The notes below the pieces were generated by a model, which did not search any database, had not been told where the DNA came from, and worked only from the letters and a program-made list of their open reading frames with translations. From Alphaproteobacteria bacterium (GTDB lineage Bacteria > Pseudomonadota > Alphaproteobacteria > UBA828), in the NCBI GenBank assembly GCA_965221125.1, contig CBDCRW010000007.1, positions 576,001-640,000 of the forward strand: a stretch of DNA of 64,000 bases, in the 5' to 3' direction. Made by a program: the position numbers and the translations under genes. Shown in pieces: positions 1 through 64,000 of the stretch (its first letter is position 1; each line of letters begins with the position of its first letter).

Positions 1-1
1 C

Positions 2-1567
2 GACATCGCCGAACGCCTGGCGGAGAGGATGGAAGCGCGCCCGGAAATCCGCGCCGCCGAGGTGGCCGGCCCCGGCTTTCTCAACCTCAGGCTCACGGAC
101 GAATTCTGGTGGGCGCGGCTGGCCGAGCTGCTGGATACCGGCGCGGGCTACGGCGCCACGGATCTCGGCGGCGGCCAGCCGGTCAACGTCGAGTACGTCT
201 CGGCCAACCCGACCGGCCCGCTCCATGTCGGGCACGCCAGGGGGGCGGTGGTGGGGGACGCCCTCGCCAACCTGCTCGCGCACATGGGCTTCGCCGTGAC
301 GCGCGAATACTACGTGAACGACGCCGGCGCCCAGGTCGATACCCTGGCCCGCTCGGTCCACGCGCGCTACCGGGAGGCATGCGGAGAGACCGTCGGCGCC
401 ATTCCGGAGGGGCTCTATCCGGGCGACTATCTCGTCCCCGTCGGCGCGGCGCTGGCGGCCCGCGACGGCCGGCGCTGGCTGGAAGAGCCTGAATCGGCCT
501 GGCTGCCGGAGGTTCGCCGCTTCGCCACCGAGGCAATGATGGATCTCGTGCGCGCCGATCTCGATGCGTTGGGCGTGCGCCACGATCTGTTCCGATCCGA
601 GCGCGAGCTGGTGGGCGAAGGCCGCGTCGACGATGCCTACGCCGCGCTGGAGGCCGCCGATCTGATCTATAGCGGCGTGCTTGAGCCGCCCAAGGGCAAG
701 CGCGACGAGGACTGGGAGCCCCGCGAGCAGAGCCTCTTCCGTGCCACGTCCTTCGGCGACGACACCGACCGGCCGCTCAGGAAGTCGGACGGAACCTGGA
801 CCTACTTCGCCACGGACATCGCCTATCACCGCGACAAGATCGAGCGTGGATTCACCGACCTGATCGACGTCTGGGGGGCCGATCACGGCGGCTACGTCAA
901 GCGGATGAAGGCTGCCGTATCAGCGCTTTCCGGCGATTCGGCGAGTCTCGACGTGAAGATATGCCAGATGGTGAAGCTGCTCGACAGCGGCGAGCCGGTG
1001 GCGATGTCGAAGCGGGCCGGGCGCTTCGTGACCCTGCGCGACGTGGTCGACGAGGTCGGGCGCGATGTCGTTCGCTTCATCATGCTGACCCGGCGCAACG
1101 ACGCGCCGCTCGAATTCGACCTGCGCCGGGTCACGGAACAGTCGCGGGACAACCCGGTCTTCTACGTCCAGTATGCCCATGCGCGGGCCTGCTCGGCGCT
1201 CCGCCGCGGCTCGGAAATCGTGCCGGACTCGGACCTCGCGTCCGCCGCTCTCGCCGGCGCCGACCTCTCGTGCCTGGACCATGCGGCCGAGCTCGACCTG
1301 ATCCGGCGGCTGTGCCAGTGGCCGCGGGTGCTGGCGGGCGCCGCGCTCGCCCATGAGCCGCATCGAATCGCCTTTCATCTGCAGGAGCTCGCCGCCGCCT
1401 TCCACCTCTTCTGGACCAGGGGGAAGGATGACCCGCGGCTTCGCATCGTCGATGGCGAACGCCCGGCGGAGACACGCGCCCGGCTCGCATTGATAACCGC
1501 CGTCAAGATCGTTATTGCGGAGGGGCTGGCACTGTTCGGAGTCGATCCGGTGCAGGAGATGCGATGA
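2..1567 (+). CDS. argS: arginine--tRNA ligase (5' end lies outside the window)
   Basis: [16 protein letters not shown] (HIGH motif), AMSKRAG (KMSKS-like), YVQYAHAR anticodon-binding domain; frame is open back to position 2. Confidence 0.97.
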
Positions 1568-2814
1568 GCGCCGGCGAAGACGGCCCCGAGACTCCATCGG
1601 CGCCGGAGCCGCCGAGGCCGGAGCCGCCGAGGCCGGAAACGCCGCAGGAACCGGCGGAGCCTGCCGTCGCGGAAGGGGCCGAGCCTGCCGCCGGTGAGGC
1701 GGTGGAGAGCGGGCGCCCCCGGCTGCTTCCCGTGTGGATTCTCCTTGGTGCCGCCGCGCTCTCGGGCGGTGCCTGGGCGGTCATGGACAATGTGGGGGGC
1801 GGTGGCCCGCCTGCCGACGACGCCTCGGTGCCGCTCATCACCGCGTCGACCGAGCCCTGGAAGGTTCGGCCCGCCGATCCAGGCGGGATGGAGATCCCCA
1901 ATCAGGGCACGCTGATCTACGAGACGTTGACCACGGCCGATCCCGAGGAAGCGCCGGAGCGCATCCTGCCGCCACCGGAAGAGCCGCTGAGCCCGCCGAA
2001 ACCGGAGACCGACCGCGCCGAAGAGCTGGCCGTCGCGGCATCCGGTGTGGCGAGGGACGACGGAGCGCCGCAACCGGACACTGGCACTGCTCCGGTCGAG
2101 GATGCGGCGCCGCCAGAGCCCGAGGCGCCGGAGCCTGACGGGGGCGAAGACGCATCCCCGATGGAGGTCGAGACGGCGGCGGAGCCGGACATGGTCGAGG
2201 CGGCCCTCTCGCCGGAAGACGATGCCTCCTGGCCTGACTCGATCGTAAGACCGCATCCGCCCAAGCCCGGATCGTTGGCGGCATTGCAGGCTGGTGCAGG
2301 GCGATTGTCCGAGTCCGACAGGCCCGCCACGGCCGAAGAGTTACCGGAGCTGGAGCCCGAGACGGTGGCTCTGCTGGAGGAGCTGCTGGAGCGCGACTCC
2401 GGGGAGCCCGCCGGCCCGGCAAGGCAGGAGTACGTCGATGGCGTGCCGTTGCCCGTCTCCAAGCCGGCCCGCGTTGCGCGAGCCGCGCCAGCCGAGCCTT
2501 CGTTTGAAGAAACGGTCAGGTCCGAGCCGGAAACGACGCTGGATCCGGTGCAATCCGGCTCCCGCACCTGGCGCTACGTTCAGCTCGGCGCGGCCAACGC
2601 CAGAGGCCCGCTGGAAGGTCATTGGGAGATGCTGCGCCAACGTCACGGCGACGTGCTCGTCGGCTTGAGCCCGCTGATCATGCCGGTCGACAGCGGCGAC
2701 AGCGGCATCACGTACCGACTGCGCGCCGGCCCGCTCAGCGACGCGGGCGCGGCGCAACGGGTCTGCGCGCAGCTCAAGGAGCGCGGGCTCGCGTGCTTCG
2801 TCCCTCGGGATTGA
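1564..2814 (+). CDS. SPOR-domain membrane-anchored cell division protein (FtsN-like)
   Basis: Single N-terminal TM, P/E-rich linker, C-terminal SPOR (YVQLGA...YRLRAGP...[17 protein letters not shown]); conserved position between argS and nagZ. Confidence 0.85.
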
Positions 2815-2821
2815 GGCGGGT

Positions 2822-3856
2822 GTGACAGTGCGTGCCGCGCCGCGGGCGATGGTCCTGGGCTGCGCGGGCGTTGCGCTCGACGACGGCGAGCGCCGCCTCA
2901 TGGCCGATGCCGATCCGGCAGGCTTCATCCTGTTCAAGCGCAACTGCGAGAGCCCGGCGCAGACGCGGGCGCTGATCGAATCGCTCCGGGAGGCCGTGGG
3001 CCGGCCCGACGCGCCGGTGCTCGTCGATCAGGAGGGCGGGCGCGTAGTGCGGCTCGGCTCTCCCCACTGGCGCGAGCCGCCGGCGCCGGCCACGCTCGGC
3101 GCCTTGGCCGCGATCGATGAGACCGCCGGCGTGCGCGCGGCATGGTTGAACGCGCGGCTGGTGGCGGCGGATCTGCACGCGCTCGGCTTCAGCATCAACT
3201 GCGTGCCGGTGCTGGACCTCCGCTACGCCGGCGCGAGCAGGGTCGTGGGCGACCGTTCGCTCGGTGCCGACCCCCGCCCGGTGGCGAGGCTCGGCCGCGC
3301 GATCGCGGACGGCATGCTCGCCGGCGGCATCGTGCCGGCCGTCAAGCACCTGCCCGGTCATGGCCGGGCGGAGGCCGACAGCCACGCGGTGCTGCCGCAC
3401 GTGGACGCGCCGCTCGATGCGTTGCGCGCCCGCGACTTCGTGCCGTTTCGCACGCTCCGCGACGTGCCCGTGGGCCTCACGGCGCACGTCTGTTACGCCG
3501 CGCTCGATCCCGAGCGGCCGGGCACCCTCTCGCCAGAGGTCATCGCAAGGGCGGTGCGGGGCGATATCGGCTTCGACGGCCTGCTGGTGACCGACGATCT
3601 GTCCATGGGGGCGTTGACCGGCTCGGTTGGCGCCCGCGCGGCCGCCGCGCTCGCCGCCGGCTGCGACCTGGCCCTGCATTGCAACGGCAAGCGGGAGGAA
3701 ATGGAGGACGTCGCCGCGGCGGTGCCGCCGCTCGCCGGCCGGGCGCTGGAGCGATTCGAGCGCATGCTGGCGGCGCGACGGCAGCCGCAAGCGTTCGACG
3801 ATGCCGAGGGCCTTCGCGAGCTGGATGCCTTGCTCGCCAGGGTGATGCCGCAGTGA
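2822..3856 (+). CDS. nagZ: beta-N-acetylhexosaminidase (GH3)
   Basis: VDQEGGRV, KHLPGHGRAEADSH and TDDLSM motifs. Confidence 0.95.
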   Translation: MTVRAAPRAMVLGCAGVALDDGERRLMADADPAGFILFKRNCESPAQTRALIESLREAVGRPDAPVLVDQEGGRVVRLGSPHWREPPAPATLGALAAIDETAGVRAAWLNARLVAADLHALGFSINCVPVLDLRYAGASRVVGDRSLGADPRPVARLGRAIADGMLAGGIVPAVKHLPGHGRAEADSHAVLPHVDAPLDALRARDFVPFRTLRDVPVGLTAHVCYAALDPERPGTLSPEVIARAVRGDIGFDGLLVTDDLSMGALTGSVGARAAAALAAGCDLALHCNGKREEMEDVAAAVPPLAGRALERFERMLAARRQPQAFDDAEGLRELDALLARVMPQ

Positions 3857-4557
3857 TCGAAGCCTGGCTGCTCGCCGCATCGGTCTGGGTGATTCCGGTG
3901 CTGTTCGCCATTACCCTGCACGAGGTTGCGCACGGCTGGGCTGCGCTCAAGCTCGGCGACGACACGGCGGCCCGTCTCGGCCGCCTCACCCTCAATCCCA
4001 TCAAGCACGTGCACCCCGTGGGCACGATCCTGTTGCCGGGGGCCCTCATCGCGCTCGGCGCGCCGTTCGTCTTCGGCTTTGCCAAGCCGGTGCCGGTCAA
4101 TCCGGCGCGGCTTCGCAACCCGCGCGGCGGCATGGTCCTGGTGGCGCTCGCGGGGCCGGGGATGAACATCCTCCTGGCCTGCCTCTCGGCGCTGCTGCTG
4201 CACGCTGCGCTGGCCTTTCCGCCGGTGTTCGCGGAGTGGTGGCGGGCGACCTTCACCCTCGGCATCGCCATCAATCTGGTGCTGGCGATCTTCAACATGC
4301 TGCCGGTGCCGCCGCTGGACGGCGGACGCGTGGTGCACGGGTTGCTGCCGCCGCGCTCCGCCGAACGTTTCGCGCGACTCGAACGCTTTGGTATCATCGC
4401 CGTGCTGGTCGGATTCTTTATCGTGCCGCTGATCGCGGCGGAGTTCGGCAGCGCGTTCAACCCGTTGGCCGAGGTCGTGTTGCCGCCGATGGCGGCGGGC
4501 TTCGAGCTGATCGTCGACGTGTTCGGCGTGGAGGCGCTGGTGTCATGGCGAATCTGA
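3853..4557 (+). CDS. site-2 protease family (M50) membrane metalloprotease
   Basis: HEVAHG zinc motif, VALAGP, FNMLPVPPLDGG; GTG start overlaps the nagZ stop (GTGA). Confidence 0.9.
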   Translation: MIEAWLLAASVWVIPVLFAITLHEVAHGWAALKLGDDTAARLGRLTLNPIKHVHPVGTILLPGALIALGAPFVFGFAKPVPVNPARLRNPRGGMVLVALAGPGMNILLACLSALLLHAALAFPPVFAEWWRATFTLGIAINLVLAIFNMLPVPPLDGGRVVHGLLPPRSAERFARLERFGIIAVLVGFFIVPLIAAEFGSAFNPLAEVVLPPMAAGFELIVDVFGVEALVSWRI

Positions 4558-5366
4558 CACCTTTCGAGGATGACGCGGGCGCGCGGGCCACCGCAGCCCC
4601 CGACCCCGCCGGTGCGAGCGACGAGGCCCGGCTGATCGTCAATCTCGACGGCTTCGAGGGCCCGCTCGACCTGCTGCTGACGCTGGCCCGCACCCAGAAG
4701 GTCGACCTCGCGCGCATCTCCATTCTGGCGCTGGCCGAGCAGTATCTGGACTACGTCGCCCAGGCGCGGCGGCTCCGCATCGAACTCGCGGCCGGCTATC
4801 TGGTCATGGCGGCCTGGCTGGCCTACCTGAAATCGCGTCTGCTCCTGCCCGACGACGAAGCGGACGCCGAAGAGCCGAGCGGCCCCGAGATGGCGGCGGC
4901 GCTCGCGCGCAGGCTGCGGCGCCTGGCCGCGATGCGCGATGCCGCTGCGGTTCTGATGGACCGCCCGCAGCTCGGCCGCGACGTCTTCGCCGGCGGCACG
5001 GCCGAGGGTCTGCCGGTCCACGAGGAGGCGCTCCACGAGGCCACGCTCCACGAGCTGCTGCGCGCCTATGCCGCGCACCGGATCCGGCGCAAACCCCGCA
5101 ACCTCTTGATCGAGCTTAGCGCCTACCACTCCATGGACGACGCCTACCGGCGCCTCTCGCAGATGCTGGGCAGTACGCCGGAATGGGAGACCCTTGAGGG
5201 CTTCCTGCCCCGCGGCGCCGGGACAGAGAGCGAGGCAGCCGCCCGCTCCGGCCTTGCGAGCACGCTGGCTGCATCGCTGGAGCTCGCGCGCGAGGGCCGC
5301 CTGCAGATGCGCCAGATGGAGCCCTTCGGCCCCATCTACCTCCGCCGGAGACAGGAGGAGCCATGA
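4545..5366 (+). CDS. scpA: segregation and condensation protein A
   Basis: FEGPLDLLL, YLVMAAWLAYLKSRLLLP, C-terminal ASLELAREG..Q.EPFGPIYL. Confidence 0.93.
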   Translation: MANLTPFEDDAGARATAAPDPAGASDEARLIVNLDGFEGPLDLLLTLARTQKVDLARISILALAEQYLDYVAQARRLRIELAAGYLVMAAWLAYLKSRLLLPDDEADAEEPSGPEMAAALARRLRRLAAMRDAAAVLMDRPQLGRDVFAGGTAEGLPVHEEALHEATLHELLRAYAAHRIRRKPRNLLIELSAYHSMDDAYRRLSQMLGSTPEWETLEGFLPRGAGTESEAAARSGLASTLAASLELAREGRLQMRQMEPFGPIYLRRRQEEP

Positions 5367-6100
5367 CCATCGAACCGCTCGACCCTTCGCCCTCCCTGGA
5401 GCCGACCGAGGAGGACGAGCGCGCGGCCCGTGCGGCCCGCATCATGGAGGCCGTGATCTTCGCCTCGGACCGGCCCGTCGCTGCCGAGACGCTGGCGGCG
5501 CAGCTGCCGGACGGCTCCGATGTCGAGGCGGGGCTCGCCAGGCTCGCCGCGCATTACCGGCACCGCGGCATCCATCTCGTGAAGGTGGCCGGCGGCTGGA
5601 CCTTTCGCACCGCTCCCGACCTGGCCGAGCATCTCACGGTTCACCGTGTCGTCCGCCGACGGCTCTCGCGGGCTGCGCTGGAGACGCTCGCGATCATCGC
5701 CTATCACCAGCCGGTGACGCGGGCGGAGGTGGAGGAGATTCGCGGCGTCCACGTCGGGCGGGGCACGCTCGACCTGCTGCTGGAGGCGGGCTGGATCGCG
5801 CCGAAGGGACGCCGGCGCACGCCGGGCCGCCCTGTCACCTGGGTCACCACGACGGCGTTCATGGAGCACTTCGGCCTGGAGAGTCTCGACGACCTGCCCG
5901 GAGTCGACGAGCTGGAGGCCGTGGGGCTGCTGGACGACTCGGACCAGCCGACCGAAGGGCCGGGCGAAGTCTCGATTCAGTTACCCCTTGACGAGGCCGG
6001 AGACGCGGCGGACGCGACCGAAGAGCCTGAGGAGGGAGAAGCCTCCGATGGGGATTCGACGACGGTCGTCCCGCTCTCCGGCCGTGGGGGTGCTTCCTAG
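5363..6100 (+). CDS. scpB: segregation and condensation protein B
   Basis: EAVIFAS, LSRAALETLAIIAYHQPVTRAEVEEIRGV, PGRP..W.TT..F. Confidence 0.95.
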   Translation: MTIEPLDPSPSLEPTEEDERAARAARIMEAVIFASDRPVAAETLAAQLPDGSDVEAGLARLAAHYRHRGIHLVKVAGGWTFRTAPDLAEHLTVHRVVRRRLSRAALETLAIIAYHQPVTRAEVEEIRGVHVGRGTLDLLLEAGWIAPKGRRRTPGRPVTWVTTTAFMEHFGLESLDDLPGVDELEAVGLLDDSDQPTEGPGEVSIQLPLDEAGDAADATEEPEEGEASDGDSTTVVPLSGRGGAS

Positions 6101-6139
6101 CCCGACTCCACCGGCGGGTACGCCCCGCCTCAGCCTGCA

Positions 6140-8896
6140 CTATTCAGCCGCTTCGGCGGGGGCGTCCGTCCGGGTGACGCGGGCAGCGCAGTACTTGAAC
6201 TCCGGAATCTTGCCGAACGGGTCGAGGGCCGGATTGGTCAGCATGTTGCCGGCGGCCTCGGCGAAGCAGAACGGGACGAAGACAACGCCGGCAGGAACGC
6301 CGGCATCGGCGCGAGCCCGCAGCGCGATGGCGCCCCGCCGGGTCTCGACCGTGATCGGCGTGCCCGGCTCGATGTGCATGCGCTCCAGCTCCGCCGGAGC
6401 AAGATGGGCGACGGCTTCCGGTTCGAGATGGTCGAGCACGGATGCGCGGCGGGTCATCGCGCCGGTGTGCCAGTGCTCGAGCATCCGGCCCGTCGTCAGC
6501 ACCAGTGGGAACTCGTCGTCAGGCGTTTCGTCCGGCGGCACGATGCCGGCGGGCACCAGCTTGCCCCGCTTGCTCGGCGTCGGATAGCCGTCCTCGAAGA
6601 TGACGTCGTGGCCGGGCTCGTCCTCGCCGCTGCAGGGGTAGGTGACGGCGCTCTCGTGACGGAGCCTGTCCCAGCTGATGTTGTCGAGCGAGGGCATGCA
6701 GCCCGCCATCTCGGCGAAGACATCGGCCGGGCCGTCGTAGGTCCAGTCGAGGCCGATGCGGCGTGCGATCTCCTGGATGATCCACCAGTCCTGCCTGGCG
6801 CCGTCGGGCATCGCAAGCGCCGTGCGGCCCATCTGCACCTGGCGGTTGGTGTTGGTGACGGTGCCGTCCTTCTCGGGCCAGGCGGAGGCCGGCAGCACCA
6901 CGTCGGCGTAGCTGGCGGTCTCGGTGAGGAAGAGCTCCTGCACCACGAGATGGTCGAGCGAGGCGAGGGCTTCGCGCACGTGCCGCAGGTTCGGGTCCGA
7001 CATCGCCGGGTTCTCGCCCATGATGTACATGCCCTTGATGTCGCCCTCGTGGGCGGCGTTCATGACCTCGACCACGGTGAGGCCGGCGTTGGGATCGAGC
7101 TCGGCTCCCCAGAATTCCGAGAACTTCTCGCGCCGGTCGGGGTCGGTCACCTTCTGGTAGTCGGGATACATCATGGGGATGAGGCCGGCGTCCGAGGCGC
7201 CCTGCACGTTGTTCTGGCCGCGCAGCGGATGCAGGCCGGTGCCGGGGCGGCCCACCTGGCCCGCGATGAGCGCCAGCGAGATGAGGCAGCGCGCATTGTC
7301 GGTGCCGTGGATGTGCTGGGAGATGCCCATGCCCCAGAAGATGATCGCGGCTTCTGCGCGCCCGTACAGTCGCGCGACTTTGCGCAGGACGTCGGGCTCG
7401 ATGCCGCAGACAGGCCCCATCTCCTCCGGCGCGTATCCCGCCAGATGGGCCTTGAGCTGCTCGAACCCCTCCGTGTGGGCCGAGACGTATTGCCGGTCGT
7501 AGAGCTCCTCCTCGACGATGACGTGCATGAGCGCGTTGAGGAGCGCCACGTCGGTGCCGGACTTGAACTGCAGGAAGTGGCTCGCGTGCCGCGCGAGCGC
7601 CGAGCCGCGCGGGTCGATCACGATCAGGTTCGCGCCGCGCTTTGCGGCGTTCTTGAAGAAGGTCGCGGCCACGGGATGGTTCGCGGTCGGCTGCGCGCCG
7701 ATGACGATGATGACGTCCGAATGCTCGACCTGGTTGAAGCTTGCGGTGACGGCGCCGGAGCCGATGCATTCGAGCAACGCCGCCACCGACGAGGCGTGGC
7801 AGAGCCGCGTGCAGTGATCGACGTTGTTGGTGCCGAAGCCGGCGCGCACGAGCTTCTGAAAGAGGTACGCTTCTTCGTTCGATCCCTTGGCCGAGCCGAA
7901 GCCGGCGAGCGCGCCCGCGCCATGCCGGTCCCGGATCTGCCGCAGGCCCTGAGCCGCCCGGTCGAGCGCTTCCTCCCAGCTCGCTTCCCTGAAGTGGGTC
8001 AGCGGATTCGCCGGGTCGATGTCGATTTCGGCGGACTTCGGCGCGTCCTCCCTGCGGATCAGCGGCGTCGTCAGCCGGTGGGGATGACTCACGTAGTCGA
8101 AGCCGAAGCGGCCCTTGACGCAGAGCCTGCCGTGGTTGGCGGGGCCGTCCTTGCCGTCGACCCAGAGGATCTTGTTGTCCTTCACGTTGAAGGTGAGCTG
8201 GCAGCCGACGCCGCAGTAGGGGCAGACGCTCTCGACCTGCTCGGCCGGCGTCTCCTTGCCGACCTCCCTGGCCGGCATGAGGGCGCCGGTCGGGCAGGCC
8301 TGCACGCATTCGCCGCAGGCAACACAGGTGCTCTCGCCCATGGGATCGTCGAAGTCGAAGACGATCTTGTTGCGCGCGCCGCGGCCGGCCATGCCGATGA
8401 CGTCGTTGACCTGAACCTCCCGGCAGGCACGCACGCAGCGGGTGCAATGGATGCAGGCATCGAGGTTGACCGCCATCGCCGTGTGGCTGAGGTCGGCAGC
8501 CGGAGACTGGCGCGCGGGGAAGCGGCTCGCGGTGCGCCCCATGCTCTCCGCCCAGTCCCAGAGTTCGCATGACGGATCGTGGCTGGATTCCTGCACAGGC
8601 TGATCCGCGATCAGCAGCTCCATCACCATGTCGCGGGCCCGCACCGCGCGCTCGACGGAAGCCCGCACCTCCATCCCCTCGCTCGGCTTGCGGATGCAGG
8701 AGGCCGCGAGCACCCGCTCGCCCTCGATCTCCACCATGCAGGCCCGGCAGTTGCCGTCGGCCCGGTAGCCGGGCTCGGGCGTGTAGCAGAGGTGGGGAAT
8801 GTCGATCCCGTTCCGCTTGGCGACCTGCCAGATGGTCTCGTCCGGCTCCGCGGTGACGGCGCGGCCGTCGAGGGTGAAGCGGATCACATCGCTCAT
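6140..8896 (-). CDS. fdhF: formate dehydrogenase alpha subunit (Mo/W-bisPGD, Cys ligand, Fe-S domains)
   Basis: N-terminal 2Fe-2S, CIHCTRCVRAC and CVACGECVQAC ferredoxin motifs, CPYCGVGC, CTRLCHASS, LRGQNNVQG; ATG at 8896 overlaps the beta-subunit stop. Confidence 0.95.
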   Translation of the reverse strand: MSDVIRFTLDGRAVTAEPDETIWQVAKRNGIDIPHLCYTPEPGYRADGNCRACMVEIEGERVLAASCIRKPSEGMEVRASVERAVRARDMVMELLIADQPVQESSHDPSCELWDWAESMGRTASRFPARQSPAADLSHTAMAVNLDACIHCTRCVRACREVQVNDVIGMAGRGARNKIVFDFDDPMGESTCVACGECVQACPTGALMPAREVGKETPAEQVESVCPYCGVGCQLTFNVKDNKILWVDGKDGPANHGRLCVKGRFGFDYVSHPHRLTTPLIRREDAPKSAEIDIDPANPLTHFREASWEEALDRAAQGLRQIRDRHGAGALAGFGSAKGSNEEAYLFQKLVRAGFGTNNVDHCTRLCHASSVAALLECIGSGAVTASFNQVEHSDVIIVIGAQPTANHPVAATFFKNAAKRGANLIVIDPRGSALARHASHFLQFKSGTDVALLNALMHVIVEEELYDRQYVSAHTEGFEQLKAHLAGYAPEEMGPVCGIEPDVLRKVARLYGRAEAAIIFWGMGISQHIHGTDNARCLISLALIAGQVGRPGTGLHPLRGQNNVQGASDAGLIPMMYPDYQKVTDPDRREKFSEFWGAELDPNAGLTVVEVMNAAHEGDIKGMYIMGENPAMSDPNLRHVREALASLDHLVVQELFLTETASYADVVLPASAWPEKDGTVTNTNRQVQMGRTALAMPDGARQDWWIIQEIARRIGLDWTYDGPADVFAEMAGCMPSLDNISWDRLRHESAVTYPCSGEDEPGHDVIFEDGYPTPSKRGKLVPAGIVPPDETPDDEFPLVLTTGRMLEHWHTGAMTRRASVLDHLEPEAVAHLAPAELERMHIEPGTPITVETRRGAIALRARADAGVPAGVVFVPFCFAEAAGNMLTNPALDPFGKIPEFKYCAARVTRTDAPAEAAE

Positions 8897-10623
8897 GCGA
8901 GCTCCTCCGGGAAATAGCGCAGGATCGAGAGCAGGGGGTTCGGCGCCGCCTGCCCCAGACCGCAGATCGAGGCGTCGGCCATGGCGGCGCTCAGCTCCCG
9001 CAGGAGCGGCGGGTCCCAGCGGCCGTCGCTCATCATGACGGCCGCCTTCTCGCAGCCGACGCGGCAGGGCGTGCATTGTCCACAGCTTTCGTCCTCGAAG
9101 AATCGCATCAGGTTGAGCGCGGCGCCCTTGAGATCGTCCTTGTCGGAGAGGACCACGACCGCGGCGGAGCCGATGAAGCAGCCGTGCGCCTCCAGAGTGC
9201 CGAAATCGAGCGGCAGGTCGGCCATGGAGGCGGGAAGGATGCCGCCGGAGGCGCCGCCCGGCAGATAGGCGCGGAAGCTGTGTCCGTCTGCCATGCCGCC
9301 GCAGTACTCCTGCAGCAGCTCGTTCATGGTGATGCCGGCCGGCGCGAGCTTGACGCCCGGCTCCTTCACCCGGCCCGACACCGAGAAGCTGTGGAAGCCA
9401 GAGCGCCCGTTGCGGCCCTCACCGGAGAACCAGGCGGGGCCTCGCTCCAGTATGTCGCGCACCCAGTGCAGCGTCTCGACGTTGTTGATGAGCGTGGGGC
9501 GGCCCCAGAGGCCGACCTGGGAGGGGAAGGGGGGCTTGTGCCTGGGCTCGCCCCGCTTGCCCTCGATGCTCTCCAGCATCGCCGACTCTTCGCCGCAGAT
9601 GTAGGCGCCCGCGCCCCGGCGGAGGATCAGCCTGGTCTGAGCCGTGAGGCCCGCCGCGTCGAGCTTCGCGATCTCTTCCAGCAGCACCTCGCGGATGCCC
9701 GGATATTCGTCGCGGAGGTAGATGTAGCACTCGGCGGCCTCGACGGCCCAGCCGGCGATCAGCGTGCCTTCGAGGAAGCGATGCGGGTCCTGCTCCATGT
9801 AGACCCGGTCCTTGATCGTGCCGGGCTCGCCTTCGTCGGCGTTGACGGCCATCAGCCGGGGCCCGGTCTCGGCCCGGACGAAGCGCCACTTGCGCCCGGT
9901 GGGGAAGCCCGCGCCGCCCTTTCCCTTGAGGCCGCTGTCTTCCAGCGCGCCGATCACGTCGTCGACGCGCCGCGCACCCGACAGGCACTCCCTGAGAACC
10001 CTGTAGCCCCCGCCCTCGACATAAGCGTCGAAATCGACGTAAGCCGGATTCACGGGCGAATGGTCCGGTCCTTCGACGCAGGCGAGGAGCCGTTCCACGG
10101 TCGCTCTCGTCACGTGGCGATGGCCGACCTCGGCCACCGGCGCCTCCTCGCAGCGGCCCATGCAGGGTGCCCGCACCACGCGCACGTCGTCGCCCACGGC
10201 CCCAGGCAACGCTTCCAACAGGTCCTGAGCGCCGAAACACTCGCACGTCAGGCTGTCGCAGACCCGCACCGTCAGCGGCGGTGGCGCGCTCTCCCCTTCC
10301 ATCACCACGTCGAAGTGAGCGTAGAACGTGGCGACCTCGTACACCTCGGCCATGGCGAGGCGCATCTCGGCCGCGAGCGCTGCCAGATGACGGGCCGCGA
10401 GGCAGCCATAGTGGTCCTGGATCCTGTGCAGATGCTCGATCAGCAGGTCGGGGCGCCTGGGCTCGTCGCCCAGCAGGGCCCGAATCTCTTCCTGCGCAGC
10501 CGGATCGACTTGACGGCCCTTTTCGGTGTAGCGCGCCCTGCGCCGCCCGCTGCCGGGGTGCCTGGGAGCCTGACGTTCGCCCGAAAGAGCCACCTGCGTC
10601 TCCGACGATGCTGTTCCGCCCAA
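8893..10623 (-). CDS. NAD-linked formate dehydrogenase beta subunit (NuoE-like + NuoF-like fusion); start uncertain
   Basis: VYEVATFYAHF and VCDSLTC...CMGRC (NuoE-like), GKGGAGFPTG, NADEGEPG, GAGAYICGEES, ESCGQCTPCRVG (NuoF-like). Confidence 0.9.
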   Translation of the reverse strand: MGGTASSETQVALSGERQAPRHPGSGRRRARYTEKGRQVDPAAQEEIRALLGDEPRRPDLLIEHLHRIQDHYGCLAARHLAALAAEMRLAMAEVYEVATFYAHFDVVMEGESAPPPLTVRVCDSLTCECFGAQDLLEALPGAVGDDVRVVRAPCMGRCEEAPVAEVGHRHVTRATVERLLACVEGPDHSPVNPAYVDFDAYVEGGGYRVLRECLSGARRVDDVIGALEDSGLKGKGGAGFPTGRKWRFVRAETGPRLMAVNADEGEPGTIKDRVYMEQDPHRFLEGTLIAGWAVEAAECYIYLRDEYPGIREVLLEEIAKLDAAGLTAQTRLILRRGAGAYICGEESAMLESIEGKRGEPRHKPPFPSQVGLWGRPTLINNVETLHWVRDILERGPAWFSGEGRNGRSGFHSFSVSGRVKEPGVKLAPAGITMNELLQEYCGGMADGHSFRAYLPGGASGGILPASMADLPLDFGTLEAHGCFIGSAAVVVLSDKDDLKGAALNLMRFFEDESCGQCTPCRVGCEKAAVMMSDGRWDPPLLRELSAAMADASICGLGQAAPNPLLSILRYFPEELA

Positions 10624-10735
10624 CTCGGCGCGCGCTGCGGCGAATTGGCCCCGATGCCTAGCACCTAGCCGGTCGACGGTCGAGACCTAGTTTGAATCCT
10701 GGTCGCGGCCGTCAGCGCATCAAGGAGGCGGGAAA

Positions 10736-10936
10736 TCAGTCGGCCCAGGACTCCGACCGGGGGACAGGCGATTCGACACGGGTCAGGCTGACCACGGCCG
10801 CGTTGATCAGGCGTTTGCCTGCATTCTCGAAATTGGCCGTCACGCGGTCGCCGATGACGGACTGCACCTGACCCAGGCCCCATTCCGGCGCCAGCGGGTT
10901 TCTGACCCAATCACCCGGCGCAAGGCCGTCGACCAC
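10736..10936 (-). CDS. DUF3553-type small protein
   Basis: PGDWVRNP..PEWGLGQVQSVIGDRVTANFENAGK pattern; GTG start after a purine-rich RBS. Confidence 0.8.
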   Translation of the reverse strand: MVDGLAPGDWVRNPLAPEWGLGQVQSVIGDRVTANFENAGKRLINAAVVSLTRVESPVPRSESWAD

Positions 10937-11199
10937 CGCCTTCCCCTCCCCTGTCTGCCGCCGCGTCGTCCTGCCCGCAGCTCCGGCATGATAGCCGGGC
11001 GGCGCTTCGTCGGCCATTTCAGACTGCGCCGGCATGCGGCTCCCTCCCCGAAAGGCGTTCTACACGACTGAAATAAAGACATTTTTGTCGCGACGCGGAC
11101 ATCTATACAGCCGACCGGCCGATGCGTTGGAATGGCTTGCCGAGGCGTCGGCTCGTTCCTATACTCCGCGCCCATTTCGAGGTGGGATCCGGTACGGCA

Positions 11200-11625
11200 G
11201 TGACGGAGAAGAGAGTGGAGCTCCCGGCCAGGTACAGGCCAACGAGCAAGGAAGAGTTCATGTCGCCGCAGATGCGGGAGTACTTCCGGCGCAAGCTGGA
11301 AGTGTGGCGGCAGGACATCCTGGACGAGACGGACGCGACGCTGGAGAAGCTCAGGCTCGATACCGGGCACGAGGCAGACTTGGCGGATCGCGCCGCCGTC
11401 GAGTCCGAGCGGTCGGTCCAGCTTCGCACGCGAGACCGTGCCCGCAAGCTCATCTCGAAGATCGAGGCGGCATTGCAGCGGATCGAGGACGGCTCCTACG
11501 GCTATTGCGAGGAGACCGCCGAGCCGATCAGCATCCGCCGCCTCGAAGCCCGCCCGATCGCGACCCTCAGCGTCGAGGCCCAGGAGCGCCACGAGCGCCA
11601 CGAGCGCACCCACCGCGACGGTTGA
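11200..11625 (+). CDS. dksA: RNA polymerase-binding protein DksA (one-Cys, non-zinc alphaproteobacterial type)
   Basis: EEFMSPQMREYFR, DLADRA coiled-coil tip, GSYGYCEETAEPISIRRLEARPIATLSVEAQE. Confidence 0.95.
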   Translation: MTEKRVELPARYRPTSKEEFMSPQMREYFRRKLEVWRQDILDETDATLEKLRLDTGHEADLADRAAVESERSVQLRTRDRARKLISKIEAALQRIEDGSYGYCEETAEPISIRRLEARPIATLSVEAQERHERHERTHRDG

Positions 11626-11652
11626 TCGCCGATTCGGCCCGTTTGCCGGGCA

Positions 11653-12621
11653 TTACTTTGACCCATCAGCCGAGGCGCGTTCAGCTGCGAGCGGATGTCC
11701 GTGCTCGGCCGCGAGCGCGAACCAGTGGCGGGCGCGTTCGAGATCGCGGGGCACGCCATGGCCGCGTTCGTGGATCAAGCCCAAGTTGAATTCGGCGAGC
11801 GCAAAGCCGCGTTCGGCAGCGGCGCGGTGGTGGGCGAGGCCGCGCGGGGTATCCGCTGCCGTACCGGCGCCCGCGAGCAGGGTCAGACCCACCCAGTACC
11901 GCGCGAATAGCTCGTCGCCCTGGGCGTCGCCGGCCGGTGGGGAGCGGTGTGCGGCGCGCGTGCCAGCAGCGGCGATTTCCAACCATTGGTCGGAGCCGGG
12001 GCCGAGGATGCCGGTGGCAGCATCGTGCCGCGCGTCGAGAACGGCCTTCATGGCGGCCGCCGCAGCGGAGCGGAACAGAACGGCGGCGTACGGCTCGTCG
12101 CGGATCGTACCGCCTCCGGCGTCGTGAAGTTTGCCGAGTGCGAGCAACCCTTGCGGATCGCCCGCCGCAGCCGCGGCGCGCAGATGCCGCAGCGCCGCCA
12201 TGTCGTTGCCGGCGACGTCCCGCGCGATCAGACCGAGGGCGAGATGAGCCGCCGCATCGCCTCGCGCGGCCATGTCGGCGAGGTGGGCACGCGCGCCTTC
12301 GTGCCGCTGGGCCGCGGCGCGCTCCAGCCACATGAACGCTTCGGCCCGGTCGTGAGTTGGCCCGTCCTCGTCGAGGTGCGCAAGCGCCAGCAGGTACTGG
12401 GAGGCCGCATGACCCTGAACCGCCATGTTGAGCAGAACCAAGTGGCCCTCCACGCCCGCATCGGGCGATGCCGTGAGCCGGTGGGTCATGGCTGCGCTCT
12501 GTTCGACGTCCGGCGCGGCGGCCGGCGTCGACGTATCCGGTTCCGCCGAGGCCCCGAGCGGAACGAGCAGGCACGCCGCGATGGGGACCAGGCGGGCAAG
12601 CAGGAGCGGGCGAGGGGGCAT
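11653..12621 (-). CDS. exported Sel1-repeat protein
   Basis: Signal peptide; AEFNLGLIHERGHGVPRDLERARHWFALAAEHG and related repeats. Confidence 0.8.
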   Translation of the reverse strand: MPPRPLLLARLVPIAACLLVPLGASAEPDTSTPAAAPDVEQSAAMTHRLTASPDAGVEGHLVLLNMAVQGHAASQYLLALAHLDEDGPTHDRAEAFMWLERAAAQRHEGARAHLADMAARGDAAAHLALGLIARDVAGNDMAALRHLRAAAAAGDPQGLLALGKLHDAGGGTIRDEPYAAVLFRSAAAAAMKAVLDARHDAATGILGPGSDQWLEIAAAGTRAAHRSPPAGDAQGDELFARYWVGLTLLAGAGTAADTPRGLAHHRAAAERGFALAEFNLGLIHERGHGVPRDLERARHWFALAAEHGHPLAAERASADGSK

Positions 12622-12701
12622 GGGCGGAGCGTACCACCGGGCGCCGCCCCGCCCGAGGGTGGCCCTGCATCACCCCGAAGGAACGCTGACATCGTGTGGC
12701 G

Positions 12702-12735
12702 GGAGCGCGTCCGACATGCACGGACGCGCGACAGG
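12702..12735. repeat. left part of a 146-bp multi-hairpin repeat (copy 1), split by the transposon
   Basis: GGAGCGCGTCCG-ACATGCA-CGGACGCGC-GACAGG matches 39043-39076 except in the loop. Confidence 0.9.
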
Positions 12736-12881
12736 TGTTGTTTTCCGGTCTAGCCGGATAGAAGCACGGGTTTTTTTCTCACTTTGATTGGTTGGTGGAT
12801 TTCCCGGGATGGTGGCCGAGTGCGGGAAGGACGCTGCCTGCGGCATTTTTTTGATCCTCAGCAGAATCCTCATTGCTGTTG

Positions 12882-13015
12882 AAGCTGTGGAGCGGTGGGC
12901 GCGAGATCGGCGAGTGTGGTCAGGCGGTGGGCAAGCGCCAGCTTGTCCACGGGCTGTCCACACGGTCCGCAGGACGCCGATCGGTCCGCAGGACGCGTCC
13001 ACGGCTCCACAGCTT
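12882..13015. repeat. nested long imperfect palindrome with DnaA-box-like TCCAC(A/G) units in the transposon left end
   Basis: Arms 12882-12903/12994-13015 (20/22) and 12914-12936/12941-12963 (19/23); 15-bp direct repeat CGGTCCGCAGGACGC at 12963 and 12982. Confidence 0.8.
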
Positions 13016-13104
13016 GGCGGCGGCGGGGAGCGTCCGTAATCTTGGCCTCTCACTGAACGACAAAGAGAGGCCCGGGGGACGGAACTCCCGCCGGGCCAGG
13101 GCCG

Positions 13105-13740
13105 GTGCAGCTTCGCTACGAAACGGGGCTCACCAGCGAGGAATACGTTAAGACCGAGGCGTGGCGCGACGCAAGGCTTGAGCGCTGCCCGAATCACCCG
13201 CACGGCGGATGTTCTGTGGCAAGCCACGGCACCTACGAGCGGAAGACCCCGCCCGGCGCAAGGGTTCCTCGCTGGTATTGCCGTGAGAGCCATACGACCA
13301 TCGGCCTGCTGGCCGACTGTCTGGCGGCGCGGCTGCCGGGCACGCTCGATGCGCTGGAAGCGGTTGTTGTCGTGGCGGAGGAGGCCGGCAGCCTGGAGGA
13401 GGCAGCGGACGAGGTGCGCTGCCCCGAGGACGAGGACGCCATCGAGCTTCCCGGCGCCGTGCGTTGGATCCGCCGCAGGCTGAAGCTTGTGCACGACGCG
13501 CTTGTGCGCGTCATCGGCCTGATCCCCGACCTGCTCGCGGGCTGCGCGCCCACCATGAGCGCGGTGCGCGAGCGTCTGAAGAGCGACAGCGCGTTGATGG
13601 AACTGCGCGGCCTGGTCGCCGGGCAGCTCCGGACGCTACCCGCGCCTCTGGGCTTCCAACCCCACGGCATCGACGTGGGGAATCGCAAACCGCAGTTCCA
13701 ACAACGGGCGGGGCCGGACCCGCCGCCGGAGAGTTCGTAG
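13105..13740 (+). CDS. transposon accessory protein with putative Zn-binding Cys/His motifs (DUF6431-like)
   Basis: CPNH..GGC..HGTYER..RWYC..SHTTIGLLADC; first gene of the element; family assignment from memory, not searched. Confidence 0.6.
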   Translation: MQLRYETGLTSEEYVKTEAWRDARLERCPNHPHGGCSVASHGTYERKTPPGARVPRWYCRESHTTIGLLADCLAARLPGTLDALEAVVVVAEEAGSLEEAADEVRCPEDEDAIELPGAVRWIRRRLKLVHDALVRVIGLIPDLLAGCAPTMSAVRERLKSDSALMELRGLVAGQLRTLPAPLGFQPHGIDVGNRKPQFQQRAGPDPPPESS

Positions 13741-13785
13741 CGTGACGATCCCGGGGCCAGGGAGTCCCTGAACGAGGATCGCACC

Positions 13786-15114
13786 ATGAACAGCTCAGAC
13801 GACGACCTTCGCCAACAGATCGCGCTCTTCCGATACGACGTCATCGCCGATCTGGTGCATCTGCCCGTGGGTGCACCGGGTGCCGGCGCGATGATGCGCG
13901 CCAAAGCCGAGAAGACCTACACGATCCCCGGAACCACCAGGACCCGGGTCGCCGCCGAGACCATGCGGCGCTGGATCAAGGACTACCGCTACGGCGGCTT
14001 CGACGCGCTCTACCCCAAGCCCCGCACCGACCGGGGGAAGCCCCGGCGGCTGCCGCCCGAGGTCGCCGAGCGCCTCATCGCGCTGAAGACCGAGAACGAC
14101 GCATTGTCGGTTCGCGCCATCATCCAGAAGGTCAAGGAGGAGGGTATCGACCACCCGCTCGCCTCGTCCACCGTGCACCGCCTCTTCAGCCGCGAGGGCC
14201 TGTTCGACAAGAAGCCGCCCGACGGGGCGGATCGCCGCCGCTTCGCCTTCCGGCATGCCGGCGAGATGTGGATGAGCGACGTCATGCACGGACCCAAGGT
14301 CCGGCACGGCCGAACCCGGCGCAAGACCTACCTGATCGCCTTCATCGACGACGCCACCCGCGTCATCCCGTTCGCCGCCTTCGCCATGGCGGAGAACACT
14401 GCGGCGTTCCTGCCGGTGTTCAAGGACGCGCTGATCCGGCGCGGCCTCCCGGCCCGCTTGTACGTCGACAACGGAAGCGCCTACCGCTCCCGTCATCTCT
14501 CCCTGGTCTGCGCCAGGCTCGGCGTTGCGTTGATTCACGCAAGGGCGTTCCAGCCAGCGGGAAAGGGTAAGATCGAGCGCTTCTTCCGCACCCTCCGGGC
14601 CGGCTGGCTCCGCCACCTCGGCGATGACGTCGACAGCCTGGAGGCGCTCAACCGCAGCCTCTGGGCCTGGATCGAGGGGGAGTATCACAACAGCCCGCAT
14701 CGTGGCCTCGACGAGGGGCGCACCCCGCTTGAGCAGTGGGCGCTGGCCTCGGCCGGCGTGCGCTATCCCGACGCCACCATGGACCTCGACGATCTGTTCC
14801 TCTTCGAGGCCAGGCGCCGTGTCTACAAGGACCGCACCGTTAGTCTGAACGGCCGCGTCTACGAGGTCGACGCCCTCCTGGTGGGTCAGAACGTCATCCT
14901 GCGCTACGACCCGGCCGCGCCGCCCTCGCGCCCTCTCGACGTGGTCCATGACGGCAAGCCGGCCGGCAAGGCCAGCCCTCTCGACGCCTACGCCAATACC
15001 GCCGTCAGGCGCACCTACCCGGCCAGGGAGATCGAGGCCGAAGATCCGGCGCCCGAGCCTCCGCCCTCGCCGCTGGCCATGCGCAACCTCAAGGACAAGA
15101 AGGAGGACGAGTGA
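13786..15114 (+). CDS. DDE transposase/integrase (rve core, N-terminal HTHs, Mu-transposase-like C terminus)
   Basis: WMSDVMHG, IAFIDDATR, LYVDNGSAY, KGKIERFFRT; RRVYKDRTVSLNGRVYEV. Confidence 0.93.
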   Translation: MNSSDDDLRQQIALFRYDVIADLVHLPVGAPGAGAMMRAKAEKTYTIPGTTRTRVAAETMRRWIKDYRYGGFDALYPKPRTDRGKPRRLPPEVAERLIALKTENDALSVRAIIQKVKEEGIDHPLASSTVHRLFSREGLFDKKPPDGADRRRFAFRHAGEMWMSDVMHGPKVRHGRTRRKTYLIAFIDDATRVIPFAAFAMAENTAAFLPVFKDALIRRGLPARLYVDNGSAYRSRHLSLVCARLGVALIHARAFQPAGKGKIERFFRTLRAGWLRHLGDDVDSLEALNRSLWAWIEGEYHNSPHRGLDEGRTPLEQWALASAGVRYPDATMDLDDLFLFEARRRVYKDRTVSLNGRVYEVDALLVGQNVILRYDPAAPPSRPLDVVHDGKPAGKASPLDAYANTAVRRTYPAREIEAEDPAPEPPPSPLAMRNLKDKKEDE

Positions 15115-15914
15115 TGTACCTGCGCCACTTCGCCTTCACCCGCCTGCCCTTCGAGACCCCGGCAGAGACCGACGAGCTGTTCGAGTCCAACGCGCGCCGC
15201 GAGGCCGAGGCCAGGCTCGGCCACCTCATCGACCTGCGCGGCATCGGCCTGCTCACCGGCGAGGTGGGCTCCGGCAAGACCACCGTGTGCCGGCATCTGA
15301 CCGCGCAGCTTCATCCAGGCCTCTACCGGGTCCACTACGTCTCGCTGACCACGGGCAACGTGCTCGACATGTACAAGGCGATCGCGTGGGAGATCGGCCT
15401 GCCCATCGAGCGCTCCCGCGCCTCGGCCTATCAGGCCATCCGAAACGAGATCTCCCGCCTCGTCACCGAGGCCAAGCAGCTGCCGGTCCTCGTCATCGAC
15501 GAGGCCCATCATCTGCGCAACGACGTCCTTGAGGACCTGCGCCTGCTCACCAACTTCGCCATGGATGCAGAGCAGCGCCTGTGCCTCGTCCTCGTCGGTC
15601 TGACCGAGCTCAGGCGCCGCCTGGCCATGGCCATGCACGAATCCCTCAGCCAGCGCCTCGTCGTCCGCCACCACCTGAGCGGTCTCGACCGCGACGAGGT
15701 CGACGCTTACATCAAGCACCGCCTCAGGCTCGCGGGATGCGAACTGCCGCTGTTCGAAGAGCCCGCCGTCGAGGCCCTGTTCCAGGGCGCGCGCGGCCTG
15801 CCGCGCCAGATCAACCGCATCGCCCACTACGCGCTCTCCGCCGCCGCTCTCGACGAGGCGAGGACCGTCAGTGCCGACCACCTGCAGCACGCGCTCGAGG
15901 AACTGCGGCCATGA
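15111..15914 (+). CDS. ExeA/TnsC-like AAA+ transposition helper ATPase
   Basis: Walker A GEVGSGKT, Walker B LVIDEAH, LVLVG..EL, GLPRQIN; coupled to the transposase. Confidence 0.9.
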   Translation: MMYLRHFAFTRLPFETPAETDELFESNARREAEARLGHLIDLRGIGLLTGEVGSGKTTVCRHLTAQLHPGLYRVHYVSLTTGNVLDMYKAIAWEIGLPIERSRASAYQAIRNEISRLVTEAKQLPVLVIDEAHHLRNDVLEDLRLLTNFAMDAEQRLCLVLVGLTELRRRLAMAMHESLSQRLVVRHHLSGLDRDEVDAYIKHRLRLAGCELPLFEEPAVEALFQGARGLPRQINRIAHYALSAAALDEARTVSADHLQHALEELRP

Positions 15915-16951
15915 CCGGCTTCCCGACCCGCGCCCCGATCGAGCTGGAGGAGCGGCCGCGCGAGCAGCAATGGCTGGTGGACACGCTATGGGGCGAGCAG
16001 GCCGTCGGCATCGTCGGCGGCGAGCCGAAGTGCGGCAAGTCCATCCTGGCGCTGGACCTCGCGGTCGCAGTCGCCGCCGGCGTCCCATGCCTGCGGCACT
16101 TCGCCCCGGCCCGGCCTGGCCCGGTCCTGCTGTTCGCCGCAGAAGACGCCGGCCACCTCGTGCGCAAGCGCCTGCAGGGGATCGCCCGCGCCGCAGGCGC
16201 CCGCTTCGAGACCCTCGACATCGCCGTCATCGACGTGCCCACACTGCGCCTCGACCATCTCGACGACCGCCGCCGCCTGCAGCAGACCGTGGAGCGCATC
16301 GCACCGCGCCTCGTGGTCCTCGACCCCCTGGTCCGCCTGCACGGCGTGGACGAGAACACGGTTGCGGACGTCGCCCCGATCCTCGGCTTCCTGCGCGACC
16401 TGCAACGCCGCTTCGAGACCGCCGTCCTCCTCGTCCACCACGCCCGCAAGAGCGGGGCCACGAGGCCGGGGCAGGCCCTGCGGGGCAGCAGTGAGCTGCA
16501 CGCCTGGGGGGACTCGAACCTCTACCTGCGCCGCCGGGACCGGCAGACCCTCATGACCGTCGAGCATCGCGCCGCACGCGGTCTCGACGACATCGAGATC
16601 GAGCTCAAGGAAGACGGAGAGGAGCCCTCCTTCCGGCTGCGCCAGCCGCCCACGGCCGGCGGCGGGGCGCCTCAGCCCGAAACACCCGAATGCCGCGTTC
16701 TCAAGGCGCTCGCCGACGCCGGGGCGCCGCTCTCGCAACGCCAGATCCGGGAACGCGCCGCGACCCGGCACAAGACCGTCGGCGTAATCTTGCAAAAGCT
16801 CGTCCAGGAGGGTCGCGTCGCGCGCAACGCCGAGGGCGGCTACAGCGTCGTCGCAGGCGCAGCGGACAAGCGGGCGGCGGCCGCCGCCGCCAACGGCAGC
16901 AGTCGGCCGCAGGCCCCGCGGTTCCCGGAGCCCGGTTCCGCCAACGCCTAG
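15911..16951 (+). CDS. AAA_25 / RepA-like (RecA-fold, SF4-helicase-like) ATPase with C-terminal winged helix
   Basis: GGEPKCGKS, LFAAED, LVVLDP, VLLVHHARK, LRGSSEL; C-terminal LSQRQIRERAATRHKTVGVILQKLVQEG; ATGA overlap with the upstream ATPase. Confidence 0.82.
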   Translation: MTGFPTRAPIELEERPREQQWLVDTLWGEQAVGIVGGEPKCGKSILALDLAVAVAAGVPCLRHFAPARPGPVLLFAAEDAGHLVRKRLQGIARAAGARFETLDIAVIDVPTLRLDHLDDRRRLQQTVERIAPRLVVLDPLVRLHGVDENTVADVAPILGFLRDLQRRFETAVLLVHHARKSGATRPGQALRGSSELHAWGDSNLYLRRRDRQTLMTVEHRAARGLDDIEIELKEDGEEPSFRLRQPPTAGGGAPQPETPECRVLKALADAGAPLSQRQIRERAATRHKTVGVILQKLVQEGRVARNAEGGYSVVAGAADKRAAAAAANGSSRPQAPRFPEPGSANA

Positions 16952-17282
16952 GGGTTCGAGCCGGAACCGCCGTCGGGAACCACCCTTCCCCAACGGTCCG
17001 GAAGGCGCTGCGCCTCCACCGGGATACTACGTCAGGTGAGCGGCCAGTCCGTGGCCGGAAGCTTGCTTCAGGCCATGGCAGCACTTCGTCGTGTGGACGG
17101 TGGCGAGTCACCCGAAGGGCCGAAGCGAAGCGCAGGAGCGGCGCAGCCGCTTGACGCGCCGACGGCCGCGCGACACCTCGTCAGCTCTCCTCAAGCACCA
17201 GTCCAAACCTCAATCAGACAGCGACCCCGGACCGCCCGCAGAGACCATGAGCTCCTACGCTTCGATCCGGAAAAGACCGAGC

Positions 17283-17356
17283 AATCTGGGAAATCAGGGC
17301 AGCGATCACGTCAAATAATCTGGGAGATTCGGCGTCAAATAACGTGCGAAACAACA
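17283..17356. repeat. repeated putative transposase-binding sites at the transposon right end
   Basis: CGTCAAATAA at 17309 and 17333; AATCTGGGA(A/G)AT at 17283 and 17317. Confidence 0.65.
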
Positions 17357-17473
17357 ACAGGCCGCGACCGCGGCCCGCCGCGAATGCGGCGCGCCCGCGC
17401 AGGCGTTGGCCGCAGGCCAACTGCCGTGAGCGACAAAGAATCAGAGCGTTTCCGTGAAAAACGGAAACGCTCT
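17357..17473. repeat. right part of the 146-bp multi-hairpin repeat (copy 1)
   Basis: Colinear with 39072-39188; ends in hairpin AGAGCGTTTCCGT-GAAAA-ACGGAAACGCTCT, which overlaps the fixK stop codon. Confidence 0.9.
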
Positions 17474-18173
17474 AAGGCCCCTCGTCCGTCGCTGCCTCGA
17501 GGCGGCGTCGGTCGCGGATGACGACGCCGGAAAACGGCCGCAGGACGTCGATGACGCCGTCTCGCGCCAGTTGGGCGAGGGCCCGGCTCACCGTCTCCGA
17601 AGCCAGCCCGAGATAGTCGCCGATTTCCAGCTGGCTCATGGGTAGCGGGACTGTCTGGCGGCCGTCGTTGTCCGGCGCACCGCAGCGCTGCGCGCATTCC
17701 AGCAGGAAGCAGGCGATTCGCTCCCGCGCCGTCTTGCGCCCGAGCCACAACAGCCGCTCCTGAGTGGCGGCGACCTCTCGATCGAGGGCCACGAGCAGGT
17801 CTTCGTGCAGCGTCGGCGATTGCCTGGAGAGTTCCCCCACGCGCGTGCGGGGGACCGAGCAGACGCTGGCCCGGTCGAGGGCTTCGGCGCCGTAGGCGTA
17901 GTGCTCGCCGACGGTGAGCCCCACAAGGTCGCCCGGAAAGAAGAACGCGATGATCTGCCGCCGTCCGTCCTTGGTCGCCTTGTAGCCGGCAATGGTTCCG
18001 CTGAGCACGCGGTGGAAGCGGTCGGCGGAATCACCCTCGAGAACCAGCGATTCGTGGGGCGCCAGATGCCTGATGACGCCGATGGCGTCGAGCCGGTCGA
18101 AGACCGCCTGCGGCCTTTCGACGCGCACCCGATCGGTCAGTGGATGTGTGGCGGCAACCCTCATTGTGGGCAT
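17472..18173 (-). CDS. fixK: Crp/Fnr-family regulator, FixK-like (no N-terminal Fe-S cysteines)
   Basis: DGRRQIIAFFFPGD, LGRKTARERIA, EIGDYLGLASETVSR HTH; downstream of fixLJ. Confidence 0.8.
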   Translation of the reverse strand: MPTMRVAATHPLTDRVRVERPQAVFDRLDAIGVIRHLAPHESLVLEGDSADRFHRVLSGTIAGYKATKDGRRQIIAFFFPGDLVGLTVGEHYAYGAEALDRASVCSVPRTRVGELSRQSPTLHEDLLVALDREVAATQERLLWLGRKTARERIACFLLECAQRCGAPDNDGRQTVPLPMSQLEIGDYLGLASETVSRALAQLARDGVIDVLRPFSGVVIRDRRRLEAATDEGP

Positions 18174-18250
18174 TCCTCCCCGCGTCCGTCCCGGGTCTCC
18201 GGCGGGGAATGTGGTGGGTTTCGCCGCAGCATGTAATTGGGGCGGTTGCG

Positions 18251-18266
18251 TAAGGGATTGCCCTTA
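18251..18266. promoter_or_regulatory. palindromic operator TAAGGG-N4-CCCTTA upstream of fixK, candidate FixJ site
   Basis: Perfect 6-bp arms about 80 bp upstream of the fixK start; FixJ activation of fixK is established in rhizobia. Confidence 0.55.
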
Positions 18267-18325
18267 TGGCGCACGCCGTAAGGCGTCCGGCATCGGCGCG
18301 GCGCTTCCTGGGTGGCCCAGGAAAT

Positions 18326-18952
18326 TCAGATGTCGCCCATGTCCACCTGCGCGATCACGGCCATGCGCACGAGATGAGACAGGCTGCGCGCCTGCAGTTT
18401 CTCCATGACCCGCGCGCGGTGCACTTCGACCGTGCGCGGGCTGATGCCGAGGTCGCGGGCGACGGCCTTGTTCGAGCTGCCGCGTGCCAGCCGCTCGAAG
18501 ACCTCGCGCTCCCGCGCGGTCAGCCGGCCGAGCCGTCGGCCGATGTCGTGACGCCGTGCCTCGCGGCCGAGGGCCTCTTCGCGCGAGGCAAGCGCCTGGG
18601 CGATGCCGTCCAGGATCGTGCGGTCCGCAAAGGGTTTTTCGACGAAGTCCACGGCGCCCGCCTTGATCGCCTTGACCGCCATGGCGATGTCGCCGTGGCC
18701 CGTGATGATGATGACCGGCAGCGTCGGTGCGGCGGTCGCCAGCCTCCGCTGCAGTTCCAGCCCGTCCATTTCCGGCATCCGCACGTCGACGAGGGCGCAG
18801 GCGGGCAGGGCCTCGGGCAGGGAGTCCAGGAAGGCCGGGCCCGAGGGATAGGTGTCCACCTCGTAGCCTTCCGCCTCCAGCAGCGCGCTCAGGGAATCGC
18901 GCACGGCGTCGTCGTCGTCGATGACCGCGACCAGGACGGCGCCGTCAGCCAT
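18326..18952 (-). CDS. fixJ: FixJ-type response regulator (REC + LuxR HTH)
   Basis: VIDDDDAVRDSL, DVRMPEMDGLEL, GAVDFVEKPF, LGISPRTVEVHRARVMEKLQA. Confidence 0.93.
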   Translation of the reverse strand: MADGAVLVAVIDDDDAVRDSLSALLEAEGYEVDTYPSGPAFLDSLPEALPACALVDVRMPEMDGLELQRRLATAAPTLPVIIITGHGDIAMAVKAIKAGAVDFVEKPFADRTILDGIAQALASREEALGREARRHDIGRRLGRLTAREREVFERLARGSSNKAVARDLGISPRTVEVHRARVMEKLQARSLSHLVRMAVIAQVDMGDI

Positions 18953-20093
18953 CGGCCTCGCTCCCGACCGGCAGCGTGAAGCGGAAGGCGGCGCCGCCCT
19001 CCGGCGGATTCTCGGCCCAGAGCTGACCGCCGTGGGAGTCGATGATCGTGTGGCTGATGGCGAGGCCGATGCCCATGCCATCCGCCTTGGTCGTCTGGAA
19101 GGGGCGGAACGGATCGTCCGCGACATGCGGCGCGAGGCCCGGCCCGTTGTCTCTGATATCGACCTCCACCTGGTGGGGGCCGGTTGCACGGGTCGAGATG
19201 CGAATCTTGCGCTCGCCCGTCCCCTCGAATGCCTCGATGGCGTTCCGCAGGATGTTGAGAACGACCTGCTGCACCTCGATCCGATCCATCAGCACGGGCG
19301 GCAGCGCATCGTCCAGGGAGAAGATCAGCTCGATATTGCGATCGCTCGCGCCGATCAGCGCCAGCGCCGCCGCTTCCTCCACCGCGGTGTTGATGGGCTC
19401 CAGGCGGCGCTCGCTTTCGTCCTTCCTGATGAAGCGCCGCAGCCGCTTGATGATTTCGGCCGCCCGCTCGGCCTGATGCCCCGCCTTGTCGACCAGATCC
19501 GCGATGGGGGCGGGGTCCGGTTCCGTCCGCTCCAGGCGCCGCCGCGCTGCCCTCGCGTAGTTCATGATGGCCGTGAGCGGCTGATTCAGCTCGTGCGCGA
19601 TCCCCGACGCCATCTCTCCCATGGCGGAAAGCCGCGAGGCGTGCATCAGCTCCTGCTGAAGAATGCCGGCGCGCCGCTGGATGTCCTGGCGCTCGGTGAT
19701 GTCGTGGAGGAAGCCGGTGAAGAGCCGCCCCTGCTCGAGCTCGATCTCGCCGATCGAGAGGCGCGCGGGGAAGGTGGTGCCGTCCTTCCGTCTGCCCACC
19801 ACGACGCGGCCGATGCCGATGACACGCTTCTGGCCCGTCTCGCGATAGCGCCCGAGGTGGGTGTCGTGGGCCTCGCGATAGGGCGAAGGCATGAGGATCT
19901 TCACGTTCTCGCCCACCAGCTCGTCGCTGGCGTAGCCGAAGAGGCGTTCCGCCGCAGGGTTGACCGTATCGATGATGCCGGTCTCGTCGATCACGACGAT
20001 GGCGTCGGGCGCGGTCTGGGTGATCGACCGAAGGCGCTCCTCACGCTCCCGCGCCGCGGCGATGACGGTGGCGCTGCCCCCCGAGTTCGCCAT
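18945..20093 (-). CDS. fixL: soluble heme-PAS sensor histidine kinase FixL
   Basis: NVKILMPSPYREAHD..RVIGIGRVVVGRRKDGTTFP heme-PAS; IAHELNQPL; HATPase GMGIGL. Confidence 0.92.
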   Translation of the reverse strand: MANSGGSATVIAAAREREERLRSITQTAPDAIVVIDETGIIDTVNPAAERLFGYASDELVGENVKILMPSPYREAHDTHLGRYRETGQKRVIGIGRVVVGRRKDGTTFPARLSIGEIELEQGRLFTGFLHDITERQDIQRRAGILQQELMHASRLSAMGEMASGIAHELNQPLTAIMNYARAARRRLERTEPDPAPIADLVDKAGHQAERAAEIIKRLRRFIRKDESERRLEPINTAVEEAAALALIGASDRNIELIFSLDDALPPVLMDRIEVQQVVLNILRNAIEAFEGTGERKIRISTRATGPHQVEVDIRDNGPGLAPHVADDPFRPFQTTKADGMGIGLAISHTIIDSHGGQLWAENPPEGGAAFRFTLPVGSEADG

Positions 20094-20115
20094 CCGCTCG
20101 CCTGGTTCCGGCCGC

Positions 20116-20688
20116 TCAGTCGAGGTGCTTGCGCATGATCTGCGCCATCTTTTCCGGCCCCTGCCCGAAGACGAAGTGGGTCACGTAGTCGCCGTCGGGG
20201 TCCATGAAGTAGACATAGGACGTGTGGTCCACCAGGTAATTGCCGTCCTCGTCCGGCTCGTTGAGCCGGTAGAACACGCGGTAGGCCTTGGCCGCGGCGT
20301 GGATCTGCTCGTCGCTGCCGGTGAGCCCGACCAGGCGCGGGTGGAACGTCGGCACATACGCCGCGAGGTACTCGACCGTATCGCGTGCGGGGTCGACCGT
20401 GACGAAGAGCGGCTGCACCTCGTCGGCGAGGTCGTCCAGCTCGTCGATCGCCTGGCCCATGATGAGAAGCTCCGTCGGGCAGATGTCCGGGCAGTAGGCA
20501 TAGCCGAAATAGACCAGCAGGTAGCGGTCGTCGAAGCTCTCTTCGGTGACCGTCGTGCCGGTGTGGTCGACGAGCTCGAAGGGGCCGCCGATGGCTGCGG
20601 CCTGCGCGGGCGACGGCCCGCCCCAGAGGACGACGGCGAACGCCACGGCGAGCGCGGCGGCGATCATCGTGCGGGGCGTGCGGTACAT
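20116..20688 (-). CDS. SCO1/SenC family copper chaperone
   Basis: FGYAYCPDICP, TVDPARDT, YLVDHTS; N-terminal TM. Confidence 0.93.
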   Translation of the reverse strand: MYRTPRTMIAAALAVAFAVVLWGGPSPAQAAAIGGPFELVDHTGTTVTEESFDDRYLLVYFGYAYCPDICPTELLIMGQAIDELDDLADEVQPLFVTVDPARDTVEYLAAYVPTFHPRLVGLTGSDEQIHAAAKAYRVFYRLNEPDEDGNYLVDHTSYVYFMDPDGDYVTHFVFGQGPEKMAQIMRKHLD

Positions 20689-20801
20689 GGGCCGCGTCCT
20701 TTCTCTGCAGGCGGGCATACTCTAGTTCGCCGCGTCGGCGCGGTCGATGGTCCGGGCGCTGAGCGGGTACACTGCTGCCTCTCGAATGCGGGGAGGGCGG
20801 C

Positions 20802-21677
20802 ATGGGCGGAGAGGCCATCTACCGGGGCTACGATCGCGCGGCGCTCGATGCGCAGTACAACAACCGCGCGCGCATCCCCGAGTATGTCGACGACTTCGAG
20901 CGCTGGCTGGCCTGGAGCGCCGAGACCCGCGCGGCGCTGCCCGGCGCGCGGGACGTGGCCTACGGCGCCCTGCCGGTCGAGACGCTCGACATCTTCCCGG
21001 CCGAGGAGCCCGGCGCGCCGATCCTGATCATGATTCACGGCGGCTACTGGTACTCGCTCGACAAGCATCACGACAGCTTCGTGGCCGAGGGCTGCCGGCC
21101 GCACGGGGTTGCCACCATCGTCATCAACTACGGCCTCGCCCCCGACTACCGGATGGACGAGATCGTGCGCCAGAACCGTGCCGCGGTCGCGTGGGTCTGG
21201 CGCAACGCCGCCTCCTTCGGCGGCGATCCCTCGCGCATCCATGCGCTCGGCCAGTCGGCGGGCGGTCATCTCGCCGCCATGCTGCTGGCGACCGACTGGC
21301 CGGCCTTCGGCGCCGACTTGCCCGCGGACCTCGTGAAGAGCGCGGTCTCCATCTCCGGCATCTACGACCTGGAGCCCATCCGGCTCTGCTACCTCAACGA
21401 CAAGGTCGGCATGGACGAGGCGGAGGCGCGGCGGAACAGCCCGGTGGAGCAGCGCTACCCGGTGGCCGCGCCGCTGATGCTGGTCTCGGGCGACATCGAA
21501 TCGCAGGAATACGAGCGCCAGGCCGGGGCCATGGCCGCGGTGTGGGCGGCGCATGGCTACCCGCTCGGCCGGCTGTCTCTCCCCGGCTACAACCACTTCA
21601 CGATGGCCGACCAGCTTCGCGAGCCCGAGAGCGAGCTCACCCGAGCGACGATGGCGCAGATGCGAGTCGCGCTCTGA
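20802..21677 (+). CDS. alpha/beta hydrolase (arylformamidase-like)
   Basis: HGGYW oxyanion motif, GQSAGG nucleophile elbow, NHF. Confidence 0.85.
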   Translation: MGGEAIYRGYDRAALDAQYNNRARIPEYVDDFERWLAWSAETRAALPGARDVAYGALPVETLDIFPAEEPGAPILIMIHGGYWYSLDKHHDSFVAEGCRPHGVATIVINYGLAPDYRMDEIVRQNRAAVAWVWRNAASFGGDPSRIHALGQSAGGHLAAMLLATDWPAFGADLPADLVKSAVSISGIYDLEPIRLCYLNDKVGMDEAEARRNSPVEQRYPVAAPLMLVSGDIESQEYERQAGAMAAVWAAHGYPLGRLSLPGYNHFTMADQLREPESELTRATMAQMRVAL

Positions 21678-21680
21678 CGC

Positions 21681-22694
21681 TCATGCGCGCTCGTCCATCG
21701 TGAGCACGGCGGCGCCCTGGAGCCGGCCGGCGCGCAGGCGGTCCAGCGCGGTGTTGGCGTCCGCCAGCGGCATGGGGTCTGTGTGCATCGCGATCTCGGT
21801 CCGGGCGGCGAGCGCCAAAAAATCCTCGCCGTCGCGGCGCGTGAGATTGGCGACGGAGACGATGCGCCGCTCCCGCCAGAGAAGCCCGTAGGGGAAGGCG
21901 GGAATGTCGCTCATGTGGATGCCGGCGCAGACCACCGTGCCGCCCGGCGCGATCGCGCGCAGCGCAGCCGGCACCAGGGCGCCCACCGGCGCGAAGAGCA
22001 GCGCCGCGTCCAGCTCCTCCGGCGGCGCCTCGTCCGACGGGCCGGCCCACTCTGCGCCGAGGCCGAGGGCGAAGTCGACCGCCGCCCGGTCGCCCGGCCG
22101 CACGAAGGCGAACACCCGGCGACCCTGAGCCCGCGCGACCTGGGCGATGATGTGCGCCGCCGCGCCGAAGCCGTAGAGGCCGAGGCGCTCGGCATCGCCC
22201 GCCATCGAGAGCGCGCGGTAGCCGATGAGCCCGGCGCAGAGCAGCGGCGCCGCCTCGACGTCGCTGCGCTCGCCGCCGACCGGCAGGCAGTAGCGTTCGT
22301 CGGCGACGCAGTAGTCGCCGTAGCCGCCGTCCCGCGTATAGCCGGTGAAGAGCGCGTGCGCGCACAGGTTCTCCCGCCCGCTCCGGCAGTAGCGGCAGGC
22401 GCCGCAGGTCCAGCCGAGCCAGGGGATGCCGACGCGCTCCCCTTCGGAGAAGCTCTCCACGCCCGCGCCGACGGCCGCGACGTGCCCCACCACCTCGTGC
22501 CCCGGCACCACCGGAAGCCGGGGCTCGGCGAGGTCGCCGTCCACCACGTGAAGATCGGTGCGGCAGACGCCGCAGGCCGAGACACGCACCAGGACCTCGC
22601 CGGTGCCGGGCTCTGGCACCGGCCGCTCCTCCAGCGTGAGCCGGCGGCCCTCGCCGCGATAGACCATGGCGCGCATGGCGGCGGGAGGCGTCAC
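21681..22694 (-). CDS. zinc-dependent alcohol dehydrogenase (AdhP-like)
   Basis: CGVCRTDLH, GHEVVG, CGACRYCRSGRENLC, GFGAAA; start could also be the ATG at 22676. Confidence 0.92.
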   Translation of the reverse strand: MTPPAAMRAMVYRGEGRRLTLEERPVPEPGTGEVLVRVSACGVCRTDLHVVDGDLAEPRLPVVPGHEVVGHVAAVGAGVESFSEGERVGIPWLGWTCGACRYCRSGRENLCAHALFTGYTRDGGYGDYCVADERYCLPVGGERSDVEAAPLLCAGLIGYRALSMAGDAERLGLYGFGAAAHIIAQVARAQGRRVFAFVRPGDRAAVDFALGLGAEWAGPSDEAPPEELDAALLFAPVGALVPAALRAIAPGGTVVCAGIHMSDIPAFPYGLLWRERRIVSVANLTRRDGEDFLALAARTEIAMHTDPMPLADANTALDRLRAGRLQGAAVLTMDERA

Positions 22695-22701
22695 CGCCGG
22701 C

Positions 22702-24741
22702 TCAAGCCTCGATGATCCTGAGAAAGCCCAGGTCGTCCACCCGCACGCGCTGGCCAGGGCAGACCAGCGTGGTCGAGGACGGCTCCTCGACGATGACGGG
22801 GCCATCCGCCGCGAAGCCGGGCGGCAGCAGGTCACGGTCGTAGACCCGCGTCTCGTGCCGGCCGTCCTCGCCGAATTCGACCGTGCGCCCGACGCGCGCC
22901 GCCGCTTCCGCCGAGCGGCCCGCCGCGTCCCACGGCGTGAGCTCCGGCCGGGCCACGTCGGCGGTCGCCGTGAGACGGAAGGTGACGAGCTCCACCGGCG
23001 TGTCCGCGAGGCGGAAGGTGTAGGCGCGCTCGTGCGCCGCGTGGAAGGCGTCGAGCAGCGTGTCGCGCGTCGTCCGTTCGAGGTCGATCGGCACCGTCAC
23101 CGCGTGCTCCTGGCCGGCATAGCGCATGTCGATGTGGCAGGCGGCGGTGAACGTGTCGTGCCCGCCTTCGGAGCGGAAGTAGCGTTCCGCTTCCTCGCGC
23201 AGCTCCGCGAAGAGAGCGCGCACGTCCGCGATCTCGAGAGACTCGGCGCGCCTCAGCGCCGTCAGCATGAAGTCCCGGCGGGGCGCGGTCGCCAGCATGC
23301 CCCAGGCCGAGAAGAGGCCGGGGAAGCGCGGCACCGCGATCTCCTTCACGCCGAGCTCGCGGCCGAGGCTCGCGCCGTGCATGGCGCCGCCGCCGCCGCC
23401 CACCATCAGCGCGAAGTCGCGCGGATCGTGGCCGCGCTGGATCGAGACCAGCTTGAGCGCGTTGATCATGTTGGCGTCGACCAGGCGGATCACGGCGACC
23501 GCCGCCTCGTCCACGCTGCAGCCGAGCCCGTCCGCGACCTTGCCCATGGCGGCGCGCGCGAGGCCCACGTCCAGCGCGAGCCGCCCGCCCGCGAAGTTCG
23601 CCGGGTTCAGCACGCCGGTAATCAGCTTGGCGTCGGTCACGGTGGGCTCGGTCCCGCCGCGGCCGTAGCTGGCGGGGCCGGGATCGGCGCCGGCGCTGCG
23701 GGGGCCGACGCAGAGCGTGCCGCCCTCGTCGAACCAGGCGATGGAGCCGCCGCCCGCGCCGATCTCCACGATGTCGATCACCGGCACCCGCACCGGGTAG
23801 CCGTAGCGGATGCGCGTCGCCTCCAGCCGGTAGTCGGTGGTGACCTTGGGCTCGCCGTCCTCGATGGTGGAGCACTTGGCCGTCGTGCCGCCGATGTCGA
23901 GGTAGATCACGTTGGGCTCGTCGCACAGCCGCCCGATCAGGGCCGCGCCGTTGACGCCCGCCGCCGGGCCCGATTCGAGCAGCGTGATCGGGTGCTCCCT
24001 GGCCCAGCCGAAGCTCGTGGTGCCGCCGTTCGACTGCATCGCCATCATCGGGCAGGCGAGGGAGAGCGCGTCGAGGCCGGCCTCCAGCGTGTCGAAGTAG
24101 CGCTGCACGATCGGCTGCACGTAGGCGTTGAGCACCGCCGTGTTCGCGCGCTCGTACTCGCGCCACTCGCGCGTGATCTCGTGGGAGGCGGTGACCGCTA
24201 CGCCGTCGAGGCGCTCGCGCAGGTAGGCCGCCGTCTCCTCCTCGTGCTCGGGCGCGGCGTAGGAGTGAAGGTACTGAATGGCGATGGCCTCCACCCCCTC
24301 GGCCCTGCACACCGCGATCACACGGTCCAGGTCTTCGAGATGCAGCGGCACCTTGACGCGGCCCCTGGCATCGACCCGCTCGCGCACCTCGAAGCGGAGC
24401 CGGCGCGGCACGAAGGGGACCTCCTTGCGGTAGCGCAGGTTGTAGAGATCGGGGCGGTTGCCGCGCGCGATCTCGAGGACGTCCCGAAAGCCCTCGGTGG
24501 TGACCAGCGCGGTCCTGGCGCCGGTGCGCTCGGTGATCGCGTTGATGACCGTCGTGCCGCCGTGCACGAAGTAATCCACGGCGCCGGCGTCGAGGCCGGC
24601 CTGGTCGATGGTGTCGAGCACGCCCCGCGTGAGGTCGTCCGGCGTGCTGAGCGCCTTGGCGACGCTGAGCGCGCCGGTCTCCTCGTCGAAGTGGACGAGG
24701 TCCGTGAAGGTCCCGCCGATATCGGTTGCCAGTCGGCCCAC
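22702..24741 (-). CDS. hydantoinase A / 5-oxoprolinase ATP-binding subunit family
   Basis: DIGGTFTD, ESGPAAG, DIGGTT, IGAGGGSIA, SAGADPGP, PTVTDA. Confidence 0.92.
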   Translation of the reverse strand: MGRLATDIGGTFTDLVHFDEETGALSVAKALSTPDDLTRGVLDTIDQAGLDAGAVDYFVHGGTTVINAITERTGARTALVTTEGFRDVLEIARGNRPDLYNLRYRKEVPFVPRRLRFEVRERVDARGRVKVPLHLEDLDRVIAVCRAEGVEAIAIQYLHSYAAPEHEEETAAYLRERLDGVAVTASHEITREWREYERANTAVLNAYVQPIVQRYFDTLEAGLDALSLACPMMAMQSNGGTTSFGWAREHPITLLESGPAAGVNGAALIGRLCDEPNVIYLDIGGTTAKCSTIEDGEPKVTTDYRLEATRIRYGYPVRVPVIDIVEIGAGGGSIAWFDEGGTLCVGPRSAGADPGPASYGRGGTEPTVTDAKLITGVLNPANFAGGRLALDVGLARAAMGKVADGLGCSVDEAAVAVIRLVDANMINALKLVSIQRGHDPRDFALMVGGGGGAMHGASLGRELGVKEIAVPRFPGLFSAWGMLATAPRRDFMLTALRRAESLEIADVRALFAELREEAERYFRSEGGHDTFTAACHIDMRYAGQEHAVTVPIDLERTTRDTLLDAFHAAHERAYTFRLADTPVELVTFRLTATADVARPELTPWDAAGRSAEAAARVGRTVEFGEDGRHETRVYDRDLLPPGFAADGPVIVEEPSSTTLVCPGQRVRVDDLGFLRIIEA

Positions 24742-24924
24742 CGCGCGCTCCTGCCGCTTGGATCGGCGCCGATTATTCACCGGCGCGGGCGAGGGTCAAA
24801 CGGGGCGCCCCGGCGCGCCTGACAACGATCTGTCGCAAAACTGAAACAAGTTCGTCACCAAGCGTTATTGGCGAATCGGGATAAGTCGAGCCGCGGGCAC
24901 GGCCGGCGATCTCCAGGAGAGGGA

Positions 24925-25605
24925 ATGCAACAGTTCAATCTTGCGCGGCGGCTCTTCGCCGAATGGCTGGGGACGCTGCTGCTGCTCGCCGTGGTCGTGG
25001 GCTCCGGCATCATGGGCGAGACGCTCGCGGGCGGTAACGTCGCGCTCGCGCTGCTCGGCAACACGATCCCCACCGGCGCGATCCTGGTGGTGCTGATCGT
25101 GATCTTCGGCCCCATCTCCGGCGCCCACTTCAACCCCGCCGTCACGCTCTGCTTCCTGATACGCCGCGAGATCGGCCTGCGGGACGCCGGGCTCTACCTG
25201 CTGGCGCAGGTCGCGGGCGGCATCTGCGGGGCGATGCTGGCGCACGGCATGTTCGAGGAGCCGATCGTCGCCGCGTCGACCAACGCGCGCACCGGCTTCT
25301 CCCAGTGGCTCGGCGAGTTCACGGCGACCTTCGGCCTGGTGGCCACGATCCTCGGCTGCCTGCGCTTCCGGCCGGAGCTGGTGCCCTACGGCGTCGGCCT
25401 CTTCATCACCGCCGGCTACTGGTTCACGTCGTCCACGTCGTTCGCCAACCCGGCGGTGACCGTCGCCCGCTCGCTCACCGACACCTTCTCCGGGATTCAG
25501 CCGCTGCACATGCCGGCCTTCATCGTCGCCCAGCTCATCGGCGCGGTGGTGGCGACGCTCTTGTTCCGCTGGCTCGTCGGCACCCGGCCGGCGGCCTCCG
25601 GTTAG
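24925..25605 (+). CDS. MIP/aquaporin family channel (AqpS-like subgroup)
   Basis: SGAHFNPAVT and YWFTSSTSFANPAVT. Confidence 0.92.
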   Translation: MQQFNLARRLFAEWLGTLLLLAVVVGSGIMGETLAGGNVALALLGNTIPTGAILVVLIVIFGPISGAHFNPAVTLCFLIRREIGLRDAGLYLLAQVAGGICGAMLAHGMFEEPIVAASTNARTGFSQWLGEFTATFGLVATILGCLRFRPELVPYGVGLFITAGYWFTSSTSFANPAVTVARSLTDTFSGIQPLHMPAFIVAQLIGAVVATLLFRWLVGTRPAASG

Positions 25606-26393
25606 AACGAGGCCAGGGCCACCTCGACCGCGCCCAACGCGCCGAAGTCGGCGCGGACGTGCTTCGCGTGCCTGATCGGCGCCGGCACGATGCAGGTGCC
25701 GGTGATGACGACCTCGCCGGCCTTGAGCGGCGCGCCGTGGCGCACCCGGTCGTTGGCGAGCCAGGTGAGCGCGATACGCGGATCGCCCAGCGCGTTCGCG
25801 CCCTTGCCGGTCGCGGCCTCCGCGCCGTCGACCGAGACGACCACCGGGTGCTCGGCGAGGTCCACGTCGCGCCAGCCCGCCGGCGCCTCCGGCCCAAGCA
25901 CGCAGTATTCCGAGCAGCCGTTGTCGGCAATGAGCTGGGCCGCGCCCACGACCGTGAAATCCCGGTAGCGCGAATCCGGAATCTCGATGGCCGGGTGCAG
26001 CGCCGCGACCGCGTCCATCACCGCGTCCACCGTGTAATCGCCGTTGCCGCCCGGCAGGTCCCTGCCCAAGCGGAACGCGAACTCCGCTTCGACCACCGCC
26101 ATGTGCAGGTGGCCCGCCGGCAGCTTGGTGCCGCTCTGGTGGAGCTTGCTCTCCCAGAGCCGCCCGGCGAGCGGGCCGTCCACGCCGATGTGTTTTTGGC
26201 CGGCGGCGCTGGTCGCCGCGATCTTCCAGCCCACCGGCCGCGCGCCGGCGATGCGCGCGAGCGCGTCCTGCGCCGCGTAGCCGTCAGCGGAGGTATCCGG
26301 GCGGCATGCGTCGGGCAGTCCGTCGATCAGGTGATGGCCGCACCAGGCCGTCCAGATGGCCTGCGCCGCCGCGTCGCTCTTCGTCTCTGTCAT
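25602..26393 (-). CDS. 2-keto-4-pentenoate hydratase / FAH family
   Basis: GWKIAATS, VEAEFAF, AIEIPDSR, IADN, VITGT. Confidence 0.88.
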   Translation of the reverse strand: MTETKSDAAAQAIWTAWCGHHLIDGLPDACRPDTSADGYAAQDALARIAGARPVGWKIAATSAAGQKHIGVDGPLAGRLWESKLHQSGTKLPAGHLHMAVVEAEFAFRLGRDLPGGNGDYTVDAVMDAVAALHPAIEIPDSRYRDFTVVGAAQLIADNGCSEYCVLGPEAPAGWRDVDLAEHPVVVSVDGAEAATGKGANALGDPRIALTWLANDRVRHGAPLKAGEVVITGTCIVPAPIRHAKHVRADFGALGAVEVALASF

Positions 26394-26402
26394 GGGCTCA
26401 AT

Positions 26403-27017
26403 CTAGCGAGTGGGGGATGCGGGCGACAAGCGCGCGAGCGGCACGTGCGGCGCCGCGTCGCGCGGGATGAGGCCCGCGAGCCTGGGGTCGTCGACGATAT
26501 CGATTTCGCTGTGGGTGACGGCGAAGCCGTAGCGCTGGTAGAAGCCCAGCGCGCCGGGGTGATCCAGCGTGCAGGTGTTGAGGATCATGCGGCGCGGCCG
26601 GTGCTGCGAGACCGCCGCGATCGCATACCGCAGCAGCCAGCCGCCGAGCCCGGTGCCGATGCGCGAGGGGATCACGCCGAAGTAGCGCAGCTCGATGTCC
26701 GGCGCGGGCCGCGGGTTCAGCTCGATGAGGCCGATCTCCTCGCCGTCCGACTCCACCACGTAGACCTCCGTCCGGTCTTCCGCGAGATGGGCGGTGAGCG
26801 TGGCCTTGTCCCACGTGAGCCGGCTCCACCACAGCCAGTCGTCGCCTATCGCGTGATAGAGCCGCAGGTAATCGCCGGCCGCCATGGCCCGCCGCCGCGC
26901 GATGGCGATACCGGGCGGCGGGGGAGGGGGCGCGTGCGGCGGCGGCGCCTCCATCGCGAGGTGCGTTATCACCGTGTGCAGCTTGCCGGGCGGAACGGCC
27001 TCCGCTTCCAAGTTCAT
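26403..27017 (-). CDS. GNAT family acetyltransferase
   Basis: YFGVIPSRIGTGLGGWLL, TCTLDHPGALGFYQRYGF. Confidence 0.85.
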   Translation of the reverse strand: MNLEAEAVPPGKLHTVITHLAMEAPPPHAPPPPPPGIAIARRRAMAAGDYLRLYHAIGDDWLWWSRLTWDKATLTAHLAEDRTEVYVVESDGEEIGLIELNPRPAPDIELRYFGVIPSRIGTGLGGWLLRYAIAAVSQHRPRRMILNTCTLDHPGALGFYQRYGFAVTHSEIDIVDDPRLAGLIPRDAAPHVPLARLSPASPTR

Positions 27018-27026
27018 GCCGGGCGC

Positions 27027-27794
27027 TCAGAGGCCGCAAGAGATGCCCTCGTCGAGCAGCAGGAGCGAGCCGTGCGCGGCGCGGCCGTCGTCGGAGCAGA
27101 GGAAGAGCGCGGCCGATGCCATGTCGTCCGCGTCCGAATAGGTGCGCGTGCTCGGCGTCACCGCGGTCATGCCGTCCAGCATCTCCTTGAACTGTGGCTC
27201 GGTGCGGATCTTGACGTTCATCGGCGTCGCCGTGTTGCCGGGCAGGATCGCGTTCACCGCGACGTTGTGCGGGCTCAGCTCCAGCGCGAGCGAGCGCGTG
27301 AGCAGGTTGATCGCCGCCTTCGTCGCGCAATAGACGGAGAAGGTGTTGAACCCCATGTTGCCGCAGACGGACGAGAGATTGACGATCTTGCCGCCGCCCT
27401 GTTCGATCATGATGGGCGCGACCTCGTTGATGGCGAAGAAGCTGCCCTTCACGTTGATGTCCATCATCTCGTCGTATTGGCTCTCGGTCGTCTTGCCGAT
27501 GAAGTTCGGCTCGAAGATGCCGGCCGAGTTCACCAGGATGTCGATGCGTCCGAACGCCGCCTTCACGTCGGCGACCAGCGTCTTGACCGCTGCGACATCG
27601 CGCACGTCGCCCACGAAGGCCTGGGCCTGCCCGCCTACCGCCTCGATCCTGTCCGCCACGCTTTGCGCCTTGGCGAGGCTTGATGAGCCGGCGACGGCAA
27701 CGCGCGCGCCCTCCGCGGCGAACCGCATGGCGATCGCCTCGCCGATGCCTGAGGAGCCGCCGGTGACAAGCGCAGTCTTCCCTTCCAGTCTCAC
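27027..27794 (-). CDS. SDR family oxidoreductase
   Basis: TGGSSGIG, VNSAG, YCATK; GTG start with GGGGAGGAG RBS. Confidence 0.92.
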   Translation of the reverse strand: MRLEGKTALVTGGSSGIGEAIAMRFAAEGARVAVAGSSSLAKAQSVADRIEAVGGQAQAFVGDVRDVAAVKTLVADVKAAFGRIDILVNSAGIFEPNFIGKTTESQYDEMMDINVKGSFFAINEVAPIMIEQGGGKIVNLSSVCGNMGFNTFSVYCATKAAINLLTRSLALELSPHNVAVNAILPGNTATPMNVKIRTEPQFKEMLDGMTAVTPSTRTYSDADDMASAALFLCSDDGRAAHGSLLLLDEGISCGL

Positions 27795-27972
27795 GATCCT
27801 CTCCTCCCCGGATTGTCGCGCCGCGGCATGGACGAACGCGCCGCCCGCCGGAGCCTGCGAGAATATCAGCCGCACGCGCGAAAGTCTTTTCGACCGGCGC
27901 TCCTGCGGCCGATAATGGCGCGCGGGCGGGGGCGAATCCGGTGCCCCGGCCGACCGAGTTCGAGGAGGAGCC

Positions 27973-29601
<1,629 letters not shown>

Positions 29602-29660
29602 AGCGGATCGACCGCCGCGGCCGCACCCCGCCCTCGCCGGCCACCCGACGACGACTTGGT

Positions 29661-29795
29661 CTTAATCCGGCACATTCCGGCATACGCCGGCACAAAGTGG
29701 CACAAAGTGGGACAAGGTGGCACAAAACGAGCGGCACAAAGTGGCACAAGATGGCACAAAGTGGCACAAGATGGCCCAAGCTGGCACGTCCCGGC
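29661..29795. repeat. tandem array of about 13 degenerate 10-bp units (consensus CACAAAGTGG)
   Basis: cttaatccgg cacattccgg catacgccgg cacaaagtgg cacaaagtgg gacaaggtgg cacaaaacgagcgg cacaaagtgg cacaagatgg cacaaagtgg cacaagatgg cccaagctgg cacgtcccgg. Confidence 0.9.
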
Positions 29796-30023
29796 GGCGG
29801 CCCAAGCCCGCTGGACGAGCGCCCGGCCATCGGGCGACTCCCCGGAGCCGCTCCGGCCCGGCTCCCCCGAAAGGGCGATGGTCTGCGTGCTGCATCCGCA
29901 GAGCCTGCCCCCACCCGCCGGCCCCGTGCACCGCACCATGGTCCGGGCCGATTGTCGTGGGCGGGCGTTCGGTCGTGAGGGAACGGGTTCCGCGGAGAGG
30001 AAAATGTCGGAAGGGCGCATCTG

Positions 30024-30704
30024 ATGGCTGATCGCGGGGACGACTCCGCCTCCGCCGTCGGCGCGGGCACGCCCCGTTTCGCGCTCCGCCGCGCCAGCAA
30101 CGTGGTCTGGCAGGAGGTCGGGATCGGCAAGGCCGCGCGGGCGCGGGCCATCGGTCAGAAGCCCTGCGCGCTGTGGCTCACCGGCCTGCCGGCCGCCGGC
30201 AAGTCGACCGTCGCCGACCGGCTGGAGCGGAAGCTCCAGGCCCTGGGCAAGCACACCTACCTGCTCGACGGCGACAACGTCCGCCACGGGCTGAGCCGCG
30301 ACCTCGGCTTCACCGAGCGGGACCGGGCGGAAAACATCCGCCGCATCGCCGAGGTCGCCCGGCTGATGGTGGACGCCGGGCTGATCGTCATCGTCTCCTT
30401 CATCTCGCCGTTCCGCTCCGAGCGCCGGATGGCGCGCGACCTGATGGAGGAGGACGAGTTCTTCGAGATCTTCGTCGATGCCCCGCTCGCGGTCTGCGAG
30501 GCGCGCGACCCCAAGGGGCTCTACGCCAGGGCCCGCAGGGGCGAGATCGCGAACTTCACCGGCATCGATTCGCCCTACGAGCCACCGGAGAGCCCTGAGC
30601 TGCGGCTCGACACGACGGCGCTGTCGGCCGATCAGGCGGCGGACGAGATCGTGGCGTTGCTGAGTTCGGCGCTCACCGGCGCGGGCCGCACCCCCGGCAG
30701 TTGA
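30024..30704 (+). CDS. cysC: adenylyl-sulfate kinase
   Basis: [39 protein letters not shown]. Confidence 0.93.
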
Positions 30705-30781
30705 GAAACGTCTGCGGTTCAATCGGATCGTCTCGTATACGACGATTTCCGACCCTGCCGGATCACTGCGGTCCGACGAAA

Positions 30782-30888
30782 CCCACCTCCCCCTGTCCCC
30801 CTCCTCCCAGGAGGAGGGGGAACGAATGCGGTGCCGCCCCTTCTCCCTCTCCTCCCCTCGGGGGAGGAGAGGGCCGGGGTGAGGTGGG
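30782..30888. repeat. REP-like composite palindrome between convergent genes
   Basis: Hairpins at 30796-30821 and 30845-30873 (CCCTCTCCTCCCC/GGGGAGGAGAGGG), enclosed by CCCACCTC/GAGGTGGG. Confidence 0.75.
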
Positions 30889-30969
30889 GGATTCTTTTCG
30901 GCGCTGCGGCGCGCGAAGACGCGACCGCGCCCCAACCGGATACGATTCAATCTGCTCGGACCGTCCACG

Positions 30970-31788
30970 CTAACTGTAGAACGCAGGGGCGGTGGCGTAG
31001 CCGCAAAAATCCTCGCCGTCGTGGCCGACGAAGATCTCGGCGTCCCGCTCCAGCGCCACGTCCTTGAGCCGCTTCATCGAGTTCACCGCCTTAACCGGGT
31101 CGAGGTGGAAGCTCGGGATGATCTCCAGCTCCAGCCCCTTGCGCGTATAGGCCGCGTCCGCCGTGAACAGCATCGGCCGCCGCCCGGCGAGTTCCACCAG
31201 CAGGCTGTAGTGCCCCGCCGTATGCCCCGGCGTCTCGATCAGGTGCACGCCCTTGGCGATCTCCTGATCCCCGCTCAACAGCTCGAACCGGGGCGTCCAG
31301 ATGTCGCTCTCCGGGTCCTCCGGCACCTCGCGCCCCTGGCTCCTCAGCCGCTCGCGGTAGAGGTCCGCGTGAAAGCGCATGTCCGAATAGCCCAGCATCT
31401 CGAACGGCGCCGGCGCCTTGCTCTGGGCGAATTCCAGCGCGTGGCAGACCGTGCAGGCCTCGCGCAGGTGGCGGTTCCCGCCGCAGTGGTCGAAGTGGTA
31501 GTGCGAGTTGACGACGTAATCGACGTCCTCCGGCCGATAGCCCGCCAGCGCCAGCGCGCCGACGAGGGTCTGTTTCTCCGCCTGCACGGGCTTCTCGAAG
31601 GGCAGCACGGCGTTCACGTGGTCGCAGTCGAAGCCCGTGTCGAAGAGGTAGAGCCCGTCGGCGTGGTCGATCAGCACGCTGTAGACGGGGAAGCGCACCT
31701 CGCCCGCCGGCCCCCGGTTCCAGTAGATGTGGAAGCCGTCGATCACCAGCGTGCCGCCGTCGAGAATGAAGACCCGCGTCTCTTTCAT
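30970..31788 (-). CDS. 4-pyridoxolactonase (AHL-lactonase-like metallo-beta-lactamase fold)
   Basis: SHYHFDHCGG, TPGHTAGH, DAAY; N terminus WNRGPAGEVRFPVYS..LPFEKP closely matches Mesorhizobium loti 4-pyridoxolactonase as I recall it. Confidence 0.8.
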   Translation of the reverse strand: MKETRVFILDGGTLVIDGFHIYWNRGPAGEVRFPVYSVLIDHADGLYLFDTGFDCDHVNAVLPFEKPVQAEKQTLVGALALAGYRPEDVDYVVNSHYHFDHCGGNRHLREACTVCHALEFAQSKAPAPFEMLGYSDMRFHADLYRERLRSQGREVPEDPESDIWTPRFELLSGDQEIAKGVHLIETPGHTAGHYSLLVELAGRRPMLFTADAAYTRKGLELEIIPSFHLDPVKAVNSMKRLKDVALERDAEIFVGHDGEDFCGYATAPAFYS

Positions 31789-31815
31789 CGTCCCGCCCCT
31801 TCCTGCATCACCATT

Positions 31816-32754
31816 CTACCGCTGCCCGCGCACGTAGGGCAGGCCGAGCGCCGCCGGCAGGCTTGCGCGCCGCGCGAAGATCACCAGCACGATCATCACC
31901 ATGAGGAAGGGCAGCATCTGCACCACGTCCGTCGGCACGTTGACGCCGCCGACCTGCAGCGCCGTGGTGAGCGAAAGGCTGGCACCGAAGAGGAAGGCGC
32001 CGATCAGCACCCAGATCGGGCGCCCGCGCGCCAGCATCGCCAGCACGATGGCGATGAAGCCCGCGCCGCCGGTCATGAAGGGGACGAAGATCCCGGCCCC
32101 GATCATCGCCATGTAGGCGCCGCCGAGGCCCGCCATGACGCCGGTGAAGAGCACCGACCACGTGCGCGTCGCGGTCACGCTGATCCCGGCCGCGTCGAGC
32201 GCGTCGGGCTTGTCGCCGGCGGCCTGCAGGTTCAGCCCCACGTGGGTCTTGCGGAAGAGCAGCGCGAGCGCCACCACCATGATGACCGCGATGTAGACCA
32301 TCGGGTGCCGGGCGAAGAGGCTGGGGCCGATGATCGGGATTTCGCTCAGGCCCGGAATGTCCAGGGTGTCGACCCGCGGCAGGCGCGGATAGGTGCGGCT
32401 GAACTGCACGTGGTGGAGGAGGGCGGTGATCCCGTCCGCGCCCAGCGTCAGCGCGATCCCGATCACGATCTGGTTCAGGCCCAGTCGCACGCAGAAGAGC
32501 GCCATCAACAGCGCCAGCACGAGGCCCGCCGCCGCGCCCGCGAGGAAGCCCAGCCAGAGCGAGTTCGTGCCGAAGGCCGTGGCGAAGCCGGCGTAGGCGC
32601 CGAACAGCATCATCCCCTCGATGCCGATGTTGAGCACGCCGGCCTTCTCGGAGACCTGCTCGCCGAGCCCTGCCAGCAGCAGCGGCACGCCGGCCGCGAC
32701 CGCGCCCGCGATCAGCGAGATCAGGAAGGCGTCGCTGAGCAGGCCCTGCGACAT
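31816..32754 (-). CDS. ABC transporter permease (nucleoside/BMP type)
   Basis: SEKAGVLNIGIEG, GAGFIAIV, QMLPF. Confidence 0.9.
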   Translation of the reverse strand: MSQGLLSDAFLISLIAGAVAAGVPLLLAGLGEQVSEKAGVLNIGIEGMMLFGAYAGFATAFGTNSLWLGFLAGAAAGLVLALLMALFCVRLGLNQIVIGIALTLGADGITALLHHVQFSRTYPRLPRVDTLDIPGLSEIPIIGPSLFARHPMVYIAVIMVVALALLFRKTHVGLNLQAAGDKPDALDAAGISVTATRTWSVLFTGVMAGLGGAYMAMIGAGIFVPFMTGGAGFIAIVLAMLARGRPIWVLIGAFLFGASLSLTTALQVGGVNVPTDVVQMLPFLMVMIVLVIFARRASLPAALGLPYVRGQR

Positions 32755-32756
32755 GG

Positions 32757-33842
32757 TCAGTCCCGCGCCGCCATCTGGCGCCGGTGGCCGAGCCACTCCG
32801 TCAGCGCCAGGAAGATCAGCATCAGCGCCACCAGCACCAGGATGAAGTAGTTGGGCAGCCCCGCCTTGCGCGACGCGGTCTCGCCGCCGATGGAGAGCAC
32901 GGCGAAGAAGAAGACGAAGCCGATCACGGCGATGCCGTTGAAGCGCGCGAGGAAGACCAGGGGAATGATCATCAGGCCGTAGGCCGGGTTCCAGTCGGCC
33001 CGCACGTTGCCCCAGACGCCGAGAATCTCCACCGCGCCGGCGAGCCCCGCGAGACCCGCGCTCAGCGCGAACACGACGACCATCAGCGCGCCGAGCGGCA
33101 GCCCCACGTGCACGGCCGCGCGCGGGTTCGCGCCGACGAGGCGGAGGCGCAAGCCGAACGCCGTCCGCGTCATCAGCCAGTGGATGAAGAGGATCACCGC
33201 GAGCCCCACGATCACGCCGACGTTGATGGTGCTGCCGAAGAGGCGCGGCAGCCGGTCGTCGGTCGCCAGCGTCTCGGTCTGCGGCACGGTGGTGGTGGGG
33301 TCGTCGAAGGGCAGCTTGATGAGCACGTTGGCCGCGCTTATCCCTAAGAAACTCATCATCAGCGTGGTCACGATCTCGTTCACGCCGTGGTAGGCCTTGA
33401 GCACGGCGGGCAGCAGCGACCAGACCGCGCCCACCGCCATCGCCACGATCATCACCAGCGGCAGCACGAGCCAGACCGGCAGCACCGTGACGAGCGCCGG
33501 CGCCAGCGCAGCCGCGATCACCGCGGCGAGCAGGAACTGCCCGTCGACGCCGAGGTTCCAGAGGCCCGCGCGGAAGGCGACGATCAGGCTCGCGCCGAGC
33601 AGCAGCAGCGGCGCGCAGCGGGTGATCGTGTCCTGCAGGCCGATCCAGCTCAGGAGGCCGCGCTTGATGATGTTGTAGTAGAACGCGCCGGGGTCCGCGC
33701 CGAGCACCAGCAGGATCAGGGCGCCCACGGCGAGCGCGAGCACAATCGGAAGCAGCGCCGCCGCCACCGGCGCGCCCCAGCGGCGCAGCGCGGTCACGCC
33801 GGGGGCGGGCTGCTCGTCATGTGCCGTCGACGCCTGTGCCAT
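32757..33842 (-). CDS. ABC transporter permease (nucleoside/BMP type)
   Basis: AFRAGLWNLGVDGQ, GVNEIVTTLM, GANPRAA. Confidence 0.9.
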   Translation of the reverse strand: MAQASTAHDEQPAPGVTALRRWGAPVAAALLPIVLALAVGALILLVLGADPGAFYYNIIKRGLLSWIGLQDTITRCAPLLLLGASLIVAFRAGLWNLGVDGQFLLAAVIAAALAPALVTVLPVWLVLPLVMIVAMAVGAVWSLLPAVLKAYHGVNEIVTTLMMSFLGISAANVLIKLPFDDPTTTVPQTETLATDDRLPRLFGSTINVGVIVGLAVILFIHWLMTRTAFGLRLRLVGANPRAAVHVGLPLGALMVVVFALSAGLAGLAGAVEILGVWGNVRADWNPAYGLMIIPLVFLARFNGIAVIGFVFFFAVLSIGGETASRKAGLPNYFILVLVALMLIFLALTEWLGHRRQMAARD

Positions 33843-33847
33843 CGCGC

Positions 33848-35431
33848 TCAGGCCCCGGCGCCGACCCCGATCATGAGCTCGCCGACCCGGCGCGCCGCGT
33901 CGCCGTCGTTCTCCACGATGCCGACCATGCGGCCGTCGAGCATCACCCCGATGCGGTCCGCAAGCTCCAGGATCTCGTCGAGGTCCGTCGAAATCAGGAT
34001 CGTGGCCACGCCCTCGTCGGCGCGCTCGCAGATCGCGAGCCGCGCGCGGCGTATGTTGTTCAGGTCGAGCCCATAGGTGGGCTTGTTGTAGATGACGGCC
34101 GTCGGCCGGTCGTCGAGCTCGCGGGCGAGCAGCGCCTTCTGCACGTTGCCGCCGGAGAGATGCCCGAGCGGAGTGTTCGGCCCCGGCACGCGCACGTCGT
34201 GCTCGGCGATGAGCCCCTTCGCATGGCGCTCCACCTCGGCGTTCCGGATGATGCCGTGGCGCCAGAACGGCTCGTCGCCGATGCGCTTCAGCAGCAGATT
34301 GAGGCCGACGGGAAAGGCGGAGACCGTGCCCTCGCCGAGCCGGTCGTCGGTCACGTAGCGGAGCCCCGCGTGCTGGCGCTGGCGCACGCTCAGCCCCTCG
34401 ATCGCCTCGCCGTCGAGCACGATGCGGCCCGCATCCGCCGGGCGCTGGCCTGCGATCGCTTCGGCGAGCTGCTTCTGGCCGTTGCCGTCCACGCCTGCGA
34501 TCCCGAAAATTTCCCCTTCGCGCACCTGGAAGCTCACGCCCGCATCGCCGGCCGCCGCCGGGCTGCCGGCGGGGCGGAGGCCGTCCACCGCGATCACCAC
34601 GCGCGCGCCCGGCGCGGCGTTCCGCTGCGCGCGGCTCCGCTCCTGCACCGTGCCGTCGGCGGCCGCGCCGAACATCAGGTCGACGATGTGGTCGATGGCC
34701 TCCTGCGGCGCGAGCCCGGAAAGCGTCTCCGGCGCGAGCGAGCCGACCTTGCGGCCGAGCCTCAGCACCGTGACCCGGTCGCCGAAGCTCACCGCCTCGT
34801 GCAGCTTGTGGGTGATGAAGAGGACGGCGATCCCCGCGTCGCTGAGCCGCCCGATCACGCGGCCCAGGTCTTCGACGCCCTGCGGCGTCAGCATCGAGGT
34901 CGCCTCGTCGAGAATCAGCACGCTCTCGCCGCGCCACAGCGCCTTGACGATCTCGACGAGCTGCTGCTGGCCGAGCGAGAGCGAGCCGAGCGGCGCGTCC
35001 TCCGGCAGCGCGATTCCGAGTAGCGCGGTGATCTCGCCGAGCCTCGCGCGCGTGGCCGCCCGGTTCATGGGCGCCCGCCACGAGGCCCCCAGCATCAGGT
35101 TCTCGAGCACGGTCAGCGTCGGCACCAGGGTCGGGTGCTGGTAGACGGTGCCGATGCCGAGGTCGAGCGCGGTGCGCGGGCTCGCGATCCTGGTCTCGCG
35201 GCCGCGAACCTCGATGACGCCCGCGTCCGGCCGCTGCATGCCGGAGAGAATCGAGATCAGCGTCGACTTGCCCGCGCCGTTTTCGCCCAGCAGTGCGTGA
35301 ACCTCGCCCGGATAGACGGCGAGCGAGACCGCGTCGTTGGCGACGACTCCGGGGAAACGCTTGGTGATGTCCCGCAGCGCGACGATCGGCTCGGCCGCGC
35401 CGCCGGCGGTCTCAAGGGAGCCGGACGCCAT
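33848..35431 (-). CDS. ABC transporter ATP-binding protein (tandem NBD)
   Basis: GENGAGKST, LSLGQQQ, LSGGNVQK. Confidence 0.93.
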   Translation of the reverse strand: MASGSLETAGGAAEPIVALRDITKRFPGVVANDAVSLAVYPGEVHALLGENGAGKSTLISILSGMQRPDAGVIEVRGRETRIASPRTALDLGIGTVYQHPTLVPTLTVLENLMLGASWRAPMNRAATRARLGEITALLGIALPEDAPLGSLSLGQQQLVEIVKALWRGESVLILDEATSMLTPQGVEDLGRVIGRLSDAGIAVLFITHKLHEAVSFGDRVTVLRLGRKVGSLAPETLSGLAPQEAIDHIVDLMFGAAADGTVQERSRAQRNAAPGARVVIAVDGLRPAGSPAAAGDAGVSFQVREGEIFGIAGVDGNGQKQLAEAIAGQRPADAGRIVLDGEAIEGLSVRQRQHAGLRYVTDDRLGEGTVSAFPVGLNLLLKRIGDEPFWRHGIIRNAEVERHAKGLIAEHDVRVPGPNTPLGHLSGGNVQKALLARELDDRPTAVIYNKPTYGLDLNNIRRARLAICERADEGVATILISTDLDEILELADRIGVMLDGRMVGIVENDGDAARRVGELMIGVGAGA

Positions 35432-35555
35432 GGTCAGACCACATGCTCCCCGTCATGCCCGGCGGCGCCGAACTCGCCGCCGGGAACGGTGCGGGCACGC
35501 CCGGCGGTCAGGAAACTTCGTCCCGCCGCCGGGCGCGGCCCGTGCTCCGTGTGCG

Positions 35556-36599
35556 TTACTCGGCCGCCTCGACCGACGACATCAGGGCGCGCACTTCCGT
35601 CGCCTCCCAGATCGCGGGCACCTCGATCTCGCCCGCGATGATCTTGGCCCGGGTGTCCATCAGCCCGGCCCACATGTCGTCGGAGATATGCGCCGTCCGC
35701 AAGAGCTGCACCGAATCGTCGGCGAGCTGGATGGCGTAGCCGACCGTGCCGAACGTGCCGCTCTTCAGGTCCTCGACCATGGCGGTGTAGACCGGCACGA
35801 GGTTCCAGATCACCGACGAGAGCAGGTGGCCCTTGTCGATCTCGCTCTTGTCGCCGATCACGTCGATGAACAGCACCTTGCCGCCGTCGGAGGCAGGCAC
35901 CGTCTCCACCGCCTGGAGCATGCCGAAGGTCGACCCGTCGCCCTGGCCGAAGACGATGTCGGCGCCGGCCGCGATCACCGATTCCGTGACCCGCTTGCCG
36001 CCCGCAGCGTCGGCATAGGCCGCCGGTCCGATCACCGCGTAGAGCAGGTTCACGTCCGGATTCGCCGCGCGGGCGCCCATGGCGAAGCCGGCGGACTGCG
36101 AGTTCCACGAGGGCGGCTCGCCGGAGACGACGATGCCGAGCGTGCCGCTGCGCGAGAGCTGCGCTGCCAGCATGCCGGCCATATAGGCGCCGTCATGGCC
36201 GCTCAGCGTGTAGTCCGCGACGAGGCCCGCCACCACGTCTTCCGGCCGGTCGACGATCGCGACCGCAACCCCGGTCTCGTGCGCGATCTCCGGCGCCGCC
36301 GTGTTGTAGCCGCTGGCGTGCGCGATCATCAGGTCGGCGCCTTCCGCCGCGAGCTCGCGCAGCGTCGGGCGCACGTCGCCGTAGCCGAGGCCCTCGGCCG
36401 CGATCACCTCGAGGCCCATGGCCTCGCCGACCGCGCGGGTCGCGTCGACGCCCTGCTGGTTCCAGCCGTAGTCAGTGCCCTGCTCGGGCACCAGCACGGC
36501 AATGGTGTCGATCTCCTGCGCCTGCGTGCCGGTGACGACCGCGGCCAAGCCGACCGCTGCCACCGCCGACAACGCAATTCTGTGCCACTTCGCTGCCAT
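35556..36599 (-). CDS. BMP-family substrate-binding protein (candidate vitamin B6 binding)
   Basis: Signal peptide, DYGWNQQG, AYMAGMLAA; first gene of the operon that ends in pyridoxolactonase. Confidence 0.85.
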   Translation of the reverse strand: MAAKWHRIALSAVAAVGLAAVVTGTQAQEIDTIAVLVPEQGTDYGWNQQGVDATRAVGEAMGLEVIAAEGLGYGDVRPTLRELAAEGADLMIAHASGYNTAAPEIAHETGVAVAIVDRPEDVVAGLVADYTLSGHDGAYMAGMLAAQLSRSGTLGIVVSGEPPSWNSQSAGFAMGARAANPDVNLLYAVIGPAAYADAAGGKRVTESVIAAGADIVFGQGDGSTFGMLQAVETVPASDGGKVLFIDVIGDKSEIDKGHLLSSVIWNLVPVYTAMVEDLKSGTFGTVGYAIQLADDSVQLLRTAHISDDMWAGLMDTRAKIIAGEIEVPAIWEATEVRALMSSVEAAE

Positions 36600-36917
36600 C
36601 GTCTCTTCTCTCCTCTATGGCCGCCGACGCAGCCCATTGCCATGTCGGCCCGGTCCGTCTTCGAATTGAGTGCGCGCAATTCCCGTGTTTCGTGCGCCGG
36701 GGCGGCATCGCTCCCGCCATCCGGCACGTGGTCTCGTTCTTCTTCTCCGCCGCGCCGCGATTGCCGCCAATCCCCGGCGCGGTCGGCACCAATCAGGATA
36801 ACACCGATGATCGCCGCCTGCCAAAACGCGCAAGCGGTGCGCGCACGGCCCGTCGCGCGTCGAGGATGGGGCAGGGGAGCCGCGCCGCCCGCTCTCCGGG
36901 CCGGCGCGAGAGAGACC

Positions 36918-37391
36918 CTAAAGCGTGGCGCTGAGCGCCTTCGCCGCCTCGATCTCCTCGGCGGTCATGAGGCCCGCGACCGAATCGAGGATGAGCTGCA
37001 CGTTCGGGCTCTTCTTCTCGGCGGCGCGGAGAAGCCAGGCGTAGGCGCGCACGAGGTCGCGCGGCACGTGGATGCCCTCCACGTAGATCCTGCCCAGCAG
37101 GATCTGCGCTTCCGCCACCCCGGCGCTGGCCGCCTGCTCGTACCAGGGAACCGCGCCGGCAGGCTCGCCCTTGATCTGAAACGCCATGCCGAGCGCGTAG
37201 GCGGCCTGAAAGTCGCCGGCTTCCGCCAGCGGCTGCCATTCGCGGATCGCCGTCTCGTAGTCGCCGGCGGTGTACGCCTGCCAGCCCGCCTGCATGTTGG
37301 CACGCGCGCCGGCAGGCGCGAGAAGCAGGCTCACGGCAAACGCAACCGAGATCGCAACGCCGGCGCGCCGGCGCTGCCGCCCGTACGGCAT
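36918..37391 (-). CDS. exported Sel1-repeat protein
   Basis: AYTAGDYETAIREWQPLAEAG, AQILLGRIYVEGIHVPRDLVRAYAW. Confidence 0.85.
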   Translation of the reverse strand: MPYGRQRRRAGVAISVAFAVSLLLAPAGARANMQAGWQAYTAGDYETAIREWQPLAEAGDFQAAYALGMAFQIKGEPAGAVPWYEQAASAGVAEAQILLGRIYVEGIHVPRDLVRAYAWLLRAAEKKSPNVQLILDSVAGLMTAEEIEAAKALSATL

Positions 37392-37408
37392 GACGAATCC
37401 TGCGGGTT

Positions 37409-37576
37409 CTACTTTATCTTCGCTTCCTTGAAGACCACGTGCTTGCGGGCCACGGGGTCGAACTTGCGGAGCGAGAGCTTCTCGGTCTGGCTGCGCGGGT
37501 TCTTGCGCGTCGTGTAGTAGAACCCCGTACCCGCCGAGCTGACGAGCTTGATCAGGATGCTGTTGGCCTTGGCCAT
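37409..37576 (-). CDS. rpmG: 50S ribosomal protein L33 (Zn-free), absent from the ORF track
   Basis: Hand translation [55 protein letters not shown]. Confidence 0.97.
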
Positions 37577-37615
37577 TGTATTCGCTCGGCTCTTGCTGAT
37601 GTCGCGGACGCGGCG

Positions 37616-37643
37616 ACATTAGCGCGTGGTTGCGCGCTGTCAA
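37616..37643 (-). promoter_or_regulatory. sigma70-type promoter of rpmG
   Basis: TTGACA-N16-TAATGT on the minus strand. Confidence 0.6.
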
Positions 37644-37694
37644 GCGGCGGGGCGGGAATGGCGCCCGGCCGTGAAGGGTATTGCCGCTGTTCGG

Positions 37695-38237
37695 TCAGGC
37701 TTCGTCCAGCAGCACGAGGTCGCCGTTCTCGTCGAGGCCGATGCCGTGGCTCCGCCCTTCCTCGATGGTCTCCTCGGGCCAATGCACCTTGCCCGGATCG
37801 GTGCCGCCGACCACCGCCAGCATGAGCGCGGTGTCGTCGCCCGCGTTGCGAAAGCCCCGGCTCGCGCCGATGGGGACCGAGACGGTGTCGTAGGGCTCGA
37901 GCACGACCTCGTGGCGCTGGCCGTCGCTGTTCTGCCAGTAGATGCCCCACTTGCCGGTGAGCGGGATGAACACCTCGTTGGTCTCGTGAATGTGCAGCGA
38001 GGCGCCCTTGCCGGGTTCGGCCTTGATGAGGCCCACGTTGAAGTCGCGGTTGTCGCTGATCGGCGGCCTCAGCTCCTTGTCCTCGACCACGCCGCGGCCG
38101 ATGATGTTGTAGATGTCCCGCTCGTAGCCTGGGATCAGCGCGTCGACGAACGCGTGCGCGCTCGACTTCAGGTCCTTGAAGCGCGCGACTCGCTCGCTCT
38201 CCATGTACTCGGGCGTGACGTCGATCCGTTCCACCAT
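37695..38237 (-). CDS. cupin domain protein
   Basis: GASLHIHETNEVFIPLTG, DTVSVPIGASRGFRN. Confidence 0.8.
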   Translation of the reverse strand: MVERIDVTPEYMESERVARFKDLKSSAHAFVDALIPGYERDIYNIIGRGVVEDKELRPPISDNRDFNVGLIKAEPGKGASLHIHETNEVFIPLTGKWGIYWQNSDGQRHEVVLEPYDTVSVPIGASRGFRNAGDDTALMLAVVGGTDPGKVHWPEETIEEGRSHGIGLDENGDLVLLDEA

Positions 38238-38299
38238 GGCATAGCTCCCTGCTGGTGCGCACCGTTCGTCGCCGGTGAAGCCGGAGGCCCGGCTCCGGG

Positions 38300-38950
38300 C
38301 TAGTAGAGTTCGGTGCGATAGTTCTCCTCGACGAACTCGTCTGTCTCCTTCACCGTCTCCTCCGTGGGCGGCTCCTCCGGCGGCGCGGTCTGCTCCAGGA
38401 TCATGCGGCCGAGCGACGGTATCTCGCGGCGGTCCTGCCTGCTCTCCTCGTCCCACAGCCGCGAGCGCTTGAACGCCTTGGCGCAGTGCAGGAAGGCCTC
38501 CTCGACCTCGACCCTGATGCCCACCTTCGGCTCCTTGCCGTTCACGACCGCGGCCTCCGCCAGCTTGTCGTCGCGAAAGATGGTCGCCTTGCCGTTCACG
38601 CGCAGCGTGTCGTCGAAGCCGGGAACGAGGAAGAGCAGGCCGACGTTCGGGTTCTCGATGATGTTGGTCATCGTATCGAGACGGTTGTTGCCGGGCCGGT
38701 CGGGAATGAAGAGCGTGTTGTCGTCCAGGATCTGGACGAATCCGGGCGGGTCGCCGCGCGGCGAGACGTCGGCGCGGCCGCTCTCGCCGCTGGTGCCGAT
38801 GCAGAGGAAGGGCGAGCGCTCGATGAACGCCTTGCAGTGCTTGTCCAGCGAGGGGATGCACTTCTTCACCGAGATTTCCATGGTCTCGCCCATGGTCTCG
38901 CGCAGGTCGGCCTCGTCCCGGTAGGTCCGTCCCTGTTCGTGTCCGTCCAT
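38300..38950 (-). CDS. pyridoxamine 5'-phosphate oxidase-like FMN-binding protein
   Basis: DVSPRGDPPGFV, IPDRPGNNRLD, LRVNG, FLHCAKA. Confidence 0.85.
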   Translation of the reverse strand: MDGHEQGRTYRDEADLRETMGETMEISVKKCIPSLDKHCKAFIERSPFLCIGTSGESGRADVSPRGDPPGFVQILDDNTLFIPDRPGNNRLDTMTNIIENPNVGLLFLVPGFDDTLRVNGKATIFRDDKLAEAAVVNGKEPKVGIRVEVEEAFLHCAKAFKRSRLWDEESRQDRREIPSLGRMILEQTAPPEEPPTEETVKETDEFVEENYRTELY

Positions 38951-39042
38951 GGCATCAAGCTCCCCGTGCGCTCGGCGGATCGGAGACTTTAGCAAAGCAT
39001 GGCCGGCAAGGCACGGCCGATCCAACTGAATCCGTCTACGCT

Positions 39043-39188
39043 GGAGCGCGTCCGCCTTCGACGGACGCGCGACAGGCCGCGAGAGCGGCCCGCCGCGCAT
39101 GCGGCGCGCCCGCGCAGGCGCCGGCTGAAAGCCGGCTGCCGTGAGCGAAAAATTCGAAGAGCGTTTCCGTGCAAAACGGAAACGCTCT
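39043..39188. repeat. intact 146-bp multi-hairpin repeat (copy 2)
   Basis: Ungapped 125/146 match to the rejoined copy 1 (12702-12735 + 17362-17473). Confidence 0.92.
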
Positions 39189-39270
39189 TCGCGGCGATGG
39201 GTGACGGCCGCGCCGGGCTGTGGCATCTATCGGTTGTCCCCGTCCTGCATCGATTCGCGGTGGTATCGCC

Positions 39271-42744
<3,474 letters not shown>

Positions 42745-42758
42745 CTTCCCTTCGGGCC

Positions 42759-42787
42759 TTGCGCGCCGGGGGCGCCGGCGTTATCAA
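42759..42787 (+). promoter_or_regulatory. sigma70-type promoter of rpsB-tsf
   Basis: TTGCGC-N17-TATCAA. Confidence 0.5.
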
Positions 42788-42813
42788 GCGCCCACCTGCA
42801 TTGCGCAGGAATT

Positions 42814-42898
42814 CACACGCGGAAGACGGCTCGCAGGCGTTGCGTGCCGATCCGGTGCCCGGCCAGTCCGGCGCATGATCCGCGGAGGAGGAACCGGA
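42814..42898 (+). ncRNA. rpsB (S2) autoregulatory leader
   Basis: CACACGCGG start; crossing helices CGCGGA(42818)/TCCGCG(42879) and TCCGGT(42851)/ACCGGA(42893) form a pseudoknot next to the RBS. Confidence 0.6.
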
Positions 42899-42911
42899 GA
42901 AAGGACAGCCA

Positions 42912-43871
42912 ATGGCTTTGCCAGAATTCAGCATGCGCCAGCTCCTCGAGGCCGGCGTGCATTTCGGCCATCAGACGCGGCGCTGGAACCCGAAGATGCG
43001 CCCCTACCTGTTCGGCGCGCGGAACGGCGTTCACGTCATCGATCTGGAGCAGACGGTGCCCCTGCTGCACCAGGCGCTGGTCTCGCTGCGGGACGTGGCA
43101 GCGGGCGGCGGGCGCATCCTCTTCGTCGGCACCAAGCGGCAGGCCTCCCGGCCCATCGCCGAGACCGCCAAGCGCTGCGGCCAGTACTACGTCAACCACC
43201 GCTGGCTGGGCGGAATGCTGACGAACTGGAAGGCTATCTCCGGCTCGATCAAGACGCTCGCCGATCTCGAAGCGACGCTCGCCGACGAGGCCGCCGGCCT
43301 GACCAAGAAGGAGATGCTGCAGCTCGTCCGCCGCCGCAACAAGCTCGATCTCGCTCTGGGCGGCATCCGCGATATGGGCGGCGTGCCCGACATGCTCGTG
43401 GTGATCGACACGAACAAGGAAGACATCGCGATTCTCGAGGCGCGCAAGCTCGGCATCCCGGTGGTCGCGATCATCGACAGCAACTGCGATCCCGACCTCA
43501 TCACCCACCCCATTCCGGGCAACGACGACGCGATCCGCGCGATCAACCTCTATTGCGACCTGTTCGCCCGCGCGGTCATCGACGGCCTGCAGGAGGAGCT
43601 TGCCGCCTCGGGCGCCGACATCGGCGCTGCCGAAGAGGGACTGGCGGAGGACCTGCCGCCGAGCGATGGCGCCGCGGCCGAAGCCGCCGGAGCGGCCGAG
43701 GAAGCGTCGGCCAATGGCGACGCAGCCGCAGAGGGCTCCGCCGCGGAAGCCGCCGCCGAGGCGCCCGTCGAGGCCGAGGCGGCGCCGGCGGAGGCGCCGG
43801 ACGCGCCTCCCGCACCCGATGCGGCGGACGCGGCCGAGGGCGGCGGGGAAGAACAGACGGCGGGCGCCTGA
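42912..43871 (+). CDS. rpsB: 30S ribosomal protein S2 with acidic Ala-rich tail
   Basis: [38 protein letters not shown]. Confidence 0.98.
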
Positions 43872-43900
43872 GCGCGTCCCGGACCGGGGAGTAGAGAACG

Positions 43901-44827
43901 ATGGCTCAGATCACGGCCGCGCTGGTCAAGCAGCTCCGCGACAAGACCGGCGCCGGCATGATGGATTGCAAGAAGGCGCTGACCGAAACGGAAGGCGAGC
44001 TTGAAGCCGCGGTCGACTGGCTGCGCAAGAGCGGCCTCGCCCAGGCCGCCCGCAAGGCCGGCCGCACCGCCGCGGAAGGGCTGATCGGGATGGCGACTGC
44101 GCCCGGCAGGGCGGCGATGGTCGAGATCAACGCCGAGACGGATTTCGTCGCGCGCAACGCCGACTTCCAGGCGGTGGTGCGCGAGGTCGCGACGATCGCG
44201 CTGGACTGCGAGGGCGACGTCGAGCGCCTGTCGGCGGCGTCCTATCCCGGCACCGGCCGCACCGTCGCCGAGGAGATCACCAACCTCATCGCCACCATCG
44301 GCGAGAACATCCAGCTCAGGCGCACGGTCGTGCTTTCGACGCCGGCGGGCGTCGTCGGCGACTACATCCACATGCCCACGTCGGAGGGCTTGGGCCGCCT
44401 CGGCGTGCTGGTCGCCGTGGACTCCGATGCGCCGGCGGACAGCCTGGAGCGCCCCGCCCACGAGCTTGCCATGCACATCGCCGCCGCCAGCCCGCAGGCG
44501 GTCTCTCAAGACGCGCTCGACCAGGCGATGGTGGAGCGCGAGCGTGCCGTCCTCGCGGAACAGGCGCGCGCCGAGGGCAAGCCCGAAAAAATCATCGAGA
44601 AGATGATCGAGGGCAGGCTGCGCAAGTTCTTCGAGGAGGTCGTTCTCCTGGAGCAGGTCTGGGTCATCGACGGCGAGACCAGGGTGAAGGCGGTGCTGGA
44701 GTCGCTGGCCGGCACGCTCGATACCCCCGTCGCGGTGAGCGGCTTCGTCCGCTACCAGCTCGGCGAAGGAATCGAACGGGAGAGCAAGGATTTTGCGGCC
44801 GAAGTCGCCGCACAACTGGAGTCCTGA
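43901..44827 (+). CDS. tsf: elongation factor Ts
   Basis: [29 protein letters not shown]. Confidence 0.98.
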
Positions 44828-44854
44828 GACACTGCCCATGCGAGTGAGCCCGCG

Positions 44855-45574
44855 ATGACCGCCTCTCCCCGATACAAGCGCATCCTCCTGAAGATTTCCG
44901 GGGAGGCGCTGAGGGGAGACGCGCCTTACGGCATCGACGGCGAGGCGGTGGATCGCCTCGCGGGCGAGATCGCCGAGGTTCAGGAGAGCGGCGTGGAGAT
45001 CTGCGCCGTGGTCGGCGGCGGCAACATCTTCCGCGGCTCGTCGGACGCCGCCGCCGGCATGGAGCGGGCGACCGCCGACTACATCGGCATGCTGGCGACG
45101 GTGATGAACGCGGTCGCCATGCAGCACGCGCTGGAGAAGCGCGGCAAGGCGACGCGGGTGCTCTCCGCGCTCCCCATCGCGCCGGTCTGCGAGCCCTACA
45201 TCCGCCGGCGCGGCCAGCGCCACCTGGAGAAGGGGCGGATCGTGCTTTTCGCCGGCGGCACCGGCAATCCCTTCTTCACCACCGATACCGCCGCGGCGTT
45301 GCGGGCTGCGGAGATGGGGTGCGACGCGCTGCTCAAGGGCACCAAGGTGGACGGCATCTACGCCGCCGATCCCGAGGTCGTCGCCGGTGCCGAGCGCTTC
45401 GAGCGGCTCTCGTATCTGGAGGTTCTGTCGAAGGACCTGAAGGCCATGGACGCGTCGGCGATCTCGCTGGCGCGGGAAAACGACATTCCGATTGTGGTAT
45501 TCTCCATCCGCGAGAAGGGTGGGCTCGCCGCCGTGCTGGCCGGGGACGGACCCTTCACCGTCATCTCTGACTAG
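44855..45574 (+). CDS. pyrH: UMP kinase
   Basis: [27 protein letters not shown]. Confidence 0.98.
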
Positions 45575-45584
45575 GGCTGTCGCG

Positions 45585-46142
45585 ATGGCTGATCCCGATC
45601 TCGATGACCTTGAACGCCGCATGAAGGGCGCCGTCGAGGCCCTGCGGAAGGAGCTGGGCGGGCTGCGGACGGGGCGCGCATCGCTCAGTCTTCTCGAGCC
45701 CATCGTGGTCGAGGCCTACGAGACCGAGATGCCGCTCAACCAGGTCGCCACCATCAACATCCCCGAGCCCCGCATGCTCTCCGTCCAGGTCTGGGACAGG
45801 ACGCAGGTGAAGGCGGTGGAGAAGGCGATCCGCTCCTCCGATCTCGGGCTCAATCCCATCGTCGACGGCCAGTCGCTCCGCATCCCTATCCCTGAGCTGA
45901 ACGAGGAACGCCGCCGCGAACTCGCCAAAGTTGCCGCCAAGTATGCCGAGCAGGCGAAGGTAGCCGCGCGCAACGTGCGGCGCGACGGCATGGATCAGCT
46001 CAAGAAGATGGAGAAGGCGGGCGAGCTCGGCGAGGACGAATCGCGGCTCTGGGCGGGAGAGATCCAGGAGATGACCGACGGGTTCGTCAAGACGATGAGC
46101 GAGATGTTCGAGGCCAAGGAACGCGAGATCATGCAGGTCTGA
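45585..46142 (+). CDS. frr: ribosome recycling factor
   Basis: [25 protein letters not shown]. Confidence 0.98.
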
Positions 46143-46144
46143 CC

Positions 46145-46879
46145 ATGGCGCTCGCGCGGTCATTCGCCGACATGCGGGACCCGTCCCTGCACGTCGGCAT
46201 CATCCTCGACGGTAACGGGCGCTGGGCGCGGGCGCGGGGGCTGCCGAGAACGGCGGGGCACCGGCGGGGTGCCGAGGTCGTGAAGACGATCCTGAGGGGC
46301 TGTCCCGAGCGCGGCATCCGCTACCTCACCATCTACGCGTTCTCGTCCGAGAACTGGAAGCGCCCCGTGGGCGAGGTGGAGGACCTCATGGGCCTTCTCC
46401 ACCTCTACCTGCGGCGCGAGGTCGCCGAGTTGCACAGCAACGGCGTGCGCATCACCTTCATCGGCGACCGCTCCCGGCTGAGCGGTGAGATCAACGCCCT
46501 CATCACCGAGGCCGAGGAGAGCACCCGGCACAACGCCACGATCACGCTGACGGTCGCCGTTAACTACGGCGGGCGCCAGGAGATCGTCGATTCGGTCCGC
46601 CGCATCGCCGAGCAGGTGCGCGACGGCGACCTCGATGCCGACCGGATCTCGGAAGAGACGATCCAGCGCCACCTCCAGACCCGCGACCTGCCGGACCTCG
46701 ACCTGGTGATCCGCACCAGCGGCGAGCAGCGCCTCAGCAACTTCCTGCTGTGGCAGTCGGCCTACACGGAATTGGTGTTCGTGCCGACGCTCTGGCCCGA
46801 CTTCACGCTCGATCGCCTCGACGAGGCGATCGGCGAGTTCCAGCGCCGCGAGCGGCGCTACGGCGGGGCCCGCAGCTGA
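46145..46879 (+). CDS. uppS: undecaprenyl diphosphate synthase
   Basis: [37 protein letters not shown]. Confidence 0.97.
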
Positions 46880-46941
46880 CGACAGCGCCGGCGCGACGCA
46901 ACGCCGGCACGACACAACGCCGGCACGACACAACGCCAGGA
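46880..46941. repeat. 16-bp tandem repeat CGACACAACGCCGGCA (3 copies plus 1 degenerate)
   Basis: Units at 46894, 46910 and 46926; degenerate unit at 46880. Confidence 0.85.
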
Positions 46942-46948
46942 TCGCCCC

Positions 46949-48267
46949 ATGACCGACAGCCTGATGAGCCGCGATGGGCGTGCCATCGCCGATATCGAGC
47001 GGATCCGCTTCTTCCCGGCGACGACCGTGGGGGGCGAGGGCTCCTACGTGATCGAGGAGGGCGGCCGGCGCGTGCTCGACTTCAGCGCCTCATGGGGTGC
47101 CGCGTGTCTCGGCTACGGCCACCCCGCGGTGGCGGAGGCGGTGAGCGAGGCCGTGCGCAGCATGGGGGCGATCAGCCTCGCCTCCTGCGCCGTCGGCCAC
47201 GCCGTCGACCTTGCCGAGGACCTGCTGGCGCGCTTCCCGGACGACCGCGAGCGGCGCGTCTGGTTCGGCCACGCGGGCTCGGACGCCAACGATACCGTGG
47301 TGCGCCTGATCGAGGCCGCGTCGCCCCGGCGCGGCATCCTCTCCTTCGTCGGCGCCTATCACGGCGGCAGCGCCGCCTCGATGTCGGTGTCGGGCCACAG
47401 CTCGCAAGTTCATGCGCCGGTGCGCCCCGGTCTCACCCGGCTGCCCTATCCCGATCCCTACCGCCCGCAGTTCGGGCCGGACCTGGTCGCCGGCGCCCTC
47501 GACGACCTCGACCGGCGCTTCGAGAGCGAGATCGACCCCGGCGAGATCGCCGCCGTCTTCATCGAGCCCATCCAGTCCGACGGCGGCGTCATCGTGCCGC
47601 CGCCGGGTTACTTCAAGGGCCTGGAGGAGCGCTGCCGGGCGCACGGCATCCTGATCGTGGTGGACGAGGTCAAGGTGGGGATGGGCCGCACCGGCCTCTA
47701 CCATGCCTTCGAGGCCGAGGGGCTCACGCCCGACATCGTCGTCTACGGCAAGGGCCTCGGCGGCGGGCTGCCGATCTCGGCCGTGGTCGGCCCGGCGGAG
47801 CTCATGAACTTCCAGCCCGCCTTCGCCATCATGACGGCGGCCGGCAACCCGGTGTGCGCCGCCGCCGGCCGCGCCGTGCTGCGCACCATCGAGGAACAGA
47901 ACCTGGCGGCGAACGCGGCCCGCATGGGCGAGCACCTGCAAGCGGGGCTGGCACGGCTCGCCAGCGCCACGCGCTCATCGGCCACGTGCGCGGGCGCGGG
48001 CTTACCGTCGGCGTCGAGCTTGTCCGCGACCCGGCGAGCAAGGAGCCCGCAAGCGCGGAGACCGCGAAGGTCGCCTTCCGCGCCCACCAGCTCGGGCTGG
48101 TCTTCTACTACGTCGGCATGGAGTCCAACGTGCTCGAGCTCACCCCGCCGCTCACCATCTCGGCGGACGAGATCGACGAGGGCCTCGCCATCCTCGACCG
48201 CGCGCTGGAGGACGTGGCCGCGAGCCGCGTCAGCGACGAGGACGTCGCCGCCTTCGCCGGCTGGTAG
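46949..48267 (+). pseudogene. class-III PLP aminotransferase (GabT-like) with a 1-bp frameshift near 47962
   Basis: [29 protein letters not shown] and YGKGLGGG in one frame; [23 protein letters not shown] continues in another frame to TAG at 48267. Confidence 0.85.
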
Positions 48268-48276
48268 CCGAGCGGA

Positions 48277-49272
48277 TCACATCGGCGCGCAGGCCCTGAT
48301 GGTGGTCTGCGCCATCTCCTTGGCGCCGGCGCCGGAGGCCATCGGCGCGATCATCGGCAGGTCGATGCCGGAGGCGTGGTAGGCCGCGATCCGCTCGCGG
48401 CAGCGCGCGGGCGCACCCGCGATGCAGACCGAGTCGATGTGCGCGTCGCTGACCGCCCGCGTCGCCGCCTCGCGGTCGCCCCGCGCCCAGGCTTCCGCGA
48501 TCGCCTCCGCCTCTTCGCCAAAACCCTGGTCGACCGCCATCCGGTTGTAGCGGGGGAAGAAGCCCGTATACATGGCGACGCCCGGCCTCAGCGCATCGAA
48601 CGCGTCTGCCGGATCGTCGGCCCCTGCGGCGGGGAGGAGGGAGGTGATCTCGACCGCGCCGGGATCGCGCCCCGTTCTCCCGGCGCCCGCCGCGATGTGC
48701 CGGCGCGCCTCCGCGCCCACGTCGAGCGTGGTGCGGGTCAGGATCACGCCGTCCGCCTCTTCGCCGCAGACCCCGATCATCTTGGGGAAGACGGCGGCGT
48801 AATAGATCGGCAGGCTGGGGCGCAAGGGCTGGAACCACAGCTCGTAGTTCTCGATAGTGACCGTCTCGCCCCGGTAGGAGACCCGGCCGTCCCGCAATAG
48901 CTGCCGCACGACATCGGCGGTCTCCCGCACGCGCGTTACCGGCTTGCCGTAGGGCACGCCGTGCTCCGGTTCGACCTGCACCTTGTGGCTGGAACCCAGG
49001 CCCAGGATGAAGCGCCCGCCCGAGAGCTGATCGACCACCGCCGCCGACATCGCGATGGTGGGCGCCGAGCGCACGAAGACGCTTGAGATACAGGTGCCGA
49101 GCCTGACCTTGCTCGTGTTTGCCGCGACCGCGGCAAGCACCGCGAACTGGTCGCCCCCGTGTCCTTCCGCCATCCACACGGAATCGTAGCCGAGCGATTC
49201 GGCGAGCTGCGCGCACTCCACGATCTCGGACGCAGTCAGCCCGCCCGAGAACGCCACGCCGACCCTGCCCAT
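48277..49272 (-). CDS. LLM-class flavin-dependent oxidoreductase
   Basis: AESLGYDSVWMAE, LSGGRFILGLGS, ADGVIL. Confidence 0.9.
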   Translation of the reverse strand: MGRVGVAFSGGLTASEIVECAQLAESLGYDSVWMAEGHGGDQFAVLAAVAANTSKVRLGTCISSVFVRSAPTIAMSAAVVDQLSGGRFILGLGSSHKVQVEPEHGVPYGKPVTRVRETADVVRQLLRDGRVSYRGETVTIENYELWFQPLRPSLPIYYAAVFPKMIGVCGEEADGVILTRTTLDVGAEARRHIAAGAGRTGRDPGAVEITSLLPAAGADDPADAFDALRPGVAMYTGFFPRYNRMAVDQGFGEEAEAIAEAWARGDREAATRAVSDAHIDSVCIAGAPARCRERIAAYHASGIDLPMIAPMASGAGAKEMAQTTIRACAPM

Positions 49273-49376
49273 GCCTCGTACTCCCCGGCTGTTCGGCTGC
49301 CTCAAGTTGGCGGCGATCGTACAGACGAGCCGTTGCGAATCCAAACTGGCCGCGGCGCGGCGGGGCCGGTGCCGGC

Positions 49377-50558
49377 TCAGCGCGGCGGGAACTGGGGCAC
49401 CGGGCAGTCGGGCGGTGCGCCGGGCTCCTCCCGGTAGTCGAAATAGCCCCAGACGGCCCAGTGGTCCGAGAGGTCGCAGTAGTTCTCGCCCCGCACCACC
49501 GAGAACAGCGTGCGGTCCGCGAAGTCGAAGCGCGTGCGGAAGACCATGGGGCAGTTGCTGGCGTAGGCGGGCGCGCGCCAGCCCTTCTTGGCGAGCACGT
49601 AATCGACGTAGCCGTTGCCGCGCCGCGCCCAGTCGCTCTGCGTCTCGCGGGTGTAGCGGTGGCCGCGAAAGGCCGGCGCCAGCATGCCGAGCGGCTCGTC
49701 GCTGAGCAGGTTGTCGAAGCCGTGGCGCAGCACGTTGAAGTCGCCGCCGACGATGACGGGTTCGGTGCGCGGGATCCCGGACTCGCTCTCGATGAACCGC
49801 CGGATCGCGCGGAATTGCGCCGCCTTGGCCTCGCGCTGCCTGCCGCCCCAGCCGAACTGCGCGTGGGTGCCGATGACGTGGTAGCGCGCGTTGCCCTTGT
49901 CGATCCGGGCATAGACGAAGCCCTTGGCGGCGTTGCAGTCGCGCTCGACGCAATCGGCGTAGACCAGCTCGCGGGCGTCGCCGATGGGGTGCTTGCTGGC
50001 GATGAGCACGCCGCCGTCCTCGTCGAACCAGCCATCGCCCTCGCCGCCGCGCGGCGCCTCTTCGGCCGCGAGAGGCTGTTCGTAGACCGTGCCCTTCTCG
50101 CAGCTCCAGCCGGCGCGGCAGGCGCTGCCGAGGATGTGCGTCATGTGGACGAAGCCTTGCGCCCGCAGCCCGTCGAGCAGGATCGCCCGTGCGCCGTCGT
50201 CGTAGGCTTCCGACAGGATGACCACGTCGTAGGGCGCGAGAAACGGCGGGATGCGCTCCGCGCGCTCCTCCTGCGCGATGGCGAACCGCTCGCCAAGGAC
50301 GGGAACGGCGCGCACGTGCGACGGCAGCAGGTACACGTTGTATGCGAGGACGCTCAGCACCTCGTCGGAGGCCGCCGGCTCCGGCAGGTGGTTCATTCCC
50401 GGCCCCGCGCACTCGCGGGCCGCCGCCGCACCGCCCGCACCCGCGGCGCCCGCGAGCCACAGCGCCGCCGTCAGCAACACAGCCAACGCCCTGCCGGCAC
50501 TCGTTCCCAATCGCGCGTCTCCCGCTCCCGCTTGAAGGCCAGCGCGAGAGTCCGCCAT
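49377..50558 (-). CDS. exported sphingomyelinase C-like phosphodiesterase (EEP family); start uncertain
   Basis: YNVYLLP, ILSEAYD, EDGGVLIASKHPI, KGFVYARI, IGTHAQ, GGDFN, DYVL, SDH; hydrophobic signal segment. Confidence 0.8.
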   Translation of the reverse strand: MADSRAGLQAGAGDARLGTSAGRALAVLLTAALWLAGAAGAGGAAAARECAGPGMNHLPEPAASDEVLSVLAYNVYLLPSHVRAVPVLGERFAIAQEERAERIPPFLAPYDVVILSEAYDDGARAILLDGLRAQGFVHMTHILGSACRAGWSCEKGTVYEQPLAAEEAPRGGEGDGWFDEDGGVLIASKHPIGDARELVYADCVERDCNAAKGFVYARIDKGNARYHVIGTHAQFGWGGRQREAKAAQFRAIRRFIESESGIPRTEPVIVGGDFNVLRHGFDNLLSDEPLGMLAPAFRGHRYTRETQSDWARRGNGYVDYVLAKKGWRAPAYASNCPMVFRTRFDFADRTLFSVVRGENYCDLSDHWAVWGYFDYREEPGAPPDCPVPQFPPR

Positions 50559-50686
50559 CGCATGCGCGCGCGCAAGCGCCGCCCCGTCCGGCAATAGCCG
50601 TGCAACGCATGGTGCTGGTATGGTCGCGCCGCCGCCGATCAGAGGCGGACGGGTGAACGGCAGCGCGGCTAAGGAGGGCAGGGCTC

Positions 50687-51490
50687 GTGGCGGACGCGGA
50701 GGCCTGGCGCGACCATCTTCCCCTGGCCCATCGCCTCGCCGATGCGTCGGGCGAGGTTATTCTGCGCCATTTCCGGCAGACCCTCGCGGTCGACGACAAG
50801 GACCATATCGAAGGCTACTCGCCGGTCACGGTGGCGGACCGCGAGGCCGAAGCCGCGATCCGCGCGCTGATTGAGGCGGAGTGCCCCGACCACGGCATCC
50901 TCGGCGAGGAGTACGGGCACGAGCGGCCGGACGCCCGCTTCACCTGGATCATCGACCCCATCGACGGTACCAAGGCCTTCATCTCCGGCATGACGACCTG
51001 GGGCACGCTGATCGCCTTGCAGGACCGCGGCCGGGGCATCGTCGGCGTCATGAACCAGCCGTACCTCGGCGAGCGCTTCGTCGGCCACGGCGAGGGCGCC
51101 TGGCTCGGCGAGCGCCGGCTTGCCGTGCGCGCCTGCCCCGATCTCGGCGGCGCGACCCTGTATGCGACCGAGCCCGACATGTTCTCGCCGACGGAGCGCG
51201 TCGCCTTCGATGCCTTGGGCGCGCGCGTGCGCCTGCGCCGCTTCGGCGCCGACTGCTACGCCTACGGCATGCTCGCCGCTGGCTTTATCGATCTGGTGGT
51301 CGAGGCCAGCATGAACATCTGGGACATCGCTGCGCTCATTCCCATCGTCGAGGGCGCGGGCGGCTTGGTGACCGGCTGGGACGGCGGCCCCATCGGCGCG
51401 GACGGCCGCACGCTGGCGGTGGGCGATCCCCGGCTGCACGAAGCCGCGCTGGAGATCCTGGCTCAAGCCGGCGACCCCGAGGGCGGGTGA
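50687..51490 (+). CDS. hisN: histidinol-phosphatase, inositol monophosphatase family
   Basis: SPVTVADREAE, GILGEE, WIIDPIDGTKAFISG, DCYAY, WDIAAL. Confidence 0.88.
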   Translation: MADAEAWRDHLPLAHRLADASGEVILRHFRQTLAVDDKDHIEGYSPVTVADREAEAAIRALIEAECPDHGILGEEYGHERPDARFTWIIDPIDGTKAFISGMTTWGTLIALQDRGRGIVGVMNQPYLGERFVGHGEGAWLGERRLAVRACPDLGGATLYATEPDMFSPTERVAFDALGARVRLRRFGADCYAYGMLAAGFIDLVVEASMNIWDIAALIPIVEGAGGLVTGWDGGPIGADGRTLAVGDPRLHEAALEILAQAGDPEGG

Positions 51491-52374
51491 GCGTCGCGGG
51501 ACGACCGCAGCAAGCGCATCCCATGCAAGCCGACATGCACGGCAAGGTCTGCCTCGTCACGGGCGCGAACTCGGGCATCGGCCGGGTGACGGCGCTCGGC
51601 CTTGCGGAGCGGGGGGCTGCCGTCGTGCTCGTCTGCCGCAACGAGGAGAGCAACGCCGCGGTCCTGGACGAAATCGAGCGGCGCGGAAGCGGCACGGCAA
51701 CCCTGCTCACGGCCGATCTCTCCTCCCAGCGCCAGGTGCGCGCGGCGGCGGTGGCCTTCCTGGAGCGCTTCGAGCGCTTGGACGTGCTGATCAACAACGC
51801 GGGCGTCGCCGGCTGGAGCACCCGGCTCGTGACCGAGGACGGGCTGGAGGCGACCTTCGCGGTCAACCACCTGGCGCCGTTCCTCCTCACCAGCCTGCTG
51901 CTCGACCGGCTGAAAGCGAGCGCGCCGGCCCGCGTGATCACCGTGAGCTCCGCGGTGCACCGGAACTACGCGCTCCATTTCGACGACCTGCAGGGCGAGC
52001 GCCGCTATTCCGGCTTCGGCGCCTATTCCCGCTCCAAGCTCGCCAACATCCTCTTCACCCGCGAGCTGTCGCGCCGGCTTGAGGGGACCGGCGTCACCGC
52101 GAACTGCCTGCATCCCGGCGTCGTCGCGACGGGCATCTTCCGCAACGTGCCCTGGTGGCTGCGTATCGTGTTCAGAAGACCGCTCATCCTCAGCCCTGAG
52201 AAGGGCGCGGACACGCTGCTCTGGCTCGCCACCGCGCCTGACGTCGCCGAGGTCAGCGGAGGCTATTTCGCTCGGCGCAAGTCCCGCCGCCCGTCCCGTG
52301 CCGCGCGCGATCCGGCGGCGGCGCGGCGCCTGTGGGAGGCAAGCGAGGCGCTGACGGCCCCGCGCGACGCGTAG
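51487..52374 (+). CDS. SDR oxidoreductase (retinol dehydrogenase-like)
   Basis: TGANSGIG, INNAG, FAVNHLAPFLL, YSRSK. Confidence 0.9.
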   Translation: MSVAGRPQQAHPMQADMHGKVCLVTGANSGIGRVTALGLAERGAAVVLVCRNEESNAAVLDEIERRGSGTATLLTADLSSQRQVRAAAVAFLERFERLDVLINNAGVAGWSTRLVTEDGLEATFAVNHLAPFLLTSLLLDRLKASAPARVITVSSAVHRNYALHFDDLQGERRYSGFGAYSRSKLANILFTRELSRRLEGTGVTANCLHPGVVATGIFRNVPWWLRIVFRRPLILSPEKGADTLLWLATAPDVAEVSGGYFARRKSRRPSRAARDPAAARRLWEASEALTAPRDA

Positions 52375-52455
52375 GCATGACGCCGGCGTGGTAGGGTCTC
52401 GCTCCGGCGACGGGTTGCGCGCGGGACGCGCAACCGGGAGGGAAGGGGAGACGCC

Positions 52456-53205
52456 ATGCTGAGGCTTTCCGATTTTGCGGGCCGCGTGCTGCGCGAGGAC
52501 GATCTCGATGACCTGGGCCGGCCCACCGGCGAGGTCATCGAGGAGGCGATCGACGAAGGCCGCACAGGGGAGGCCAAGACGCTCGCCCGCAACCTGATCC
52601 ACGAGTGGAAGGGCCTGCACGACCTCTACTGCGACTGGGTCTGGGACCTGCTGACCAAGATCGGGCGCAAGTTCGGCGAGGGCGAGGTCTACGCCATGCT
52701 GCGCGCGACCCAGGAAACCTGGATGATGAAGCGGACCTGGAAAGGCTTCCGCAGGATGAGCGTGGAGCGCCAGGTGACTCTCACCGTCGAGATGATGCGC
52801 GCGCATCGCTGCGGCCCGCGGCAGGAGGGCGACGTCGACGTGCTGGAGGACGCGGAGCGCTACACCATCGTCATGGACCCTTGCGGCAGCGGCGGGCGCA
52901 TGCGGCGCGGCGACCCGATGGACGGCACGCCATCGCGCCTCGGCCCGCCCTACAATTTCGGCTCGACGCAAGAGGCGCACTGGTGGAGCTGGAACCGCAA
53001 GGACGTGCCCTACTACTGCGTCCACTGCGCGCTCAACGAGATCCTCCCCATCGAGTGGGGCGGTGCGCCGCTCTGGGTCACGGACTTCGACCCCGACCAC
53101 GCCAAGCCCTGCCGCTGGCACTTCTACAAGAAGCCCGAGCTGATCCCGGCGGAATACTGGACCCGGCTCGGCAAGGAGAAGCCTGCGCAGTTCGACGACG
53201 CGTGA
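52456..53205 (+). CDS. hypothetical protein with Cys/His/Trp motifs
   Basis: Strong RBS and host-like codon use; LHDLYCDW, RAH, DPCGSGGR, PYYCVHC, C.W.FYK. Confidence 0.75.
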   Translation: MLRLSDFAGRVLREDDLDDLGRPTGEVIEEAIDEGRTGEAKTLARNLIHEWKGLHDLYCDWVWDLLTKIGRKFGEGEVYAMLRATQETWMMKRTWKGFRRMSVERQVTLTVEMMRAHRCGPRQEGDVDVLEDAERYTIVMDPCGSGGRMRRGDPMDGTPSRLGPPYNFGSTQEAHWWSWNRKDVPYYCVHCALNEILPIEWGGAPLWVTDFDPDHAKPCRWHFYKKPELIPAEYWTRLGKEKPAQFDDA

Positions 53206-53283
53206 GCCGCATCCGGTGGGTCCGCATCGCGATATCGCCAGCGGGCTCGCCGATGCGCTGACGATCCGGGCGAACCGGGCGCC

Positions 53284-54516
53284 GTGATCGCGCAGGCGAT
53301 CCTGCGGCGGCCTGCGGCGCTGGTCGCCGTCCTCTGCCTTGCCGAAGTGCTCGCGATGATGGGCTTTGCGGCCTACTGGTCGCTGCTGCCCGTGCTCCAG
53401 CCAGCCTGGGACATGAACAACACGGCGGCCGGCTGGCTCTCGGGCGCCTACTTCGGCGGCTACGTCCTCGTCGTTCCCTTTCTCACCGCGATGACTGATC
53501 GGGTCGATGCGCGCTACGTCTTCATCTTGGGCGCGCTGCTCTCGGCCGGCGGTCTGATCGGCCTGGCGTTCCTGGCAACGGGGTTCTGGTCCGCTCTGCC
53601 CTGGCGCGTGATCGCCGGCGCCGGCCTCGCCGGTTGCTACATGCCGGGCCTCAAGGTGCTCACCGACCGTCTGCCCGAGGCACGGCACCCGCGCGCGGTG
53701 GCCTTCTACACGGCCTGCTTCAGCGTGGGCACGGCGGTCTCCTACGCGCTCGCCGGCGGCGCGCTCGAGTGGTTCGGATGGCGCGGCGCCTTCCTCTTCG
53801 TGGCCGCCGGGCCGGTGCTCGGCGTGCTTGTCCTGGCGATACTGGTCGCACCGCGCGAGCCGGAGGCAGCGGTCGAGGAGCGCCGGCACGTGCTGGACTT
53901 CCGCCCGGTCCTGCGCTCGCGGGAGACGATGGGCTATATCGTCGCCTACGCCGGCCACGGGGCCGAACTCTTCGCCATGCGCTCCTGGATCGTGCCGTTC
54001 CTCATCTTCTGCCTGGGCACGGGCGGCGCCTTCGAGCTGAACGCCACGCTCTTCGCCACGCTCACCGCCCTCATCGGGGTGGTGTCCAGCATCGGCGGCG
54101 CGGAGCTGGCGCTGCGAATCGGACGCGCGCGCCTGATCACGTGGGCGATGCTGTCGACCTTCGCGGTCAGCGCGATCACCGGCTTCTCCTCGCCGCTGCC
54201 CTTCGCCGCAGTGGTGTTCTTCTGCCTGGTCTATGCGGCCGCCATCCACACCGATTCGGCGGCGCTGACGGCTGGCGCCGTGGCGTCGTCGCCCGTGGGC
54301 CATCGCGGCGCGACGCTGGCGGTGCATTCGACGCTGGGATTCGGCGGGTCGCTGTTCGCGCCGGCTCTGGTGGGCGTCGTGCTCGACCGCGCCGCGCCGC
54401 TCGGCGGGCAGACCGCCTGGGGGCTCGCGTTCCTCGCGATGGGGTCGATGGCGCTGCTGGGCTACGTCTTCTTCCTGCTGCAGCGCCGGGGGCTGGCCAG
54501 GGGTTCCCCGCCGTAG
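53284..54516 (+). CDS. MFS transporter
   Basis: About 12 hydrophobic segments; TDRVDAR motif A variant. Confidence 0.88.
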   Translation: MIAQAILRRPAALVAVLCLAEVLAMMGFAAYWSLLPVLQPAWDMNNTAAGWLSGAYFGGYVLVVPFLTAMTDRVDARYVFILGALLSAGGLIGLAFLATGFWSALPWRVIAGAGLAGCYMPGLKVLTDRLPEARHPRAVAFYTACFSVGTAVSYALAGGALEWFGWRGAFLFVAAGPVLGVLVLAILVAPREPEAAVEERRHVLDFRPVLRSRETMGYIVAYAGHGAELFAMRSWIVPFLIFCLGTGGAFELNATLFATLTALIGVVSSIGGAELALRIGRARLITWAMLSTFAVSAITGFSSPLPFAAVVFFCLVYAAAIHTDSAALTAGAVASSPVGHRGATLAVHSTLGFGGSLFAPALVGVVLDRAAPLGGQTAWGLAFLAMGSMALLGYVFFLLQRRGLARGSPP

Positions 54517-54541
54517 CCGCCTATCGGGCGTGCCCGCGCGA

Positions 54542-55348
54542 TCACACCGCCACGTAACCGTCGTCGCACATGACGATGTGGCCCGTCACCAGCTCCGACG
54601 CGTCGCTGCCGAGGAACACGGCGGCGCCGATCAGCTCCTTCGGCAGTCCGCGCCGCTTCCTGATCATCCGATCCACGATGAAGTCGGCGGTGATGGAGGA
54701 CCCCGATTCCGCGGCCGTTCTGCTGATGAGCGGGGTCACCATGAGCGTCGGCCCGATGCCGTTGACGCGAACGCCACGGTCCCGCCATTCAAGTGCCAGC
54801 GCCTTGGTCACCTGGGAGACCCCGCCCTTGGAGGCGAGATAAGCGCTGGCCCAGGGGTAGGCGATCACGGAGCCGATGGACGCCATGTTGATGATGCTTC
54901 CCTTCTCCTGCCTGAGCATGATTCGGCCGAACGCCTGGCAGCACAGATAGGTGCCCTTCAGGTTCAGCTCGATGATGTAGTCGAAGCGCTCCTCGGGGAA
55001 ATCCTCGACGGAACAGCGGTGGGCGGAGCCGGCGCTGTTCACGAGAATGTCGACCCGGCCGTGGTCGCGGCTGACCGATTCGGCAAGCGCCTCGCATTGC
55101 TCGCGCTTCGTGACGTCGAGTTCGACGGCGACGGCGCTGCCGCCCTGCTCCTCGATGATCGCCAGCGTTTCCCTGGCGGCGTCCAGCTTGATGTCGGCGA
55201 TGACGACGGTGACGCCGACCTGCGCATAGCCGATCGAAATCGCCTGCCCAAGTCCGCTGCCGCCGCCCGTGACCACGGCGATACGGCCGGTCAGGTCGAA
55301 AAGAGTGTTGGTGTATCCCAGGGGGACAATCGGCTCATCGGCGGGCAT
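54542..55348 (-). CDS. SDR oxidoreductase (gluconate 5-dehydrogenase-like)
   Basis: FDLTGRIAVVTGGGSGLG, YLASK, DDGY. Confidence 0.9.
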   Translation of the reverse strand: MPADEPIVPLGYTNTLFDLTGRIAVVTGGGSGLGQAISIGYAQVGVTVVIADIKLDAARETLAIIEEQGGSAVAVELDVTKREQCEALAESVSRDHGRVDILVNSAGSAHRCSVEDFPEERFDYIIELNLKGTYLCCQAFGRIMLRQEKGSIINMASIGSVIAYPWASAYLASKGGVSQVTKALALEWRDRGVRVNGIGPTLMVTPLISRTAAESGSSITADFIVDRMIRKRRGLPKELIGAAVFLGSDASELVTGHIVMCDDGYVAV

Positions 55349-55740
55349 GTCGAATCCTTTCAGCGCTTGCACAAGTGCGGTTTGGCGATGGGTCTGTCTC
55401 CATAGATCAGAGCGGACACTCTGACTCGTTTACTGGCCCCAACGGCAATGTCTGGCTCCAATTTCATGGCGAGACAGAGTTTTCGTTCACGAAGACAGGC
55501 AAGGCATTGATCTTCGTAACGTCGACGATATATCGCGGCGCCAAACCCAGTCAAGCAATCGTATCGTGATTGTCCGTAGCGAACGATATAAACGGCTCAT
55601 GCGACAGATGACTTTCCGTTCTGCACGCGCCGGCTTGCGCGCCGCACTATCGCTGCATGATTTGACTCCCAAATTTCTTGATGATATTCTGCCGATAGAT
55701 CGATGAAAACTCATCGAATAAACAAAGAATATGGGGAGGC

Positions 55741-57207
55741 ATGATGAGCAAGAAGATTCTCGGGGACGAGCAGACCAAGTCGGATGCACCGGCATCAGGG
55801 AGCGCCGGCGGGGTAAACCGGCGCGGATTCGTCAAGGGCGCGGCCGGTCTCGGCATCACCGCCTCGGCGTTTGGCGGAATGTTCTCGGACTACATCGGTG
55901 GCTTCGCATCCGCTTCCGCGGCGGATTACGACCCCATGAAGTACGCGGGAACGACAATAAACATGCTCGTGGTCGGCAGCGAAAACATCGATCACGCGTT
56001 CAGGGACCTGTTGCCGGAACTCACCGCGGAGACCGGCATCGAAGTCGAAATAACCTCGCCGGCGATCGGGCCGTTGATTCAGAAGACCGTGCAGCTTCTC
56101 CAGTCCGAGCGGTCCGGTTTCGAGCTGGTCCAGTATCTTGGCTTCCTCGCTCCGCAGATCGTCGGCAGCGGCGGCTTCACGAAACTCAACGCGTTTATCG
56201 ACGATCCCGCCGAAACGGCGGCCGAGTTCGACTTTGGGGACTTTATTCAGGCTGCCGTGAATAACGTCAGCATCTATGACGTCGAAGCCGGCAAGCGCGG
56301 GCAGGGATCGGACGTCTACGCCGTTCCCAGCGGGCCCGGGGGATCGGGCATCTACTTCTACCGCAAGGACCTGTTCGAGGCCGCGGGCCTCCAGCCGGCG
56401 AAGACGTGGGAGGAGTTTCACGAGGCGGCGAAGGCGCTGACGACCGACGACGTGGCGGGCGCGAGCTTCATCGGCGCCAACAACTTCTCGCTTGCCCTGA
56501 TCGACTGGTACACGCGCTTCATCACCTCCGGCGGCGTGCTCATGAGCGGCCACCCGGCCGACAAGAATTTCATGCCGCAGGTCGACACGCCGGAAGGCAG
56601 ACACGCGCTGCAGTTGCTGATCGACCTGCTGCCGTATGCACCCGCCAGCGTCACCCAGTACGGCTTTGCCGAGAACGTCGACGGGTTCGCGACAGGCAAG
56701 ATCGCCCAGATGATCTTCTGGTCGACGATTGCCGGGCCGGTCTTCGATCCGGAAAACTCGCTGGTCGCGGACAAGGCAGCGACGGGTCCGGTTCCGGCGG
56801 CGCCCGGCCAGACGCCCGGCTCGGTCATCGGCGGCTGGGGCATCGGCATTCCGCAGAATGCCGATCCCGACAAGAAGGCCGCAGCGTGGAGAGCGCTCAC
56901 CTGGCTCACGAGCAAGCGCTCCGAGCACCACCAGGTCGACAAGTACCAGATCACCGTGCAACGGGCGTCTACGTTCCAGAATCCCGAGTTGCTGGGCAAG
57001 TACCCCTACCTCACGGATTCGCGGGAGGCGATCGAGACGGCGCGGACGATGCCCATCGCGCACGTCACCGAGTTCCTGCAACTGCTCGACATCATGAACG
57101 TCGAGTTCAATGCGGCACTCGTGGGATCGCAGGACGCCCCGACCGCGACCGCGAAGGTCCAGAGTGGATGGGAAGCGATCCTTCGCAAGGCGGGGCATCT
57201 CGCCTGA
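55741..57207 (+). CDS. Tat-exported carbohydrate-type ABC substrate-binding protein
   Basis: NRRGFVKG twin-arginine signal; FYRKDLFEAAGL..KTWEEF, GGWGIGI. Confidence 0.88.
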   Translation: MMSKKILGDEQTKSDAPASGSAGGVNRRGFVKGAAGLGITASAFGGMFSDYIGGFASASAADYDPMKYAGTTINMLVVGSENIDHAFRDLLPELTAETGIEVEITSPAIGPLIQKTVQLLQSERSGFELVQYLGFLAPQIVGSGGFTKLNAFIDDPAETAAEFDFGDFIQAAVNNVSIYDVEAGKRGQGSDVYAVPSGPGGSGIYFYRKDLFEAAGLQPAKTWEEFHEAAKALTTDDVAGASFIGANNFSLALIDWYTRFITSGGVLMSGHPADKNFMPQVDTPEGRHALQLLIDLLPYAPASVTQYGFAENVDGFATGKIAQMIFWSTIAGPVFDPENSLVADKAATGPVPAAPGQTPGSVIGGWGIGIPQNADPDKKAAAWRALTWLTSKRSEHHQVDKYQITVQRASTFQNPELLGKYPYLTDSREAIETARTMPIAHVTEFLQLLDIMNVEFNAALVGSQDAPTATAKVQSGWEAILRKAGHLA

Positions 57208-57430
57208 GCGGGGGTGGGCCCGAAGCGGCAGCCACGCGCGCCTGCGCATAAGGTGGACTTGGCGCCCGCCTCGGGCGCAGTCTTCCAGGGGCGAGCGCGT
57301 GGCTGAGCTTCGTCCCGACGTCGTCTTACTATCGGGGGAGCCGCGCCTCGTCCGGTCTTCATGAGCCTGCGGCTCCTGCTCACGGAGCCGCAGGACTGCG
57401 CATGGTCCTGCCAACCAGCGGAGCAATGAC

Positions 57431-58327
57431 ATGAACAGTTCGCAAGCGCCGGTACTTGTGGCGGAGGGCCTGGGCTGGCCGGAAGGCCCCAGCGTCCGGC
57501 CCGATGGAAGCGTTGTCTTCGTCGAATGCTACCGCAGCCAGCTGACCGTCGTCGGCAGCGACGGCGAAACGCGCCAGTTCGCCTACGTCACCGGGGCGCC
57601 CAACTCGTGCGTGCTCGGCGCCGAAGGCGAGTTCTACATCTGCCAGAACGGCGGCACGGTCGGCCCGTGGCGGGCGGCGGAGATGACCGTCCCGTCGATC
57701 CAGCGCGTGCGCGAAGGGGGCGAGGCCGAGATCCTGGCGACGGAGATCGACGGCATCAAGTGCAACGGCCCCAACGACCTCGTGTTCGCCGCGGACGGCC
57801 GGCTGGTCTTCACCGATCCCGGAACCTACAACCCGGACGACCCGGACCCGAGCTACATCTTCTCGATCGCGCCGGACGGCAGCACGAGCGTCGTCGTCGC
57901 GTTCCCCGAGCCGGTCTTTCCCAACGGTCTCGCCGTCGAGGCCGATGGCTCCGTCGTCTGGTCCGAGTCCTATACCGGCCACGTCGGCCGCGTCCGGCCC
58001 GACGGCACGATCGAGGATCTCGGCCGCATGCCGGGCGACAACCCGATTCTGGACGGCATGAAGATCGGCGCGGACGGCCGCCTCTACGTGACCGACCTCG
58101 TCGCCGGCGGCCTTCATATCCTCGATCCCGACGGCACCGTGGAAGGGTTCATCGACTGCGGCGCGGCGCCGACGAACTGCGCCTTCGACGGCGAGACGTT
58201 GTGGGTGACGGACGCCGCCGTCCTCGCCGCCAGCACGGAGCCGAACCTCGCGGGCCGGCTATGGCGCGTCCATGTGCCGGGCGGCGGCGCGCCGACCCAC
58301 TACGGCAGCATCGCGGGGGCCGCGTAG
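57431..58327 (+). CDS. SMP-30/gluconolactonase family
   Basis: PEGP, GPNDL, FPNGL, DGMKIGADGRLYV, PTNCAF. Confidence 0.9.
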   Translation: MNSSQAPVLVAEGLGWPEGPSVRPDGSVVFVECYRSQLTVVGSDGETRQFAYVTGAPNSCVLGAEGEFYICQNGGTVGPWRAAEMTVPSIQRVREGGEAEILATEIDGIKCNGPNDLVFAADGRLVFTDPGTYNPDDPDPSYIFSIAPDGSTSVVVAFPEPVFPNGLAVEADGSVVWSESYTGHVGRVRPDGTIEDLGRMPGDNPILDGMKIGADGRLYVTDLVAGGLHILDPDGTVEGFIDCGAAPTNCAFDGETLWVTDAAVLAASTEPNLAGRLWRVHVPGGGAPTHYGSIAGAA

Positions 58328-58473
58328 GCCGGAGCGAACGCGCCGCCCCCGAGTGCGGCTGGAAAAACCCAAGCGCCGCAGCTAGTTCAATCGTTCCATT
58401 CCAGTAAAGTTGGAGGTAGGCAGAGGCCGCCGAACAGGACTAAACTGGGAACATCCGGTCATGTGAGGCCGCC

Positions 58474-58956
58474 ATGTTCACGTCCGTCTCCGCGCCTGCC
58501 GAACTCGCGCTCGACCTCGCGCGCCCCTGCGTCGCCGAAGGCCGGGCCGAGGGGCTGGCGCGCGGCGTCTGCCGCCTGCTCGATGCCATGGGTGTCTGCC
58601 CCCTCATCGAGGTGCCGCTCGGCACCGGCCGGCGGGCGGACGTGCTGGGGCAGGACGGCAAGGGCCGCTTCACCATCGTCGAGATCAAGAGCGGCCTCGC
58701 CGATTTCCGCGCCGATGCCAAGTGGGAGGACTACCGCGACCATTGCGACCGGCTCTATTTCGCCGTGGGCAAGGACTTCCCGCTCGACGTGCTGCCGGCG
58801 AACGTCGGTGTGATCGTCGCCGACCGTTTCGGCGCCGAGATCAGGCGCGAGGCGCCGCTCCAGCCCATGGCCACGGGCCTCCGCCGCCGGCAGGCGATCC
58901 GCTTCGGCCGCATCGCCGCCAACCGCCTGCGCTTCTTCCACGAGGAGCCGGGCTGA
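58474..58956 (+). CDS. mmcB: MmcB-family DNA repair endonuclease
   Basis: EVPLGTGRRADV..IVEIKSGLADFRADAKW..Y..CDRLYFAV. Confidence 0.9.
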   Translation: MFTSVSAPAELALDLARPCVAEGRAEGLARGVCRLLDAMGVCPLIEVPLGTGRRADVLGQDGKGRFTIVEIKSGLADFRADAKWEDYRDHCDRLYFAVGKDFPLDVLPANVGVIVADRFGAEIRREAPLQPMATGLRRRQAIRFGRIAANRLRFFHEEPG

Positions 58957-58965
58957 GCCGCTCGC

Positions 58966-60092
58966 TGACCGAGTTCAGAGAGATATGAGACGGGCCCCTT
59001 GAAGTGGGGGTGGGGGTCTCCGAGGCTGTTGGTGCGAACCGAAGCAGCCTGAAGGAGGCCCCCATGCAGGTCAGAAGCCTGCCCCGCCATGTTATCCGAA
59101 ACGCGATGGTCGGGTCGCGCCTGATCGGCGCGGAGCCCCCCGACAGCGCAGCGGCGATCAGGCGCGATGCGCTTATGCGTTGGCAGCAGGCCCGAGCGCG
59201 GGGACTGAGTGCCGCCGATGCCGCAGAGGCGGTCGGCGTGCCGCGCGCCACCCTCTATCGCTGGGCGAAGCGCCCGGAGCCCGGCTCGCGCCGGCCCCAC
59301 CGGCTGCGCCGGCCGACCTGGTCGCCGGCGCTGGTGGAGGCGGTCGAGGCCATGCGCCGCGACTATCCGATGTGGGGCAAGGCCAAGCTGGTCGTCCTGT
59401 TGCGCCGCGAGGGCTGGGTCGTCTCGGAGAGCACCGTAGGCCGCATCCTGGCGATGCTGGTCGCCCGAGGCCGGGTCGTGCCCGTGCCCACCCTGCGCCG
59501 CCGCCGCCATGGCGTCCGCCGCAAGCGGCCCCACGCCAGGCGCCTGCCCAAGGGCCTGAGGCCGAGCCGGCCCGGCGAGATCGTCCAGCTCGACACGCTC
59601 AGCGTCTCTCTCGGCGCAGAGCGGCGCACACTCAAGCAGTTCACCGCCTGCGATCCGCTCGCCAAGTGGACCTGCGCCCAAGCCTTCCGACGCGCCAGCG
59701 CGCACAACGCCAAGAACTTCCTCGACAAGCTCCAGGCCGACATGCCCTTCCCCATCCAGGCCATCCAGGTCGATGGCGGATCGGAGTTCAAGGCCGACTT
59801 CGAGGCCGAATGCGCGCGGCGCGGCATCGCCCTCTACGAGCTGCCGCCCCGCACGCCCGAACTCAACGGCCATGTCGAGCGCAACAACGGCGCCTGGCGC
59901 TACGAGTTCTACGCTACCTGGGAGCTGCCCAGCGACAGCCTCAAGGACATCAACCGATGGATCGACGCCTTCGCCGACGAGTTCAACAGCTTCAGGCCAC
60001 ACCACGCCCTTGGCGGACAAACACCAGCCGAATACCTTGCTCAGATCACAGCCAACGAAACCCAGCCGTCTCATAAGCCCTGAACTAGGACA
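58966..60092 (+). mobile_element. IS481-family-like insertion sequence, 1127 bp, 5-bp duplication CTCGC
   Basis: Left IR TGACCGAGTTCAGAGAGATATGAGACGG, right IR (reverse complement) TGTCCTAGTTCAGGGCTTATGAGACGG; CTCGC at 58961-58965 and 60093-60097. Confidence 0.9.
59064..60083 (+). CDS. DDE transposase (IS481-like)
   Basis: HTH VPRATLYRW, VQLDT, IQVDGGSEF, NGHVER, FNSFRPH; GAAGGAGG RBS. Confidence 0.9.
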   Translation: MQVRSLPRHVIRNAMVGSRLIGAEPPDSAAAIRRDALMRWQQARARGLSAADAAEAVGVPRATLYRWAKRPEPGSRRPHRLRRPTWSPALVEAVEAMRRDYPMWGKAKLVVLLRREGWVVSESTVGRILAMLVARGRVVPVPTLRRRRHGVRRKRPHARRLPKGLRPSRPGEIVQLDTLSVSLGAERRTLKQFTACDPLAKWTCAQAFRRASAHNAKNFLDKLQADMPFPIQAIQVDGGSEFKADFEAECARRGIALYELPPRTPELNGHVERNNGAWRYEFYATWELPSDSLKDINRWIDAFADEFNSFRPHHALGGQTPAEYLAQITANETQPSHKP

Positions 60093-60136
60093 CTCGCTTC
60101 CGCGCCGCTTCGCGCCGTGCTAAAAGCCGCCCCGCC

Positions 60137-60210
60137 TGGGGCGTAGCCAAGCGGTAAGGCAACGGGTTTTGGTCCCGTGATCCCAGGTTCGAATCCTGGC
60201 GCCCCAGCCA
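60137..60210 (+). tRNA. tRNA-Gln (anticodon TTG)
   Basis: Cloverleaf TGGGGCG acceptor stem, ACGGG-TTTTGGT-CCCGT anticodon arm, GGTTCGAATCC T loop, encoded CCA. Confidence 0.97.
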
Positions 60211-60262
60211 TGCCCTGCCGCCGGCACCTGAGGAGAGGGTCGATCCCCCGCCGCGATATCCC

Positions 60263-61618
60263 ATGATCCCGCGTTATTCACGTGCCGAGATGGCCGCGGT
60301 CTGGGCGCCGGAGACCCGCTTCGCCATCTGGCTGGAGATCGAGCGCCACGCGCTCGACGCCCAGGTCGCGCTCGGCCAGGCGCCGCAGGCGGCGGCGGAC
60401 GCGCTCGGCCGCGCCATGCGCGCGCACGCCGACGCGCTCGTCGATGCGGAGAAGATCGACGCGATCGAGCGCGAGACCCGCCACGACGTGATCGCCTTCC
60501 TCACCAACCTCGCGAACCACGTGGGGCCGGAGGCGCGCTTTATCCACCAGGGCCTCACCTCGTCGGATGTTCTCGACACCTGCCTCGCGGTGCAGCTCGA
60601 CCGGGCCGGCGCCCTGCTGGCCGACGGCGTCGATGCCGTGACGGCCGCGCTCAAGCGCCGCGCGTTCGAGCACAAGGGCACGCTCTGCGTCGGCCGCAGC
60701 CACGGCGTCCACGCGGAACCCACCAGCTTCGGCCTCAAGCTCGCCGGCCACTGCGCCGAGTTTGCCCGCGCGGCGGAACGCCTGCAGGCCGCGCGCCGCG
60801 AGATCGCGACCTGCGCCATATCGGGGCCGGTCGGCACCTTCGCGAGCGTCGATCCTGCCGTCGAGGTCCATGTCGCGGCGCAGATGGGTCTCGTGCCGGA
60901 GCCGGTCTCCACCCAGGTCATCCCGCGCGACCGCCACGCCATGTACTTTGCCGTCCTCGGCGTCATCGCCGGCGCCATCGAGCGGCTGGCGGTGGAGATC
61001 CGCCACCTGCAGCGGAGCGAGGTGGGGGAGGCGGCGGAGGCCTTCGGCAAGGGGCAGAAGGGTTCTTCTGCCATGCCCCACAAGAAGAACCCGATTCTCA
61101 CCGAGAACCTGACCGGCCTGGCGCGGATCGTGCGCGCCTCCGTGACGCCGGCGCTGGAGAACATCGCGCTCTGGCACGAGCGCGACATCAGCCACTCGGC
61201 GGTCGAGCGCGTCTTCGCGCCGGATGCGACCATCGCGCTCGACTTCGCGCTGACGCGGCTCGCCGGCGTCGTCGACGGCCTCGTGGTCGACGAGGCGGCC
61301 ATGCGCCGCAATCTCGAGAGCCGGGGCGGGCTCGTCTACAGCCAGCGCGTCCTGCTGGCGCTGATCGAGCGCGGCATGTCGCGCGAGGAGGCATATGCGG
61401 TCGTGCAGGAGGTCGCCCTGGGCGTCTGGGAAGGCGGGGGCGATTTCGAAGCCGCCCTCGCGGCCGATGCGCGCGTCTCAGACGTGCTCGACCGCGCCGC
61501 GCTTGCGGCCCTCTTCGATCCCGCGCCTTACCTCAGGCACGTCGATACCATCTTCGCCCGTGTCTTCGGGCACTCAACGAACGAAGCAACCGACAGTGAA
61601 GGGAGTGGACGGTCATGA
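60263..61618 (+). CDS. purB: adenylosuccinate lyase
   Basis: MIPRYS, TRHDVIAF, HQGLTSSD, GSSAMPHKKNP. Confidence 0.97.
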   Translation: MIPRYSRAEMAAVWAPETRFAIWLEIERHALDAQVALGQAPQAAADALGRAMRAHADALVDAEKIDAIERETRHDVIAFLTNLANHVGPEARFIHQGLTSSDVLDTCLAVQLDRAGALLADGVDAVTAALKRRAFEHKGTLCVGRSHGVHAEPTSFGLKLAGHCAEFARAAERLQAARREIATCAISGPVGTFASVDPAVEVHVAAQMGLVPEPVSTQVIPRDRHAMYFAVLGVIAGAIERLAVEIRHLQRSEVGEAAEAFGKGQKGSSAMPHKKNPILTENLTGLARIVRASVTPALENIALWHERDISHSAVERVFAPDATIALDFALTRLAGVVDGLVVDEAAMRRNLESRGGLVYSQRVLLALIERGMSREEAYAVVQEVALGVWEGGGDFEAALAADARVSDVLDRAALAALFDPAPYLRHVDTIFARVFGHSTNEATDSEGSGRS

Positions 61619-62361
61619 TCGAGATGCAGGACCACATCGCCGTAATCACGGGCGCCGGCAGCGGCTTCGGCGAAGCCACGGCGCTCAGGCTCGCGCGGGA
61701 GGGGATGCCGATCTTCTGCCAGGACATCAACGAGGAGAACGCGCAGCGCACCGCCGCCAGGGTGCGCGAAGGCAACGGCCGGGCCGAGGCGATCGGCGGC
61801 GACGTGTCCAGCGAGGCCGACGTGAAGGCGATGTTCGCCGCCTGCCGCAGCGCCTTCGGCGACTGCACGCTGCTCTTCGCCAATGCCGGCTACGCCCGGC
61901 TCTCGCCCTTCGTCGAGATGAGCGTCGAGGAGTTCGACCGCATGGTGGCGGTGCTGCTGCGCGGCGTCTTCCTCTGCGACCGCGAGGCGCTCGGCCCGAT
62001 GCTGGAGAAGGGCGAGGGCGTCATCATCAACACCGCCTCGCAGCTCGGCCACAAGGGCGCCAACGAAATGGCCCACTATGCGGCGGCGAAGGCCGGCGTC
62101 ATCGGGCTCACCAAGTCGCTCGCGCTCGAAGTCTCGAGCCGCGGCGTCCGCGTCAACGCCATCGGCCCCGGCCCCTGCAACACGCCGATCCTCGACGACA
62201 TCTCCGACGAGTGGAAACAGGCGAAGGCCGCCGAACTCCCGCTCGGGCGCTTCGGCGAGGCCTGGGAGATCGCCGAGACCGTGGCCTTCCTCGCCGGCCC
62301 CGGCGGCGCCATCTACGTCGGCCAGACCCTCGGCCCCAACTCCGGCGACGTGATGCTCTGA
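61615..62361 (+). CDS. SDR oxidoreductase (FabG-like)
   Basis: TGAGSGFG, YAAAK, GQTLGPNSG. Confidence 0.9.
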   Translation: MIEMQDHIAVITGAGSGFGEATALRLAREGMPIFCQDINEENAQRTAARVREGNGRAEAIGGDVSSEADVKAMFAACRSAFGDCTLLFANAGYARLSPFVEMSVEEFDRMVAVLLRGVFLCDREALGPMLEKGEGVIINTASQLGHKGANEMAHYAAAKAGVIGLTKSLALEVSSRGVRVNAIGPGPCNTPILDDISDEWKQAKAAELPLGRFGEAWEIAETVAFLAGPGGAIYVGQTLGPNSGDVML

Positions 62362-62391
62362 GCCGCGCGGTGCCGCCGTGAAGCATCCGCC

Positions 62392-62565
62392 CTATGCGCC
62401 GCCGCCCTCCCGGTCCGGCGGCGGCGGGGCGGCCTTCCGTTCGTGCTTCTGGCGCTTGCGCCGCCGCAGGTTCTCGCGCAGCGCCGCGGCGAGCCGGGCC
62501 TCGCGCTCCGGCCGCTTGCCGGTGCCCGGCGCGTTCGGTGCGCCCTTTCGGCCATCCGTCGACAT
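62392..62565 (-). CDS. small basic conserved hypothetical protein
   Basis: REARLAAALRENLRRRK motif, which I recall from small alphaproteobacterial proteins. Confidence 0.6.
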   Translation of the reverse strand: MSTDGRKGAPNAPGTGKRPEREARLAAALRENLRRRKRQKHERKAAPPPPDREGGGA

Positions 62566-62648
62566 GACGCTTGCGATCGTATCACGGATGGCAGAGCCTC
62601 GCGGCGCCGGGCGACCCGCGCCGGCTGGGCCCGCAGGGGAGAGTGGCG

Positions 62649-63962
62649 ATGGCTGACCCACTGGCGTTCAAGCGCGACACGCTGAGCCTGCACGCGGGCC
62701 AGAAGCCGGACCCGACCACCGGCGCGCGCGCCGTGCCGATCTACCAGACGACCTCCTACGTCTTCGACGACACCGAGCAGGCCGCCTCGCTCTTCAATCT
62801 CGAACGCGCCGGCCACATCTACACGCGCATCTCGAACCCGACGGTCGCGGTGCTGGAGGAACGCATCGCGGCGCTGGAAGGGGGCGTCGGCGCGGTCTGT
62901 ACGGCGAGCGGGCAGGCGGCGCTCCACCTCGCGGTGGCGACGCTGATGGACGCGGGCGCGCACATCGTCTCGTCGGCCTCGATCTACGGCGGCAGCCACA
63001 ACCTCTTCACCCACACCCTGCCGCGCTTCGGGATCGAGACGACCTTCGTCGATCCCCGCGATACCGACGGCTTCCGCAAGGCGATCCAACCGGAAACCCG
63101 CCTCGTCTTCGGCGAGACCCTGGGCAATCCCGGCCTCGAAATCATGGACATGCCGGCGGTTGCCGCCGTCGCCCACGAGGCCGGCATTCCGCTGATGATC
63201 GACAGCACCTTCGCAACGCCCTGCCTCTGCCGCCCGATTGAGCACGGCTGCGATATCGTCATGCACTCGGCGACGAAGTTCCTGGGCGGACACGGGGTCG
63301 CCATCGGCGGCGTGATCGTCGATGCCGGCGCCTTCGACTGGGAGGCCTCGGGCAAGTTCCCGACGCTCACCGAGCCCTATCTCGGTTATCACGGCATCGA
63401 CTTCGCCGAGGAGTTCGGGCCCGCCGCCTTCATCGCGCGCGCACGCGCCGAGGGCCTGCGCGACTTCGGCGCCTGCATGAGCCCGACCAATGCCTTCCAC
63501 ATCCTGCAAGGCGTCGAGAGCCTGCCGGTCCGCATGGCGCGCCATGTCGAGAACGCGCGGAGGATCGTCGCCTTTCTCGACGGCCACGACGCCGTCTCCT
63601 GGGTGAGCTACCCGGAGCTTCCCTCGCACCCCGACCACGAGCGCGCAAAAACCCTGCTGCCCGATGGCTCGGGCGCCATCTTCTGCTTCGGCGTGAAGGG
63701 CGGCCGCGAGGCGGGGCGCGCCTTCATCGAGGCGGTGGAGCTGCTCTCGCATCTTGCCAACGTGGGCGACGCCAAGAGCCTCGTGATCCACCCCGCCAGC
63801 ACCACCCATCAGCAGATGGACGCAGAAGCGCTCGAAGCCGCCGGTGTCGGCGAGGACATGGTGCGGCTCTCCATCGGGCTGGAAGACCCGGAGGATCTGA
63901 TCGCCGATCTCGAACGCGGCCTGCGCGCGGCCGCGCGGGCTGCGGCGGGCCGCCGGTCATGA
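62649..63962 (+). CDS. metY: O-acetylhomoserine aminocarboxypropyltransferase (sulfhydrylase)
   Basis: PIYQTTSYVF, IYTRISNPT, HSATKFLGGHG, LANVGDAKSLVIHPASTTH. Confidence 0.92.
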   Translation: MADPLAFKRDTLSLHAGQKPDPTTGARAVPIYQTTSYVFDDTEQAASLFNLERAGHIYTRISNPTVAVLEERIAALEGGVGAVCTASGQAALHLAVATLMDAGAHIVSSASIYGGSHNLFTHTLPRFGIETTFVDPRDTDGFRKAIQPETRLVFGETLGNPGLEIMDMPAVAAVAHEAGIPLMIDSTFATPCLCRPIEHGCDIVMHSATKFLGGHGVAIGGVIVDAGAFDWEASGKFPTLTEPYLGYHGIDFAEEFGPAAFIARARAEGLRDFGACMSPTNAFHILQGVESLPVRMARHVENARRIVAFLDGHDAVSWVSYPELPSHPDHERAKTLLPDGSGAIFCFGVKGGREAGRAFIEAVELLSHLANVGDAKSLVIHPASTTHQQMDAEALEAAGVGEDMVRLSIGLEDPEDLIADLERGLRAAARAAAGRRS

Positions 63963-64000
63963 AGATCGCGGTAAACGGCGCCGGCGCCTTCGCCGCCACC
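63959..64000 (+). CDS. start of a Rossmann-fold oxidoreductase (Gfo/Idh/MocA-like), truncated by the window
   Basis: MKIAVNGAGAFAAT; ATGA overlap with the metY stop. Confidence 0.5.
   Translation, partial: MKIAVNGAGAFAAT

Follow-up and report, generated by a model that had tools for sequence, protein, structure and literature searches.

An active transposon with a three-gene core and a portable RepA-like ATPase cassette in an alphaproteobacterial genome

A transposon that carries a helicase-like gene beside its transposase and ATPase genes raises the question of whether that gene belongs to the core of the element or has been added to it, and of what it might do there. Such an element occupies positions 12736–17356 (4621 bp, four co-oriented genes) of a 64,000-nt stretch of an Alphaproteobacteria bacterium (GCA_965221125.1, CBDCRW010000007.1:576001–640000), hereafter referred to as the window. 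Its features are listed below in window coordinates.

12731–12735, no strand: left copy of the 5-bp target duplication ACAGG, read directly from the sequence
12736–12743, + strand: left terminal inverted repeat TGTTGTTT, from direct reading and the genome copies
12797–12810, + strand: left sub-terminal site GGATTTCCCGGGAT, which the transposase may bind; its right-end match is equally far from its own tip
13105–13740, + strand: ORF1, 211-aa Cys/His protein that opens the three-gene core; it has a beta domain at the N terminus and a helical domain
13786–15114, + strand: ORF2, 442-aa DDE transposase (HTH_32, rve and Mu-transpos_C)
15111 or 15114 to 15914, + strand: ORF3, MuB/TnsC/TniB-like AAA+ ATPase (AAA_22), with a start that overlaps the stop of ORF2
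15911–16951, + strand: ORF4, 346 aa, opening the cassette; RepA-like ATPase of the RecA fold (AAA_25) with a winged helix towards its C terminus, coupled to ORF3 through ATGA
17041–17177, + strand: 137-nt structured non-coding element that completes the cassette; it comprises a hairpin and a four-way junction, the latter closed by a stem of 18 bp
17283–17296, − strand: right sub-terminal site, TGATTTCCCAGATT read from the right tip
17317–17330, − strand: second right sub-terminal site, GAATCTCCCAGATT read from the right tip
17349–17356, + strand: right terminal inverted repeat AAACAACA, from direct reading and the genome copies
17357–17361, no strand: right copy of ACAGG, read directly from the sequence

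Boundaries and activity of the element

The ends, the ACAGG duplication, the repeated sub-terminal sites and the four co-oriented genes named in the original prediction were borne out by direct reading of the sequence. The perfect terminal inverted repeat is only 8 bp long, and the left tip TGTTGTTT recurs in related type A elements and in three-gene relatives. Sub-terminal sites of the GGATTTCCC type (motif GATTTCCC(A/G)G(A/G)AT) lie 62–75 nt from each tip, with an extra copy 27–40 nt from the tip at the right end, and these sites are kept in 7 related elements. A gap of 45 nt lies between ORF1 and ORF2, while the ORF2/ORF3 and ORF3/ORF4 pairs overlap as GTGA/TGATG and ATGA, respectively; no further long conserved ORF was found inside the element. 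In Pfam and NCBIfam searches, none of the four proteins matched a TnsA, resolvase or TniQ family, in line with the predicted lack of the latter two, and the domains proposed earlier (DDE with a Mu-like C terminus, AAA+ ATPase, and AAA_25 with a winged helix) were recovered.

The genome of origin contains 17 intact copies that are 100% identical over 4621 bp, and 3 further, likewise 100% identical copies, each split by a 1.45-kb insert corresponding to an IS256-family IS. These 20 copies, in all of which ORF4 is intact, confirm the claim of a complete and intact transposon. Perfect, mutually different 5-bp duplications at unrelated sites flanked 13 of the 17 intact copies; in 2 others the duplications (CCCTC/CGGGG) were exchanged, a pattern that an inversion between the two copies would produce, and the remaining duplications had one mismatch in one case and only 4 bp in common in the other. 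The 17 intact insertion sites shared no common sequence, and the orientation of insertions relative to the weak GC skew was 10:10, which gives no sign of coupling to replication forks. Sequencing depth in run X1 was approximately 390–400 over the element and 14–25 over its flanks. The features of the element lie far beyond chance, and it is a currently active, IS-like DDE transposon.

The three-gene core and its relatives

Profile and structure-database matches place ORF2 among the IS481/Mu/TnsB-type DDE transposases. Its predicted catalytic triad (D165, D228 and E264) is invariant in alignment A8, and the expected likeness to TnsB and MuA is supported by the rve and Mu-transpos_C domains and by a match to TnsB in the PDB (7svw, E = 5.2e-7). 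The best NCBIfam model was that of IS481 (NF033577; 201.9 bits, under the cut-off of 224), and some homologues are named ‘IS481 family transposase’ by PGAP. IS481 elements typically have one gene and measure about 1–1.3 kb, whereas the present element has four genes in 4621 bp, its three-gene relatives measure ~3.45 kb, and a Mu-transpos_C domain and an AAA+ partner are added. TGT/ACA tips are shared by the IS481 family, as stated in PMC11406308. IS21 (IstA/IstB) resembles the element in combining a DDE transposase with an AAA+ helper in overlapping genes; however, ORF2 scored just 43.1 bits against the IS21 model (NF033546, cut-off 160), the ATPase is not of the IstB type, and ORF1 and ORF4 are extra.

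ORF3, which had been described as a TnsC-like AAA+ ATPase, keeps that description and may be called MuB/TnsC-like from its matches to AAA_22 (95 bits), to MuB in the PDB (8xvb, E = 1e-3) and to PHROG 296, ‘DNA transposition protein’ (E = 1.4e-29); TniB scored 20.8 bits, below its cut-off of 22.4.

ORF1 had no Pfam or NCBIfam match. It contains the motif CPNHPH..C..H..C and belongs to a family of 961 representative clusters, in which C28, C36 and C59 are nearly invariant; its AF2 model reached a pLDDT of 93.1. The nearest ESM Atlas clusters were DUF6431 (scores of 0.97–0.98), PF20020 (DUF6431) weakly matched 7 of 41 relatives (best E = 0.0023) and not the window protein, and annotated DUF6431 genes hold the place of ORF1 upstream of homologous transposases on three plasmids. 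We infer that ORF1 is a divergent DUF6431 protein, probably zinc-binding, with a helical domain of a DNA-binding type. Like IS1 InsA and IS3 OrfA, it is the small product of a first gene, in which a Cys/His domain at the N terminus precedes a helical domain that is weakly HTH-like; a CxxC..CCxxC motif and a match to HTH_23 were found in its type B counterpart. ORF1 itself differs from InsA and OrfA in having no sequence or significant structural match to them, and we take the resemblance to these regulators to be architectural. The original prediction had left room for a target-selecting ORF1; the Cys/His description stands, while a relationship to TniQ was not detectable, as Foldseek returned nothing for the ORF1 model in the PDB at E ≤ 0.001 (best VIA Z of 4.5).

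A transposase-anchored metagenome scan retrieved 571 relatives, and the best 80 of the 571 were analysed. ORF1–ORF2–ORF3 occurred without ORF4 in 75 of these 80 loci, with ORF2 being 58–67% identical, and at least 1 kb of DNA was present 3' of ORF3 in 10 of the 75. Bounded three-gene elements measured 3369–3492 bp (n = 8), and one three-gene relative (L113) showed a 5-bp duplication. The DUF6431–DDE–AAA gene order, again without ORF4, was found on all three annotated plasmids (Cupriavidus, Geobacillus and Streptomyces). At the nucleotide level, the three-gene elements are homologous to this one only up to element position 3183, right at the beginning of ORF4 (3176). ORF1 belongs to a conserved three-gene core, and ORF1–3 represent a widespread, so far unnamed transposon family of ~3.45 kb with TGT..ACA tips and 5-bp duplications. 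Since ORF4 is absent from 75 of 75 relatives at 58–67% identity, it is not a universal core gene. The helicase-like gene had been proposed as a core component of the class, which was to be checked by the co-occurrence of all four genes; this proposal fails, as ORF4 is missing from most homologous elements, both among the best 80 loci and on the plasmids. The accompanying view of a poorly described class is sustained, as the gene set was described nowhere in the literature searched.

Mu (MuA/MuB) and the TnsA-less Tn7 relatives (Tn5053/Tn402, Tn552, type V-K CAST and the ‘TnsBC transposons’, a term used in bioRxiv 10.1101/2024.11.13.623437) resemble the element in pairing an AAA+ target ATPase with a DDE transposase whose C-terminal domain is of the Mu type; TGT..ACA tips, a 5-bp duplication and asymmetric ends with several sub-terminal sites are likewise common to them. 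They also share the lack of a 5'-cutting nuclease, from which replicative transposition would be expected. The present element differs from them in having no recognisable TniQ, no resolvase and no phage genes, in its DUF6431-type Cys/His first gene and in an ORF3 that scores as AAA_22/ExeA-like and under the TniB cut-off. Regarding Tn7-like traits, the TnsB-type DDE domain, the 5-bp duplication and the multiple sub-terminal sites are present, while a TnsA endonuclease was not found among the Pfam and NCBIfam matches of the four proteins; the difference from Tn5053/Tn402 is that no ORF here matched a resolvase family.

A portable cassette of ORF4 and a structured element

ORF4 is a predicted ATPase of the RepA type that resembles hexameric helicases, carries a winged helix and would have helicase activity. 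It matched PF13481 (AAA_25) at 127 bits (cut-off 27) as well as a MarR-like winged helix, and it matched RSF1010 RepA (1g8y) with E-values of 9.6e-10 and 6e-13 for the single sequence and the profile, respectively, and residues 32–196 aligned. The motifs GEPKCGKS, AED, VLDP, HHARK and RGSS are invariant in 29 sequences, and ORF4 retains the Walker A, catalytic Glu, Walker B, HHxxK and RGSS elements of RSF1010 RepA and of phage and plasmid primase-helicases; the helicase parts of phage primase-helicase PHROGs were matched as well. In the structural model, the winged helix (residues 256–315) had a pLDDT of ~90, and the ATPase core was poorly folded (mean pLDDT of 55.5). The type A and type B proteins are 70–80% identical except in the last ~25 residues, where they diverge. 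AAA_25 modules are common in many mobile elements, where they are fused to PrimPol, Toprim, ParB-like and integrase domains. ORF4 differs from RSF1010 RepA in being encoded inside a DDE transposon, in its C-terminal winged helix and in its linkage to the 137-nt structured element; RSF1010, by contrast, has an iteron origin with RepC and RepB'. To our knowledge, a RepA-like helicase together with a structured element has not been known from Mu or the TnsA-less Tn7 relatives.

The structured element is 84–86% identical between type A and type B. In the RNAalifold prediction, 45 pairs were formed, with compensatory changes in 9, and 95.5% of cells were paired. The 9 pairs changed on both sides compare with 3.6 ± 1.1 in shuffles (0 of 500 reached this number) and 2–6 in slid controls; the element shows covariation. 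A model built from it gave 20 matches in the genome of origin, all within the 20 copies, and 26 matches in 45 sources, always adjoining ORF4; among 64 transposase-anchored loci it matched only two, both ORF4-bearing. Nothing in Rfam matched 17041–17177 up to an E-value of 1, and the only match within 12600–17500 was at chance level (12897–12980).

ORF4 and the structured element form a cassette of ~1.27 kb set precisely between ORF3 and the right end. The same cassette, with 74–86% nucleotide identity, was found in a second transposon lineage (type B), whose transposase is only 25–29% identical. In type A and type B pairs, ORF2 and ORF3 were 25–32% identical and ORF4 67–80%, and nucleotide similarity starts at the ORF4 start and continues through the structured element. 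An ORF3-like gene lay directly upstream in 78 of 80 ORF4-anchored loci. These comparisons indicate that the cassette has moved between transposon lineages. ORF4 does not appear to be an ordinary passenger, because it forms a cassette with the structured element at the same position in two lineages. MAGs with different phylum labels contain near-identical cassettes and elements, and many copies of ORF4-bearing elements can be present in one MAG. Taken by its descriptive parts alone, an active transposon with a three-gene core and a portable ORF4 cassette is a description that we hold with high confidence.

In 22 loci, a primase-like DUF3991/Toprim gene lies 3' of ORF4 or, in L085, in place of it; such sister elements have this gene where the structured element would otherwise be. 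A search of 14 Toprim-bearing loci for the structured element gave one match only, which was partial (33 bits), and no locus has both a strong match and Toprim. A single phage primase/helicase PHROG (phrog_239) is matched by both proteins, by ORF4 in its helicase part and by the Toprim protein in its primase part, and together they mirror a split primase/helicase. At least one type B element (L055) ends ~240 bp after ORF4 without the structured element or Toprim, and the element in L013 is without the structured segment. As a separate observation, the cassette is common to unrelated transposon lineages of sponge-associated bacteria.

Possible roles of the cassette

We favour an accessory role in replication and priming, in which the cassette would aid replicative transposition of the active three-gene-core transposon, and regard this role as evenly balanced between being right and being wrong. 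According to PMC11406308, transposition of TnsA-less relatives is replicative and requires the host to initiate replication at the Shapiro intermediate. Activity, gene set, family relations, cassette boundaries and covariation are observed, and every biochemical step of the proposed mechanism is built by inference upon them. Because there is no TnsA-like nuclease, the transposase would make only 3'-end nicks and carry out strand transfer, producing a Shapiro-type forked intermediate, with the ORF3 ATPase picking or activating target DNA with little sequence preference. ORF4 would be loaded at the fork and unwind the element, and the structured element would act as a priming or loading signal, a role that the Toprim primase gene may take in sister elements. 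Replication through the element would therefore need less of the host restart machinery, which would favour an increase in copy number, and cointegrates would be resolved by host recombination. IS481 relatives use copy-out/paste-in transposition through circles, and since ORF2 is close to IS481, the intermediate may not be Mu-like. Against a replication role count the dispensability of ORF4 for the family, the elements in L055 and L013, the poorly folded ATPase core in the ORF4 model and the 10:10 orientation of insertions. A bolder version, which we consider possible but less likely than not, holds that the transposon has its own fork-opening and priming kit (a RepA-type helicase with either a structured priming signal or a Toprim primase), that its replicative transposition is largely independent of the host restart primosome, and that different lineages have captured this portable cassette; if true, the captured kit may underlie copy-number bursts and cross-phylum spread in sponge symbionts.

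The 137-nt element might act as RNA rather than as a DNA priming site, either as a 3' end that stabilises or regulates the ORF1–4 transcript or as a small RNA bound by ORF4; this is compatible with any reading of ORF4, and we consider it possible but rather unlikely. Several positions admit G-U pairs, and these are compatible with the + strand (the coding sense) only; by itself this strand adopts the consensus fold, unlike the − strand. Such pairs suit RNA at least as well as single-stranded DNA, which counts against the favoured role. RNA-library contigs also cover this part of related elements, although they carry no strand or ends and are no proof of transcription. However, no sites resembling promoters or terminators were detected alongside the structured element, no Rfam family matches it, and its near-exclusive alternation with the primase-like gene is more easily explained by a priming role.

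It is also conceivable, if improbable, that the cassette is a mini-replicon, whose winged-helix helicase would use the structured element as an origin on an excised or copied-out circle and so increase copy number and make horizontal transfer more likely. ORF4 joins a RepA-like helicase to a DNA-binding winged helix, as plasmid and phage initiator-helicases do, and is linked in cis to a conserved structured site; the primase-like gene added in sister elements, the near-identical cassettes across MAG phylum labels and the IS481 link to circular intermediates point the same way. On the other hand, no right-end-to-left-end junction (circle or tandem) was seen among the joints listed, a weak test because it covers contigs only, which drop rare forms; no iterons and no AT-rich stretch were apparent near the structured element; and ORF4 homologues had no match in 72,556 plasmid records at E = 1e-20.

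Similarly improbable is that ORF4 and the structured element are a selfish or host-directed passenger with no transposition role, such as a phage or plasmid replication remnant or an anti-defence or defence system, which would owe its spread to having inserted into a successful transposon. The cassette is absent from most of the family and inserted as a discrete block, and AAA_25 modules are widespread, as this would suggest; yet the same block sits at the same place after the ATPase gene in lineages with 25–29% identical transposases, the ORF4 start codon overlaps the ORF3 stop here, and the invariant NTPase motifs, the intact gene in every copy and the many copies per MAG all speak against it.

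Least probable, and in our view very doubtful, is a target-choice or target-remodelling factor in the role of TniQ, TnsD or TnsE that binds DNA structures and passes them to the AAA+ ATPase: translational coupling to the ATPase gene, the winged-helix DNA-binding domain, a lineage-specific tail that could serve for docking and the lack of TniQ among Pfam and NCBIfam matches would suit it, but the intact sites have no common sequence and a 10:10 orientation, the primase-like replacement or partner gene in sisters suits replication better than targeting, and the 5-bp duplication is equally produced on insertion of three-gene relatives, which lack ORF4.

Anatomy of the element and its three-gene core

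Re-reading of the sequence bore out the original prediction of a transposon at window 12736–17356 (4621 bp) in its position, its TGTTGTTT/AAACAACA ends, the ACAGG duplication, the sub-terminal sites, and the four co-oriented genes, the last three of which overlap. The tips and the duplication were read directly.

12731–12735 and 17357–17361: 5-bp duplication ACAGG
from 12736: left tip, TGTTGTTT
13105–13740: ORF1, Cys/His protein, probably a divergent DUF6431, co-oriented with ORF2–ORF4
13786–15114: ORF2, DDE transposase, co-oriented
15111/15114–15914: ORF3, AAA+ ATPase, co-oriented
15911–16951: ORF4, RepA-like helicase-type ATPase, co-oriented
17041–17177: 137-nt element, predicted to be structured
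ends at 17356: right tip, AAACAACA

The overlapping gene junctions are GTGA/TGATG (ORF2/ORF3) and ATGA (ORF3/ORF4). The terminal repeat of the window element is perfect over 8 bp only; a sub-terminal site, GATTTCCC(A/G)G(A/G)AT, lies 62–75 nt from each tip, a second copy of the GATTTCCC-type site is found 27–40 nt from the right tip only, and GATTTCCC-type sub-terminal sites are kept in seven related elements. Upstream of ORF1, a 22-nt inverted repeat (12882–12903/12994–13015, 91% complementary) and two direct copies of CGGTCCGCAGGACGC (12963–12977 and 12982–12996) are possible candidates for an operator or for sites in a promoter region. A search of the window element for sigma-70-like promoters found none. 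The ORFs flanking the element (11122–12621 and 17472–19189) resembled, when their translations were inspected by eye, a zinc-finger protein of the DksA type, a protein with Sel1 repeats, a regulator of the CRP/FNR type, and a response regulator of the FixJ type.

In Pfam and NCBIfam searches, ORF2 comprised HTH_32, rve, and Mu-transpos_C domains and ORF3 an AAA_22 domain. The catalytic triad of ORF2 (D165/D228/E264) was invariant in every lineage compared, and the protein matched solved TnsB structures (E = 5e-7). Its top NCBIfam model was IS481, at 201.9 bits and thus below the curated cut-off of 224; by this test the element falls outside that family. ORF3 matched MuB (E = 1e-3) and the PHROG ‘DNA transposition protein’ (E = 1.4e-29). 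ORF1 had no Pfam or NCBIfam match. Its family comprised 961 representative clusters at E ≤ 1e-3, in which C28, C36, and C59 were nearly invariant and a His occupied position 31. The predicted fold consisted of an N-terminal beta domain and a helical domain (pLDDT 93.1); a Foldseek search of this model against the PDB returned nothing at E ≤ 0.001, and in a wide VIA search the highest Z was 4.5, residues 70–173 being covered by weak HTH-like rows. The neighbours of ORF1 in the ESM Atlas were DUF6431 clusters, 7 of 41 ORF1 relatives weakly matched PF20020, and in Cupriavidus, Geobacillus, and Streptomyces plasmids an annotated DUF6431 gene stood directly 5' of the gene for a 35–40% identical transposase and of an AAA ATPase gene. 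ORF1 gives a clear genomic role to the orphan domain DUF6431, and the family defined by the core of DUF6431, DDE transposase, and AAA+ proteins seems large and widespread, with at least 571 transposase relatives in addition to the ORF1 clusters.

Copies and activity in the genome of origin

The assembly containing the window (4.58 Mb, 7 contigs) held 17 full copies that were 100% identical across 4621 bp, and three more copies, each interrupted by one 1453-bp insertion sequence. The element occupies approximately 2% of this genome. Perfect and mutually distinct 5-bp duplications bounded 13 of the 17 full copies; among the remaining four, two had swapped duplications, one had a single mismatch, and one shared 4 bp. 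The swapped pair, CCCTC/CGGGG, belonged to inverted copies ~45 kb apart (contig C4:671960–676580 on the minus strand and C4:716887–721507 on the plus strand), and this reciprocal exchange implies a ~45-kb chromosomal inversion via homologous recombination between two copies. The element has already brought about one inversion and so ranks as a main source of plasticity in the genomes of these symbionts. It is an active DDE/AAA+ transposon that has neither a TnsA-type nuclease nor a resolvase; consistent with the original prediction, neither TniQ nor a resolvase was detected in ORF1–ORF4 with Pfam and NCBIfam.

No target consensus was visible across the insertion sites of the full copies. The 20 copies were oriented 10:10 relative to GC skew, a signal that is faint here and has lost its order along the contigs, and a replication-strand bias can therefore not be claimed. 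Gene hits by insertions, judged from long ORFs over repaired sites, were uninformative at 69% GC. Words of the element were present in sponge-metagenome-labelled runs from several studies, and in the run best holding it, contig depth was ~390–400 on the element versus 14–25 on its flanks. One X8 contig jumped from 12730 to 17357, and the 4626 bp skipped equal the element together with one copy of its duplication. This hints only weakly at an empty site, the short side being 24 nt and below the 30-nt limit for caution.

The 1453-bp insertion sequence (e.g., C7:276233–277685, locus L094, outside the window) belongs to the IS256 family (343 bits versus a cut-off of 150) and has 14 identical copies in the same genome. 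Three of these have landed in non-coding terminal parts of the 4.6-kb element, where element positions 172–179 and 4557–4564 form 8-bp overlaps, and three further copies lie no more than ~1.5 kb from an element copy, which suggests that it prefers the larger element or that both share targets.

ORF4 and the 137-nt element as a portable accessory cassette

ORF4, which the original prediction had taken for a core component, was missing from most homologous elements. A transposase-anchored scan of metagenome contigs recovered at least 571 relatives, of which the best 80 were analysed. In five of these, ORF2 was ≥79% identical, and ORF4 was found in all four that had downstream DNA. In the other 75, ORF2 was 58–67% identical and ORF1–ORF2–ORF3 were present where the contig permitted, and none carried ORF4 or a Toprim gene, not even the 10 loci whose contigs continued for ≥1 kb past ORF3. 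TGT..ACA-type tips stood 3369–3492 bp apart in 8 of these 75 three-gene loci; L113 had a 5-bp duplication. Given the absence of ORF4 from all 75 and the existence of bounded elements, the family usually takes the form of a three-gene element of ~3.45 kb, and by the criterion set with the original prediction ORF4 is not part of its core. At the nucleotide level, the window element was homologous to three-gene elements from close to its left end up to element position 3183, and ORF4 starts at 3176. A class-wide genome search with ORF2 found one match in 400 other genomes at E ≤ 1e-30 (four candidates scored per genome), too few to serve as co-occurrence statistics.

An ORF4-anchored scan of species-representative genomes yielded 80 loci in ~25 MAG records labelled as Alphaproteobacteria, Dehalococcoidia/Chloroflexota, Acidimicrobiales, Acidobacteria, Gemmatimonadota, Poribacteria, and one gammaproteobacterial family, although bin labels on short contigs should be treated with care. 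An ORF3-like gene stood directly 5' of ORF4 in 78 of the 80, the exceptions being L059 (no upstream DNA) and L058 (no match). The loci included two transposon lineages. In type A (21 loci), to which the window element belongs, all four proteins were 73–99% identical to those of the window, whereas in type B (57 loci) ORF4 was 67–80% identical and ORF2 and ORF3 just 25–32%. Type B elements were 4.38–4.42 kb long (up to 5.19 kb), with TGAGCG..CGCTCA tips, 4–5-bp duplications, multiple copies inside MAGs, and a Cys-rich first gene of their own matching HTH_23. Homology of its product to ORF1 was not supported (no BLASTP match; hhalign probability 0.9%, E = 0.063), the two having only their position and a Cys-rich/helical layout in common. 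Nucleotide similarity between the two types existed solely from the ORF4 start onward and extended across the ORF4 stop codon into the non-coding stretch that follows (e.g., 86% over 139 bp). ORF4 is part of a portable accessory cassette, with a proposed function in replication, rather than a core helicase. Both types occurred in one MAG, with many copies each (L021–L027 and L043–L053, contigs CBDEUT01000000-8/9), and locus L023 held one of each, tail to tail; such co-residence is an opportunity for cassette exchange.

The non-coding part of the cassette, aligned over 13–14 elements, had a mean column identity of 89% and a predicted fold of a hairpin and a four-way junction with an 18-bp closing stem. 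RNAalifold gave 45 pairs, nine with compensatory changes. Across 21 distinct sequences, 95.5% of cells were paired and nine pairs had changes on both sides, versus 3.6 ± 1.1 in shuffles (0 of 500 reached nine) and 2–6 in slid controls; fitting this alignment to the model biases it towards the structure, and the same pairs were obtained from a MAFFT alignment. Its G-U pairs were compatible with the coding-sense strand only, and that strand alone self-folded into the consensus. An action as RNA is somewhat unlikely in our estimate. Rfam contained no match. The covariance model gave 26 matches in 45 sources, placed immediately 3' of ORF4 at loci where that gene had been mapped, with an extra copy at L013 apart from that locus's own ORF4. 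It also matched two of 64 transposase-anchored loci, both with ORF4, and made exactly 20 matches in the genome of origin, one per element copy. The segment represents a new conserved structured nucleic-acid motif.

Candidate role in replication and relation to known systems

ORF4 comprised an AAA_25 domain and a winged helix (Pfam/NCBIfam) and matched the RSF1010 RepA helicase (E = 9.6e-10 with a single sequence and 6e-13 with a profile); among phage primase/helicase PHROGs, it matched the helicase parts. Its Walker A (GEPKCGKS), AED, Walker B (VLDP), HHARK, and RGSS motifs were invariant among 29 sequences; in the AF2 model the winged helix was confident and the ATPase core poor (pLDDT 55.5). 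A DUF3991+Toprim gene followed ORF4 in 22 of the 80 ORF4-anchored loci. This gene matched phage DNA-primase PHROGs, and it and ORF4 matched the primase and helicase parts, respectively, of one primase/helicase profile. No locus had both a Toprim gene and a strong match to the 137-nt element, and of 14 Toprim-bearing loci searched with the covariance model only L076 matched, partially (33 bits). The alternation is not absolute: L055 had neither, and the L013 element itself had no 137-nt segment. A third element type, nested in ORF4 of a type A copy (L085:8786–12900), carried ORF1–ORF3 (44–58% identical) followed by a DUF3991/Toprim-like gene, without an AAA_25 helicase. AAA_22+AAA_25 fusions (P0004, P0272, P0273, and P0278) were set aside as Rosetta-stone evidence, each having one member sequence; P0004, the sole one inspected, looks like a frameshift close to the ORF3 end. 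The last ~25 residues of ORF4 (window ~16870–16951) fell into two groups, ..RFPxPGSA.. in the window and its relatives and ..LPKTVTASNP in L029 and its relatives, the rest of the protein being 70–80% identical between them. These residues may form a docking tail specific to each lineage.

As currently understood, Mu and other replicative DDE transposons need host factors to begin DNA synthesis at the strand-transfer fork. According to PMC11406308, host systems have to recognise the Shapiro intermediate left by TnsA-less relatives before replication can start, and resolution of the cointegrates then falls to a recombinase or to host recombination. In the present element, ORF4 may open the fork, with priming or loading supplied by the 137-nt element or, in sister elements, by the Toprim primase, and the two parts together would boost replicative transposition; as a whole, we hold this scheme to be about evenly balanced between right and wrong. 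If true, a transposon-borne helicase, with a primase in sister elements, would be a new solution to the fork-start step and a tractable study system. A copy-out/paste-in route is also possible because the transposase has an IS481-like side.

An excised circle with a plasmid-like phase would accord with the RepA likeness of ORF4, and we regard it as improbable; no right-to-left end junction was present among the joints listed for assembled contigs, and ORF4 had no tblastn match to plasmids at 1e-20. With blastn, the window element as a whole had two trivial short matches to plasmids. Equally improbable is that the cassette is a mere passenger: it is accessory to the three-gene form, and it is also conserved, intact, and common to two lineages. 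A targeting role for ORF4, which the original prediction had raised, is very unlikely: the insertion sites had no sequence in common, and the partner gene in sister elements is primase-like, which suits replication better.

By analogy, the element probably works like Mu, Tn5053, and ‘TnsBC’-type elements. It nevertheless falls outside IS21 by the curated or defining test for that family, and differs from Tn7 in having no TnsA and no detected TniQ and from Tn5053 in having no resolvase; ISPa40, a Tn3-family element, proved irrelevant. Public names of the proteins were only ‘DDE-type integrase/transposase/recombinase’, ‘helix-turn-helix domain-containing protein’, and ‘AAA family ATPase’. In agreement with the predicted ‘poorly described’ class, the full-text literature searched contained no description of this gene set or its three-gene core family, of transposons that encode DUF6431, or of any DDE transposon with a helicase gene, and a catalogued but unpublished IS name is possible. 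A transposase 84% identical to ORF2 (P0312) was encoded on a 6.2-Mb contig of a genome labelled Hoeflea sp., which is a possible type A carrier in culture.

Follow-up and report, generated by a model that had tools for sequence, protein, structure and literature searches.

The DNA analyzed here (the window, a stretch of 64,000 nucleotides from contig CBDCRW010000007.1) comes from an alphaproteobacterial assembly of 4.58 Mb in seven contigs, with a G+C content of 69% and a completeness of 92%. The window carries two copies of a 146-bp repeat. Copy 2 lies uninterrupted at 39043–39188 on the plus strand and has the canonical 146-bp form. It ends 82 bp upstream of the ATG of dnaE, the 5′ part of which occupies 39271–40770 of the same strand; PHP and DNA_pol3_alpha domains confirmed the identity of this gene, which a preliminary description had named at the same distance. 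Copy 1, also on the plus strand, is split into a 5′ part comprising hairpin 1 and the junction (12702–12735) and a 3′ part comprising hairpins 2 to 5 (17362–17473). Between them lies a 4,621-bp transposon (12736–17356, plus strand) that is not part of the repeat. The final bases of copy 1 and the adjacent TA constitute the TAG stop codon of a minus-strand ORF (17472–18173), whose cNMP_binding, HTH_Crp_2 and Crp domains identify it as a regulator of the Crp/Fnr family (FixK-like). The overlap of copy 1 with a fixK stop codon, as described before, was thereby confirmed.

When joined by script, the two parts of copy 1 gave 146 nt that aligned to copy 2 without gaps and with 21 mismatches, exactly as previously counted by hand. 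The same count had placed 17 mismatches in loops or the linker and the remaining four in two compensatory pairs. The compensation stands, but the numbers do not: 15 of the 21 mismatches fall in loops or the linker and six in paired columns, where they form three compensatory pairs, all in hairpin 4 (79/93, 80/92 and 84/88). The third of these had been counted as loop.

Five hairpins make up the plus strand of copy 2. The outer arm of hairpin 1 (39044–39070) is the left terminal inverted repeat GAGCGCGTCCG, and its inner arm is the inverse of that sequence. Hairpins 2 and 3 (39075–39106) are twin 6-bp G+C stems with 4-nt loops, and these stems are almost invariant across copies and genomes. Hairpin 4 (39107–39147) is a long irregular arm whose inner 7-bp helix (39120–39136) is hypervariable yet paired. 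It is followed by a variable, A-rich linker (39148–39157), in which GANTC, the CcrM methylation motif of Alphaproteobacteria, can stand at a fixed place, model position 111. Of 73 copies, 26 contain it there, and each of the four bases is found in its middle position; the motif is absent from copy 2. The outer arm of hairpin 5 (39158–39188) is the right terminal inverted repeat (reverse complement GAGCGTTTCCG), and it resembles the end of a 1,047-bp IS630-family element.

This layout, which agrees with the five hairpins of the preliminary description, is the minimum free energy fold of copy 2 and was also predicted by RNAalifold from 86 copies. As plus-strand RNA, copy 2 folds with −92.8 kcal/mol (z = −6.6; none of 200 shuffles folded as well). 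The minus strand as RNA gave z = −6.5, and the two strands as DNA gave z = −7.5 and −7.4. Since both strands fold strongly as RNA and as DNA, the fold alone cannot tell which strand or which nucleic acid is relevant.

The transposon that splits copy 1 has the ends TGTTGTTT.../...AAACAACA and is flanked by a 5-bp target duplication (ACAGG; 12731–12735 and 17357–17361), not one of 2 bp. About 20 copies with 100% identity make up approximately 2% of the genome. They have TGT...ACA ends, and perfect 5-bp target duplications surround 15 of the 20. The copy in the window encodes proteins with rve and Mu-transposase-C domains (13786–15114), an AAA_22/TniB-like ATPase (15111–15914) and a protein with AAA_25 and MarR-like domains (15581–16951). 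This element, of Tn7/Tn5053/Mu-like type, has spread here in a very recent burst. Targeting of the 146-bp repeat by this transposon was rejected because only one of the 20 copies lies in such a repeat. Two copies in the present genome (C4:671960–676580 and C4:716887–721507) carry swapped duplications, CGGGG/CCCTC and CCCTC/CGGGG, which points to an inversion of the segment of about 40 kb between them by recombination. Three copies are interrupted by about 1.45 kb (C7:276232–277686, C6:194951–196405 and C5:758403–759852), probably by another insertion sequence.

The repeat belongs to a large family. A blastn search of the genome returned 73 matches of at least 100 bp, and nhmmer with a profile built from 43 copies found 116 matches at E < 0.001. 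Of these, 73 are near full length, that is, they extend from model position 6 or lower through position 138 or higher. Lengths of 143–149 bp prevail among the 73 (46 copies); three measure 150–165 bp, 16 measure 166–185 bp, two exceed 185 bp and six are shorter. The long forms contain a branch of about 30 nt in the hairpin 4 loop, an extra hairpin of about 27 nt between hairpins 3 and 4, or both. Truncated copies are present in the genome as well. Full-length matches also occurred in 18 of 20 other genomes of the genus, and weaker matches in 6 of 20 genomes outside it, so that the additional copies which the preliminary description proposed to look for exist both in this genome and in its relatives. 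A pattern scan of public genomes yielded 38 members among at least 42 loci listed, all of them in assemblies named Rhodospirillales bacterium or Alphaproteobacteria bacterium. The four other loci among those listed, in Kangsaoukella, Prosthecomicrobium, Reyranella and one further assembly, were discarded as chance matches to the 23-nt pattern only. Our literature search turned up no description of this repeat among the papers listed.

Copies occur in both orientations, mostly in intergenic positions and at the 3′ ends of genes. The 73 near-full-length copies lie between convergent (27), tandem (36) or divergent (10) genes. Additionally, four solitary 29-bp palindromes outside the full copies (one at C2:156934–156962 and three elsewhere) each consist of one end repeat and its inverse, and one of the four is flanked by TA on both sides; they represent minimal forms related to hairpins 1 and 5. 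The genome also contains another dispersed repeat, about 235 bp long: locus L122 (60–290) matches about ten places in the genome at 72–83% identity, one of them in the window (30742–30960, equal to C7:606742–606960).

The ends of the repeat are imperfect inverted repeats, as stated before, with GAGCGCGTCCG and the reverse complement GAGCGTTTCCG alike at 9 of 11 nt. With their flanks, most copies read cTA-GAGCG...CGCTC-TAg. A flanking TA was found on the left of 32, on the right of 40 and on both sides of 13 of the 73 copies, in a genome in which TA accounts for 1.2% of dinucleotides. The next commonest flanking dinucleotides, TG and CA, are each one transition away from TA. Copy 2 has TA on neither flank.

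Comparison with related genomes revealed insertion polymorphism. Thirty elements with 1.5-kb flanks were taken from the two closest genomes, which represent sister species, and the flanks were mapped onto the present genome (G000). Fifteen sites were empty, with the flanks adjacent, and three were occupied; the other 12 were not assessable (only one flank matched, the flanks fell on separate contigs, the site held other sequence, or nothing matched), so that 15 of 18 assessable sites were empty. Inspection of the junctions at L101, L094, L113 and L107 by eye showed a single TA at the empty site, compared to TA...TA or a one-transition variant of it at the filled site. Several other empty sites, likewise judged by eye, had TG or CA instead of TA. 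Among 21 genomes of the genus, a single one, that of the present species, has the element upstream of dnaE, and G007 offers the syntenic empty site. TA flanks, inverted-repeat ends and empty sites together are the marks of a cut-and-paste, TA-duplicating element with IS630/Tc1-mariner chemistry.

Three further pairs of loci deserve mention. A candidate shared site (L099 and C4:405451) was rejected as non-orthologous: it consists of two independent insertions 17 bp apart and in opposite orientation. At L111:1497–1609 and C5:148892–149005 of G000, G007 and G000 share an insertion site, with an identical pair of neighboring genes, that holds a truncated copy without hairpin 5. The copy has one unusual variant of hairpin 1 in both genomes but lies in opposite orientation, so that this orthologous pair represents an element inverted in place. 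The flanks of L121 (G007) map to different contigs of G000 (C6:81672 and C5:538453), each next to or inside a copy of the repeat (C6:81680–81816 and C5:538331–538488), which suggests a rearrangement via recombination between copies.

We then consider the possible source of mobility. A domain search for DDE_3 (PF13358) found no IS630-family transposase in the present genome, which is 92% complete, and blastn found no trace of the 1,047-bp IS there. PF13358 is present in 16 of the 20 congeneric genomes. Elements of 1,046–1,047 bp were checked at four loci, L124 and L140 (both G009), L127 (G012) and L141 (G013), and all eight ends are flanked by cTA (cTA...TAg), as in the repeat. The 1,047-bp IS was confirmed in 3 of 21 genomes only, none of them the present one; G009 has 22 near-identical transposase matches. 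Its ends start with GAGC(A/G)TATCCGTTTTAG and, counted by eye, agree with the hairpin 5 end of the repeat at 13–14 of the outer 15 nt and 19–21 of the outer 25 nt. The IS end holds a small inverted repeat that is extended into hairpin 5 in the short element. G007 and G001 contain a relative of 1,050 bp whose ends begin with GAGCGCG, as in hairpin 1. The two overlapping ORFs of the IS correspond to positions 2–116 and 118–297 of the 299-position NCBIfam model of IS630 transposases; because they jointly span the model, they probably encode one transposase by frameshifting. Judged by the similarity of the ends, this transposase may be the one that mobilized the short element.

Our proposal is that the repeat represents a non-autonomous, IS630/Tc1-mariner-type MITE, a reading to which we give a probability of about 80%. 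Inverted ends, TA duplications, empty sites and the IS630 element of the genus bear out one half of the earlier suggestion of a MITE/REP-like family. In all features open to testing in silico, the repeat agrees with the class of IS630-type MITEs, and its hairpins are unusually strictly kept. Each end is an 11-nt inverted repeat folded back as a hairpin (1 and 5), and the core consists of the twin invariant hairpins 2 and 3, the long variable arm 4 and the A-rich linker. In the proposed model, an IS630-family DDE transposase, now apparently gone from this genome and present in congeneric ones, would move the element in trans. Going by the known chemistry of the family, the enzyme would excise the element and paste it into TA, preferably within CTAG, thereby duplicating the TA. 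Such a preference of IS630 for TA within CTAG was reportedly observed by Tenzen and Ohtsubo in 1991.

TA target duplication and cut-and-paste transposition are described for IS630/Tc1-mariner elements and ISY100 (PMC2170065). The 1,047-bp elements of the genus resemble these in their cTA...TAg flanks and their IS630-family transposase, whereas the present repeat has no coding capacity and cannot move alone. Its closest counterpart is RUP, a 107-bp repeat with about 100 copies in a Firmicute, which has inverted ends like those of IS630-Spn1, inserts at TA and is thought to be mobilized by that IS, according to the relevant section of PMC2229807. Both are short, non-coding repeats of about 100 copies with IS630-like ends and TA insertion, and the same two arguments apply to both. 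They differ in that the section on RUP in PMC2229807 reports no structure or function motif, whereas the ends of the present MITE are hairpins and its core holds three more, covarying hairpins; further, the matching IS of the present MITE resides in sister genomes and not in the same genome. The usual bacterial MITE, as outlined in PMC2229807, has two ends that pair into one long hairpin. The present repeat, with five local hairpins and optional modules, comes closer in this respect to CIR, the multi-arm repeats known from Caulobacter and further Alphaproteobacteria, which the same outline presents as about 110 bp long, with separate arms, a linker and an exposed GANTC methylation site. By description, the multi-arm fold and the linker GANTC recall CIR; only about a third of the present copies have the motif.

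The MITE reading also accounts for the association with stop codons. Based on a rough home-made ORF caller (3,190 genes), the stop codon of a predicted ORF overlaps the element end in 39 of the 73 copies, at the hairpin 5 end 22 times and at the hairpin 1 end 18 times. TAG makes up 33 of the 40 overlapping stops, compared to 33% (1,044 of 3,190) of all predicted stops; the latter share, obtained with this rough caller, is itself high for a genome with 69% G+C. Outside the elements, the share of sites located in stop codons is only 2.3% for TA and 20% for CTAG. Because the element begins with G, TAG would be re-created whenever it inserts into the TA of such a codon, be it TAG or TAA. TA is rare at 69% G+C; insertions within genes would be lost, and those in stop codons would be harmless and pile up. 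The overlap of copy 1 with the fixK-like stop codon is explained in the same way, by the accumulation of harmless insertions.

The pairing of the stems requires separate consideration. Our alignment of canonical copies (143–149 bp) comprises 86 sequences, 79 of them distinct: 46 of the 73 copies from the present genome and 40 of the 49 from other genomes. Both sides have changed in 24 of 53 pairs, compared to 11.2 ± 1.7 in shuffled alignments (0 of 500 reached 24), and in 132 cells, compared to 36.8 in shuffles; controls with slid partners gave 6–14 pairs and 12–24 cells. RNAalifold independently recovered the same hairpins from the 86 copies, with 19 of 43 pairs covarying. The inner helix of hairpin 4 has 99.5% paired cells and six covarying pairs out of seven. 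Eight of 12 pairs covary in hairpin 1 (five of nine core pairs and all three pairs of the outer extension), and likewise eight of 12 in hairpin 5. None of the 12 pairs of hairpins 2 and 3 covaries, and 99.2–99.8% of their cells are paired. Substitutions are distributed unevenly: among 115 distinct copies, 5.1% of stem letters deviate from the consensus, compared to 24.1% in loops and 25.2% in ends and linker, so that stems are about five times less variable than loops. Hairpins 2 and 3 deviate at only 0.8–0.9% and the inner part of hairpin 4 at 9.4%. The 323 non-consensus pair cells divide into 118 changed on both sides, 74 G:T and 131 broken.

The preliminary description took such a pattern as selection on a folded structure. 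Covariation was confirmed, both in the excess of doubly changed pairs and between orthologous copies. Selection is plausible but unproven, as hairpin-templated mutation gives the same pattern. Among 64 copies of the present genome with few gaps, no pair is 97% identical or more, and the median identity to the nearest neighbor is 91%, which indicates that the copies are old. Two truly orthologous pairs, L104 (G007) with C7:256268 of the present genome and L096 (G007) with L122 (G020), show two compensatory double changes each in addition to loop changes. As pairing has been kept after insertion in a genome without the transposase, selection for transposability alone is not enough.

For the MITE, we lean towards a cause at the DNA level in hairpins 1, 4 and 5, and we consider such a cause for the pairing of the stems in general to have slightly less than an even chance. 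Template switching within hairpins, as described in PMC8794818 and PMC7202029, creates and maintains perfect stems. During replication, a change in one arm would be transferred to the opposite arm, and pairing after insertion may have been kept mainly in this manner. Hairpin 1 contains multi-base variants that perfect the palindrome in both directions (AGA..TCT, ATC..GAT and AGC..GCT, compared to the unpaired majority AGA..GAC), as templated correction predicts. Templated correction alone does not explain the invariance of hairpins 2 and 3 and of the box before the linker, for which we presume a further, sequence-specific constraint. Additionally, an excess of G:T over A:C mismatches in the stems (74 to 41, P = 0.003) would not be expected of a strand-symmetric DNA process, and selection at the host level would also produce old copies with stems five times less variable than loops.

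That the host selects for a function of the transcript or of the DNA, and that this keeps the stems paired, is a possible cause to which we give roughly one chance in three. One form of this idea, that the MITE is kept because its hairpin bundle forms the 3′ untranslated end of the upstream gene and there protects or terminates the mRNA or serves as a processing site, so that selection on the RNA fold leads to compensation, appears somewhat unlikely to us. It would fit the old copies with well-kept stems, the double changes between orthologs and the location of 59 of the 73 copies no more than 300 bp downstream of one or more genes. Host selection on a fold would also be in keeping with the G:T excess and with the invariant sequence of hairpins 2 and 3 and of the pre-linker box. 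These 59 are, however, oriented in the sense (26) and antisense (16) direction or lie downstream of genes on both sides (17), and stop codons are overlapped at both ends (22 and 18). The G:T excess is concentrated in sense copies, in which the plus strand is the sense of the incoming gene (23:10, compared to 9:8 in antisense copies), but this contrast is not significant and would be mimicked by a transcription-linked mutation bias. On the minus strand of copy 2, hairpin 5 followed by a T-run scores as terminator-like; in most copies, however, the T-run lies 4–6 nt off the stem, and we rejected a terminator of this kind because the orientation of the elements to the upstream genes does not favor that end. 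The 131 broken pair cells and the existence of truncated copies also speak against strict maintenance by the host. In three metatranscriptome runs and one DNA run, examined as assembled contigs, RNA contigs covered the neighboring gene and ended before the element, and contigs of the DNA run piled up on the element as on a repeat; such assembled contigs are uninformative on transcription of the element. The model for a MITE with an RNA role is the Correia/NEMIS family of Neisseria, in which, according to PMC2229807, stem-loops of the transcript affect neighboring mRNAs through RNase III. The comparison is one by description, and the two ends of those elements are described there as pairing into one long hairpin, in contrast to the five local hairpins found here.

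An extended version, in which the core of the MITE was co-opted by the host as a portable 3′-end module, with the twin hairpins and the pre-linker box as the site of a host factor, the covarying hairpins as sense RNA structure and GANTC tying some copies to CcrM, is in our view unlikely. A candidate IHF-like site in the linker, judged by eye, would fit only a few copies.

It is still less probable that no constraint has acted after insertion, with the covariation having pre-existed among many active source elements that needed their hairpins for transposition and of which the copies are snapshots. Most sites are indeed species-specific, and hairpin 4 variants are grouped. The present genome has at least eight paired variants, among them GCTGGCC in 15 copies and GCCGGTC in eight, and only 1 of its 46 canonical copies keeps the form that accounts for 16 of the 33 distinct copies found elsewhere in other genomes; the sister genomes have mostly one form. 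Against this, none of the 64 copies has a partner of 97% identity or more, so that nearly one source per copy would be needed. The same hairpin 4 variants occur on both types of neighboring segment, and the compensatory changes between orthologous copies arose in place.

The alternative offered in the preliminary description, an unannotated structured ncRNA, found no support. A family of free-standing ncRNA genes would account for the strong fold and the covariation, and yet about 100 copies exist in both orientations, many of them on stop codons and at sites that are not conserved between species (1 of 21 genomes at dnaE). Comparison with Rfam, suggested at the time, matched no known family: at the gathering score, the only match in the window was a tRNA and none fell on the repeat, and at E ≤ 0.1 no family was found either, the best sub-threshold values (E = 0.12–0.21) being at chance level. 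A consensus scan found no promoter-like site around copy 2. We regard this reading as very improbable.

The other half of the MITE/REP-like suggestion, a REP/BIME-like element spread by a RAYT (an IS200/IS605-type tyrosine transposase) that recognizes the hairpins as single-stranded DNA, is already close to refuted and has hardly any chance of being right. REP/BIME are abundant intergenic palindromes in mosaic arrangement (PMC2817692); they make no target duplication and have a conserved tetranucleotide next to a single palindrome. The conserved palindromic stems, the variable loops and the mostly intergenic location and position at gene 3′ ends recall them, as does a resemblance in Rfam to naRNA4, which is derived from REP, although at 20.3 bits (threshold 59.5) it is weak and non-significant. 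However, the search for the RAYT/Y1 transposase domain PF01797, a gene whose presence had been put forward as a check, was negative in all 21 genomes of the genus including the present one and positive in 6 of 14 control genomes, and TA duplications with paired terminal inverted repeats fit a DDE transposase.

The analysis names an abundant, unannotated repeat of an uncultured, apparently sponge-associated alphaproteobacterial genus and gives a mechanism for it. It aids annotation, as roughly every second copy defines a neighboring gene's stop codon, and it aids assembly and the interpretation of rearrangements, as copies of the element mark at least one breakpoint between species. Three regimes meet in a single element whose copies are old and no longer mobile here: hairpins that stay constant, hairpins whose changes come only in pairs, and loops that vary freely. 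The family thereby constitutes a natural data set for the question of whether compensatory changes in hairpins stem from selection on the fold or from template switching during replication. If the MITE core were indeed a module co-opted by the host, dozens of genes would share a mobile, structured 3′ untranslated region placed exactly on the stop codon.
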